In this document: piece by piece, positions 1-64,000 of the stretch
Numbering within the stretch: the first letter of the stretch is position 1
Layout: each line of letters begins with the position of its first letter
Assembly (NCBI GenBank): GCA_965113315.1
Contig: OZ220374.1
Source: Podarcis vaucheri
Taxonomy: Eukaryota
DNA length: 64,000 nt
Direction: 5' to 3' (one strand)
Notes under the pieces: generated by a model
Databases searched by the model: none
Seen by the model: only the letters and a program-made list of their open reading frames with translations
What the model was told of the DNA's origin: nothing
Made by a program: the position numbers and the translations under genes

Positions 1-2807
1 TTCTACTGGATCCCTAATAAATTTTTCAAGGATTGCCCAAAGTTTCAGCCACAGAAATTTTTTATTATACTGTTTTACACTCCTTGCTTCTCCTAACAGC
101 AGTAAGTTTCAAGGCAGCCCTTTTAGATGGTCAGTTTCCTTGTGAGGAGCCATTTAAAGTCCCCTTAATTATATACTATATTTATTCCAAGTAGTTTACA
201 ATGGGTTGAATCTTGACATATCTTTTTTCTGATTTGTTCTTTTTAGAATAATAATGAGCTATTGTCAACACTGTTATTTTTCTTAAACAATAATCACGCA
301 ATAAAACGAAAGAGAAAAACATGAGAATATAACAATCATAGGCAATTGGTAAACACATTAGTAACTGGCACTAGGAAGTGGGTTGGAAAGAAACTCCCAA
401 CTTCAAAGGAAAAGGGAACAAGTAGCATAGATAGGAGATCTCAAGACCAACACCTCCCCTGCAATCAAGCAGGCCCAGTGAATGTACCACTAAAGTAATT
501 ATTCCAGCTGGAATATGCTTGGTGCAGGAACAAAATGTGGGAGTCAATTCATGTAAAATTATCCATATATATATAGTTAAGACACAGACATGGCTTAATA
601 TTTAGGGCTGCTTTCTCACAGTCCAATTTTGGATGTGCACATTAGACTGAACATTTGTAAACTTAGATATGTAATGTATGAGTGAAGTAAGTATTTTTTT
701 GGTTGGGGGGAATCACATGCTTATGGCATGATCATATCTAGCTTGAGCGTAATCCAAGTTTGTGAAATGTTCTTGAGAGATGTGCCATTAAGTTCATATG
801 TTACATTAGTGCATAGTAAATACAGTGCACAACAAATATACCATCACTTATTAAAATATGTGTTATGATGGATTATTGCTTCTGTTCCTTGGGTTTACAC
901 AATAGTAGGGATAAAGGTACAAGGTAGTGATCCTTACCAGGGATTGGCTATCAAGATGTCTCTCTTTAAATATAGGGCTAGGGAACATAGATGCTATTGA
1001 ACTCTGCAACTCCAATCAGCCACGGTGAGGAACGATGAGAGCTGCAGCTTAGCAACATCTGGAGATTCCCCCACCTCTGCTTTAAACTGAGGACATGAAT
1101 CTAATTTTACTGTTGAGGGTATGTTTACAATTAGCCCAATTTATATTTCCAGAATCAGAAATAAAAAAAGCATGCATATTCGTGCCTGCATTAGAAAGCC
1201 ATGAGAAGCAAACTTCTTCTGTTGCTTTATTAGGTTCCCTCCTTTCTTTCTTTTTGTAACATGCTAACAGAATGTTACAGAAAAGGAGGGGAATGTGTCT
1301 TGCCATATTTCCCCCGTCAGTTTCTATTTCCCCTGAAAAGCCTCCCCGAAGACTGGCAACTTGCTAAAAGTTTAAGCTCTAGGACAGCACCCTATGAGGC
1401 ACAAGGGCTGCTGTCAGATGCAAACGATGCCCACCCCTCATGTACATAGAGGCCTCTCTGGGTCCCAGCCCAAGAAACAACTTTATACTGGGAAGAATTT
1501 TCAAAACTGCTGGCGGACATCCAGTGTAAAGTACTAAGAGTTTTCTGATAAAAAAACCACAATGAAATGCGTAGACATGTGTAGTCCTGCTTATAAAATT
1601 ATGCGCATATTTGTATTCCAAGGTAATTTAATGATGTAAATTAAAAAAGGGATCCAACTACAGTTCAACATGCAATCTAAACTGGAATAGCTTCATTAAC
1701 GTCAATACTGCAGCACACTGCAATTAGTCAGCGACCTATTTTCTATTAATATTTTTTTTCAAATTATAAATAGCCATCGTTGTTAGTGTTTAACTTCACT
1801 ACAAAGTAAAATGTTGTAGGAATAGTGGCAGCAATTTAGAATCAACTGTTGCATCATAAAGCTAATCAAGTTAATTGACTTCAATGTGATTTTGTAGTGC
1901 TCTGGAAGTGACAGACTGGAATTGCAGGCCTGCGTTCAGATATAAGCATTTATGAGAATTAAATTAATGTTATTTGGTGCATGATTGTATCTAGGAACTC
2001 TGGTCCATATGTCCATTATGCACATGGGAGCAGCGCTGTATACACGCACAGCTCCTGCCTCATATAAGCCTCCTTATCCAGTGCAATTACAGGTTATTCC
2101 AGGCACACATTTCTTTCTGTGTGAATAACTGCACTGAAAAGTTGGGGAAGTATGCATTAGCTAGGTACATGGGGATGCATTTGGTTGGTTACTGGAAAAC
2201 AGGGCTTATACAGATGGAATTTGACAGAAGTAATTATATAAAAGAATGAAGAACTTAAATTTGAGGGGGAAATACTCTAGCAAGGAGTACTCACTGGTTA
2301 TTTTATACCCAGCTATTTAATCTACACAACACTACAGGACAACAGGAAAAGGTTGATCTCCAGTGACAATATTTATTTCCAGCGAGGAGTTTCAAATTCA
2401 ATTGAAGACACAGTGTAAAATCAACAAAAGTAGATACGCAAATGTTTTCAGGAAAAGATACAAAATTTATTCCAATTCCATATAAATATTAATGTTTTTG
2501 AAAGTGTCTAGACAATCAATTCTAGCACAGGTGTACTTATTACTCCAGTTGCCCCTGTAAAGAAGGGGGAGTGGGGATGACAAATCATGAAACAGATGCC
2601 TGGTTGCTATAACACCCTCTGAATATAGTCAAATTATCCTAGCTGATGTCCAATATATATTCTGCTTTCTCCCATTAGTTACATGAGCTCTACAAACATA
2701 TTTGTATCTGAGTCATTTGACTAAAAATGAACTCCAGTGGAATGTAAATTACCAAATGTAAAAAAAAAAAAAATCTCTATCAAGATTTAAGCAAAAGACC
2801 AAGTCTA

Positions 2808-2933
<126 letters not shown>

Positions 2934-4526
2934 CTAACTTGTCAACATGAACCATAATTGTGTAGGCTTCTACTCTCCACATAGAAAACTCTGTGCTCAT
3001 TATAGAATGACACTCAAACAAAGGGGGCGGGATAGAACGGCAAGGTAATCATCAAACAAATATCAGTTTGAACAGTTCAGCCTCAGTGATGCTTATATTT
3101 ATAGTAGCACTCCTGGTGAGATGTTTATTTTTAGATTAATACCTGAACCATTTTATTGCACGTCCTGCTTAATTTACTCGTTAAGTGCAAGGTGCAGATA
3201 TAGTTAAGCAGTGTACATGGAGGTTAAATTACTCCATGAATGGAAGAGATTCTTCTGCTTGGCCATACCCAGTGAGTGGGTATGGTGGGTACCTTTCCCT
3301 TCACTTTTTTGGGTTCTGTTCTTTACCACCACTTCTCTTTTTGCCCCCCACTGCAATGGATGGAAGGGAATTAAGTACACCAGCTCCAAGGCTGGTTTCA
3401 CTGAGGGCTCATTTTGGGACCAGAAGGCTTAGGATTCTGCAAATCTTCTGCCACCCTTGACACACATAGCCAGCACTGCAGACGTTTCCAAGGGTGCACC
3501 ATGGGGTCTTCTGATGGCATATATGCTGTCACACTGGCAATCTCCCTCTTTAGCAGTGCATCAACATCTATGCCATATCCAAAGCCCCCACCCCAAGAAT
3601 GCTTTCTTGTTTTAATCCTGCAGCCTAAGTTTAAATAATTAATAAATAAACTACAGCACAGCACTTCTGCATACTGAAACAAATCCACTAGCTCCTCCTT
3701 TCTTATTTTATTTGTTGCATGTATATATCGCACATCAACCAAGTCCTCTGGGCTGCTTACAAACTGTTTAAAAAATCAAAATTCAAGAAAGAAAGAAAGA
3801 TCTGGAATGGTGTGATTAACATGTACAAAGCAAACTTTTCCACACTGCACATCATTTAAAAAATAAATTCATTCACGGAAACTGATAAAAACAAAGTAAC
3901 ACACTCAGCAGTATTAACATTACAAGTTCACAACATAAGATAAGAATAAAAAGCTCACAGGGAAAATGGATCCAGGCAACTGTCCAGTCAGAACTGGCAG
4001 AGGGGTGAATATTCACACGTGAGAGAGAAATGTTGCAACTACAGGCAACAACCAATTGACGCGCAAGCATCCATTGCATCAAACCTGGAAGCGACTTTTT
4101 AAATGGTGGAAACTGCCCTAAAACAGCCCAGAAAGGGCAAAAAAGGTACAAAAACAGTATCTAGCAATCCCACAAGCCTTTGCAAGTGCAATCCCAGGAG
4201 CCCTTGCACTGAACATTGAAGCCTGAGGAGTTGGAGTTTGAACAAGGAGGTTTGTAGGGAGTGACTGTGGTGGAGTTTGGTATCCAGTAAGTGCTGCTGA
4301 TTTTTTAATGGTTTTTCAATGGTTTCAAGAGGTTCCCAGCATGTTTGCAGGCTTTTCTAATGGTGTTTCATATATGTGTGATTTCATGTAACCACATGGT
4401 GCCTCATAATGTAATCCCCACGTAAATTGGGAGTTGTCTGTACAAAGGTTCAATTACTTTCCAACATCTAGAGGGCACCAGGTTGGTAGTACTTTGATCT
4501 AAAGAAAGAGCAAGTTGAGCCCTAGA

Positions 4527-4760
4527 GTGTAGTGGCAAGAGCAGGCATAGGAAAACTCGGCCTTCCAGATATTCTGGGACTACAACTCCCATCATCCCTA
4601 TGGGAGGATCAGGGATGGTGGGAATTGTAGTCTCAAAACATCAGAAGGGCCGAGTTTGCCTATGCCTGGGCTAGAGCGTTGAACCAGGATTTGGGAGACC
4701 AAGATTCAAACCTTCAATCAGCCACAAAACACATCAGATGACCTTGGGCCTCTCAGCCTG
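4527..4760 (+). mobile_element. MIR-like tRNA-derived SINE interrupted by the hAT MITE
   Basis: gtgtagtgg(ctagag)cgttgaaccagga..gggagacc..ttcaaa..cagccac...gatgaccttgggcc gives an A/B-box head plus core when the MITE is removed. Confidence 0.6.
4542..4668. mobile_element. Palindromic non-autonomous hAT (Charlie/MER5-like) MITE nested in a MIR-like SINE
   Basis: TIRs CAGGCATAGG..AAACTCGGCC / GGCCGAGTTT..CCTATGCCTG. 8-bp TSD ggcaagag / ggctagag (7/8 match). Internal ACTACAACTCCCATCATCCC hairpin. Confidence 0.85.
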
Positions 4761-6779
4761 GAGAGTGAAGAATTCCAGCCACAATTAACTGTCCAGCTAT
4801 GGTCTAAGGCAGCTGCATTACATGTCACTAAAACCAAAAGTCAGCTGGCCACCATTACCACCAAGCAAATAATCTGTTAAGAAAAAACTACTTCTGTCAG
4901 AATCCAGCTCCACATCAGAAAATGGGGGTGGGGGTGGAGAATTAGAGAACTCTAATTCACAGTAAGGAAAATACATCCAAGAGAAATGTTAAATGTCTTC
5001 TTCTCCCCAGATACTTCAAGATGTCATATTTTGCCCTGCTTAATGTATTTTTCAGTGCTAGTGAATAGCTTACCATTAAATATCAACAAACTGAATATCA
5101 CACTCAGATTTTCAGAGTGTGTATGTGTTTCTCCCTTCCATTTATTGAGGTAGGCTTTACATTAACTTATAGATGGAAATAAAAACACAGATTAGAGTTC
5201 CTGCATAATTGGAACGAAAGCAATTTTTTATAGAATTATTTTTATGACAGATTGAAATAACGGTTGCAAATTAAAAATATCCTGCCTGTCCCAAAGTGTG
5301 AGAAAATGATGAGGGTGAGCGGATGAAATCTTCTTCACTAATTGCCAAGATACTCCAGGGTTGTTAATTTAACTCCTTCATTTTCCATTTGGAAAAAAGA
5401 GAAAAAAAGGTCAGAGAGCACTCTGAGAAGATACCTGTTAGCTCTCCAAAAAGATATGATGTCAAAGTCCTCAAGTCAACTAATTCGTGACATTTGGGAC
5501 AAGCATCATTCTATATGCAAAAATGATTCTGTGCTCTTCTCTTTGCAAACATCCTAGGACATCTTCCCTCATGTCAGTGCATTCTATTGCTATCTAGATT
5601 TTGACATCTTGCAGAATACCTTTCAAAGCACTGTCTTGCAGAGCTGCTGAGGGAGGAACAGATCACTCTTGCCAGAAATCTTAATTGCTTGCTTCAGGTT
5701 TCTCCACTCCCATTCTTCCATCCATTTCGACTTCTTTCCTCCCAGTTTCCCCCTCCGCACACTCCATCTGACTATTGAGGCAGACAGAGACCTGCAGGTA
5801 TACCACCCTGTCCTATGAGTACTACAAACCTATGACAGGACTTTTCAATGGAAATGGCATGGACAGGACAACTGGGAATGCTTGGAGAGTGGGTATTTCC
5901 CCCTGAAGATGGAAAACATGTCAGTCCTGGGACATGTCAAGAGTGACATGAAGGAAGTCCAGCATAAAACTTAAAAGAAATAAAACCAACTCAAACAAAT
6001 GCTAGGGTGGGGAAAACGTAACCAATGCTTATTTCATGATGTCAAACAACAATGTGCTAAATTGCATTTGCAGGAAGTAGAATGAGATCTAAGTTAACAA
6101 AATAATGATAAACATACCACCGGTTTCTTAACTGAAGGCCTTTTGAACAAAGGCCCTCTTTCCAGGTGGGAAACATCTGCAGAGACATCTGCATTCCCGG
6201 ATAGTGCAAGGGTATTGGGCTTGCAGTTTTTTGTTTTAATTGTAGGATTTCTGTGAGCTGAAGCCCTGGTGAGGTTGAATAAAACAGAAGGCTGGGAAGG
6301 GGAAAATCCTTGGGGCACAAGGGCTGGAGCACAGGTTTTAAAAGAGCATAACAGGAGGGGCACTCTCAGTACTGACACTACATCATTGCCATCTCCATAG
6401 CAAAGCACTTACAGTAAGAAATTGTGGGAAGCCTCTCTAACCTGCTTCAGAATGGATGTGCCTCAGAATGAAATCATTTGCATTCAGCCCTGTTCCAAAG
6501 CAAGTCCCTGTTGCACAATCCATGGAGCAAGGAACCACTTGTATCTACATTCCCTCGAGATTCTTAAAGCTACATCTAAAGTTGCCTGATTTATTCAATG
6601 GTGGCTATCTAGTTTTTTTTATATATTGTTTGTGTTTGGATTGTTAATGTATTTGGAGGATTTTGTATGATTTTACTGTTTAAATGTATGACAATAAAGG
6701 CCAACAACAACAACTACTACATTCCCTATTCTCCTTGCGACAATGAAGGGATGCCCAGGTATAAACCTATGTCCTAATC

Positions 6780-7017
6780 CAGGGGTCAGCAACCTTTTTC
6801 AGCCATGGGCAAGTCCACCATGTGGTGGGCCAGACTATATTTTGAAAAAAATAATGAACAAATTCCTATGCCTCACAAATAACCCAGAGATGCTTTTAAA
6901 ATAAAAGCACACATTCTACTCATGTAAAAACACGCAGATTCCTGGACTGTCTGTGGGCCAGATTTAGAAGGTGATTGGGCTGCATCCAGCCCCCAGGCCT
7001 TCGGTTGCCTAACCCTG
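6780..7017. mobile_element. Non-autonomous hAT DNA transposon (238 bp)
   Basis: Ends CAGGGGTCAGCAACC ... GGTTGCCTAACCCTG. Perfect 8-bp TSD tcctaatc at 6772-6779 and 7018-7025. Confidence 0.9.
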
Positions 7018-7099
7018 TCCTAATCCAGCACAGATTCTGCCACCACAGGGAGGCAACTGCCAGAAAAAGGCAACCAAAACGATGAAGGAGAGGGAGAAA

Positions 7100-7310
7100 C
7101 TCCCATATATGGAAAGGTGGCAGCATTAGTTGAGGGAAAAGGTGAGTATAAGGTGACATGATTTAAGTTTATAAAATTGTGCATGGCATGGAGAAAGTGG
7201 AGTGACAAAAGTTTTTCTTCCTCACTCATAATGTGAGAATTCATGGGCACCCAAGGAAGTTGAATATTGGAAGATTCAGTACAGATAGTTCAACTATGGA
7301 ACCCATTCCC
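7100..7310 (+). mobile_element. Degenerate CR1 LINE ORF2 3' fragment
   Basis: ggtgacatgat..tttataaaattgtgcatggcatggagaaagtgga...catgggcaccca..gaagttgaat..ggaagattcag.acaga is a typical CR1 ORF2 C-terminal sequence. Confidence 0.7.
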
Positions 7311-7397
7311 ATGGAAGTTCTTGCTGGGGTTACTATAGGAGTCCAGTTCAAAACCAACGATTGGGGACATACTCAAAATCAAATAGGTATGTGTCTT

Positions 7398-7532
7398 TCA
7401 TAGAATCAAAGTTGGAAGGGACCATGAGGATAATCTAATCCAACCCTCTGCAATGCAGGAATATTTCACCCAATGTGAGGCCTAAACCCACAGCCCTGAG
7501 ATTGAGTCCCATGCTCTACTGACTGAGCTATC
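7398..7532 (-). mobile_element. tRNA-Lys-derived SINE with CR1-like tail
   Basis: Reverse complement reads TAGCTCAGTCAGTAGAGCATGGGACTC-AATCTCAGGG.. followed by the CR1-type tail GTCCCTTCCAAC..GATTCTATGA. Same family as 29667-29813. Confidence 0.8.
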
Positions 7533-7841
7533 AGTTCCCTTCAACCCCTGATGCATTCATTGAATGAAACTGATCAGAGATGTAAATAAGTGGCATGAGT
7601 TCAGAGATTTTTGTAGTAATAGTGTAAACAGAATGTTTTTTGGTAGGCTTTAGATTAGTTTCCTTCAGCTCATCAGCAGGTTCTCCAAAGCATGGATGGG
7701 GAATCTGCAGGTGTAAGACTACAATTCCCATAATTCCTTGTTATCAGCCATGCTGGTTTGAGGATGATGGGAGTTGTAGTTCAGCAACATCTGGTTGGTG
7801 TCATATTTCCCAGTGCTGAACTAAAAGCATAGATTTAAATA

Positions 7842-8075
7842 CAGTGGTACCTTGGGTTACATACACTTCAGGTTACATACGCTTCTGGTTACAGACTCCG
7901 CTAACCCAGAACTATTACCTCAGGTTAAGAACTTTGCTACAGGATGAGAATAGAAATCATGCTCCGGAGGCAGCAGGAGGCCCCATTAGCTAAAGTGGTG
8001 CTTCAGGTTAAGAACAGTTTCAGGTTAAGTACAGACCTCCGGAACGAATTAAGTACTTAACCTGAGGTACCACTG
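7842..8075. mobile_element. Tc1/mariner (Tigger/pogo-like) MITE
   Basis: TIR CAGTGGTACCT...AGGTACCACTG flanked by TA at both ends. Same family as 22537-22786 and 54248-54464. Confidence 0.9.
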
Positions 8076-9327
8076 TATAAAGCTAGCAGGTACAAACAAC
8101 AGCTTATTTGTTCTGCTTCAGTTTGAGAAAACAAATTGTACTGTTTACATTTTAACAATCTAGTTTGAAAGAGATACACGTGTTTGCAGCGGCAACACTA
8201 CTTTGAAAGAACAAATTGATACAATAAAAATAATGTCCATGTAATCTGCTAAATGGATTTAATTCTGACACATTACTGATGAGATCACTGCTGTCTGACA
8301 AATCATTCACAGATTTCATTAAAATAAAGAGCAATGGGGAAAGCATACACTAGTTGATTAATGAAAACACACACACACACAAATGACTGAGACAATTCAA
8401 CAGCACTTCCCCACCACTACCACAAACAGAGAAAGTACTAACATTAAAAATTAACAAACAGTGTCTGGGTCTCCTATCAGTGATGCCAAGGGCATGCAGT
8501 TTCCCTATAATAAGCAATATTGTTACATTTTAAAACTAAACTCCAGCATTCAGTCTGCCATCAAAGCACTTTAACGCTCAATGCAACAATTCCCACTCTA
8601 TAATCAAAACAGATGGCATTTTATGTTATACATATTTAACATTTTGTAAGTATATGTAAAAGAATGGCCCAACATAATCCTAGAATAAGGTAAGACATCA
8701 TTTAGAAAAGGTAAAGAAATAACAACATTGATTATATTCACAATAACCAAAAAGGATTTAATGGCTTGATTCTAAAATACCTAAGAGATTTCCTACATAT
8801 TTATATAGCCACCATTTTCAACAAGAAAATATTCATATTTTAATGATGAAAAGCCATCTTCTTAGCATATTTTATATATTTTATATTATATATATATATA
8901 TTATACACACACATATTTAAAAATCTGACAATGCCACCAAAGTGTCCTTCCTTCAAGATATGTTCCCTGCCTTGAATGCAACACAAAGAAGCATTTCCCA
9001 CATGGATCCGCGTTTACTGATTCCTCCAAATGCCAGAAATATGCAGTGAGGACGTAAACACTCGAAACAGGATGTTACAACCTGAGTGAGAATGGCTTGC
9101 CTTAGCAGAAGTTGTTTCCTACAGCAACCTCATGGCACTTCTAATATTTGTACAAGTTCTGACTGAAAGACAGAAGGATAACACTATAATGCTTGATTAG
9201 GCACCATCAAGTAACCTAGATCATGCTTCTCCAGAATGGTGCTTCTCCTGTGCTGTTAATAGCTAGGTGCCTTGGCATCATTTGCCAGGTGTGCCTTTCC
9301 CCATCAGTGTATCATTGTAAATAATAG

Positions 9328-9513
9328 AGGGAAGGGCTGTAAGCTCAGTCACAGATCATCTGCTTTTCGTGCAGAAGGTCTCAGGTTCAAGGTAGGGCTG
9401 CCCTCGCCTGGAACCCTGAAGAACTGCTGTCAGTCAGTGCAGACAATGCTGAGCTAAATGAACAAATGACCTGATATATAAGGCAACATAAGGAAACTTC
9501 CTATGTTCCTATA
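9328..9513 (+). mobile_element. Old tRNA-derived squamate SINE (tail ..ataaggcaacttcctatgttccta)
   Basis: Head ggaagggctgtaagctcag..gcagaaggtctcaggttcaa and body ctgctgtcagtcagtgcagacaatgctgagcta. A related copy lies at about 52870-53040. Confidence 0.6.
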
Positions 9514-9850
9514 GGTAAAGGTAAAGGGACCCCTGAGCATTAGGTCCAGTCACAGCCGACTCTGGGGTTGCAGCGCTCATCTCGCTTTATTGGCCAAGGA
9601 CAGCTTCCGGGTCATGTGGCCAGCATGACTAAGCCGCTTCTGGCAAACCAGAGCAGTGCACGGAAACGCCATTTACCTTCCCGCTGGAGTGGTACCTATT
9701 TATCTACTTGCACTTTGATGTGCTTCCAAACTGCTAGGTTGGCAGAAGCAGGGACCGAGCAACGGGAGCTCACCCTGTTGCGGGGATTCGAACCGCTGAC
9801 CTTCTGATCGGGAAGTCCTAGGCTCTGTGGTTTAACTCACAGCACCACCC
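9514..9850 (-). mobile_element. Sauria SINE, near full length
   Basis: Diagnostic AAAGTGCAAGTAGATAAATAGGTACC core and (ACCTTT)n tail on the minus strand. TSD atgttcctata at 9503-9513 and 9891-9901. Confidence 0.95.
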
Positions 9851-12347
9851 ATACAATTCCCATACAATTTTCCCATACAATTCCTATACAATGTTCCTAT
9901 ACAATTCCAGATGTTATTTTTTGCATGTTTAAAAGAATGTTAAAACATTTCAAAAATGAAATGGCAATTCTCTGGTTTCCACATTCACAAGACATGCCTG
10001 TGCAGGTGGCATGTTAACCAGGGAGAAATAACATATGGAGTAGAGGAACCGGGTCATATCACAGGCCACATTCTGGACTTTGACAAGTTGCCTTGGTTCT
10101 CTGTACAGAGCCGATGTATTATATTCTAAACAGCACAGTTCAAAATATTTCCTAGTTTATGTGACAGCTTAATGAAAATCCTGCCCTTCATTCTCTTGTC
10201 CTTGATCTATCTTAGACAGCTATTTCTCACTTTATTTTCCTTACTTTTTTTCCCTCACCACTAGATTTCCCACTCGCTACCTTCTACAAATGTCTCCCCA
10301 AACAACTGCCCAGTTAGGTTCTTGTCTCAGGTTGGCAATTTGTTACTATGGTAACTGGCTGGAGGTTCAAGACCCAGAAATCCACAACATGCATTTGCTT
10401 CACAAAAAGGACAGTAGGGGAATACAGGTTGCAAATGCATGCTTTGCAAACCAGGAAACCACTTATCCTGAGAAATGAGTCAGAAAAAAAGAAAAGATAA
10501 TTCTGCAGCTGAAAAGGAAAACAGCAGCAAGGAAATCAGACCCAACAATCCAATGTTTCTTACACACTTGAATACGTGTCTTACAAGTTCCGAGTCCATT
10601 TTGTAAATGTGACCTCAACTGCATTTCTCTGTGAAGGTGACCGTCCAACTCCTATGACGGAGAACCCTGGTTTGCATGGTATTCTTCTGTCTCTCTCACA
10701 TCCTGGCATTTATTTATTTTAATTTTTTCTATCCCACCTGTTTCTCAAAAGAGACTCAAGGTGGCTAACAGAAAGTTATAAAACCAATAGAATCCCTAAA
10801 AAAAAACCCCAACACACATTCAGAAAAAGATTTAATAATAGCCATCCTGCACAGCAAATTGCAGCAGTACAAAAGGAACATAAAACTGAGCCAAAAAAAT
10901 ACACAAAGATTTAGAAATCTAGGTGTTAAAAGTGAGAGCCGACACCTCCAAACTGTCAACCACCAAAGCACCATCTATGAATTAAGTAAAATTGATCTAG
11001 TGTTTACATGGGAGATAACTCTTGACAACTGCATTTTTTGGAAGAGTTGCAACTGGTGAGAGAGGTTGGGATAAAGTGGTATAATATGTGTCATTTATCT
11101 TTCCACTTAATTTAAACTAAGTAGATTTAAGCTAGCTTTTATCTAGAGTTCTCTTTGTTCAAAAGCACATTTATGTACCGAAAGAGATGCATGTATGTTG
11201 TTTATTAAGTGACATGACACTAAGGACACTTTGGGGTGAATATGCTATCAAAAGCATCCTGGAGCAAGAATACTGGAAAGGTGTTGTTCAACATGCACAC
11301 CATTGGGACAAAGGACTAGTATTTTTCCTTCCCATCATGTTTGTGTCCTATGCATTAAATAATGAAAGTTCTTGTAAATTACATGAAAGGAGTAAACTAT
11401 AATGTGTTAAATAGCAGGTTGCTGCTTCAATGACTGAATCAAGGAGGAAGGATTATGAATAGAAAAGCTTCTATTGAAACATAAGAGTCTTGGTAATCAG
11501 CAGTGATGAGTGCAACCACAGAAATAGAACACTGAATTTTAATGGAAATGTTGTAAAACCCATGCATTTCTAAGATTGATTAGGAACAGCAAAAGCGCAA
11601 AAACTCCAAGAACTACTATTTTAAATATATGTGGGCACTCAACAGTCATGATAGTAACAGATTTGATACGGTTTGAACTATGCATAGAGCTCAGCTCCAG
11701 AGAGGTTTTTGTCCTTAAAAAACAACAGCTTGAGAGATATGAACAAGTTAAACCTGCTTTTAATGGGCAATGCACTCTTAATGGACAACATATCCTTACA
11801 TTACTGTCACTTAATGCACTTAGAAATGTTCTCTTTCCAGCCGGTATTATCCAATCAAGGCTGTGGTGCTTTGTTAGCTAACTAAACACTTGGGAACTCT
11901 ATAGAGATCCAGACAGCAGGATGCTAAGACAGCTATTAAACAGCTGTAAATAAGAGAGATAAACTTAACTTGGGAGTCAATTTTAGCTCATAAAACATCA
12001 CACATTTTCATATAGCATTTATACTCAGGTACACCTAAAATCTATCACACTGCATGTGTAAGTAGCATGCATGTATGACATTGTAAAAAAGTTATAAACA
12101 GTTGATATTTACCAAAAAAATAAGGTTTTAGGAAGGCCTGTAGAGACAGCAATATCCAAATTGTATTCAATATGGAAGTTAATTTTTTGACACAGGAGGA
12201 TATTTGGACATTTTATTTATTTATTTAACAACATTTATTACCGCTTACTAGAATTTACTCTAAATGGTTTATAATAAACAGTCTAAAACAGACATTAAAA
12301 ATACCAATAAGAAGTTAGAAGGGGGGGGGAGTAAAATAAAAGAAGTA

Positions 12348-12597
12348 CAGTTGTACCTCAGCTCCCAAACGCATTGAGAGTCAAACGTTCCGACTCCCGA
12401 ATGATCGAAAACTGGAAGTGAGCGTTCCAGTTTTTGAACTTTTTTTAGAAGCCGAATGTCCGGCACGGCTTCCGCTATTGTTTCCGGTGTGCCTGCACAA
12501 TTAGTAACCAATGGGAAGCCGCGCCTTGGTTTCTGAATGTTTCGGAAGTCAAATGGACATCTGGAATGGATTCCATTCGACTTCCAAGGTACAACTG
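12348..12597. mobile_element. Tc1/mariner MITE (second family) nested in an older LINE 3' tail (about 12210-12740, minus)
   Basis: TIR CAGTTGTACCT...AGGTACAACTG with TA duplications and a CpG-rich interior. Confidence 0.85.
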
Positions 12598-15500
12598 TAA
12601 TTATAAAACAGTTACACTTACTAAAAACATGTCTCAAAATTACATGCTAAAATTACATGCTTGGGTATACTCGCTGTAATAAAAAGGTTTTTTAGTGGGT
12701 GCTGGAAACAATACAGTAAAGACACCTGCCTATATTACTGAAGAGATCAGCTGGATTTAGCATGAGTAGTTGATGTCAAACTTAAGCAATATGAAGATTA
12801 CACTACAGATTCTTAAGTAAAGGTTTGGTGTATAAAAACCATGTGTAACGATGGTTAATTTGTATTCATTCTATTGCTATTCAGCTGTACAGCTTGTGAA
12901 ACGAGAGAGACTTTGATGGCTGATGGCAGCTAGTCTAAATCAATTTAGATACTAATAAAATTGCATTATGGTCCTTTTAAAATCAGCAGTGTCCACTTAC
13001 GAGCATTCAGGCAGTAGCCTGCTCTCCAATATGTCCTCTTGGCGACTATACTTCTAATTCCATGCTCTGTACATTTTAATGCATTATTGTTTCAAAATAC
13101 AATGCTACAAATTGCAAATTGCATCTGGCTCAAGGGCTGATTATGAGAAATACTAGCGCTACTGCCTCTGCCTGAATAACTCTGATAATAATAATAATAA
13201 GAGATTGATTGAGCTGCAAAGCAGCCATATGAAGAGAAGGGTCCATTTGAACATTGCCATCAGCTTCTTTTGTTAAAAACAACACTTTGACATGTCACAG
13301 CCAACAAATCTTACTGCATTTGGTTACCATGTTTTCTTACAATTTAAACTATGGGTACTTTCCCAGAAGGGGACAATATAGGAAATACAAATGAGACACA
13401 GGACATAACTTTTCAAGTTATGTGGATGTAAAAACAAAAACAATTTATTTGGGGGGATGCTGTCAAAAAGAGGAAGTGTTACTAAGGTGCAATCATATTT
13501 CAAAAGAAGGAAAAACGCATAAAATAATAATAATCTGTAACTTAAAACAATCATGCAATGACACAGTGGCATTTTTTTCATAATATGTCATTAACTATGG
13601 ATGGAAAAGAGAAACCACAATTAGAGATCTTAAGAAACTGATCTGTGAACCAGGATCGTCTAGGTTCAAATCTCAGTTCTGGCAAAAACTACATATCTTG
13701 CTAGAAAGGTATGTAGTTTGCCTCTAAAATTAGTCTTCACACCTAAGAACTGGAAAGTAACTAACGTAACACCAATTTTTAAAAGGTGATCCAGAGAGCA
13801 TTTGGATGTCTGTTCTGGAAAAACTGGTGGAAAACACTATTAAAAATAGAACGGAGCAGAGGTTGCCAACCTAACACCCACAGACACATTTTTCCTGGTA
13901 CTGAGGAATGCTCCTTGTTATTAGACAACAGCACAGAGTGTGCATGTTATCTACATAATCAGGACCAGCAAGGCATAGCTGACATCCCATGATAAACATA
14001 TGGAGTTGATGGATTTGGTTGTCTCTCAAATTTTATGTTAGGCCATACCTTCTCCAGGGCAGCCATTTTGTGAGCGATGCCCCCAGCACCCTCTTGCCCA
14101 CTAGTCCAAACAGGTTGGCACCTCTGATATAGAAGAACAAGTCTTGCTGAAACCAAACCAGCATGGCTAATTCAAAGGTAAGCCCTGTCTCACTAGATTC
14201 TGAACATTCTTTGTCAATAAGCATACAGATGGAGGTGATCCAGTCAACACTGTATATTTAAACTTTCAAAACTTGGGACAAATTAACTTTTGACAAAGGA
14301 ACAGGAAGCAGAATGTAATAATATGGGGAGTTTAGCAAAGCCTCATCAGGCTATGTGTTTCTCTTATAAGTTGAGTTTTCTCTTTCGTTTTTGGGCACAG
14401 AAGAGATTTTACAAATGTAACAAAAGAAAACCACAAGTTACCAGTCCAGGAGAAACATCAAGGGTATGGGTGGTGGATAAGAAATTATCTCATGGCAACT
14501 TAATGTGAATAATGGTCAGTGACAATCCATTCTTCTTTTTTTAAATACAATGATTCTACAGCAAAGTTTTACATATGCACACAAAAGGTTAACCAAGCTC
14601 TTGACAGTTCACCTGGAACCTCCCAAACGTTAAAAGTTCCCTGCAGACCTCATTATCTGTAAAACATTTTAATACGTCAGCATTTTCCTGTCAATTACTA
14701 GAAAAATCGTTGTTGATGTAGCTTTCCCAAGGAATATCCTCTGCTGAATAAATTAAGCAATATATGATATTACTTCAGACCTTGAAAACTGATTTGCACA
14801 TTCAATTTCAATGTGTTAGGAACCCATTCCAGGGAGAACACAGAAAGGACACTGAAAATGTTCCTTGTCTCTCCAGCTTTTAAGGTCTTCCAACATAACA
14901 AGAAAGTAAGCAGATGGGAAATATATATTTCTAGAACCATAACAGCTGTGTTGGCTTCATGTCCTTCACAAATGTGTAACGGGAGCTACAGTACCAAACG
15001 TTATATTCCACCGAATGGCTTGGAAGTAGGTCTAAATGATGCACTTCTTGATTAATTTGCACTTGATTAATTTGCAACTATCAACCAAAAGCCATTGCTT
15101 CAGATTTATCCAGAGCAATTGCCCAGGTATACAGAGCAGCTGTTACATATTCATCAACAAATAAGTGCTTACAGAGAAGAGTCAGCTGATCCCAAGCTTA
15201 TGCAGAAGCAGGGAAAAGTTGCCGAGGTAGGCTTGGATGGGAAAATAAATGAAAGAGAATACAGCACATCTGAAGGTGCCTTATACTGCATCAGACTACT
15301 GGTGCATATAGCTACGTATTTCCTGTGCTGACGGACGGTGCTTTTGCAGTCCAATAGTTTAGACAGATGCTTTTCATAGCGCGGCGTAATGTGGCAAAAT
15401 AAATATGTACATCCACTCCACTTATTGGAGGAGACACAAAAGTCATTTATTAAACTGTAACTGGTGAAGAAGCCTTGAAACCAGTGGGGAGAGGGTCTGT

Positions 15501-18348
15501 TAAATCTCTCCCATGCAAAACTTAGTAAAATTACTAGCCCTAAGTTGAGCCAAGTTTACCTTTTCTACTGATCTTCCTGGGGTGGAGGTAAAACAAGGAG
15601 AATGGGTGCCTCCTCTTTTCTACTTTTTTAAACAGCACCATTTCCCCATAAAGCTATTTTGTACCACTCATTATCCAAACTAGCCCATATGCTTTTCCTG
15701 ATGTGGGATTGTCTCATTTTCATTAACATGTTTTATTCTATGTGCAGCAGAATTTCCTTGCCCTCCCACCTAGTGAAAGTTGGCACTTAGGTTATAAAAG
15801 TTAACTGTGACTAAATGCTCATCATGGTATACTGAAATGTTACTGCATAGTAAAAGGTTTACTGCAGCTCTCAAAAAAATACTGACCTGAAAGCTATCAA
15901 AATGATGACATTGATACATGTCTGTCGTTGCATATTCCCTTTGCTGCTAGTTCCTGCTGTTTATAGCGATACTTAAAAAAAGAGGTTTTGTACAGAAGAA
16001 TGCATTCCATTCCAAAGAAATGGTGGTGCCCTTTCCAAATCTATTACTGTTTATCATATGTAGAATCCAAACGCGGAGATGGTCCTGTGCTCAAAGTTTC
16101 TTGCACGTGTGTGCACATCCCACCCCCATACACTGCTCTGAGCAGGTGGAGAACCATAGAGGCCTCTAATGTGGCTGGAGGAACTGTAATTAGAGAAGGA
16201 AATCTGGAGAATAGAAATCTACACAAACTAGTACTTTAGCGGTTCACAAGATTCTATGGATGTATAAGTAGGGCCTGTAACAAAACATTGCAGTGTGGAG
16301 TACTTCTGTTCAGGGTTCCAAGGATACACCATTCCATTCCTGTTCCTCCCTGGTTTTCCAATTTCCACCCAACAGGCTCTCTACATTCTGTAACCACTGA
16401 GCAAGCTTCCCCGCATCCCTCCTTACAGATTTTCCCCTAATGATATATTGTACCTGTTAGTTTCTCAAACATCTCTCTTGTGCCTGGATGGTGCCATTCT
16501 TTACTACAGATTTGTATCTTTAATTGCAATTTCAACAACCACAGTGGGCATCTTGTATACGAATGATTATCAGACCAGAATTTGGAAATGCAATCACTAA
16601 GCCACAGCCAAAGTACACTTTTGTGCCTAGGAAACCTCAATCCCCAAGGAAACACCTCAATCCCCAAGGCTTTAGTACAACACTTTATAGCAATAAGGCT
16701 TTTAAACTATGTGTTTCTGGTTAACAGGACTCAATTGTGTTTATGACCAAAGGCTAATATGAAATGGCTATTTCCTTTGTAAGCAACTCTTTGCTCTTAA
16801 ACCAATGATTAACAAAAGGATATCCTTTCAAGACATGTTAGCATTCCAACACAATGGGAATCCAAGACTATTGCTTATATAGGCTGAAATGAAATATTAA
16901 AGTTAAAGCTGTATCCCCAAACATAAGGTCATCACTCAAGCATGTGTCAATCTGAAGCACTCAAGCTTTAATTTATTTATGGTATGATCAATGTGTACAC
17001 CCACCCACAGATATATGTCTCCTCCTGAAATCATAAATATGGCATTGCAAACATTAATTTCAACAAGGCTATTTCCAGAAGGCTTAAGAGTTAATAAAAC
17101 AAAGCAAAACCCTACAAAAACAGCTCTGAAAGATTATGCTAACTATTGCAGAAATCCAGCAACTATCAGTATAGCAAATTAAATCTCAAAAGAAATGTTT
17201 CCAACATACACTGGGAGGAATGTCATTAACATATTCTTTCATCTAGCAGATTCCTCAACCCTCAAGAAGATATTTATTTACCATACTTCGCTATGGGCTG
17301 AATAGTCACCAGCCTTCAATTTTCACATCAGTTGCAGATGAGATTGGGGGGGCACACACCTTGTACACAGGCTTGAATTGAAATTGACTTTGAATCTCTG
17401 AACTGTCAACAAATTCTCCTACGAAAAGGTTTGCTTTACAGAGATTATAAAGTAGGTGTCACGCCTGACACTTGCATTTTATATTCAGATGGCAGGTCTG
17501 TAAAGAAACGTTACCAAAACGTCAGGAAGGGACTTAGAAGGCTCAGCTGTCACGCTATGTGCCTCTCTGGGCTTGCTTTGCAGTCAGATACTGTGCTGTC
17601 GATGTCAGAGGTTCTCCACTTAAACTCCCTGACAAGCAAAGAAGAATACTGGAAGAATATGTTATCAGGAGCTGTGGACTTGTCTTCAGTAGCAGGTCAA
17701 CTTGACACTTATTTTGGTGCATGAAAACCAAAACTATGATCCCGTATCAGATTAAAAAACTGTACACTATACCCCGCTGGATATACAAGTTCAAGTTTTT
17801 AAATGGTGAAATAATCCTTGCAGAGGACCCTCTATGCTTTCAATGCATTGAAGCCTAATGTGCTGAGGGTGCCCGTCTCCTGCCTAAGTCTAAAAAGAAA
17901 AAAGGGAGAAGTGTGTGTGTGTATATACACACACTAGCAGAAAAACACAAATGTAAACTCGACAGCAGCATGAACCAAAAGGGTGATTAAAAGCACCAAG
18001 CTTTTAGCTGCTTCTCTTTGTTTAAGAAACCATTCCAATTAAGGGACATAAATCAATTTTGCAATCAAGGAAAAATTATAAAGTTAATGAAACATCTGAA
18101 ATGTAGCTGCTGGAATTGTGGGTTGATTAGCGTCTAAAACAGTGGAAAATTATAAATTTATATTGATTTCCACCCTTAAAAAGAAGAAAACACCTGCTTT
18201 TTCAGTAGTGTTTGAACTATCCCCAGACATAATAAGCCACAGTAAATGAAAATCATGGAGCAGACAATAAAACCTGCAAGCTACGCAATGGGAAAGTATA
18301 GTCTGTGCATGTTGTTTTCCCAAATGCCCAGTCAGAGGTCTCAGGTGG

Positions 18349-18430
18349 CTAATGCGGCTGGAATGTGTAATTCAAAGCTCCAAATAATATGTTTATGAAT
18401 CTGGACGTGTTCTGTGCACTTTGGAAGTGG
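18349..18430 (-). other. Second candidate alternative terminal coding exon (…DMF-S-HFQSAQNTSRFINILFGALNYTFQPH*)
   Basis: Acceptor tgttgtctcttcttgtacag (AG at 18432-18431), an open phase-2 frame to TAG at 18351-18349, and repeat-free sequence following. Confidence 0.3.
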
Positions 18431-18999
18431 CTGTACAAGAAGAGACAACAGTATATCTGATTTCAGCTAAACAAGGTTTTAAACTAAATTATCCATTTCC
18501 TCTTGAAGCACTGGATGGAGCAACACTCCAAGGCTCCCAGTAATCATTTCAAATGTAATTGTAGGATTCAATTTAATGGTAATATGGGAATATTTCATTT
18601 GCATTGGTTCCCAATAGAATGGCTTGCCCATCTGTAATCTTCAATACTGAAAGCAAGACACTGCACAGCCAATGTTTTAAATGCCATAAACACCATATTT
18701 TGATATATAGACCCCACACTCTGCAAACCCCCTCTGAATCATACTTACTTCTTTAACAAGAACAGCAGTGTGGAATATCATATACAGCTCGAATTCTAAA
18801 GATAGGTGTTTGCAGGTTTAGGGTTTGTAAAGGAAATAGTTTCTTTGCTTCACATGTTAAGACATTTTATCTCATTTTCTAATATATACAGGCTGTGATT
18901 ATTGAGTAGAATTTTCAGATACATTAGAGTTAGGATAACTGAACTCTTTCTTCAGTTGAAACAGTGATCTCAGGGTCACCATTCCAAAAGATTCAGGAT

Positions 19000-19205
19000 A
19001 TTTTACTTATTTATTATCACATTTATATCCCACCTTTCCTCCAAAGAGCTCAAGGTGGTTTGCATAGTTACCCCCACTTCATTTTATCCTTACAAATAAC
19101 TCTGAGACAGGATAGGCTGAAAGACTGTGACTGGCCCAAGTTTCATGACTGAGTGGGGTCAATAATCCTGTTCTCAGAAGTCCTAGTCTTACACTACACC
19201 ACACT
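19000..19205 (-). mobile_element. MIR-like SINE remnant
   Basis: atttatatcccacctttcctccaaagagctcaagg...ttttatccttacaa..gactggcccaag...cttacactacaccacact. Confidence 0.6.
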
Positions 19206-19207
19206 CA

Positions 19208-19527
19208 TACACAAAAGGAAGTACTTCTTCACACTAAGAAATTCACCACTACAAGGTGTAGTGATGGCCACCAACTTCAACAGCTTTAAAGGAGGATTGG
19301 AAAATTCATGGAAGATAAGGCTATCACTGGCCACAAGCCACAGTGACTATCGGCTACCTCCATGGTTGGAGGCTAAATATGAGCTGCTGGGATCCACAGT
19401 TAGGGGGAGTGCTGTTGCATGCATATTCCGCTTGCAGGCTTCCCATGGGTAACTGCTTGGTCAATGTGAGAACACAATGCTGAACTAGATGAGCCTTTGG
19501 TGTGATCCAGCAGGGCTTTATGTTCTC
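19208..19527 (+). mobile_element. CR1 LINE 3' end
   Basis: aaaaggaagtacttcttcacac...gtgatggccaccaactt..gctttaaaggaggattgga...actagatgagcctttggtgtgatccagcagggct..ttatgttct. Confidence 0.8.
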
Positions 19528-20451
19528 AAGAAATATTGCAAATAAAAAACACCACTAATCTAATTCAAGATGCTCATGATTAATTTCCCCTTATACTTGA
19601 TTTTCATATATCCTGTATAAACTGCCATGTAAACATGCATTTTGTGCACGTTTTGTTTACTTAAGGAACATACTTGCCACAACTAGTCAAATCTTATTGA
19701 TTTTTATTTTATTTTTAATCTAACTTTTAAAATCTCACTGACTTTGTGCTTTGGATGTGTTGTTATTTGTATTTTAATTATTTTTGTATTATCTGCTCTG
19801 GGAATTTTTCACCAAAGGGCAGTATATGCATCATAAATAAATGAACAGCTTCTTTGAACTTAAAAATAGCTTTCTGTTTTAACTTGTACTCTTCTGATGC
19901 TAATAATTCAAGGATTTCAAGGATACTAAAGCACACAGAGACCCTTGGGGTTTGGCAATGTGGTGAAGAACTTAGTGTTGGTCACAAGGGAAGCACCATT
20001 CCCCGCTCCCCTAAGTTCTTTGAAGCCACACCTGGAAATCCCCACCTAGGAAGGAGCATTGGTTGTGGCCCTGAGGCACTACAATCACAAAACCACAACA
20101 ATGTATTATTCAAAAGTAATCAGATCATACTATGACCCTAATCTAGATCACAAGGACTCCTGATTTAGTGTCTGTTTTCAGAACAAAATGCACTTGGCAC
20201 ATGATGTGGGGGGAGACCCCTTAAGTTTCAAGGAAACCTCTTTAGACAGAAAGCTGAATCTATTTATTCCTGTAACAGTTCTCCTAATCTCTTCACACTT
20301 TTTTCTACCTGACTTCTCATCCACTTACTTCCTCTCCTTTGGTTTCCCCTATTCCTTACAGAAACTGCTGGTCACTGTATCTATAAAAATACACTACTAC
20401 ATCCAGTGTAGGAAGCCCACCAGATGGGCTGGTGGGAACTACCTAAATAGT

Positions 20452-20912
20452 ATAGAAATTTATTTATGTATGCAACCACAGCTGCAAGAATGTTATTTGC
20501 CCAAAAAATGGAAGGAAGAAGAGGTCCCAACAAGAGAAGAATGGATACAGAAGTTAATGGACTACGCAGAAGTGGCGAAACTTACCGAGAGAATAAGAAA
20601 TCAAGATAACCATTTATTTATTTTTAGAAAGGAATGGAAATGGTTTACTGAGTATTTACAATTTACTGAGTAATTGTAAACCGATTAAGACACTGCCAAG
20701 ATTAATGTAAAAACCTGCAGTTTCAAAATATATGTGGGATATATACAGGAATGGATATATAAAAGAGTATGTTGAAATAATTTGGAGTATGCAGGAAGTT
20801 GAAAGAAATGTAAAGGATCACAGAAAGAGGGGGAAGGGAGCCAGAGTTTGAAATGTTAAAATTATGATTGAATAATTGTGCATGAATATATATATATATA
20901 ATAAAAAATAAA
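20452..20912 (+). mobile_element. 5'-truncated L1-clade LINE (ORF2 C-terminus plus 3' UTR and A-rich tail)
   Basis: Frameshifted translation ..LFMYATTAARMLFAQKWKEEEVPTREEWIQKLMDYAEVAKLT..KEWKWFTEYL resembles the non-mammalian L1 ORF2 C-terminus. Ends in aataaaaaataaa. Confidence 0.8.
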
Positions 20913-21066
20913 TGAATACTGTAGCACCGTGACAGCAGACTGAGCTCACAGTCCTCTCCACTACAGGAAGTTGTACTGTATTTCTCTTTAAATTATATTT
21001 CCCCTATGTTATATTCAAAGTATTTTAATTGTATTATATATTACTATAACTATTTCTATCTAAATT

Positions 21067-21200
21067 TCATAGAATCATAGAGTTGGAAGGGACCCTGAGG
21101 ATCATCTAATCCAACTCCTGAAATGCAAGAATATGCAGTTGTCCCCTAAGGGGATCGAATTTGCAACCCTGGCATTCTTAGAACCATGCTCTAACCAACT
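21067..21200 (-). mobile_element. tRNA-Ile-like SINE with CR1-like tail, 5'-clipped
   Basis: Reverse complement AGTTGGTTAGAGCATGGTTCTAAGAATGCCAGGGTTGCAAATTCGATCCCC resembles tRNA-Ile(AAT). Tail GGTCCCTTCCAACTCTATGATTCTATGA. Confidence 0.75.
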
Positions 21201-21202
21201 AA

Positions 21203-21735
21203 CGTATTTTTCGCTCTATAAGACGCACCCGACCATAAGATGCACCTAGTTCTAGAGGAGGAGAATGGGAAAAAAATGTTCTCTCCCTCTCTGCTCAGCG
21301 CCTCTCCAGCAAAGCGGGAGGAGAAATGGAAGGGGCTCGATTTCTCCTCCCACTTCGCTGAAGGGACGCTTCGCAGCTTTCCCTCTCTGCGCTGCACCTC
21401 TTCAGCACTGAAGAGGCACTGTGCAGCTCTTCCTCTATTCGCAGCGCCCCTTCAGCTAAGTGGCAGGAGAAATGGAGCCCCTTCCATTTCTCCTCCCGCT
21501 TTGCTGAAGGGGCGCTGCGCAGCTCTCTCTCTCTCTGCGCAGTGCCTCTTCAGCAAAGCGGGAGGAGAAATGGAAGGGGCTCCGTTTCCCCTGCCACTTT
21601 GCTGAAGGGGCGCTGCACAGAGAGAAAAAGCTCTCCTGGCTTCAGCAAAAGTAACGCAAAGCCTCCTGAGCACAGCGGGAGTGCTCTGGGTCCAAAAACG
21701 GTGCCTCTGGGTCCAAAAAGGGTGGCAAGCCCTGC
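21203..21735. mobile_element. Truncated Tc2/pogo-like non-autonomous DNA element with GC-rich nested palindromic interior
   Basis: Left end CGTATTTTTCGCTCTATAAGACGCAC resembles Tc2-group (Kanga/MER104-like) TIRs. Three copies of a ~80-bp self-complementary unit. No matching right TIR seen. Confidence 0.7.
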
Positions 21736-21824
21736 TTTTAGTGTCACACTACTTCTATACCAGCCATTAGAAAAACATGAGCAGACAAGCAGTTAAAAAC
21801 GAAAAACAAAAAATGTCAAATAAT

Positions 21825-21846
21825 TCAGTCTTCCAGACTTCCGTAG
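21825..21846 (-). other. Candidate alternative terminal coding exon of PARD3 (…DMF-S-YGSLED*)
   Basis: Very long polypyrimidine tract (about 21850-21915) ending in ...tgtttcacag. Phase-2 joining to the exon ending at 26637 gives AG|C TAC GGA AGT CTG GAA GAC TGA. Confidence 0.4.
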
Positions 21847-22536
21847 CTGTGAAACAGCAAGGAGGAGAGGGGAGGAGAAAGCAACACAAACTAAGAAGAG
21901 AGAAAGGGGAAAAAGCACAGCTTTGAACATCAGGCCAGAGAAACAGATTTTTCAATATTTTATGTGACATGATACAACATCAGCTAAGGACGAGGAAACA
22001 CAGGCTTTGCTTACATGGCAGCTGACAGTAACTAAAAAAGGAAGGGAAACAGCTTGCACTTTATTGGTTTATGGGGTCCGTGCTGCTTTTACATCTAACT
22101 GCTTATTTCTTGAGAAGAAAATCTGATATTTACAAAGCAATGAGTCACCCCATACCAGAGAGTTGTTCCCAGAATATGTATCCTGGCCTTTGTGTTTTGC
22201 TGTATTATGCCTAGGGACACCCTGGCAGGGCCTAATTCCATAAAACTTAAAAAGATGTATCTGAGAGACAGGCAAGAGTTGGATCCAAACTACCACAGGG
22301 TGCACAAATCTACCCAAATAAACATCACAAATTGCCAGATAATATATGGAAAATGATTGCATTGGCTGCTGCTCTTATAACCCAATAATAAACCCACAAC
22401 TTTTAAAAAGTGAAAACATTTGTTTGCCATATATTATCTTACAGTTTATTATATTTAATTGGGTAGATTTGTGCCCACTTTAAGTTATGAATGCCTGTTG
22501 TCTTCCTTTTTTAAAAAGCTGCCTCTCTCATGGATA

Positions 22537-22786
22537 CAGTGGTACCTTGGGTTAAGTACTTAATCCGTTCTGGAGGTCCGTTCTTAACCTGAAACTCTTC
22601 TTAACCTGAAGTAGCACTTTAGCTAGTGGGGCCTCCCGCTGCCGCCACACCACTGCCACGCTATTCCTGTGCCACGCTATTCCTGTTCTCAACCTGAAGC
22701 AAAGTTCTTAAGCCGAGGTACTATTTCTGGGGTATGTAACCTGAAGCGTCTGTAACCTGAAGCGTCTATAACCCGAGGTACCACTG
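22537..22786. mobile_element. Tc1/mariner (Tigger-like) MITE
   Basis: TA|CAGTGGTACCT ... AGGTACCACTG|TA; reverse orientation relative to 7842-8075. Confidence 0.9.
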
Positions 22787-23055
22787 TACTTACATTACCA
22801 TACTTAAGACGTAGTGTGATGCCCTTTCCTGCCCCTAAAAACAAGCAAATAGAAAATAAGCCCCTACCCCGGTGTTTTTACTTTTATCCCACTCATCTTC
22901 TAAGAAGGAGGCTCAGGAGCCTCATCTGCATAACAAAAGACAGGATTCTAAAACCCTCCAATGACATTGTTAGTAGCTGGCAGGCTGCCAATCCCTGCTG
23001 AGATAAGGCCAATGTTGTGATTTGCTAATTGCAGCATTAAGGCAACCTATCACAG

Positions 23056-23291
23056 CTCTAGCATGCCCAAAAGTGCAAGTAGATAAATAGGTACCACTCT
23101 GGCGGGAAAGTAAACGGTGTTTCTGTGCGCTGCTCTGGTTTTGCCAGAAGCAGTTTAGTCATGCTGGCCACATCACCCGGAAAAACTGTCTGCGGACAAA
23201 CGCTGACTCCCTCAGCCTGTAAAGCGAGATGAGCGCTGCAACCCCAGAGTCATCTGCGACTGGACTTAACTGTCAGGGGTACCTTTACCTT
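23056..23291 (+). mobile_element. 5'-truncated Sauria SINE (different subfamily)
   Basis: AAAGTGCAAGTAGATAAATAGGTACC core and ACCTTTACCTTT tail. TSD tatcacag at 23048-23055 and 23292-23299. Confidence 0.9.
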
Positions 23292-24329
23292 TATCACAGG
23301 CAATGTGCGTGTTTTGCCTGGGCCAGCTTAAGGTATATATACTGGGCCAAGTGACCCTGTTTGTCATTCTTGTTCTTCTTGTTCCTGATGTTCCGATAAA
23401 TCCCTTTTGAGCTGAATCTCAGTCTTGGATCATGCCTGAACCCACCTACAGTTCAATGTACATGACACTTCTCTTCAGATTATCCGCACAACAATCATGG
23501 TCATCCTCACAACACACTGGGAATAGGACCGCAACCTCCACCCCACTTGTATGCAGTAGGGTATCTTTGAAGGCAGCACACAACAGTTCTATTATCCAAT
23601 ACTGGCACTTCCTGCCCTCCATCTCATGCCTGACCTGCTGCCTGAGGCAAGCACCTCACTGCCAGTATGGCCCTGCATCAGGGTGAGGCTGAACGTACAG
23701 CACAGCTGCTGCGTGAAATGGCATTGCCCTGCACACAAATAACATATACAAAGAGGTAAGAGATGAAGGAAAGCTTATTTCTATTGCAGCAAACTCTCGC
23801 TACATTGTGCATGCCCATCTATCTTCTCAAGGCTTGCTGGACAGCCTTTATTGTGGAGCACACTCAAGAGCCTCCCTGGATACCTCTGGCCAATGTTTTA
23901 TATATTTTCTTGGGGATAGGCTCAGTGAGAAAATATTCAGTAAGATGATTTAAATAACAATTAGAAACACACAGAGAGAAACGACTACAACTGATAAAAA
24001 ACCAATTAAAAAGTGGTGGATCAGTGATTAAGAACTCAAATCAGGGAAGTGGAAATCCTATATTAAAAAAAAGAGTGGAAGACTAATAGAGAGGGGGCGA
24101 GAAAGGTCTCCCAATCAAGGGAATACAACAATTTCGGTGATTATGTTATTTTACGTACATTTGTGTTTTGGTCATCCTCTAAGGAATTAGGGCAGAGTAG
24201 GACATCTTTACAACTCTGTGGGCTAAGCTGAGAGATACTCATTTGCCACAGACCACCCTATGAGCTACATAGTTGAACCAAGAATTTTAACCTTGTTTAT
24301 ATAGGTTTCCTGGCCCCATGTCTTATCTA

Positions 24330-25070
24330 ATTAAAACATTTCTTGCCAAAGCAATCCCAGAGTGCATTACATTAAAATCAAATACATAATACACATTAAA
24401 ACAAAACAGAAAGGGGGGGGGGGAAATGCAACTTTAAAAATAAAACAACTATGCTGCAATCCTTGCATAAAAACCTTGGTGACTAGGTCTGCAACTGGCC
24501 CTGAAAATTCATAAGAGTTAGCATCAGCTGTATCTGAGAAGGTAAGGAATAAACAAGGTGCCAGTACCAAGAAGGTTGTCTTGTTTGTTGCCACTTGGTG
24601 AATTTCACTTAACTGTGGCAGTAAGAGGGTCTTCCTCATAAAGAAGATGCTTTGTTAGATATCTAGGTCCCAATCTATATAGGGCTTTATACTGTATGTC
24701 AATGCAAGATCCCAGAACTTGGCCTGGTGTGGTATGTTCACAATCAGCAGTCCCAAATGACAGCCTAGCCATGGAATTCTACACTAGCTGCAGCTTCTGA
24801 ACAAATCTCAAAGGTTACCCAACCACTGTGGCCAGGTAATGCCTGTCTAGGAACATCCATAACTACCTTACAAGCCAACCCCAGTCACTTGCATCTTCAA
24901 CGACAGTGATGGATCTAAGAGCACCACCCATTCTTTCAGAGGGAATGCAAGCCCATTCAGAACTAGAAGAATGCCTAATTCCTGAACCCTAGATTTCTCA
25001 GTCCATAGAGTCCCACCTTGTCAGGATTCAGTCTCAACTTATTGGCGCTCACTCAGCACACAACTGCATT
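24330..25070 (-). mobile_element. Old L2-like LINE 3' fragment
   Basis: Degenerate motifs typical of antisense L2 ORF2/3' UTR (aggtgccagtaccaagaagg, tagggctttata, cagctgcagcttctgaac). No intact frame. Confidence 0.45.
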
Positions 25071-25660
25071 TTGTTATGAAAACCATCTGGAAGCCCATGG
25101 GAAGGCACAACTTCGAGGGATCTAGTAGGGATCTTGGGAAGTCACATTATAGCTTTATGGCTAACAAATTCTCCCTTGGGGAAGCTGGAAGATGAGACAT
25201 ATTTTGAGAACAGAAAGCATACAGTACTCCCTCAAAGCAAAAATTGTACTAGTAGATGCACTACGGAGCGGGTCAGAGTTTGAAAGGAAGGGGAAAGGGT
25301 ATGATGTAATGATTGAAGGTGTGCTGCCCCGCTGCTCGTCCCATTGCCTTATACCGTAGAAAAACATGGCTGGAAAACACAACAGACATGTACAAAAACA
25401 GACAAAGTGTTCCTCTCATTAAGAAATCAGTACTATACTGTGACTCCTCAATGGCTTCCCAATAGCCTTTGTCTGTTTTTGTACTATATTTCAAGGAGTT
25501 TGAAACAAGGAGTTTGTTTTTAGTCATCACTTGTAGGTGACATAACTGAGTGCAACATAGCTGAGTTACTCTTCATTGTTAATGCTCAATGAATCCTGTT
25601 TGCAAAGGAGTGTGTGTTCCATCTCAAGGCTAAGTGAGACCAGCCCCTCTTCCCTTGTGC

Positions 25661-25742
25661 CTTAAACTATGGAAGAAGTTGCTGCTGGGACTGTGCTGGT
25701 GCTTAAACTATGGAAGAAGTTGCTGCTGGGACTGTGCTGGTG
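25661..25742 (+). repeat. Perfect 41-bp tandem duplication
   Basis: cttaaactatggaagaagttgctgctgggactgtgctggtg at 25661-25701 and 25702-25742. Confidence 0.95.
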
Positions 25743-26376
25743 CAGAACTCCCTTCCTAGAGGGATTATGTCAGCTGGTACTGGGCTGGGGCTTATCAGCC
25801 ATTTCGGATAAATTGTTTTTGAATTGTTATGGTTTTGGTATTAAACTGCATCATTTTTTATTGGATTGCTTCCCCCCCCCCTCACTAATACGCTATGTGC
25901 TTTTTGATAGGATTATATTGATGAAAGTGTTTTTGTTTGCTAATGTGTTCTTATTGTTGTCATCAGCTTTGAAATCAACATTGATGCTGGAAAAGAGACA
26001 TATGGATAATAAATCAAGTCAAATCCACACTTACTGGAGCATAGCAATTGCTTGAAAATAAAAGCCTTACAGGGCAAGGTAATTATGTGTACCAGCTCTT
26101 CACTTAGATTGGGAAATGTTCTCTATTCCAAATCAAAACCAGAAAGGTTGTATTGGCAAGAGTGAAAACTGGGGAAACCATGGAGGATCTCCAGGGCTCA
26201 ACATGAATTTCTCTAAACACTTACATTTCAAGAAGCCTTTGTTGCTGTGAACTGGGTTTTAGAAGAGTGTCAATAATGAATCACCATACATGCAAGAAAC
26301 ATCAAGCGCTAACTGAGTATTGTTTTGTACAAATGTTGATCCTTGTGCAGATGCAACATAGATGTCATTTGTTTTA

Positions 26377-26440
26377 TTATGTCATGTTTTAGTGAAGCTG
26401 CTTATGAGGTCATAAGCAGCTTCACTAAAACATGACATAA
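26377..26440. repeat. Perfect palindrome with 31-bp arms and a 2-nt spacer
   Basis: ttatgtcatgttttagtgaagctgcttatga-gg-tcataagcagcttcactaaaacatgacataa. Confidence 0.97.
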
Positions 26441-26635
26441 ACCTGTGTCAATCTTGGTGCAATCAAATCCACACTGATAGAATTATAGTCATGCTGCAGA
26501 TGATAATAGAGTGAAGGAGCATTAAATGGTCCCTTTAAAACATGCTTAAATTGCTGGCATTTTGAAAATGGATATTGAAATATGCATTGCCATGAAAATC
26601 ATAGGTCCAAACTCTAGTCGCTTATACAAATCCTA

Positions 26636-26872
<237 letters not shown>

Positions 26873-27199
26873 TTAGTAGGGGCTGGGGGGGGGGATTAAA
26901 AAAAAATCTCTGCTGTGATTCAAGACAAATAGAGTTGAACAACCGTTATCCGTTCATCCAGAATGAACAGCCACTACACTCCAGTAAACCACCCAGGTGG
27001 TAAACTGCATGACTTTCTCTGCTTGTATCCGGAAAGCTCCACACATGGGGTCCATGAAACTGCATGCATTTTACTGTACAAGGTGAGGTTTTGGGTTTAA
27101 CTTGCTTGCTCAATATTCTGATCGCTGAATAAGCCAAGAAATAAATGAGTCTTTTGGATAAATATACATAGCTCATTTGATCCTGCCTTGGCCCAAGTA

Positions 27200-27445
27200 G
27201 GCAAGCAAGCAAACTAGAGAGTCCTCCATTGACTATAGTTTGCTATTTCATGCTAACCATGAAAATATGCTTAATATTTACTTCACAGCAAGCCAGGATA
27301 TTAAACCATTTATGGGCTAATAGCCGTAAATAAATAAATGAATGAAAAAACCATGGTTTGAAGCTGACTTAATATCCTGGCTTGTTCCAAAGCTGTTAAT
27401 CATAGCAAACAAAGTGCAATGGAATACCTTGGTTTGCTTGCTCCC
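27200..27445. repeat. Degenerate palindromic (MITE-like) element with a perfect 16-bp inner inverted repeat
   Basis: caagccaggatattaa (27289-27304) pairs with ttaatatcctggcttg (27369-27384). Outer imperfect arms gcaagcaaac..tccattg..gtttgcta / tagcaaac..caatgga..gtttgcttgc. Confidence 0.75.
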
Positions 27446-29666
27446 TCAGGCAAAGGGGCTGGGCTTTATGTCCAAAAGACCAATTCATATCTAATATTAT
27501 TAAGACAAGATATGCTAATCTGAACATGGTCTATATATTGACAGTTGAGTTTACAATGTTATCCACTATGTACATTTACAACATAATTCTTCATTTTAAC
27601 CTTGAATATTGGTTCATTCTTCACACCCATTTTGCAGGAGAAAACGAAGGATGCAAAATTTTTCTTAATGCAACATACACCTTGAAGACTCAGATACTGA
27701 AATGAAAGATGAGCATGTTCATATTCAAGGCACAATCCTACATTTCAAGTTCAAACACCAACTCAGTCCCACACTGGCTTTCATTTAGGCTGGTGAATAA
27801 GTAAAACATACCGTAATACTATATCACCCTTGGGCACTGAGGTATCACAGTGATTTTCAAAGATAGAGCAAGGCTGAGAAAAAGATGCAATATGCAATAT
27901 CTGAAGTGAGGACTCAAGGACATTGTGCTTTAAGGCAATGTTAAAAATACAAATTAATTAAAACTAATTTATAATACTTGACATTCAACAAGGATAATGA
28001 TAATAATAATGCTGTTTAATTGCTTATTGAAGTATTTCTATGCACATTTCCCTCCCTATTAAAAACAATCAATCACACCTCGTGCAATTCACATTATTTA
28101 TATACTGAATATTCAAAACTTGTGATCATCATCAGTTACCTCAGCTTTGCCAATACATTAGTGAAAAATTGCAAACATGTTCTAAGACACTATGCCTCTG
28201 AATATCACTTGCTTTGGGGGCAACCAGCAAGGAGTACTGTTGCCCTCATATTTTACTTGTCTGCCTTTTATTGTATTGCATCACATTGCTTTTAGGGATG
28301 TATACCTCACACTCCAACAACATTTTCCAGTAGCTTTCCAGAGCATCTTGTTGATTACTATGAGAAATAAGATGCTGGACTAAGATGGACCTTCAGCCTA
28401 ACTCCAGCAGGACTTTTCTTATCTCATCCACTGAGGGTCAGGGAACACACTCATTCAGTAGGTTTGGACTTCCCTGATGCTTTGCAATTCATTTCATACA
28501 ATTTCTAATATAACTTCATTTCTACAATTCCCATGCAACAACAGAACTTCATTTTAGGCAACTGCCAGCCTATTATCAACTGCTTTCACAGAGCCCAGCT
28601 CAGGGATCAACGGACTCAGGGCTTCCTTCTCACATTGCCCTCCCCAAACCACTTTGCGAGGTTGGGGTCTGCCAGCAACTAAAATAATTTATTTTCAAAC
28701 AAACTTTTGATTCAACCAATGCTTAATGTATTGATTGGAAGGGATGTTGCTGCTGTTTTCAGTGTGATTGTTTGAGTTTTAAGGTTGGAGTCACTGATGG
28801 TTTCATGTTTTCTTTGTATCTGTAAGTTGATTTGACCAACGCCTTTGTGGAAGAGAAAAGCAGGGTATGCATTCCTGAAGAAATAAAATGTTGCCTCATT
28901 ATTATTCCTGTTCAGGCAAGAAATTCAAGTTCTGATTTTTGTGATAGTTCATAGTTCGCTGATGACATTACTAAAAAGCACTGGGTTGGGGGGAAGAGTT
29001 AATTAAAAAGTGCAGACAACAATCCCCCTTGACTATTTTAGCCACTAAGACCAAAACATCAGATTGTTCTTTCAATAGCAAAGATGTGTTTTACTTAAGA
29101 GAACTGCAAAAAAAGTATTGTGAAACTGCTCTCCTAATTATGTCACAAAACAGAGAAAATGCTCATAAGAAACTGTAGTTATTGAATGTGAAGCTGTTCC
29201 ATAACTGAGCTAGACTGTGTATTGTGTTATTTAATACAAGCAGAGTCTCTAGCAATTAAGACTCAACAGAGATTAGAAAGCTCTGCCAATTTATTCAGAT
29301 TCAAATGGCTTGCTCTCAGACAACGCACCAGAGAAAGGAACTGTTTCTTATCAGCTATTCCAAGATTTTGAAAACAAGCACTGTGATTCATATGATCCAA
29401 ATACCCCAAGCAGTCAGCTGTGACTATCTGATTATACCCATTAAAATCTATAGGTACCCTCTGCCAAACTTAAGGTCTTCCCATCTGTCTTTCAGGCTCA
29501 GTTCAACGGTCTGAATGGCCAATTGTTCTGAGTGCAGCAATTATATTATGGTTTTTAAAAAGCCCCCACAGTAAATGTGGCCACATGGTGTGCACTTATA
29601 TTTTTAGAACTCATTGCAGGACACTGATCAAGATTTCTTTATGAAACAATTCAGAGCAACTTATTT

Positions 29667-29813
29667 GAATAGCTCAGTCTGTACAGCATGAGAATCTTAA
29701 TCTCAGGGTTGTGGGTTCAGGATCCATGTTGGGTGAAAGATCCCTGCATTGCAGGGGGTTGGACTAGATGACCCTTGTGGTCCCTTTCCAACTCTACAAT
29801 TCTCTGATTCTAT
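29667..29813 (+). mobile_element. tRNA-Lys(CTT)-derived SINE with CR1-like tail
   Basis: TAGCTCAGTCTGTACAGCATGAGAATCTTAATCTCAGGGTTGTGGGTTCAGGATCCATGTTGGGTG aligns by eye to tRNA-Lys-CTT, then TTGGACTAGATGACC..GGTCCCTTTCCAACTCTA. Confidence 0.85.
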
Positions 29814-30154
29814 TATCTTCGAGTACAAAAGGGTCACCAGCTGACCAAATGAAAGATTACTGCTTACAAAGGCAAAGCATTTTCTACTAGAATTTTACAT
29901 TTGCTTTTACAATGAGAGAAAGGAGTCTTCTAAATTCTGAACTATTGGGGGAGGAAAGAAATAGTTGCAAGCGGGATTTGAACAAAACCCACCTCCATAG
30001 GGTTTAACTGAACACTAATTCCCCTCCCCACCAATCCTTTTTGGTCAAGCATTGTATAGTGCCACTTTAACACACTTGATCCCTACCTAAAATGGAACGT
30101 CTGCATCCATATCAAATAGTGGCACACCCAGTATGCCTGCCAGATCATTTTATA

Positions 30155-30156
<2 letters not shown>

Positions 30157-30198
<42 letters not shown>
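30157..30198 (+). repeat. (TC)n microsatellite
   Basis: Uninterrupted TC dinucleotide run of about 21 units. Confidence 0.95.
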
Positions 30199-30201
<3 letters not shown>

Positions 30202-30225
30202 TCTCCTTCTCCCTCTCCCTCTCTC

Positions 30226-30862
30226 AAAATACATGGTGCCATCCTGAACGTTGCAAAATTCAGGGCAGATAAAAGAAAGCACTTTTTCACACAGCACATA
30301 GTTGAACTGTGGAATTCAACTGTGGAATGCTTACAGGTGCCATAAGAAAGCTGCAGAGATAGTGCAGGATAGTGCGCACCCCGGAAATGATCTTTTTCAG
30401 CTTCTGCCTTCTGGAAGAAGGTACAGGGTTATAAAGACTAGGACTAGCTGCCTGAGAAACAGTTTCTACCCAAATGCAATTCTGGTTTTAAACGCAGTAT
30501 AAGGAGTCTCTATAGGAGTATATTGTATTTTAAAATGGGGTTTCAGAGTTTTTAGGGGGTTTTGAATGTCTTATGTAGATTTTTCAATTTCATTGTTCTG
30601 TAAGGGACAATGACAATAAAGATATCGTATCGTATCCCCCACAATATTTAGGGATGGCCAGCAAGTTGGACAGCTTTAAAGGATGGTTAGAAAAATGCTT
30701 GGAGGGGAATGCAATCCATGGATACCAGCCACAGTGGCTATATTCTGCCTCTAGTTTGCATCTGAATATCAGTTGCTGGGAATAACGTGAGAAGAATGCT
30801 GATGCACTCAGGACCAGTTTGTGGGCTGCTTATGGACGCTGCTTGACCCACTGTGAGAAAAA
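30226..30862 (+). mobile_element. Old CR1 3' fragment split by a Rex1/Babar insertion
   Basis: cagggcagataaaagaaagcactttttcacacagcacatagttgaactgtggaattca (to about 30318) resumes at about 30637 with ccacaa..gatggccagcaagttggacagctttaaa. Homologous to 19208-19527. Confidence 0.75.
30331..30636 (+). mobile_element. 5'-truncated Rex1/Babar non-LTR retrotransposon
   Basis: Open frame YRCHKKAAEIVQDSAHPGNDLFQLLPSGRRYRVIKTRTSCLRNSFYPNAILVLNAV* (stop 30500-30502) carries the Rex1/Babar C-terminal HP..LF.LLPSGRR..NSF.P.A motif. 3' end tgacaataaa(gtatc)n. Confidence 0.85.
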
Positions 30863-32869
30863 TTTAAACATGGAACACTTGTGATCCACCCCTTTGTGCC
30901 CCATTTCCTATGGGTGAAATCCAACTGTTCCCACAGTCTCAGAAGAAGGGCTTTTGACCTTGGAAAAGGTGGGGAGGGTTTTTTGTTTGTTTGTTTTTTG
31001 CTTTCTTTCTTGCAGACCTGAGCACACACACCCTCTGAAAATCAGCTCTAGGTTGTTGGGGAACCCTGCAGAACAAATCAAAAGGTACCACAGGGGGCTG
31101 CCAAGGGAATCAGAAAAAAACCCTTCCCCCCCCTCTGCTATGGGGCACCTCCACTGGATTCCACCCTGTGTCACTGGGTCAATTAGACAAGACTGATAGC
31201 ATTTAGTTGCTCTGAACTGCCAGATTTGAAATGAAGCTGAATTAATTCTGCTGTTGCTACTGAAGGAAATATTTCAAATGTCCTTACAGTCAATTATGTG
31301 ATATTTTTAGAAGCAGGCTTTTTAAAAAAGAAAAAACTAACATAAAATAGAACAGTGAACTTGTAGGAGCAAATTTGCTCATTATGACAGGCGTTTCTTA
31401 AAATGTAAACACATTCATAAAAAGCTGAGATTGCAGATTCATTTTTCCAACTCCTTGTGTCAGTCGACAAGCTAAGTAATTAATTACCTCAGCTTCCCCA
31501 GCTCTTTTCCATTCATAAACTTTTAATGTTTAAAGGTAAAGTAACTAGATAGGTGGGGGGGACCTAATGGGATACATTCAAAATACAACAACATTAAGGT
31601 TAAAAAATTAATAATTTCCATATAATTCTGCCCCATTTAAGTTCATTTGCTATTCACTCTTTTTTTGAGCATGGACTGTCATTTTACTAGCCCATTGCTG
31701 CACCATTCAATAATTATACAGGTTACGTTTGAAGAGATTCTTTTATGTTAATGACATTCTTCTCATGTTGGGTCACTCTTAGGGTTAAAGAACTGAAAAT
31801 GTAAATGAACGCCCATTAGGGTGGGTAATAGCTGATCATTAACTTTATGCTTTATTAGATCTGCCAACCTTACATATTCTAATTAAAGAACAGCCGTAAT
31901 TTTTCTTCACTTTATGGATGAACTTCCAATGCTAAAATTTTTCATCCTAAATGCAACTTATTTCCTCTCTCTCTCTCTCTCTCTCTCTCATTAAACTTTA
32001 GAACCAAAGTGTTTGCCCCCTTCCCTTTTTATTTAACTCGTTGTCTTGCTGTTAAGACGGTACACAAGGAATCTTGATTTTTTTTATTTAAAAAATGCTT
32101 TGCGTGTCTGCATCTAATCTCACCACTTTTTAAAATTCATTTATTGCTGTGTGTGTTTCTTTTTGTAAATCTACCAAAGAATAAAATAAAATCAGGATTA
32201 AGACTATCAGGACAGAGGAGGGCATGTGTGCTGGGTCCCATTGGTGAAGTGGTGGTACTCTTTCCCTTTTACTGGTCAAAATGCTTTGTGGAGGGGAGAC
32301 AAAAAATGGGGGGCTGAGGAGGGTCAGTTGTGGGGAGTGAGAAATGTCTCTATTTTCATCTGAGGAATGTTGGAGGGTATAATATTGGCTACATAAACAT
32401 ACATTTTTCTGCTGAGGTCCAAGTACATTAAAATTTGCAGTAATCTTCATTTTGACCAACGAGTATTTTAGAGCTTGCAAACAAACCAACCAAATCACAA
32501 AATCCATAGCATGTTAGAGTGTGATGCAAGCCTGCAGAGATGTCATTATTATGCTAACACTGTCAAGCGTTAATGTTCCCTTTACCCAAAGGTAGACAGA
32601 GATGCTCCTGCAACTGCTGCAGTCCTTATATAAACGTTTCCATTCATATTGTTCCTCCATATACCCCGCCTGGCCCTTTGGGCGATGCTCTTCTTTCGTT
32701 ATATGGTATTCACATGGATCCAAACGGACATCAAGGCAGAAGCGACCATTTCAATTGAGGCAAAGGTAATGGGAGTGTGTCAAGAATGTGCTACACACCA
32801 TACGGAATACAGAAGAGGTGGTGCTCTATCCGAGAGAGATTGCACATGACATAAAAGCCAGGATATGGA

Positions 32870-33290
32870 GCAGCAGGGATGGGGAGTGGGGGAGAAAGAC
32901 CAAGACATCAGAGTGCACCAAGTAAAAGAAGGTTGAAGTTGTTGCTGAAAGTAGGCTTTACGAAGGATGGAAGAATTTGGAACGAGTCAGGCAGAAGAAA
33001 ACAGAGACAGAGAAAAAGGCTTTTTCAAGCACATGGGGAAACGGTTGGGAGAGAAAGAGAAATGAAAGCAAGAAATCTTGAGATGAGTAGGTGTTGGCTG
33101 GAGGAGGAAGGATGTTGGCTGAATTATCTATTATACACAGTGAACAGGAACTCACTTGAAGGCTTCCGATGTGAATTGACTTTGTGGCTACACCGCTTTT
33201 AAGTGAACTGTGGAAATTTTGCACAAAGAAGACAAAGCCAGAGCAGGTGGGAGCTTTAAGGTGGTGAACAAAAATCTTGCAGGAGTAAAG
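32870..33290 (-). mobile_element. Ancient L2 LINE fragment
   Basis: Purine-rich antisense L2-like tract (ttcaagcacatggggaaacggttgggagaga...gagctttaaggtggtgaacaaaaatcttg). Confidence 0.45.
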
Positions 33291-33440
33291 AGAACTTAAC
33301 AGGAAGCTACCTTAACAAAAGACATGGTGTGATCAAAGGGGCAGTGAGGGTGAAGGGGGGGGAATTAACTGAAAGAACCATCAGTAGTGAAAACATCTTT
33401 AAAAGGCAATTTTTAAAAGCAGTGTACATGGAAGAGTTTA

Positions 33441-33674
<234 letters not shown>

Positions 33675-34342
33675 TTAATATTTTTTTAAAAAGAAAAAAA
33701 TAATTAGGATTAGCAGGGAGGACCCTCACACTTGATTATTCACATCTACAGCGACAGTCTACGGGAATGTGCTTAACATTATTCACATTATCTCTATACT
33801 CTGTAGGGAATTCTAGGCAGATTTGTTGGTTGGAGCAATGAGCGTGTCAAGTCATACACTATGAATTTGACAAGGTTAGTAACATCCCACTTTTCAAATT
33901 GGTGGGAAGTTAAAGTCATCACTGTTATTTCAACCATTTTAATGAGAATAAAATAATTACCAAGCTGGTTAAAAAATAGAGTACAAAGATGTCAGCACTA
34001 TATACTTGATTGGCATAGCCAGTTAATTTTGTTTTTTAAAACAGCAAAAACAATCCTATGCAAATACTGGAAATAATGAACATTAAGGAGATTTTATTGA
34101 CCTAAAATTAGCCTGCATTCTCAGAACAGTATCTGGGGGAAATTCTGCCTCACTAGCTTCTTTCATGGAGTGAATTTTAATAACCTGCACTTAAATATTC
34201 CACTGTTCCCAAGAGCTTGTCTACATAGATTTTTTTTTCTTTTGGATTAATTAACCCATATTAGTTAATATGGTTATAATACATTAAAACTCATGTCAAC
34301 ACTTATTATGGACTAAATGCAAGTAATGTAAATTTTTTAACC

Positions 34343-34707
34343 TTGATTAGGAACAGGGATTACCCCAGCATGATAAAAGCACTAATAATCTCCAACAAAC
34401 ACTCGCAAAGAGAATATTAGCTCACAACAACATTAGTAAACTAAAAGAAAAAAACTCTATTCCGTGAAAAATAAACAAAATATTTTTTGAATAGCATGTG
34501 TATGAATCATTTCCGTGAACTTCATGGACAAACTACTGTACTGAAAACTTAAGGGATTGGTCCAATAAAATGTAACTTTTGAAATGCTATTCTAATTGAA
34601 TTTTTCTCCTGGGTTTATTAATGGTTGTCATCAAAATTTCCTATGAAACACTTTGTAGGAATTATTGGTGCTATTACCATGCTAAGGTAATCCCTGTTTC
34701 TAAACAA
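34343..34707. repeat. Long imperfect inverted repeat (old foldback MITE)
   Basis: 47-bp arms at 34343-34389 and 34661-34707 (about 7 mismatches) plus inner complementary segments. Confidence 0.8.
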
Positions 34708-37700
34708 AGCAAGGAAACTCACTCTCTAGAAATATTTTTATGTCAGTGTTATTTATGCCTAAACTAAACTAAACTAAACTACTAACTTAAGTAAGTGAAA
34801 CCATTTCCTGAAACGCAAATACTGGCAGAACCCCCTCATGTGGTCAACTGGTTGAGGTTGGGGGTTAGCCAAGTGCAATTTCCCTATGTAGCAGCCGTCA
34901 TGACCAATGCTGACTTAGAGAGTGTTGCTGGAAATGTATTGGTCACCGTTTTATTTCTTTATTTCTTTATATTTTTATACCACTCTTCATGACAAGATCT
35001 CAAGGGCAATTCACAAGATAAAACACAAGATTAAAACACAAGCTTTACCATGCTGTGGTGTGTTGATATTCTTCCCATGCTAACCTAACCCCCAGTTCCA
35101 AAGGCAGCTGAAATAAGGAATAGCATGTAACCCCAGAGAGACGCTGGCCTCCCTCTGTATAAGGCAGCTTCCGCTATTCCATGTCCTTTGCAGATGTTCA
35201 CCAAAGACAATTCTGCAATTGTGGAGCAGTTTTTCTACAGGTTCCCGAGTTACATATGAAATCATTGGGATATAAGCTCTTTTATACAGTTAGATGATCC
35301 TTACACCAGGATCTTAAAACGAAGTGGGTTTCAGATACCACATCAAGGGAAATCCTGGTGAGCTCCAAATGTGGTTAATACTGGTGTCCTTAGGTGGGCT
35401 TATGGGAGAATTTGTTCCAGGGAGAAAAGGCTCCGAGGTGAGGGGGCAGGTGAGTTGCAAACCAAAGTCAGAATGGAGCCAGACTTGCATCTGCTCCACC
35501 GCCTTGCAAGGCAGTTTACTAAGGGATTACTCACTGTTGAATGACAGAACAGGGAAACAGCTATAATGGAGTTCACTGCCTATAGGGAACCCAATACAAT
35601 TCTTAAGTCATGCTCACCGCTGCATTCAGAGCATGAGGGAGCTGATGTAGCAGTTCCAATAGTTGTTTGGAAACAGCTACGTGTCTGTGGAGTCACAGAT
35701 CAGTATAAATACAATGAATTCACACCTCCTCCAAATAACTCCCATCCCACAGGTCTCCCATTTTTTGAAAGGGAAGAGACCTGGGTATAACTGGAGGGAA
35801 AGGACAGCTGGTGGGATGAGCAAGAAAGGAAAAGGAAGGTTCAGTTCTTCCCAGCTGCATAAACAATCCTTAGCCTATGCTTGTAAAGAAATGTCTGGTG
35901 TGAAGATTGCACATTATTATTTTTTCCAGAGGACTATTTCATATGTCAATGTGTTAAGAGAAAGCTTCACTGTAGGTAACTACCCTGTATTTTACATCAA
36001 CGTAGCTATCGTTATATAAAACTATACAGCTAACTGCAGTTATATAACCCTCATATTTAGTTTGATGAGTGGTTTATTTTTCAACGTTTAAGTCTACACA
36101 AATTCAATCTGAGAGACAGCGACACAAAAAAAGTTGGTGAACTTTTTGAAAGTGCAAAGGATAAGCAGTCATGAATAAAGCAGCTGCTGAATAGATTTAT
36201 TCCTTAAACCAATGGGAGTAAAAACATTATCCTATTATGTGGCAACTTTAAGTTCCCTCAGTTTCAGCATTTCAATATATATTTTAAATGAAATGCACAT
36301 CAATCTTTTTCTAATTACCAAGTGGCTCCATGCTCCTTTTGTAAACAGTAGTTACATTACGTACCCATTTATGCTCATAAGGGACCCTGAAGAAAAGGCC
36401 CCATTTCCTGCTACCCAGTACGGCTCACTGTGAGAACAATATTTATGTAAGTTGCACTATCCCAAAGGAAAAGCGTGATGGGATATGACCTAATGTTCCC
36501 AGAGTACTGTAAAACTAATAATGGATTGCAGAAATGGTAAGGATATTTATTGAACTTGGGTGGCCATCAACATAACTGTGGACAGTTTGCAGACGCTGAA
36601 AGACTGAAATAACCCTACATAAGCAGAACATGTACCACGATGATAAAAGCTGTGTTAACAGTTCAGTTTCACTGGTACCTTCACTGCAAGGAAAGGGTTC
36701 TCAAAACTCAGGGCTTGGTTGAAGACAAAACTAAGGCTGCAATCCTGTATACTCTTGTTGGAAATAAGTCTAATTAAAGTCAAGTGGGCTTACTCTTTCA
36801 CAGACAAATATAACATTGTGTTGTAAGTTAAGCCATTGGTTTCAATGGGATTCAAAAGATGACTAACTTTTTTCAGGATTGGGACTTTTTCCCCTAGTAA
36901 ATTGAATGTGATTGCATCTTAAGGGGCTTTTGAAAAGGAGCACAATCCCCTGGGAAATGCCTCCCAAGACAAAACCCACTGAAGCAGACAGGAGTCATAC
37001 AGATTGTTCACAAGTCTTGCAATGGTTCAGAATACTCTAACAGAGTCAAATTCAGCCTTTCAACCATTTCTTCTCGAAATTCACAACACATACATTCACC
37101 GTTTCACTTTGTATCCCTGATTACAAAGGTCCCTTTTTAATTCAATGCCTCATCTGAATAGGTTAGCACAGGCTCATTCTTTTCTTCTGAAATATATTAC
37201 TGAATTAGAGAATGCTTAATAGTGATGATGTTGCCAATTATATGAGCATAAAATGCATAACATATAATTAATGTGAATAATGTTATCCGTAGCTACAATG
37301 TTCTGGCTCAAATAACAATAATTCATAATGTTGAGTGCACTTTATAATAATCACAATGCTAAAACTGAGAGAATCAGGTTGAATTCCTATTTTAATAGAG
37401 TTTTCTGAACTGCCAACATTGCTTTGAGATAATGGCCTTGTTTTCACAACAATCACTATGAATGTGCTGATCTGGGCCACTTTGTCCTTTCTGCTACCAC
37501 TGGAGAAAACAAACCTTGATCCCTGGCTTAGAGTTATGTCTGAACCGGAGATGGTAGTCCTTTTCATAAGCTTTGTTCTTGGCTTACTAACTGTGGTTCG
37601 CCGTAGGAAAACCAGTGGGCCAACAGATGGAGTGGACAGAAAAGTGCCCCTTTATTCAGGTTCAAGATTAGATGTGCCTATTGCTCAACACAGTTAAACT

Positions 37701-40594
37701 AAATCAAAGCGCTCCAAAACTCCAGTTAAACAGGTATTTCAAAATGGTGTTTAGATGCTTCCTCATGTTCAGCCTAGCTGGGATCAACAACAGTCAGATG
37801 GATGTAACCCAGGTAGAGGGTTTAAGGGGAATTTGTGCAGATGTGGAAAACTACATGTCTCACCAGTTGACCAAAATCAGCATATCAGCCCTGGAGTCTT
37901 AAGAATTGGCTATGGCCAGCTATGCAGTTCTTCTGAGGTTAATGACTTGAGTGCATTTATACAAGCATTAATCACAGATCATTTTTAGCTATGGTGTCTT
38001 ATTAGCATCGTAAGGACATTTTATCAGTGCAACAAGCAGACGTTTGGGAACAAACGTTTCAGATTCTTGATATCTGAGCTTTTTTTCACTATTTCACTGG
38101 TACAGTCCCAATAATTTCAGTGAAACTAGATAGTCAGTGTTGATAAGTGAATAAGTCCACATAATAAAGGGGTAGTATTTTGACCTGTCAGGGGGGGACA
38201 AGACCCTAAAACCCAGAACTGCAATTACATCCATTACTGGAAAAGATCATTAAAACTCCCCCACTGATGAATGGCTATAATGAACATAGTGTGTTTGAAT
38301 AAGGCTTTTTGTTCCCAGAGAGCTATTGTTAGCATTATGACAAGGTGAATATGGAAATAGCCCATCATAGTTACTGTATGCTAAGGTTGAATAAATGAGC
38401 CATGCTCAATTGCTACTGAATAGACTTCTGACCTTTGGAACAAACTGTAAACACTGACAATGATGAGGCAAACCAAGTGAACTGAATAAAGAAAAATAAT
38501 TTTTAAAAAACTATTATAGTAGATTCTGTCCTAGTGAGAATCTTACTTTCCATTTGAGGCCAACACAACGTGTAGTTTTAAAGATGTTCCAGTTAATTCT
38601 GCCAACGTACATATGTTCCACTGTTTTGAAGTTTATATATTTCAGTGAATATGTATCAGTTTTACCACACATATTAAACATTTACCTTTAATAACCTAAG
38701 GTGTGTTTTTTTGTCTGAACTGGTAACATGGATTCATTCAACTTCTCAGTTTTTCATAACCTGAAAACTACAGGTTATATGAAAAATCTGCTCTGCATTA
38801 AGTAAAAAAACCAAATATTTATTTTGGTTGGCTCAGATGGTTTGTGGCTAAGGGTCATTGCCCTGTAATCCAAGTGTGTTTTCATGGCTGTTAATGGAGG
38901 CTGCCACATGGAACGCTTTGCATTTTTACAAATAATTCCAGAAATTAGGTGTCCTTTTAGTGGTCAGGTCACTTATAACAGGTTGTGCCAAAGACTTATT
39001 CAAAGAATGCTAACATCCTGAACCCAAGGGGTTTGGACCTGATTTGACTTGCTCAAAGTAAGAGGATAGTATACAAAACCAGGGGAAATCAAGAAGGATT
39101 TGATCAAATGTTTGATCAATCTGTTTCTTTTGGGTGATTTAAAATAGATGAGACTGGAGGGATGTGAAAATGTGAATCTAGGCCAAAACAAAGAAAAGCT
39201 GGTAAGAACTCATGGATGTGTGGGTGGGTTTGTTTGTTTTGTGAGCACAGTGGGTAAACAACAACAACAAAACAAACCCCAGGAGTCTGTGTTGTAAGAT
39301 ATGAATTATAAAGAGAAACTTGCTGTTCAGGCATGTTAAGTGTTCAAGGTAGATGTACAAACAAGCTCAATGTCATAAAACTAGAATATTAAACTATTAA
39401 CAGGGCCATTGTAACCGCTTTGCAGGCATAAATGCAGCAAAAATGTGTAGGATCGAAAAGTAAGAAAACTAAATTTCATTTTTTTGTTAAATTACCCTTT
39501 CATCACATCATTTTGACTCATGCCTGTCAGCTCAGGCAATAGTCACAGGGCTGAATAATATCAATCTAGCTCTTTAGAGCTCAACCAGTCATATAAAATG
39601 AAGCACATCTAAACTTTGCATGCATTGATAAATGTCACTTAACGAGACTAATCTCAGCATGTAATGTATGCATGCAAGTTATTGCAAGGCTGTGCCTTCT
39701 CGCTTATTAAGATCTACAAGCTACTCCAGTTGTTTTACAAATGCTACCATCCCACCAGTTCTTTTAAATCTAGCTTTCCAGTTGACTGTTTATGTTTCAC
39801 GATGTGATTAAACAGAGAGCCAATTATCTATAGAAAAATTAATAATCAGTGTACATGGGCCACCCTATTCAATGAGTCATGCTAGAAATAAGTAATATTT
39901 TCAGGACTAAAAGGTGAATTGTCCCTAATTAGAGCTAAGTAATGTTACTGTTTTTGTGTGTGGAATGTTACCGTGTCCTCTAGATCTACCCTAATTAAAA
40001 CAACATTCCAAAGGTCAAAAGCTAACTTGCATTAATAAATTATAAAGGCTCATAATTGCAGCTAGTGCATTATTTTAATTGGTAATAAATTCATTCTTTG
40101 GAAGCTGGCATCATGACCATTACAGAAAAAAGCAAAAGGCCTGCAGTGCTTGCCTTATAGCACATGAATCTCTTTATTTGAGTCTTTTGTTCTAATATCC
40201 AACTAGGAGAGTATATGGACAGTATGAAACTGCACCTCCACATTATGCGATTGCCTACTTGTTGCAAAGACAAAAGTTCCATTTAGGCACATAACCCAAG
40301 ATGATGGAACTTTGCAGTTAAAAGCAAATTTCAAAGTCTGGCATTATCAGCGCCTGTAGATAAATACCAAGGATTTCTAACGGCATTTTCCTCTATTGAG
40401 TCTGTAGCCCTAAGAACGTATTGTTGAAAAGCTCTAGGGAATAATATTGTCTTTTAACAACTACATTTTGAGGACTGAGTTCCTAGACTCACTCATCTAC
40501 ATGTAATTTTTGCACGCTTGTTATTTTTCTATGATACTGAACATTCGTTAGGATATTCCATATAATCTGAATTATTTGTGACAATAGAAAAAGT

Positions 40595-40992
40595 CATGCA
40601 ACTATTGAAATATTATTTTTCCCATGCACTGTGATTGGCAGCTATGTAATTGTGGTAAGCTGCTTTGACCAAGGTTTCTATGGCAACCACCCTACAGTCA
40701 ATTCTTACCTGTTTTCTGGTCATCCATTGTACTGAGCTTAGTCTCGTCAGCTACTGTTAAAAGGTAAATGTATAACGGTTAGCCCTGTTAGTGCCCACAT
40801 CCCACATGCATCCACTGTTTATATTCTCTTTAAAGTTAGAGGTCACTGGAAACATCATTCTTCATGCACATAAGCAATGTTATGCAGACTATCTCGATGG
40901 CACAAAATAACGCCCGACAACAAACCTAGTAACCATCATGCGTTATGTCAGTCATTTCCATGTCACAGCCAAAAACAATGTTATTCACATGC
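40595..40992 (-). promoter_or_regulatory. Splicing-regulatory cluster around the 45-nt exon (RBFOX UGCAUG x4, GCAUG x2, QKI/branch-point ACUAAC..CUAAC)
   Basis: Plus-strand catgca at 40595, 40623, 40805 and 40863; catgc at 40937 and 40988; gttagt at 40787-40792 with a second gttag at about 40778-40782. Confidence 0.7.
40709..40753 (-). CDS. PARD3: PARD3 45-nt symmetric (phase 1-1) small exon: (V)ADETKLSTMDDQKT(G)
   Basis: Matches mammalian ADETKLNTVDDQKAG as recalled. Acceptor ...ttttaacag (40755-40754); donor CAG|GTAAGA (40708). Confidence 0.93.
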
Positions 40993-41816
40993 TAGCATAC
41001 ACAACTAGCAGAGACAAGTTGCCACACATGTCTGAATGCAGTGATCTGAGTTTTTAAAGCCCCGCTGGCTCTTCTAAAAGCAATATGTATTTGCATACAT
41101 TAAAATTTCTTCTACTTAAAAGAAAGCCATAAAAGGCTTGGTTAGAAATGCTTGAGACATATGATTATAACAATTAACAGGAGGCAAGGTGGACAAACGA
41201 ATTTTCTTTGCCTTCATTTAACAATATCTCTGCAGGACTACAAGGTTCATGGAACTCCCTTACTTACAGAAATATTAACCCTTCTGAGAATTCATACATC
41301 ATACAAATAAAATGGGGATGGCACTTTATTATATGCTACCCACAAGCGAGCATTTATAAAATGTTCTCAGATTCTAGAATATAGTTCCTTACATGATCCA
41401 CTCCCACAACTGCTGATTAAATACGAAAATAATGCTGTTTATATGTATCCCATTACTGATTAAATGGTATCCTGTTTTGATTTTCTAAAGAGCAGGTATC
41501 TTGCTACTAGTAACTTGTGCTTCAGTGAGAGTTGCTACGTATCAAATTTTATCACTCACGGCATGTTATCAGCTTTCCACAATGAAGAGTACTGTGGCAC
41601 CATAAAAAGGTCATCGAATTCATCAAGTGATTGCATAAGTGGATGAATATACAAATATCATGAGAAGGGATTTGGGGTGGGGGGAAATTTCCACACCATA
41701 AATCTTTGGTCAGGACCATTCCATGCAGCAGGTTTATTTTCTAGACAATACAGTGAAAGTATGCATATAAACACCAACTTAGACAGATACAAACTGGCAG
41801 CTGCACATGACAATAT

Positions 41817-41821
<5 letters not shown>

Positions 41822-41885
<64 letters not shown>
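41822..41885 (+). repeat. Compound (TC)n(AC)n microsatellite
   Basis: Directly visible run. Confidence 0.95.
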
Positions 41886-41889
<4 letters not shown>

Positions 41890-42218
41890 TTCCATATATC
41901 CTCAGAACTTAGTGATTAAGCAGTCTACAAATCTTACTAAAATAAATAAAATAAGAAGCAGATTGGCCAGGTAGTCATAAGACACATAACAGGTCTAGCA
42001 GAGGGAGTACAAACACACAACGTCCTCACAGGACCCATACTTGCTTACGGACTACAAACTGAAGCAGCTCCTTAAGATCAGTGAATGAAACGGATACAAG
42101 CCACCATCTCCATATTGGCCAATGTTGTAATTCCTGCAACATCTGACATTTGCAAACCTAGATCTCAAAGGAGACTGGGAATAGCTACTTCACTACAGAA
42201 ACTAATAATCTCTCTTTA

Positions 42219-42548
42219 AAGGTAAAGGGACCCCTGACCATTAGGTCCAGTTGTGACCGACTCTGGGGTTGCGGCACTCATCTCGCTTTACTGGCCGAGG
42301 GAGCCGGTGTACAGCTTCCAGGTCATGTGGCTAACATGACTAAGCTGCTTCTGGCGAACCAGAGCAGCGCACGGAAACGCCGTTTACCTTCCCGCCAGAG
42401 CAGTACCTATTTATCTACTTGCACTTTGATGTGCTTTCGAACTGCTAGGTTGGCAGGAGCTCACCCCGTTGTGGGGATTTGAACCGCCAACCTTCTGATC
42501 GGCAAGTCCTAGGCTCTGTGGTTTAACCCACAGTGCCACCTGCGTCCC
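42219..42548 (-). mobile_element. Full-length Sauria SINE
   Basis: Starts GGGACGCAGGTGGCACTGTGGGTTAAACCACAGAGCC on the minus strand and ends GGGGTCCCTTTACCTTT. 12-bp TSD aatctctcttta at 42207-42218 and 42549-42560. Confidence 0.96.
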
Positions 42549-43259
42549 AATCTCTCTTTACGTGTTTATTTATACTATCCAACACTAGCAACCACTAGAT
42601 GATAATCTATTCTGATTGGATCATACATTAATTTGTTATCTGCATAGCAACTGACACCTCTGCCATTGTCTCCTGTATTGATTGGCGTTTCGTCAGCACT
42701 TTCGAAAATATGTCTTGTAGTAACTCCTGAACACCTTATCTGACCTTGTCAGTGTATCTATTCAATTCTCTAGGTGAGCATTATAGTTTGCAAAATGCTC
42801 AAGGTAAATCCTGCAGGTGTCCATTCCTTTCTGAAGGATTAGAGCAAAAAACAATGGTTGAGCTTGGCTGTTGACAATGGATCATGCTCTGGGTGACAGC
42901 TGAACATGCATATAAGCATGTATACTTTGTAAGTTGGTGTTTGTATACATAGTGGCATGGTGGAGCACAACTGGTCACATGGCATGATCCACATATTGGT
43001 TGATAGGGTGGTCAAATTCATTGAACACAGTCTTTAGGTATGCACTACTCACCTTACTAGGCCTATTCACCATGAGGGCCCTCTAGTCAGGAATGGATCA
43101 TAGCCATTCTTGTCTTCACCCAACTGAATATTATATTTAATTGTGCTCTGCATAGTAATTTGACAAACCAGCTACTGCATCTTTCATGTCTTGGCATTTT
43201 TGGCTTTCTGAATCCACCCCCCCTTCCAGTTTCCATGGTTTTAATATCAATCCACTTAT

Positions 43260-43400
43260 GTGCCACTTCATGCTGTTGAGGAAATGAACTCTGGCTCAGA
43301 AAACTTGCATCACAATAAATTCTTCAGTCTTTAAAAGGCCATAAGGCTCTTCATTGTTATTGTTGCAGCAGACTACCATGCTGACCGCTCTTGAATTTGT
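43260..43400 (+). mobile_element. Penelope-like element terminal fragment
   Basis: aataaa..agtctttaaaaggccataaggctctt..gttgcagcagactaccatgctgacc.ctcttgaa resembles the reptile Penelope terminus as recalled. Confidence 0.55.
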
Positions 43401-44138
43401 CAGTGTAAAAAAATATCGTTATATGATGCCCCTCAGGATGCAATCCTACACATTGCTTTTTTCTGGAGTAATCAAGATCAGTTTGAGGATGCCAAACCGG
43501 AAAAGTTTTCTTTCTTTTATTTCTACAACGCAAAGCCCCACTGATGTTTGAATATGGATCTGAGACCTTGTGGTGAAACCAGGACTTAGGCTAGACCATG
43601 AAATGGAGTCCAGAGTGCACAGGACCAGATCCCATTGACCAGATCCCTAGGCCTGGAAAAGCCAGAGGCTTTATATTGTTTGCCAATTGCAGGAGCTGAT
43701 GTTGTAGGTTGGAGTTATGTTACAATCATTCCTAAGTACAAGGCCTTATCAGCGCCAAAACTGAACAGACGTTAGTTGTTTAGGAATTATTTTAAAATGC
43801 AAACTTGAATTATTTGGCTTTTCTGTCTCCTGAAAAGTACCTCATCATATGCGCTCACACATTCACGTATCCTGAACCATTGTATATAACATGCATCTGC
43901 ATAAGCATAATGTTTGAAATATATAAACATTTAAATTGCATAGACACACATAATGCTCTAGGATCAGACCATATTACGACTTCTTCATGCCACATATTGA
44001 ATCCAGCTGCACGGACAAATCAAATGTTTGGCATAACAAATAATATAACTGCAACACGAAAAACAAACAGTATAATTGCAACCTGAAGAAACATGTTGAA
44101 ATACAACACGGGGGGAGGGGTAAAAAAGAAAGAAGTCA

Positions 44139-44318
<180 letters not shown>

Positions 44319-47300
44319 TTAAAGCATACAAGCACACACCTATCATAGTTGTGTAATAAAATGTTTACGTAAAATATGAACCAGCAACAATTTTTGAAAA
44401 ATGGCAACTTATAATGTTCCATATCATTAAAAAAAAAATCAAGTGTCAAGCATATTTGCAATGGGATTCTATGGAAAGAACAGCTGGGAAATCTACTTCA
44501 AGCATCCTCCACACTATGTGGTCCAAGTTTCCACAGGGGCATTCATGCTGTGGAAATAAATAACTATGTACGTAACTCTGGAAGATTCATGTGAATGGCC
44601 TGCTTCATGTGCATCATTGCAATGTAACTATCACACCCACAGGGGCTGCTCCCAATGAGCAGAAAAGAAAGGTGTGGAATGTAGAAAAGATGAAAAGAAA
44701 GAGAGAGAGGAACGCCCACATTGCTGGGACCCAGAGGGGGAAAATGAGATTTTATTATGTGCAATATACACAATATATCTATAGTCTGATAAAACATAAT
44801 AAATGAAACACTGCAACAAGTTACGAGGACAGTGAATAAGTCAAAATTCAAAGGGCATATTACACAAACAAAAACATTTCTATTTATTTATTTTTTACAA
44901 TGGGGGGTAGCATTGCCCCATCATTCCTAACCACTGGCCATACTGGCCGGGCAGATGGGAGTCTATCCCTGGTTTAATGTTTCGTCCCTTTCTCTTTTTC
45001 TGGTTCCAACAATGCAGCAGTAATTTTTGCAATGAGGAACCACATGAATGGATCATGTTATAAAGCAGCAATGGCCCAGTGCTGTGGGGCCTGGCACTGC
45101 TGGTGTGGGATCATCATGGTTTTGAGTCCTGGAAGACCTGCTCCCTGCCTTGCAGGCCTTTTTCCATCTGATGTGAGAGGGTGCTGCCCTGACTGACTCT
45201 AGCTCCAAAAGCTGAGGCTGCTGAACAAACTCTTAGGTTGGAGTTTTGTTTTTTTGTTGGAGTGGGAGTTGTTGCTGTTATTGATATAAATTTTTGATAT
45301 TTTCAGATCTTATTGTGATTACTGTACTGCATTTTGGTTGTGTTTTATTTATTGATGATGGATACTGTTGTTATATTTGTAATTATGTATTTTTTTCATG
45401 TTATCAGCCACCTTTAGCATGGCTTTAACTATGGAAAGATGACATACAAATAAAATGATGTATGTATGTAACTTTGTGTTCTTCTCTCCTAAATCATTAC
45501 TCTACATCAGTATGCAGCACAAGGATGAGATCACGCTCATGTAGCCATCTTGCCTAAGCTGTATGTATTAATCAGATATTGGTTTAAAATTAAATTTCTC
45601 CCCTTCTAAATAGGTAGGTGAAACACAATAATCAAATGCAGCATCTATTGCACTCTTCACGGAACTGTGGCCAAAGAGGAAGTGGAACAAATGAAGGAGT
45701 AATTGGTATCAAGAGACCTACAGTATTTGGTTTGCTGGAGGAGCCTTGGACAAGTCTATCCACCAGCAAAATAAAAATGGGTTTGTAAAAAACCCCATAT
45801 ATGGTTGTTAGAGGAAAAAGTGGGATATAAATATGGTTGGTTTGCTTATTATCAAACTCCCATCCCACCCTTCCTCCATATTGCTCAGGATGGCTTATAG
45901 GGGTCTGTGCCATTCCTTTTTTAAAATCCTCACAGCCACCCTATGTGAGGAATTCAACAGGCTGGGCTTAGAGAGAGTGACTGGATAAAGGTTGTGTTTT
46001 TAATTATTCAATCATATCTGCTGCTGAGATAGTTAAAAAACAAACTTGGCAGCCTCCCAGGTCTTTTATTTGTGACTATGCATGCGTAATTAAAAATTAC
46101 TCCTGGATTCAATCATCTTTTATTTTCTAGCTATAATCTACAGCAACACACCAGAAAAAACAATGTAACAACCAAGATTTAGCAGTATCTGCAAAATAAA
46201 AAGTTTTTTTTAAAAAAAATGTTAACAAGCAAAACCAATAGATTTTTCCATATTTGAACCATATTATGTTCTTTTTTCTGCTCTCTTGGAGGCGAGGCAG
46301 CGACCATTTTGTGTTAGGGCACCCTCATGGTGGCAGCTTTTTGAGTTAGGCTACACTCTTGAAAGCAGCACCTTCTCAAAATTTCCAATGTGCCATCAGA
46401 CCCAAAAGGTTGGCAACCACTGTATTACACAGTGGTACAGTGAAACTGTAGTGAAACTGTTTCCACTATGCAAAGTAATCTGGACTTTATAAATAATTAT
46501 TCAGTTATCTATTTCCAAACTAATAAAATATTCAATGCTTTGTTTATCACAGATGTTACACAATGAATTTTATGCCCAGGATACAGTGAAAATGTAATAC
46601 ACAACTGATGAGAAGTAGTGTATTTTATCAAGCAAAACACACCTCAAATGGTAACAATTTGAACAGAGGTTTGTTGCAGGAACTATAAAAGCACAAAAGT
46701 CAGTGAGTATAGCTAAGTAAAATAGCCAAATAGTGGTTCTTAATATTTCAAATTGATGCTAAAGTCACTTTCTGTCTATTATTATTGTAATTTATAAAAC
46801 CAACAAGCAGCAAAGCGTATTATAACAACTAAAGCTTCTGGAACGACAGTTGACTCTTTAAAGAATGTAACCGTATTGTGACCCTCAATGTTATTAAAAT
46901 TCCACTTATTAATCCTGTCTCATTGTCCCTTTGTTTTCATAACATTTTCATCAAGGATTAGGGAGATATTGTCAGGCTGGAAAAAGCTTACATTTTGTGC
47001 TGTGATTCAGAACAGCTGCCATTCTTGTTTGGATAACCCTTCATCCATATTCTTAACTTCACCCCTTGGTGCCTTGCAGCAAACTCACAGAATACACCTT
47101 TGTTTTACAAGCCTTCCTTTGTCCATTAGCAGCAGGAAATTAATACAAAAATCCACTCAACTGCTGTTTATTTAATTTCACTGGGTTTATTTTTTAACAA
47201 ATATAATGCAATCAACACAAGTAAGACTCCAAACTGATCTGCCCCTTTTCATAATTGCATCTCTGCCTCTGAGAGAAAAGGCATTAAAGGTGGTTCCATA

Positions 47301-48771
47301 AGAAATTTAATGACAGCTAATAGCTCTTCACTCTTTCTTCCTGTGTCAGGGAAATGTGTGAGCAGGAAAATATTCTGCATTCCTAAATGTCAAAGATGTG
47401 TGTGTTTGTTTACATTCTGCTGAGGTTTTCTTGCCATACTCAAGTGGAAAAATCCACGCTGATGCAATCTATTACATGCAATTTTGCATGCTTTTCGTGA
47501 TCCGACCCCCCAACCCCATCACAAATTTTTAGCTTTTAATGTATTTCCCATGTGAATACAATGATGGGTGTTTGCAGGATTGAAATTGCAGTTGTGCCTC
47601 TTTCAAATGGACAGGTTCAACATTCAGAAGGAAAAAACAAAAGTCATCAGCAAAAGACCAAAATAAAGAAGCTGCTTTTAAGACAGAAAATAAATAGTTT
47701 CTTTAGACGGGGTATGAGCAAATGCCACTTAATACTAATCCACACTGATATAGATATAGATAATAAATAGCTGACTTATGCAAATCCAAACAAAGAGATA
47801 CTTGCTGGTGCTAATTCTTATTAAGATATTGCTGACACCGTTATACTATGCCCAGGAGAGTGTGGGACTCAGAAAAATTCTCATACTTCAACCTGCTTGT
47901 GTTAATTATTGCCACCACCCTAGCAGGGGGTTCCACAGAGAGGTCTTTTATTTTGCTTATTGCTGAACATAATTACAAGGCTTACAAATTAATGTCATTC
48001 TCTTGGATTAGTACAGATAGCACTACACAAAAATTATGCAATATTTATCCTGCAGAAGACAGTAAACAACCCAAAGCCAAAGTAACACCTATCCACCGCC
48101 CCTGATATATACACACAATGTCTATCAGTGCAACTTGAAATTTATAGTCCCCAGATTTGCGGATATTTGAGGTGGGGAATGTATGCAACACTAATGTATC
48201 ACAACAAATGAAACTGATCTGTAGAAAACACAACTTGAAAAAGAGACATCACATGTATTTTTGTAAACTACGAAATACTTAATAATAATAATAAACAGAA
48301 CATCACTATGTAGCAAAATGAAAGTAATTGAAGTTTTGAGGATATCACAGAAAATGAGCTCTCTCTCTCTCTTAATCACCTTTTAGCACCCAAAGGTAGA
48401 GGATACCTGGAGAAGGACTTCCAAAGTAGATCTCAGCTTGTGGATGCTACTAACTGCTTTTACAATGCTCCTCACTTTTAGAAGTATATTGTTATGCAGG
48501 GGAGGGGGGCTGTGGTTCAAGATACACAAGCAACTTTGGCAGCCCAGATACAGTTGAGCAGTAACTTAACCTTGGCCAAGTGAAACCTTCTCATAATTCT
48601 CTTCTGCTCTGCTTCCTAGATAGGAACAAGCAACTCAGAAAGAGGGCTGGGAAGTCTTCTTTCAATGATAAGCCTATAATTCTGCTCCTCTCTGTGTTGA
48701 AAAATGCAGGTGTGAAAAGCACATGAACTGTTGATAAGTAGAAGTAATGGTTTGTGTGGACATGGGCCTTA

Positions 48772-49023
<252 letters not shown>

Positions 49024-50362
49024 CTATTTGTCACAATTTACAAAGCAATTTACAAACCAAGAGCCATAAGGCATCTTCAAAAGGAACCTATTTATACTGT
49101 TGCAAGTCTTCGCAGGTTGCAGACTACTTCATCAACAACCTTACCACAACAAGGAACAAAATGCCAGAAATACAGTCTCTTAATCCCTTATTAAAGATTG
49201 GTGGTGGTGGGAGGGTTGGAACTTGGAGAGAGAGAGAGAAAAGTTTGCATAAGACCACTACTGAATTCATAGCAGAGAAAAAAACTGAACCAGGGACTTC
49301 CTCATTCGTAACTCAGTCTCTTAGCCTGCATGCTACAACAGATTTGAGTGCAATTACAAAGATGAACTAAACAGAGATGGGGGAGGAGCTAGATATTAAT
49401 ATGCGAGACACAGACATCATGTTCTCCATAATGGCTTGGTATGTTGAGTGATTGTGCATGCCATGTGAGGAGGCTAAGGACCAGGTTCTGTTTTACTTTA
49501 TGGAAATGGATGAGAAATATATATACCCTCCAGGGGACCATATAAGACTCCCACCATTCTTAACCATTGGGCACTGCTGGGTGGGGCACATGACAACTGG
49601 AGTCTAACAACATATGGAGGTCAAAAGGTTTTCCATCCCTGTTCTATAGACTTCCATCTCTGTAGGGCATGGTGTCTATATGGCAAAGCATCATCTGTAT
49701 TCATTCCATATATATTCATTCAAAGAATAACATTGCTAGCCCTGGTCATTTCAGCTGTGAGAAACGAACAACTTAAAAATAGAGTCAGAGAGAGATCCAA
49801 TTCTTTTTAAAAGTTTTTTTTTGGGGGGTGGAGGGAGGCAGGGAAAGTTAGACGAAAAAGAACTCTACTACACGTAGACCCATCATTGTCAAACTGAAAT
49901 GAATGTGTTCAAGTTTGCATAGCAGCTAATTCTTTGCCCAGCAAAAGCTTCTTTGATGGACAGGTTAATGTTGAGCCTAGTAATGCACTCCTCTCCAAAC
50001 ATAATGCCTACAAGATTGTTAACTCTGTGACTAATAATGTCTCCAAAGAGCTGAATGCGAAACAGTATAACCTTATGGCATTTTTTAGATGAAGCCTCCA
50101 AGGTTGAGAGGCAAAAGCAATTCAGTGGCATGTCTAAGTTTTCTCTGCACTTCTTAATATTTCAGCAAGAATGAATGATGACATTTTAGTAGTTGCACTG
50201 AAATGTAAAAGAAAATACATTTATTTTACTGCAGGTGTGTGGGAGAGGAATGGGAGAGAGAAGCAGATGACCCTTCAGATTTATGCCAGACACAATGCAC
50301 CAATGAAAAAAAATGGCTATTATTTCTAACTAGTAACATGCTGCATCAACAGTGCAAAGACC

Positions 50363-50570
50363 ATGAGAAGTAATGGTACTACTCTATCCTGTTTTGTTCA
50401 TACTTCATCTGGAGTCCTTTGCTGGAAACCACAGTGTAAGAAGGATATTGACAAACTGGAATGTGTCCAGAGGAGATTGGGAAAACAAAGTTCTGAGTTG
50501 GGTATGTCTAACCTGCAGAAGGAAGAGATCATTAAGATGCTATATGATATTCATCTTCAAATAGATGATG
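50363..50570 (+). mobile_element. Degenerate CR1 ORF2 fragment
   Basis: Translation includes ..KKDIDKLECVQRR.., typical of CR1 RT C-terminal regions. Confidence 0.7.
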
Positions 50571-53167
50571 GAGTACATTGGTTACATTTGCAACTACAGC
50601 TCCAGTTGACCCCAGCCATCATGGCCAACAATTAAGGATAATGGGAATTGTAGTCTAAGAAGGGCTGCAATTCCCTATCCCTGCATTAGGCAAAAAATCC
50701 TGATCATACAAGATGTTTGACAATAGAATAGACCCTCATTTGTTACAAGTTTTTTAAGCATATGCCATCAATCAGGGTTGCTGTAGCAATGGCTTTCCTA
50801 CAAAGGTCAAGTGGGTGACCTTTGACATCTCTGATTCTATATTGTAGATGAGCAATAACTTGGTATAGCCATGTGTTGGATAAGGGAGATCCCAGCCACA
50901 AGCACCTTCTGCTGAGGTGTACCATAATTGGGAAAGCCCTCTCCTTAAAACTCTGGAGTGCTACTGTTCTACTCTGAGCAAAGTGGACTAGAAAACCAAT
51001 AATACATGGAAACCTCATATGTCAATATGACAATTCTCTGCATTACAAGAATAAAAAGAAAATGAGCTATGGGCATAGACAGGCAACATAGCAAGAACAG
51101 CGAGCCTAACTGTTTGGTATAATGATGCACTTGGTACATAAGAGGGGGGTTCCTCCCCTCCCCCATGACTGCTTGTTGTGTGGTCTCCTTACACTGAGGA
51201 TCCATGAAGGGCCACGTCATACAAAGGATTAAAAACAAAACTAAAGTTGACTGCTCTTCCGGCAATGCAATTTCCCATGGACCTTGTCTGCGTAAAGTGG
51301 TGGGGAAAACTATCCAACTAAATAACAACATATAATTCCCATAAGAAGGAAATGACCCTGCAAGACCTCAACATACAGCCGCTTTCTATAAATACATATT
51401 GGGGAATGGAACCGGTGGTCTCTGCTATATGCCTGTATTTTGGTTCGACTAGTAGTTATTATGGTTCCTGTGCATTGGTTGTTCCATCTAATATTGATTA
51501 AGAAGGTATCTTTATCTAATTGTTGTCTATGCTGCTCTAGAATGTAGCATTTATACTGTATTTGTATTTAAAGGCAGGATAGAAATCAGTTAAACATAAA
51601 GTAGTTCAGCATTCAGCCTAACACAGTGGCAAGATGTAGTGATTTTCATTTGATATCACAATTTAAAGCAACATAAGCTTTGCAAAACTGTTCATTAATA
51701 TAGAAGCAGTGTCAAGAAATGCACCCTTCAAAAAATGTTTGAGACTTCTTGCAGGAGCAGAGTTATACAATCCACGTGTATTAATTAAGCTTGGAATCGA
51801 ATTACTACAGTTCTCTTAAATGATCCTAAAAATTAAACATAACTGAACCACTAAATGCTGTCTTAACTACACCCTCAACTTTTAACTGGTTGAGAGAAAC
51901 TTTTCAATCCATTTTCCATATTTGTTTATGTCATTCTTCTTTACAAGCTCGATTATTGCAGAAATTTGGAAAATAACTGGCAAATTTACACTACTGTGAT
52001 TCAGTTGGTAAAAATATATCAATGCAAGTTTCAGCATGTGGCAATACCAAATGCTTTGGGGCTTGTTTTTTTTTTTTAAAAGTACTTATTAACGTAGGAG
52101 TATGAAACACAAATCCAGCAAGGAATTCTATAATTAGGGGGAAATCCTTACTTTCTGAAAACATCAGAGGGATTGCTACAGAGAAGAAATCATTCTACGG
52201 TTACAGCTTAGGTAGCACTCCTTCATTATTGTGCAAGGAAATGTTCTAGGATTATGTTATACCTGTAAAGCCTATGAAGCATCATGCCAATCTGTTAAAT
52301 AATTTATGAGATTGCATCCAACGTTGTGCTAAGTAACTTGTTCCATTGATGAAAGGATTTATGCTTCCAGAACAGAACTTTCTCCCCTCTCGGATGTCCC
52401 CTTCCCCAGTTTTCATTGTTTCCCCTCAAGCCCGTCAGAGTAACTTGGGGGAGGATGTGGAACATGCATGAAGGGAGGAGGAATAATTCCCGCCCCCATG
52501 AAGGCATAAATCCTTCCAATAATAGAACAAGGACATCGGATACCAACCATGGTCGTTCACATTGATTACCACTGCTCAGACCCTTCAGATAGATAAGGCA
52601 TATTTGTTCACAAAGCTGCTAGGAGGATTCCAAGGAACAAAGCAAACTCCAAGGTTCCCTCCATCTAAAATAAAATAAAAATCAGGGACACTCACATATA
52701 GTCCTCTTTCAGGACTATAGTGTAGCAGCCCAGGAGAACATGGAGATATCATATCTGAGGTGCCCACATCTCTAACCGTGAATCTATGTGTTCCACTTAA
52801 GGTTTGATGCAGATGTGGGCAACTGCTAGGTGTTATGCTTCAAACAATGTGACTCGGCCATTGCTTCTTGGGGAAAGGCTTGGTGCTAGAACATCTCCTT
52901 TGTTAGCAGAAGGCCCCATGTTCAATCCCAGACATATCCTGGTCTGAAATCCTGCAGAACCACTGCCCAAACTGTGAGGGCAATACTGAGACATATGGAC
53001 CAAGGATCTGACTAAGCATAAGGCAGGTTTGTAGGTTCTTTGTTCCAGAATTTTTAACAAAATAAAATGTACATTGTATTGTCCCATAATCCTATGTTCA
53101 ATCTGACACCTGCAGCGCCTTAATCCAATCCAGCCTATATTTTCCATCTTGAGGCAAAGTCTAAATG

Positions 53168-53320
53168 CAGGACTTGGGGGAAAGAAAAGGGACATGTGGC
53201 CCTCCAGATGCTGTTGGATTCCAGCTCCCATCAGCTCCCATCACTATGATCAAATGTCAGCAATGAGGACAGTTGCACTCCAGCAACATCATGAGAGTCA
53301 CAGGTTCTCTAGCCATGCTT
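53168..53320. mobile_element. MER5-like palindromic hAT MITE remnant (others at about 975-1080, 7690-7818, 49520-49640, 59830-59885)
   Basis: tggccctccagatgctgttgga..cagctcccatca...gttgcactccagcaacatc; same motif family as 4542-4668. Confidence 0.55.
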
Positions 53321-54247
53321 TAGGGCTATAACATCAAGACATGTAATATTGTTATAACCCTGCCCTGAGCATTTATGGTGAAGGGCAGGTTAGAAATCGC
53401 ATCAACAAATTAGTTTTAGGGATGCTCTGGGCCCACACTGTACACCCAAGAATTTCTCCAAGCAGGTTTACAACAGTGGTACCACCAGCAAACTAGCAGG
53501 TAGGGAGCAAGCAACTTTGAATGGAAAAAGGACACAGCCACAAGACTTCTCAGCCTTGCCCTGATGTAATTTCCCTGTTAACCTAGCACCAGGCTGGCTT
53601 GCTGCTTGTGATGTGAGAACAAAAGCATCTGAGGCAGGAAACTGCTACAAGCCATTTTACTTGCATCTGGAGCTCCATGCAGAGGAAGAGACTGATGCAG
53701 GGATTCCATGAATAAGCCTAGAATTCTATGCTTCCAAGTTCTTACCTGAAGACATGATACATCAATCTTGACTCTTGTTTGGAGTCTGGGTTGAAGAGTA
53801 CTTGAGAACCCTATATCTGTTTCCTTGCATGCCATAAATAAGACCAGTGGAATATAAAGGTAGAGGGCCCCTGTCTTCCCTAGGCCCCAATGTTTTCCTA
53901 AAAAGCCCTGACAGTTTAAAACTTGGGAGATAATAATAATATTTTTTAAAAAATTATATCCCGCCCATCTTGCTGAGTTTTCTGGGTTGCTTACAACATA
54001 TATAAAAACACAACAAAGCATCAAATATTACAAAACAAAATATTCTATACAAGCAACAAACAAATCAATAAATCAACATCAACCCAACCAAAACAAAACA
54101 GAGGAACCAAAATTAGAATGTTTAAAACATTTTAAAACATTTTAACCAGTTGCCCCAACCCAAGAGTTGTTCCAGCAATGTCCCTCCGGCCTCTCAGGAG
54201 CCTCTTTTAGGAAGGACACAAAGTGGCTTCAAATCAGTGTGAAGGTA

Positions 54248-54464
54248 AGTGGTACCTCAGGTTAAGTACTTAATTCGTTCCGGAGGTCCGTACTCAACCT
54301 GAAACTGTTCTTAACCTGAAGCACCACTTTAGCTAATGGGGCCTCCTGCTGCCGCCGCAGCACGATTTCTGTTCTCATCCTGAAGCAAAGTTCTTAACCT
54401 GAAGCACTATTTCTGGGTTAGCGGAGTCTGTAACCTGAAGCGTATGTAACCTGAGGTACCACTG
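54248..54464. mobile_element. Tc1/mariner (Tigger-like) MITE
   Basis: AGTGGTACCTCAGG ... GAGGTACCACTG|TA; interior nearly collinear with 22537-22786. Confidence 0.9.
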
Positions 54465-56087
54465 TATGAATCCATAAATATAAGGGAATAATATAAAAAT
54501 GAAATTAAAACAACAGTGACAATGTAAACTTAAAAAATGTACTGTGTATTTTGGGTCTATGGACCGCAATAAAATTGTGTGTGTGTGTGTTTGTGTGTGT
54601 AAATAAAAATACAGATCTCTCCCTGCACCCCTCACGTCACCATAATCAGTTGCTCTAATAAATACACTGGGAAATTGATTCAAAAATGCCCTAGAGAAGC
54701 TTAGTCTTTCAGATTGGCCACAAAGAAGGAAATTTGTATTTTTAAAACTTGCCAGGCCTTAATAAACTCAAGCACTTTTAAGAAGCGTCTTCTCCATTTG
54801 GCTTGTTGCTAATGAATACATTCCATGTGAGAAAGTGATTAAGAAACACTGAATTCATCCACAGAAAACTAATGGCACATTTCATATGGCTTTAAGAAGG
54901 AATGAAGGTTAGCCCATATCCCTGCTGCCTTTACCCCATGGGAGGAGACAGGATAAGCAAAAGGGAAACATGGCAGTATTAAAATCCAAAATAAGATCTT
55001 GCACTTTGGCTTCTTGTTTATTTGCTTGAAGTCATATATGCATGTGATTCAGACTGCAGGAATGAAGCCTGCAAATATGTAAGTGGGAAGAGCTCACTTA
55101 CACTTCTTGTGCATACTAACCATTTAATCTATTTAACCTTCATACCAGTGGGACTCCTATGGCACTTCAATTTGAAAAGGGAATTCATTTTCTAAAGTTA
55201 AACAATGAAATTAGAAATAGATACACCACTGCTGTGGGCACTCAAAAAAGGATTTCCAAAATCAATCTATGGATGCCCATAACAACTCTGTCAATGCATG
55301 AAAAATGACATTTTAACATCTATGTTTCAGTTTCAGAGCTGCAGATGAATCTACCAATAAATGTATTTCAACATGGCAGGCTTTACATGTTTTTAAACGT
55401 TTTGAAATGGTTTAAAATCTGAATAAACTAAATCTCAGTCTGAGCTTCTTGGAAAACCCAGCCAATCCTGTGACAAAGTAAGTCTTTATTAACTGAATCT
55501 GGTGGGGGGGTGGGATGACTTGCTACAGAGCAAGTACTAATAACCTCATTATCCACTGGGGGCCCTGAAGAGAGTTGACTACTGAATTCAAACAAAGGAT
55601 GCATAAAATTAAACCTAGGGCATGTAAAGCAGAAAAGCAAAAAGGTCCCCAAACAAACGTCATACTAAGCACAAATTGGATAAGGTTCACATGAGCTTAT
55701 CTGGTTTCTGTGCGGGAACTTAAATAGGAGGTAAAATCAATGCGGAAACTTAACTGATACATCCTTAATCATAACATTCATTGACTTTACATTTAATGAA
55801 GCTGCACTAGCCAGGCCCTCATAGACTGGCATAAAGCATGTCTCTCCACCTCAGACAGAGTAAAACATTTTAAAATGTTCCTGTGGCTGCCACCTGCTCT
55901 GTGATCCGAGACTTATTATATCAATTTATTGACTCGCATTAAGAAGCCTGTATGTCGAACTTGGGAGAAAGGGGAAAGGCATAAATTGGTCACTATAATT
56001 TTCAAGCTCCATGCTATCCACATACATAATGCATCAACCACCTCTTTGTAAACCTAAGAAAAATAGATGATCCCCAAGACATAATTA

Positions 56088-56330
<243 letters not shown>

Positions 56331-57384
56331 CTAGGCCTGGTCCTGGCTGGGCCCCAAATGAGCTAGAACTCTTCACCCTGGACCACAATAATTTGCAATG
56401 ACAGTGTTGCTTAATGACCAACTTTCTGTGCCACTTCACACTGTACCTCCTATGGAGCCTTGTCAGACTCCATCCCTTTTCAGCAGGAAACATGCAAAGA
56501 CAAAGCACCATGTTTTGGTTTATCTGTACTGCACATATCCTTGAGCAAGCAAGCAACCTCGTATGTTTCAAAATTATCTGGCAGATGGCCTGGACCTCTT
56601 TCGCAGACTGACAGCTTGTCAGGACAGGAACCATCAGAGTAGTTGTGGAGAGGTGCAGAAACAAAATAAAAAAGGATTTAACAAAAAAACAAAACTCCAT
56701 TTGGTATGTGATTTCTAACCACATTCTAAAATTGGAACCATTTGCTTTCGTATGCAGTCATTACACAGTTTCCCCAACCCCACTCAACCCAGAAAGCCCA
56801 AAGCCATAAATATGAACATACACAAATAAATAACCTGCATATTTAGAACTGAACTCTGATCTGGAATTAACATTATTTTTGCACAGATTGCAATTAGGAA
56901 CATCGCTTGCATTTGGTGGTAGCGGGGAGACAGGTTCTGCATATGCACTCAAGTGCTTCTGACCCTAAGGGTAAGAGGCTTCATCTTTTCAGGGTTTAGG
57001 CAAAATCTCATCAGCTTCACTACACATGAATTTTGTCCCACTTTTTCAAACCCCCTGCAGGCACAGTAGTGGCTTTCAAAGGCCCTTGCACCCAGCAGGG
57101 TGCCACAAATCAGCATGCTATGAAGAGTCAGAAGTTGTAAGAAGGAGAGAGATATTTATGCTTGGTATCATGTAGCAAAAGGAAGGCGATAAAGTGGCTT
57201 CTCCCTCTGTTTTTTCCCTTTTCGGCTGCCTACATATGCCACACACAAAGGGCCAGTGCAGAGGTAAGATTTTAGATCTCTTAACCAATATTTTAATTCT
57301 AACTCATTTGTACTACTTGGTGACACAATGCAAGCTATCCATTAACCATTGCAAATGTGGACCTGGCCAGTGTTATTTATGTTT

Positions 57385-57499
57385 AGTGCTATCTTTCTAG
57401 GGAAAAAAGGTGCCAGAATTCACCCTTGTTCTCTTATAATGGCACCTGAGAGATGCCTGAACTGAGTTCCAGTGAGTTCTGGCTGGAAAAAAAGCCCTG
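57385..57499. mobile_element. Short non-autonomous DNA element (hAT-like)
   Basis: agtgctatctttctag..aaggtgccagaattcacc ... gaactgagttccagtgagttctggctggaaaaaaagccctg, with subterminal ggtgcc/ggcacc inverted motifs. Confidence 0.5.
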
Positions 57500-59481
57500 G
57501 ATATGCTCAATGTGGGGCTACTCTTACAAAGCATCCAGAAACCTTGCTTCAAAATGCTGGCACCAAATTTTTTTCTGGGAATAGAACATATTGCCCTGGT
57601 TTTGACTATTACTCTGGCCCTTAGTAATTGTAATTGGCTACCTGTTCATTTTCATGCTCGATTCATGGTGCTGGTTCTTACCTTTAAAGTCCTGAGAATT
57701 TTGGGATCTATTTACTTGAAGGACCACATCTTCCTTGAACCCAATCAACATAGGAAGCTACCTTGCCCCAATAGCTACCTACTGCCAGGCAGCGGCTCTC
57801 CAAAGTTACAGGAAGGAAATGGTGGAGATTAAACCCAGGACTCTCTGCAAATAATGGGCTCTACTGACAGCCCTTAAAGATCCCGCTTGGGTTCCCCCAC
57901 TGACTGAGATATGCCACATAAGGAATGGATCCTTCTCAGTTGTGGCAGCCACACTGTGGAATGTCTGACTGGGCCCTTCTTTATTTTCATGCTCCTACCT
58001 CTATAAGACCTTCTTGTTTGAGGAATCCCTAAGGGGAAGCTGCCTGGGTTGTTCTTCCTAGCTCCCACTTGCTGCTATGACAGGAGCGGGGAAAGGGGGA
58101 AGGCACCTTCTTCCAAAGTGTTTTTGGAGCTGCTCTCTTTGATCTGTTTTAGTGGTACTTCACTGACATCTTGATCATTTGTCTGTTGTAAGCAATTTTT
58201 ATCTACTATTAGATGCTTTGATTCAGTTTTTCTCTGGAAAAGGAATTTTAGCAAGCATTCTTAACTCACAATGTTTCACCACATACTTAAGGGTATTAAA
58301 TACAGATTAATTATCCCTCCTCAAGATCCTCTATTCACCTAAACAGCCACGGGTGGTAAAATCAAGATGGTCGGTTCCCACTATTTCTATGCATGCTAAT
58401 AGATAAAGTTGGGATTCTAATCCGCTTCAGTGAGTGAGACTGGACTCAAGGGGTAGCAACTTCTAATTAATGTGAACTACAAAGGTCTGACCTTGTGCAT
58501 GTGGTATTTACAGGATAGATCTCTGCAATCGACCCAAAGGCATTGTGCCATGTTATTTAGGGGATCCCATAGTACCAGTATGATGGATACAGGAGGGATT
58601 TGTAAAACTTGCAGTACTTCAAAGTGGGTGAAGCATAATCAGAGGAGAGACTGTATAAAGTATTATTTCTGTTCAAAGCTATCGTCTTTTTAATATAAAT
58701 GAGATATTTAATGAAGTTCTGAATTGTAGCCTTATCTTTCCCAGTTTGATCAGCACTAGGGAGATTTACTGCATAGAAGGGTCAACACAATTACCATTGG
58801 AGGCACGTCAGGCTGCAGGAGAATAATAAACTTGCCATGCAAGTGAATTAGGCTCAATAAGGTTTAAATTGTGAATCGAGGATTTGTTTTATTCAGGTTC
58901 CCCCCTCCTAAAATTGCAGATTACTACTGACAGTTCCACTGAAAAGTAAATTAAACAATATGCAAAGCCTCTGATGTAAAGGAATCAAAGGCAAATTTAA
59001 GAAGAATAAAAATGTTAAAATTCTGAAATGCTATTAAAAAGGAAAGAGAAAGAGATACTATCCAGGGACTGAAAGTTGCATGCCAAGTGTATTCGCACAA
59101 ATGAACTGTACTTTGTTTTAACTTTCTTCAAACAAAGGGTGAAAATTACCCTAAATGACTAACATGACTTACCGTATTTTCCCAGGGAGATAGGACTGTA
59201 TCTTCAAGTTTATATAACAAATGTCTAGTTCTTTATTGAACCACATAATATAACCATTTCTCAAGGGACAATGCATATCTAAACACTATCGAGCTCTGAG
59301 TAGATTTCCCCCCTCTATTCTTTTCAAAAAGAGGCACAGAGAAAGAGGCAGCTTCGGAACCTAGGGAGAGGAACAGGCATTCGCTCCAGGTGAACTGGTA
59401 AGCAGCAGCTTACAGAGAGGGGTAAACAACAGCACTGTTGCTTAATGGCTGCACTCTGAAAAGAGTGCTGGCATGTCTTAC

Positions 59482-59601
59482 CACTTTCATGGGAAAAAGA
59501 CTTTATTCAGTGACAAATTAGCATATCAAAAGCCAGATTTAAATCAAGACATCAACAGTCAGCCACGCAAATATTTAACTAAAGATACAATGCCTTTTAT
59601 A
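59482..59601 (-). promoter_or_regulatory. Candidate internal promoter and alternative first exon of PARD3 (TATAAAAG ... ATG AAA GTG|GTAAGA)
   Basis: Minus strand shows TATAAAAG (59601-59594), ATG at 59490-59488 and a strong phase-0 donor at 59481, compatible with the phase-0 exon at 56258. Motif-level evidence only. Confidence 0.4.
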
Positions 59602-61406
59602 AACTTGCAAAAAAACAACAACAACCCAACAAAAGTTTTTTTGTAAAAGGGGAGGAGAAGATTCCACAAAAAGCCCTTTTAAAAACACTTTTGTTGGTTC
59701 TTCTGCAAGAAGGTTTGCATAAAGAAAATGTGTCAAAGCAAGGGCGAGTTTTGCTGACAGGAAGAGAACAGAAAGGGGTGGGAATGGTGCAGAACCAAGG
59801 TCTATTCTGTCATTTATCTCAGCCTTTGCCCAAGCACTGGCTGGGACTGATGGGAGTTGTAGTCCAGAACATGTGGGAGAGCCCAGGCTGCTTTATCTAC
59901 TATGACAACTTTATGCCTGGGCCTCAGACCATCAGACCTTACTTTGTGTTCACAGTGGTTAATGGCATGAGCTATGAGTCCAATGTCTCCAGTTCAAATC
60001 TCAGCACACTGAAGAACCATCTCACCTTTCCACACACCTCCGAAACATGATGATAATGATGTTACAGATTTGAGTTTAGGGGTGCAAGGGCACCCGTAAC
60101 TGCTAGAATTAGTGAATGTTAGATATTAGTAAGGTGGTGGGAGCCATTGAAGGGAAGATGCAAGGCACTGCAAAAAATACAGGCTAAGCTCTCTTTCCAG
60201 GCCAGGACAGAAGAAGCTGTTCAGCATGTCAAAAAGCGTTGATGGCCCATCACAGGGAAATCCTTGGGACTGTGTCAAAGGAGGTTGCCAATGTTATGCT
60301 GAGAGATGGCATAGGTTACAGGAAAATGGTCATCTTTTAAAACTAGGCTTGGAATAGCAGGTAGGAGCGGGGTGAACAGACAGAAGGGGGGAGTTGCCTG
60401 GCAAGGGGGTTCTGGGAAAGAAAAGCAGGAAATAGGTAGAACTCCATGCAGGGGCTGAAGGGCAGACCATCTTGGTGGGCTAGCTGAAGGCAGGCTGGGA
60501 CAGAGACACAGAGATGTACAGTAGTGGAATCCAAAGCTGCACTGCTGTGAGGAACAAGCCCCTTTTGAGATGTGAATGCTATAAACTGTGCAGTTCCTGC
60601 ATTGAAAGCTTCTGGTGCAAATATGTGTGGGATAAACCATATTTATTAAGTACTTGATTCCCAACAGACACATAACCCTGGAATCTTGCTACTGCTTGGC
60701 AGAGACTGGGTATGGTGGGCAACTTTTGTAACAATATATTTAAATCGAATCTTGCATGGATTATTGCAAGTATTACTGAGATATGTATGAAAACATTGGC
60801 TTCATGTTATTTATCTACCCCGGCATCGTATGTGGTGGATAGCTGCTCATGATGGGAAAGAATCTCTCAGGCAAGGCAAGGCTCCAGCCTAAGCAACCAT
60901 CTCTCCAAACACCCATGACACAACTTCCTCTACTAGTGAGGACATCTGCTTCAAGTAGGACAGACTTCCCTGTTAGTCAAGGCTTATGCATGCTAATTAC
61001 AAACCGAGGGACTAGCTTGGGCAGGAAGGGAGGGGATGGGGACAAGGTGATCTAGTGGCTCCTGAACTTTGCTTTGAGGTCTGTTTCATGTAGCAGAGAC
61101 AAACGGGGCTGCGGAATATACACCATCTCCTGAAATGTTCCCTGTTCCCCATGCAGACAGAAATGTTGAGATGGGAGAACATGAGAAGAGTCTTGCCCAA
61201 GGAGTCAGACCAAAGGCCCATCTAGTCCACCAGCCAGTGATTACCCACCTGCTTAACCCTAGCATCATTCCAGACAGCCCTCTTGGGATTTTAAAGATAC
61301 TTCCAAACAACAACCTTCAGTGCTCAACTTTTAATTGAATTTATAAAAATTTTATGGCACTTTTAAGCATGCACTCCTTCCTTACAGTCCATAAGGACTG
61401 TACAGT

Positions 61407-61458
61407 TGTTAGCCGCCCTGAGCCCGGCTTCGGCTGGGGAGGGCGGGATATAAATAAA

Positions 61459-61505
<47 letters not shown>

Positions 61506-61506
61506 G
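61407..61506 (+). mobile_element. Very short, young LINE (L2-type) 3' terminus with (TTA)n tail
   Basis: gttagccgccctgagcccggcttcggctggggagggcgggatataaataaaat followed by about 14 TTA units; CpGs intact. Confidence 0.7.
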
Positions 61507-64000
61507 TTATTCAGCAGTTATTTTCTTAATGTCATACATGTGTCTACAGTCAAAACAGGTGGGGGTTGGGCTGAGTTAAAATAAAAAAGGGTGTCCATTG
61601 TTCCCTAATCTCTTCCAAGAATAGAAGGACATCTGGCAAAAAAACAAAAGTTTATCACAGCGTCACTCTTAGTCGCTGGTCAGAAGCTGTAATGTTATTG
61701 CACAAATCAGTTATGAGCAGGAAAGCAGCCCATACGAAAACAGGCACTTTTGTCCTTATGCAGACAGAGCCATGTTTTAAATAAGAAATGGGACTTTGCC
61801 ACATGGTCCTTCATCATCTAGATAAGAACAAGCTGCTCGATAAATACTAGGTACTTGATAAATACTACCTGCTCTAACCAGAACCTGTTCAGTCCTTATC
61901 TAACAAATGATAAAGGGACAGTTAAATGACCACTGGCATTTCAACAATATAATTGCCAGGTGGTGTATTAATAAAGTAGGGGGGAAAGACCATCTAAAAA
62001 AAGTGATGCCAAAACAGTACGTGGTAACATTAAGTTTTCCTCCCATCATTATTTTAATTGTCATCTGTCTAGGGTTGTCATGAAGGTAGGTAATGAACGT
62101 TGGGAAGCAGGGAATGTTTGGTTTTGGAGGATTTGGAACAGACACTCAAAAACCGAAGAGAAAGAGAAGCAGGTTTGCCAAATTTGAAGACCCTGTACCC
62201 TTTCACAAGAAGCATGGCCATACGCACGCACACATGCGAGCGCACAAACACACACGCACACACAAATTACCCTTTAATTAAACTTTTTTACTGTTTCACT
62301 CAAATAATTGTAAATAAAAAATAAAAAAAAATTCAGGTCAACTGAAGTAGAGCCCAGTCTTTCAGTGGCCACTGAGGTCTAAAATACGATGCCAGCGAAA
62401 GGCTTGTACTGCTCTTAAAAACCTTTTTTTTAAAAGAAGAAGTCTGGCAATTTAGGAGTATTTAAAATGAATACAATCTCTGTGGCCAAATATGCTAAGA
62501 GTCACATTTTACCTTCTTTTTTATTACAAGACAATGTATAAAACTCCAATTTAAATCCCAGAACACATTAGTCTGAAGTACTATCATTATTCTAACAGCC
62601 AAAGAAAAAAGTGGCCTCTGGGTTAAAAACAGAAAAGGGAATTTTTCAACTTATTACCAGCTACAATGATTTCTCCAATCAAAATTCCACCTCCAGCAAC
62701 ACCTCTCTGAACATCCCTCATGATTCAAATGTAGACTTACAAAGTTATAAATCTTTGGAATCGGATGTAGAAAACAATTATGAGGGTGAACAAGTTGAAC
62801 ATAACCTTTCACATTGTGTTATAGCTGTGATGCCTTGATAAGCTTCCCAACCAATACTGTTTTCCAGCCCTAACACAAACCAGTGACATGCTGAACAGCA
62901 GAGGTAGCCATTTCAACAACAGAGATCTGGGGGATTTATGCAACCACTTCTGAAAGAGAAACATATTTTAATTTTCCCAGACAAAAGCTTGGAGAAAAGC
63001 AAGGCAGACATTGTCTATCCCCTAATATTAAGCTCTAACAGAAGGCAGCTTGTGCAGTGATACACAAGGCTATTTCTCAATGTGCTTAACTCTGCTACAC
63101 ATTTTATTTATAGGCCCTGAGACTTTCTGGCGTCTACCTTGTTTGCCTGGGCCAAAGTTCAACACACTTGTTTAAAACATGCTTTATTGAGGCCATGCAC
63201 TGGAATAAGTGGAAGCTGAGCAACAACCTGCCAGCTACATGTTTTCTAGAGTATGTGACATTAAATCTGTATTTATGCTTATTTTCCTGAGCACTAACAG
63301 TACAAAAGTGTATATGCATAAGTTTTTATCCTGAGGGTGTACAATAATGCAAACACACACACCAGGTTCTGAATTTTGGCTTTGCCTGGATTGCACCCAG
63401 TCTTAACAAGAAAGTGCCAGATTCAGGGTTTTGCAGTGCCAGAGCATTTAATTATATGTATGCAAATGTATGTATATGCACTTTATCTATGCTTCTTTGC
63501 CCCAGAGATCCTAGGGGCAGACCCAGTTGAAACTTGAAAGCTGGACAGCACCTAGTGAAACATAATGTAAAGAAGTCTGCTAGTTCCTTCCATGCTACAA
63601 CTAAAGACTGTGACTCCATGGCTTAAGATCCAGCCTGATTAATAGTTCTGGAGAACTCAAAAGCTTTTTTCCCTGTTCTGCACCATTTGGTTGGTCCAAA
63701 TGGTATTGGTAGGGTGTGGAATTTGGATTTTCCCTCATAAACCAACAACTTCATCTGCTTTTTATAACTACACATGCCTTTATATAATGTTTTTTACTCA
63801 GTGTTTACCAAGGAGCCTATTTGGAGTACATGTCAGTTGCATGGAAAAGCAAAAACACAGTTCTGCTCAAAAAAACGATGGTTGAAAAAGTTCTCAAGAA
63901 TACAGGATGGCGTTACAGCCTTGATATCTTGCACTTCTTCAAATTTTCTGATGCATTTTCAACTCAATGTATCAAATAAATGGGATGTATCAAAATAGGT

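Follow-up and report, generated by a model that had tools for sequence, protein, structure and literature searches.

A candidate internal TATA promoter and three-codon first exon in a lacertid PARD3 intron: frame, frequency and rival readings

Within the 64,000-nucleotide stretch of Podarcis vaucheri DNA analysed here (the window), one intron of PARD3 holds a TATA box, a short coding stretch opening with ATG and a splice donor in close succession, and the question that this locus raises is whether the gene has an internal promoter that would give rise to a Par3 protein without its PDZ domains. The reading that we prefer, with a probability of about 60%, is that the motifs of this block, all of them short, have come together by chance in an AT-rich lacertid PARD3 intron. 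Transcripts would then probably splice past the block, from the PDZ3 exon (which lies outside the window) to the exon with its acceptor at 56258, yielding the ordinary PDZ-containing protein, and the TATA box and donor would not be used to any meaningful degree. Indirect tests lean against use of the site: the predicted protein start is absent from the 173 distinct proteins retrieved (in the main search, the best 120 of 1888 matches), the core motif set is common, and the same donor suits a pseudo-exon with a stop just as well. Here, we will describe the gene context and the motifs, and then weigh the chance reading against a real first exon, an intronic enhancer and a cryptic cassette exon.

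The gene is PARD3 (Par3): seven exons on the minus strand, each bounded by AG and GT and matched to protein, encode Par3 sequence including CR3 (56258-56108, 48962-48773, 44298-44150, 40753-40709, 33673-33446, 26853-26637 and 2910-2809). The first of these (56108..56258; 151 nt, LESPG...SRIMG, phase-0 acceptor) is the coding exon next after PDZ3; its first residue is number 690 in the full-length protein, past the Par3 N-terminal domain (residues 1-83) and the three PDZ stretches, all of which are found in the P. raffonei isoform X2 (P0012). The exon at 44150..44298 carries CR3 with its aPKC phosphorylation motif and matches the Par3 peptides 4dc2_Z and 5li1_B. No canonical upstream (PDZ3) exon was found between 56259 and 64000, and the intron before the 56258 exon is therefore longer than 7.7 kb. 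Among the other exons, the 45-nt one at 40709-40753 (minus strand) is a cassette with tandem acceptors at 40753 and 40750, both in frame, which is present in the Podarcis muralis isoform X1 (P0009) and absent from P0012. A 23.7-kb intron (2911-26636, minus strand) comes after the exon ending in GLGDMFR, the point from which a number of short isoforms in mammals take a different end.

A first-pass annotation had read the block, on the minus strand, as a TATA promoter followed by a first exon encoding M-K-V, and the elements that this reading needs are in place. The consensus TATA box TATAAAAG is exact (59601-59594, minus strand; one of 43 TATAWAWR matches on that strand), stands 119 bp before the donor and predicts a transcription start near 59572-59568. 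The run of ATG AAA GTG and then GTAAGA is found at 59490-59476 on the same strand, comprising the candidate coding exon (59482..59490), whose ATG has the weak context TTTCCC[ATG]A, and the candidate donor (59476..59481), and a core promoter element and a donor are thus set out in a plausible first-exon arrangement. The donor had been called strong; its position and its phase 0 hold, but it is of middling strength, scoring 4.1 bits on a frequency matrix, with four of the six real donors scored (the CR3-exon donor was left out) ranking higher, and the 7.7 kb of intron that are visible hold ten GTRAG sites, this one included.

The frame logic is right. With its phase of 0, the acceptor at 56258 fits the donor at 59482, and a splice from 59482 to 56258 stays in frame through all seven downstream exons in the window, giving 348-363 codons without a stop. 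After its three-residue leader, the joined chain is identical to P0009 at 360 of 360 residues and to P0012 at 345 of 345. The domain consequence that had been drawn, loss of CR1 and the PDZs with retention of CR3, follows correctly from this splice, as the CR3 exon lies downstream. The two short upstream ORFs named as a caveat are also there, one reading M-S-stop (59544..59552, minus strand; context CTGTTG[ATG]T) and the other MLICH-stop (59507..59524, minus strand), which has a purine at -3 and a better context than the candidate main ATG. An AATAAA hexamer (59502..59507, minus strand) is located 12 nt before that ATG. The canonical protein does begin with MKV, as had been pointed out (MKVTVCF), but the likeness ends after three residues, the genomic frame continuing VRHAS where the canonical one has TVCFG, and we rejected this echo as support.

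In liver promoters, one expects activator sites to precede the TATA box. The motif GTTAAATATTTGC, described as HNF1/FOXA-like, is found where it was placed (59567..59579, minus strand) and is of FOXA type, but its HNF1 match is weak, differing from the consensus at three positions (63 sites in the window come this close or closer), and it overlaps the predicted start instead of lying before the TATA box. The C/EBP-type site TTGCATAA (59715..59722, plus strand) is present as reported, about 115 bp upstream of the TATA box, whereas the forkhead-type site GTAAACAA (59422..59429, plus strand), also present, lies 3' of the donor, within the would-be first intron. With repeats judged within the window, the block is, as claimed, without recognisable ones: it contains no tandem repeat, and the nearest window-repeated fragment is at 59843-59879. 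The CpG observed/expected ratio of 0.09 marks no island and is neutral for a TATA promoter, and an Rfam search over 55000-64000 gave three matches, all far below the gathering score and none in the block. The segment 59400-59760 (minus strand) has a predicted fold with z -2.72, and none of 100 shuffles was as stable; its MFE and centroid structures differ widely, and the fold was set aside as evidence.

How often would such a set arise by chance? At a spacing of 60-200 bp, a strict TATA box combined with an ATG in frame and a donor that equals or exceeds the candidate in strength was found at 2 of 39 sense donors (the candidate and one other) and at 2 of 49 antisense donors, and local shuffles (n=200, same spacing) held a mean of 0.50 core sets, 39.5% of them containing at least one. 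When the spacing was 50-400 bp, the counts were 6 of 41 sense donors (one being the donor of a real exon) and 4 of 49 antisense donors, with a mean of 0.83 in 100 shuffles. On these counts, the claim based on the core of TATA box, ATG and donor falls within chance. The weak context of the ATG, the two ATGs upstream of it and the factor motif lying over the predicted start site point further in this direction. Points against the chance reading are the fit of the donor phase and the full cluster: the core set with at least two FOXA-type and at least one C/EBP-type sites occurs in the window at the candidate alone (1 of 39 sense and 0 of 49 antisense donors) and in 1% of 200 shuffles, figures to be read with the FOXA and C/EBP criteria being post hoc, fitted to the candidate site, and with the shuffles undercounting real composites about fourfold. 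The candidate is also the only set of TATA box, ATG and donor in the visible part of its intron.

The same factor sites could have another role, in which FOXA and C/EBP factors bind the block as an intronic enhancer of the usual PARD3 promoter, the TATA box, ATG and donor being incidental. We consider this quite unlikely, even though the sites lie around the putative exon and partly over it, and even though few TATA boxes (3 of 79) are accompanied by at least two FOXA-type sites and one C/EBP-type site, this PARD3 intron having two of them (59601 and 63112); the motifs are short and common, with 188 FOXA-type and 17 C/EBP-type sites in the window. The second of these TATA boxes, at about 63112 (minus strand), has its FOXA- and C/EBP-type sites without an ATG-plus-donor set.

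Were the block instead a real first exon, a tissue-restricted (endoderm-like) TATA promoter would start transcription near 59570, and an exon of about 90 nt would be spliced to 56258. Leaky scanning or reinitiation past the two upstream ORFs would then give a PARD3 protein without CR1 and the PDZs, with a predicted length of 646-661 aa and, judged from this length, a mass of about 73 kDa. Such a first exon is unlikely in our estimation. The open frame, the retained CR3 and the uniqueness of the full motif cluster (and its rarity in shuffles) are in its favour, and the commonness of the core composite and the weak ATG context count against it, as do the annotated proteins. These were retrieved by three homolog searches and one representative search, which scored the 56258 exon only and so cover proteins that include it. 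Across all 173 proteins, Podarcis and Zootoca isoforms included, none begins with MK-x-LESPG, and the isoform was thus not found in the RNA-guided annotation of relatives as far as these searches reach (the main one through its best 120 of 1888 matches). Those 120, from the class of 89-2000 aa, are without exception spliced to the PDZ3 exon. In the class of 236-753 aa, which includes the length of the predicted isoform, none of the 28 matches (from 35 candidates) has this start, and 25 have PDZ3 sequence upstream, as does P0143 when judged by eye. From the class of 30-203 aa all 12 matches were taken, and 19 cluster representatives were added. Where a shorter isoform lies entirely within a longer one, the two are kept as separate entries (four of four pairs, and a fifth in which the shorter form lies almost entirely within the longer), and clustering should therefore not have hidden an annotated form of the candidate.

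Some support for a first exon comes from P0127 and P0135 (clusters of three members each, counted by their representatives), which start at the 56258 exon and have no PDZ hit. Two models place short ATG leaders on this exon, ML- in song sparrow and MSWQA- in gecko, neither of them MKV; P0152 and P0135, the proteins with these short leaders, were rejected as orthologues of the candidate, their leaders being different and the models apparently fragmentary. Annotation misses tissue-restricted or lineage-specific first exons. The absence from these proteins argues against a conserved, well-expressed isoform and would be compatible with one that is lacertid-specific or restricted to a tissue. For the orthologous intron DNA, pattern searches gave no confirmed locus among 593 and 336 metagenome matches and 600 genome matches. 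A search of sequencing runs gave 24, none recorded as RNA, with shares of 0.03-0.20 in contig runs guessed to be RNA and of 0.68-0.99 in six unlabelled runs, and these shares count neither for nor against expression.

Known Par3 and aPKC variants give a measure of what such a product would be. Par3 splice isoforms of 180, 150 and 100 kDa have been described, with the N-terminus and all three PDZs common to them and the 100 kDa form without the aPKC site (PMC12302271, which cites Gao et al. 2002). Like the candidate, they stem from the same gene and differ in the binding regions kept, but the candidate would be the reverse of this set, with CR3 kept and CR1 and the PDZs lost. Shortened PARD3 models, namely P0101 (Elephas, X18), P0121 (Octodon, X12), P0129 (Pan, isoform 3) and P0020 (Alligator, isoform B), resemble the candidate in being without the canonical CR1 N-terminus; unlike it, each has at least one PDZ hit and reaches the 56258 exon from PDZ3, and none of them starts at the post-PDZ3 exon. 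An internal promoter is the source of PKM-zeta. The nearest analogy is provided by PKM-zeta together with aPKC-zeta III, N-terminally truncated aPKC-zeta forms that have been detected as protein (PMC13385426). Like the candidate product, which is predicted from DNA motifs, these polarity proteins do without an N-terminal interaction domain, but they belong to another gene. Whether the aPKC-zeta III mRNA originates from a promoter or from splicing is stated to be unknown (PMC13385426).

The first-pass annotation had proposed that a PDZ-less isoform could sequester or relocalise aPKC, and the sequestering mechanism is contested. CR3 and the aPKC kinase domain are reported to form a tight inhibitory complex (PMC4998004), and the ability of CR3 to inhibit aPKC favours a functional first exon. 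In assays of purified Drosophila proteins with ATP present, no contribution of CR3 to the binding energy could be detected; this energy was supplied by the basic region, PDZ2 and PDZ3 (PMC9352551), which speaks against such an exon. Because the binding energy lies outside CR3 in the latter account, a PDZ-less form would more probably serve as an aPKC substrate that competes without clustering, or as a C-terminal scaffold, than as a stable aPKC sink or sponge. If the isoform were real, this dispute could be tested in vivo: CR3 alone may inhibit aPKC (PMC4998004), or CR3 may be only a transient substrate whose binding depends on PDZ2/3 (PMC9352551). The isoform would also be a natural Par3 without PDZs and CR1, a kind that did not turn up in the protein searches, and would show how a conserved polarity gene can gain an internal promoter at a late date. 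A further count against a first exon is that no internal PARD3 promoter or PDZ-less isoform was found among the papers listed in the literature searches, which cover few subscription papers.

The candidate donor can also be paired with a strong acceptor at 59753, and the two enclose a 272-nt pseudo-exon (59482..59753, minus strand) with a premature stop after six codons, as in a poison or cryptic cassette exon. A small share of transcripts might include this cassette after the PDZ3 exon and before 56258. Its stop would then lead to nonsense-mediated decay or, together with the AATAAA at 59507, to a shortened transcript that encodes CR1 and PDZ1-3 only; we hold this to be distinctly unlikely. 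Pyrimidines occupy 14 of 15 positions at its acceptor, as many as at the real 56258 acceptor, and the visible intron has three acceptors of this quality. Among the 39 sense donors, just two, 59482 and the real donor 56108, have an acceptor of this kind within 50-300 nt (0 of 49 antisense donors), and PARD3 models that end one exon later (about 740 aa, ending in SRIMGT) are annotated in several mammals. Such a pair is, however, present in 38.5% of shuffles, AATAAA occurs nine times in the visible intron, and among the proteins for which the junction was printed none runs from PDZ3 into the cassette frame. By the acceptor-donor and shuffle counts, the support for a poison or terminal exon roughly equals that for a first exon, and both exceed chance by little at most. 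One could also imagine that lacertids evolved an endoderm-type TATA promoter in the post-PDZ3 intron, giving an undescribed Par3 of about 650 aa that lacks oligomerisation and PDZ domains and consists of CR3 and the C-terminal scaffold only, and that the 59753 acceptor makes a hybrid exon, first in one tissue and poison elsewhere; this, too, seems unlikely.

A chance cluster remains our preferred reading of the block, and a better supported regulatory lead than the candidate first exon is found nearer to the 56258 acceptor. Directly upstream of it, translated alignments revealed a conserved intronic block (56259..56480, minus strand): ORFs of bird-like (P0146, P0147 and P0153) and mammal-like (P0148, P0149 and P0151) genomic contigs, assigned to these taxa from their sequence, read through the intron before the 56258 exon and match the block at 64-76% over 25-38 residues and at 60% over 57. 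The frames of these alignments shift, so the block is probably non-coding. The intron after the 56258 exon aligns poorly to the bird- and mammal-like contigs. When 56259-56480 was folded, the polypyrimidine tract came to lie in a predicted stem (z -1.94; 5 of 200 shuffles reached this stability). The alignments point to a non-coding block conserved across amniotes beside the acceptor, which is a candidate splicing regulator or enhancer. At the other end of the same exon, past its donor (56097-56108, minus strand), the lizard reads MGKSS where the bird- and mammal-like contigs read MGES, and the ESG-extended form of the 56258 exon, known from mammals, may have been lost in the lizard.
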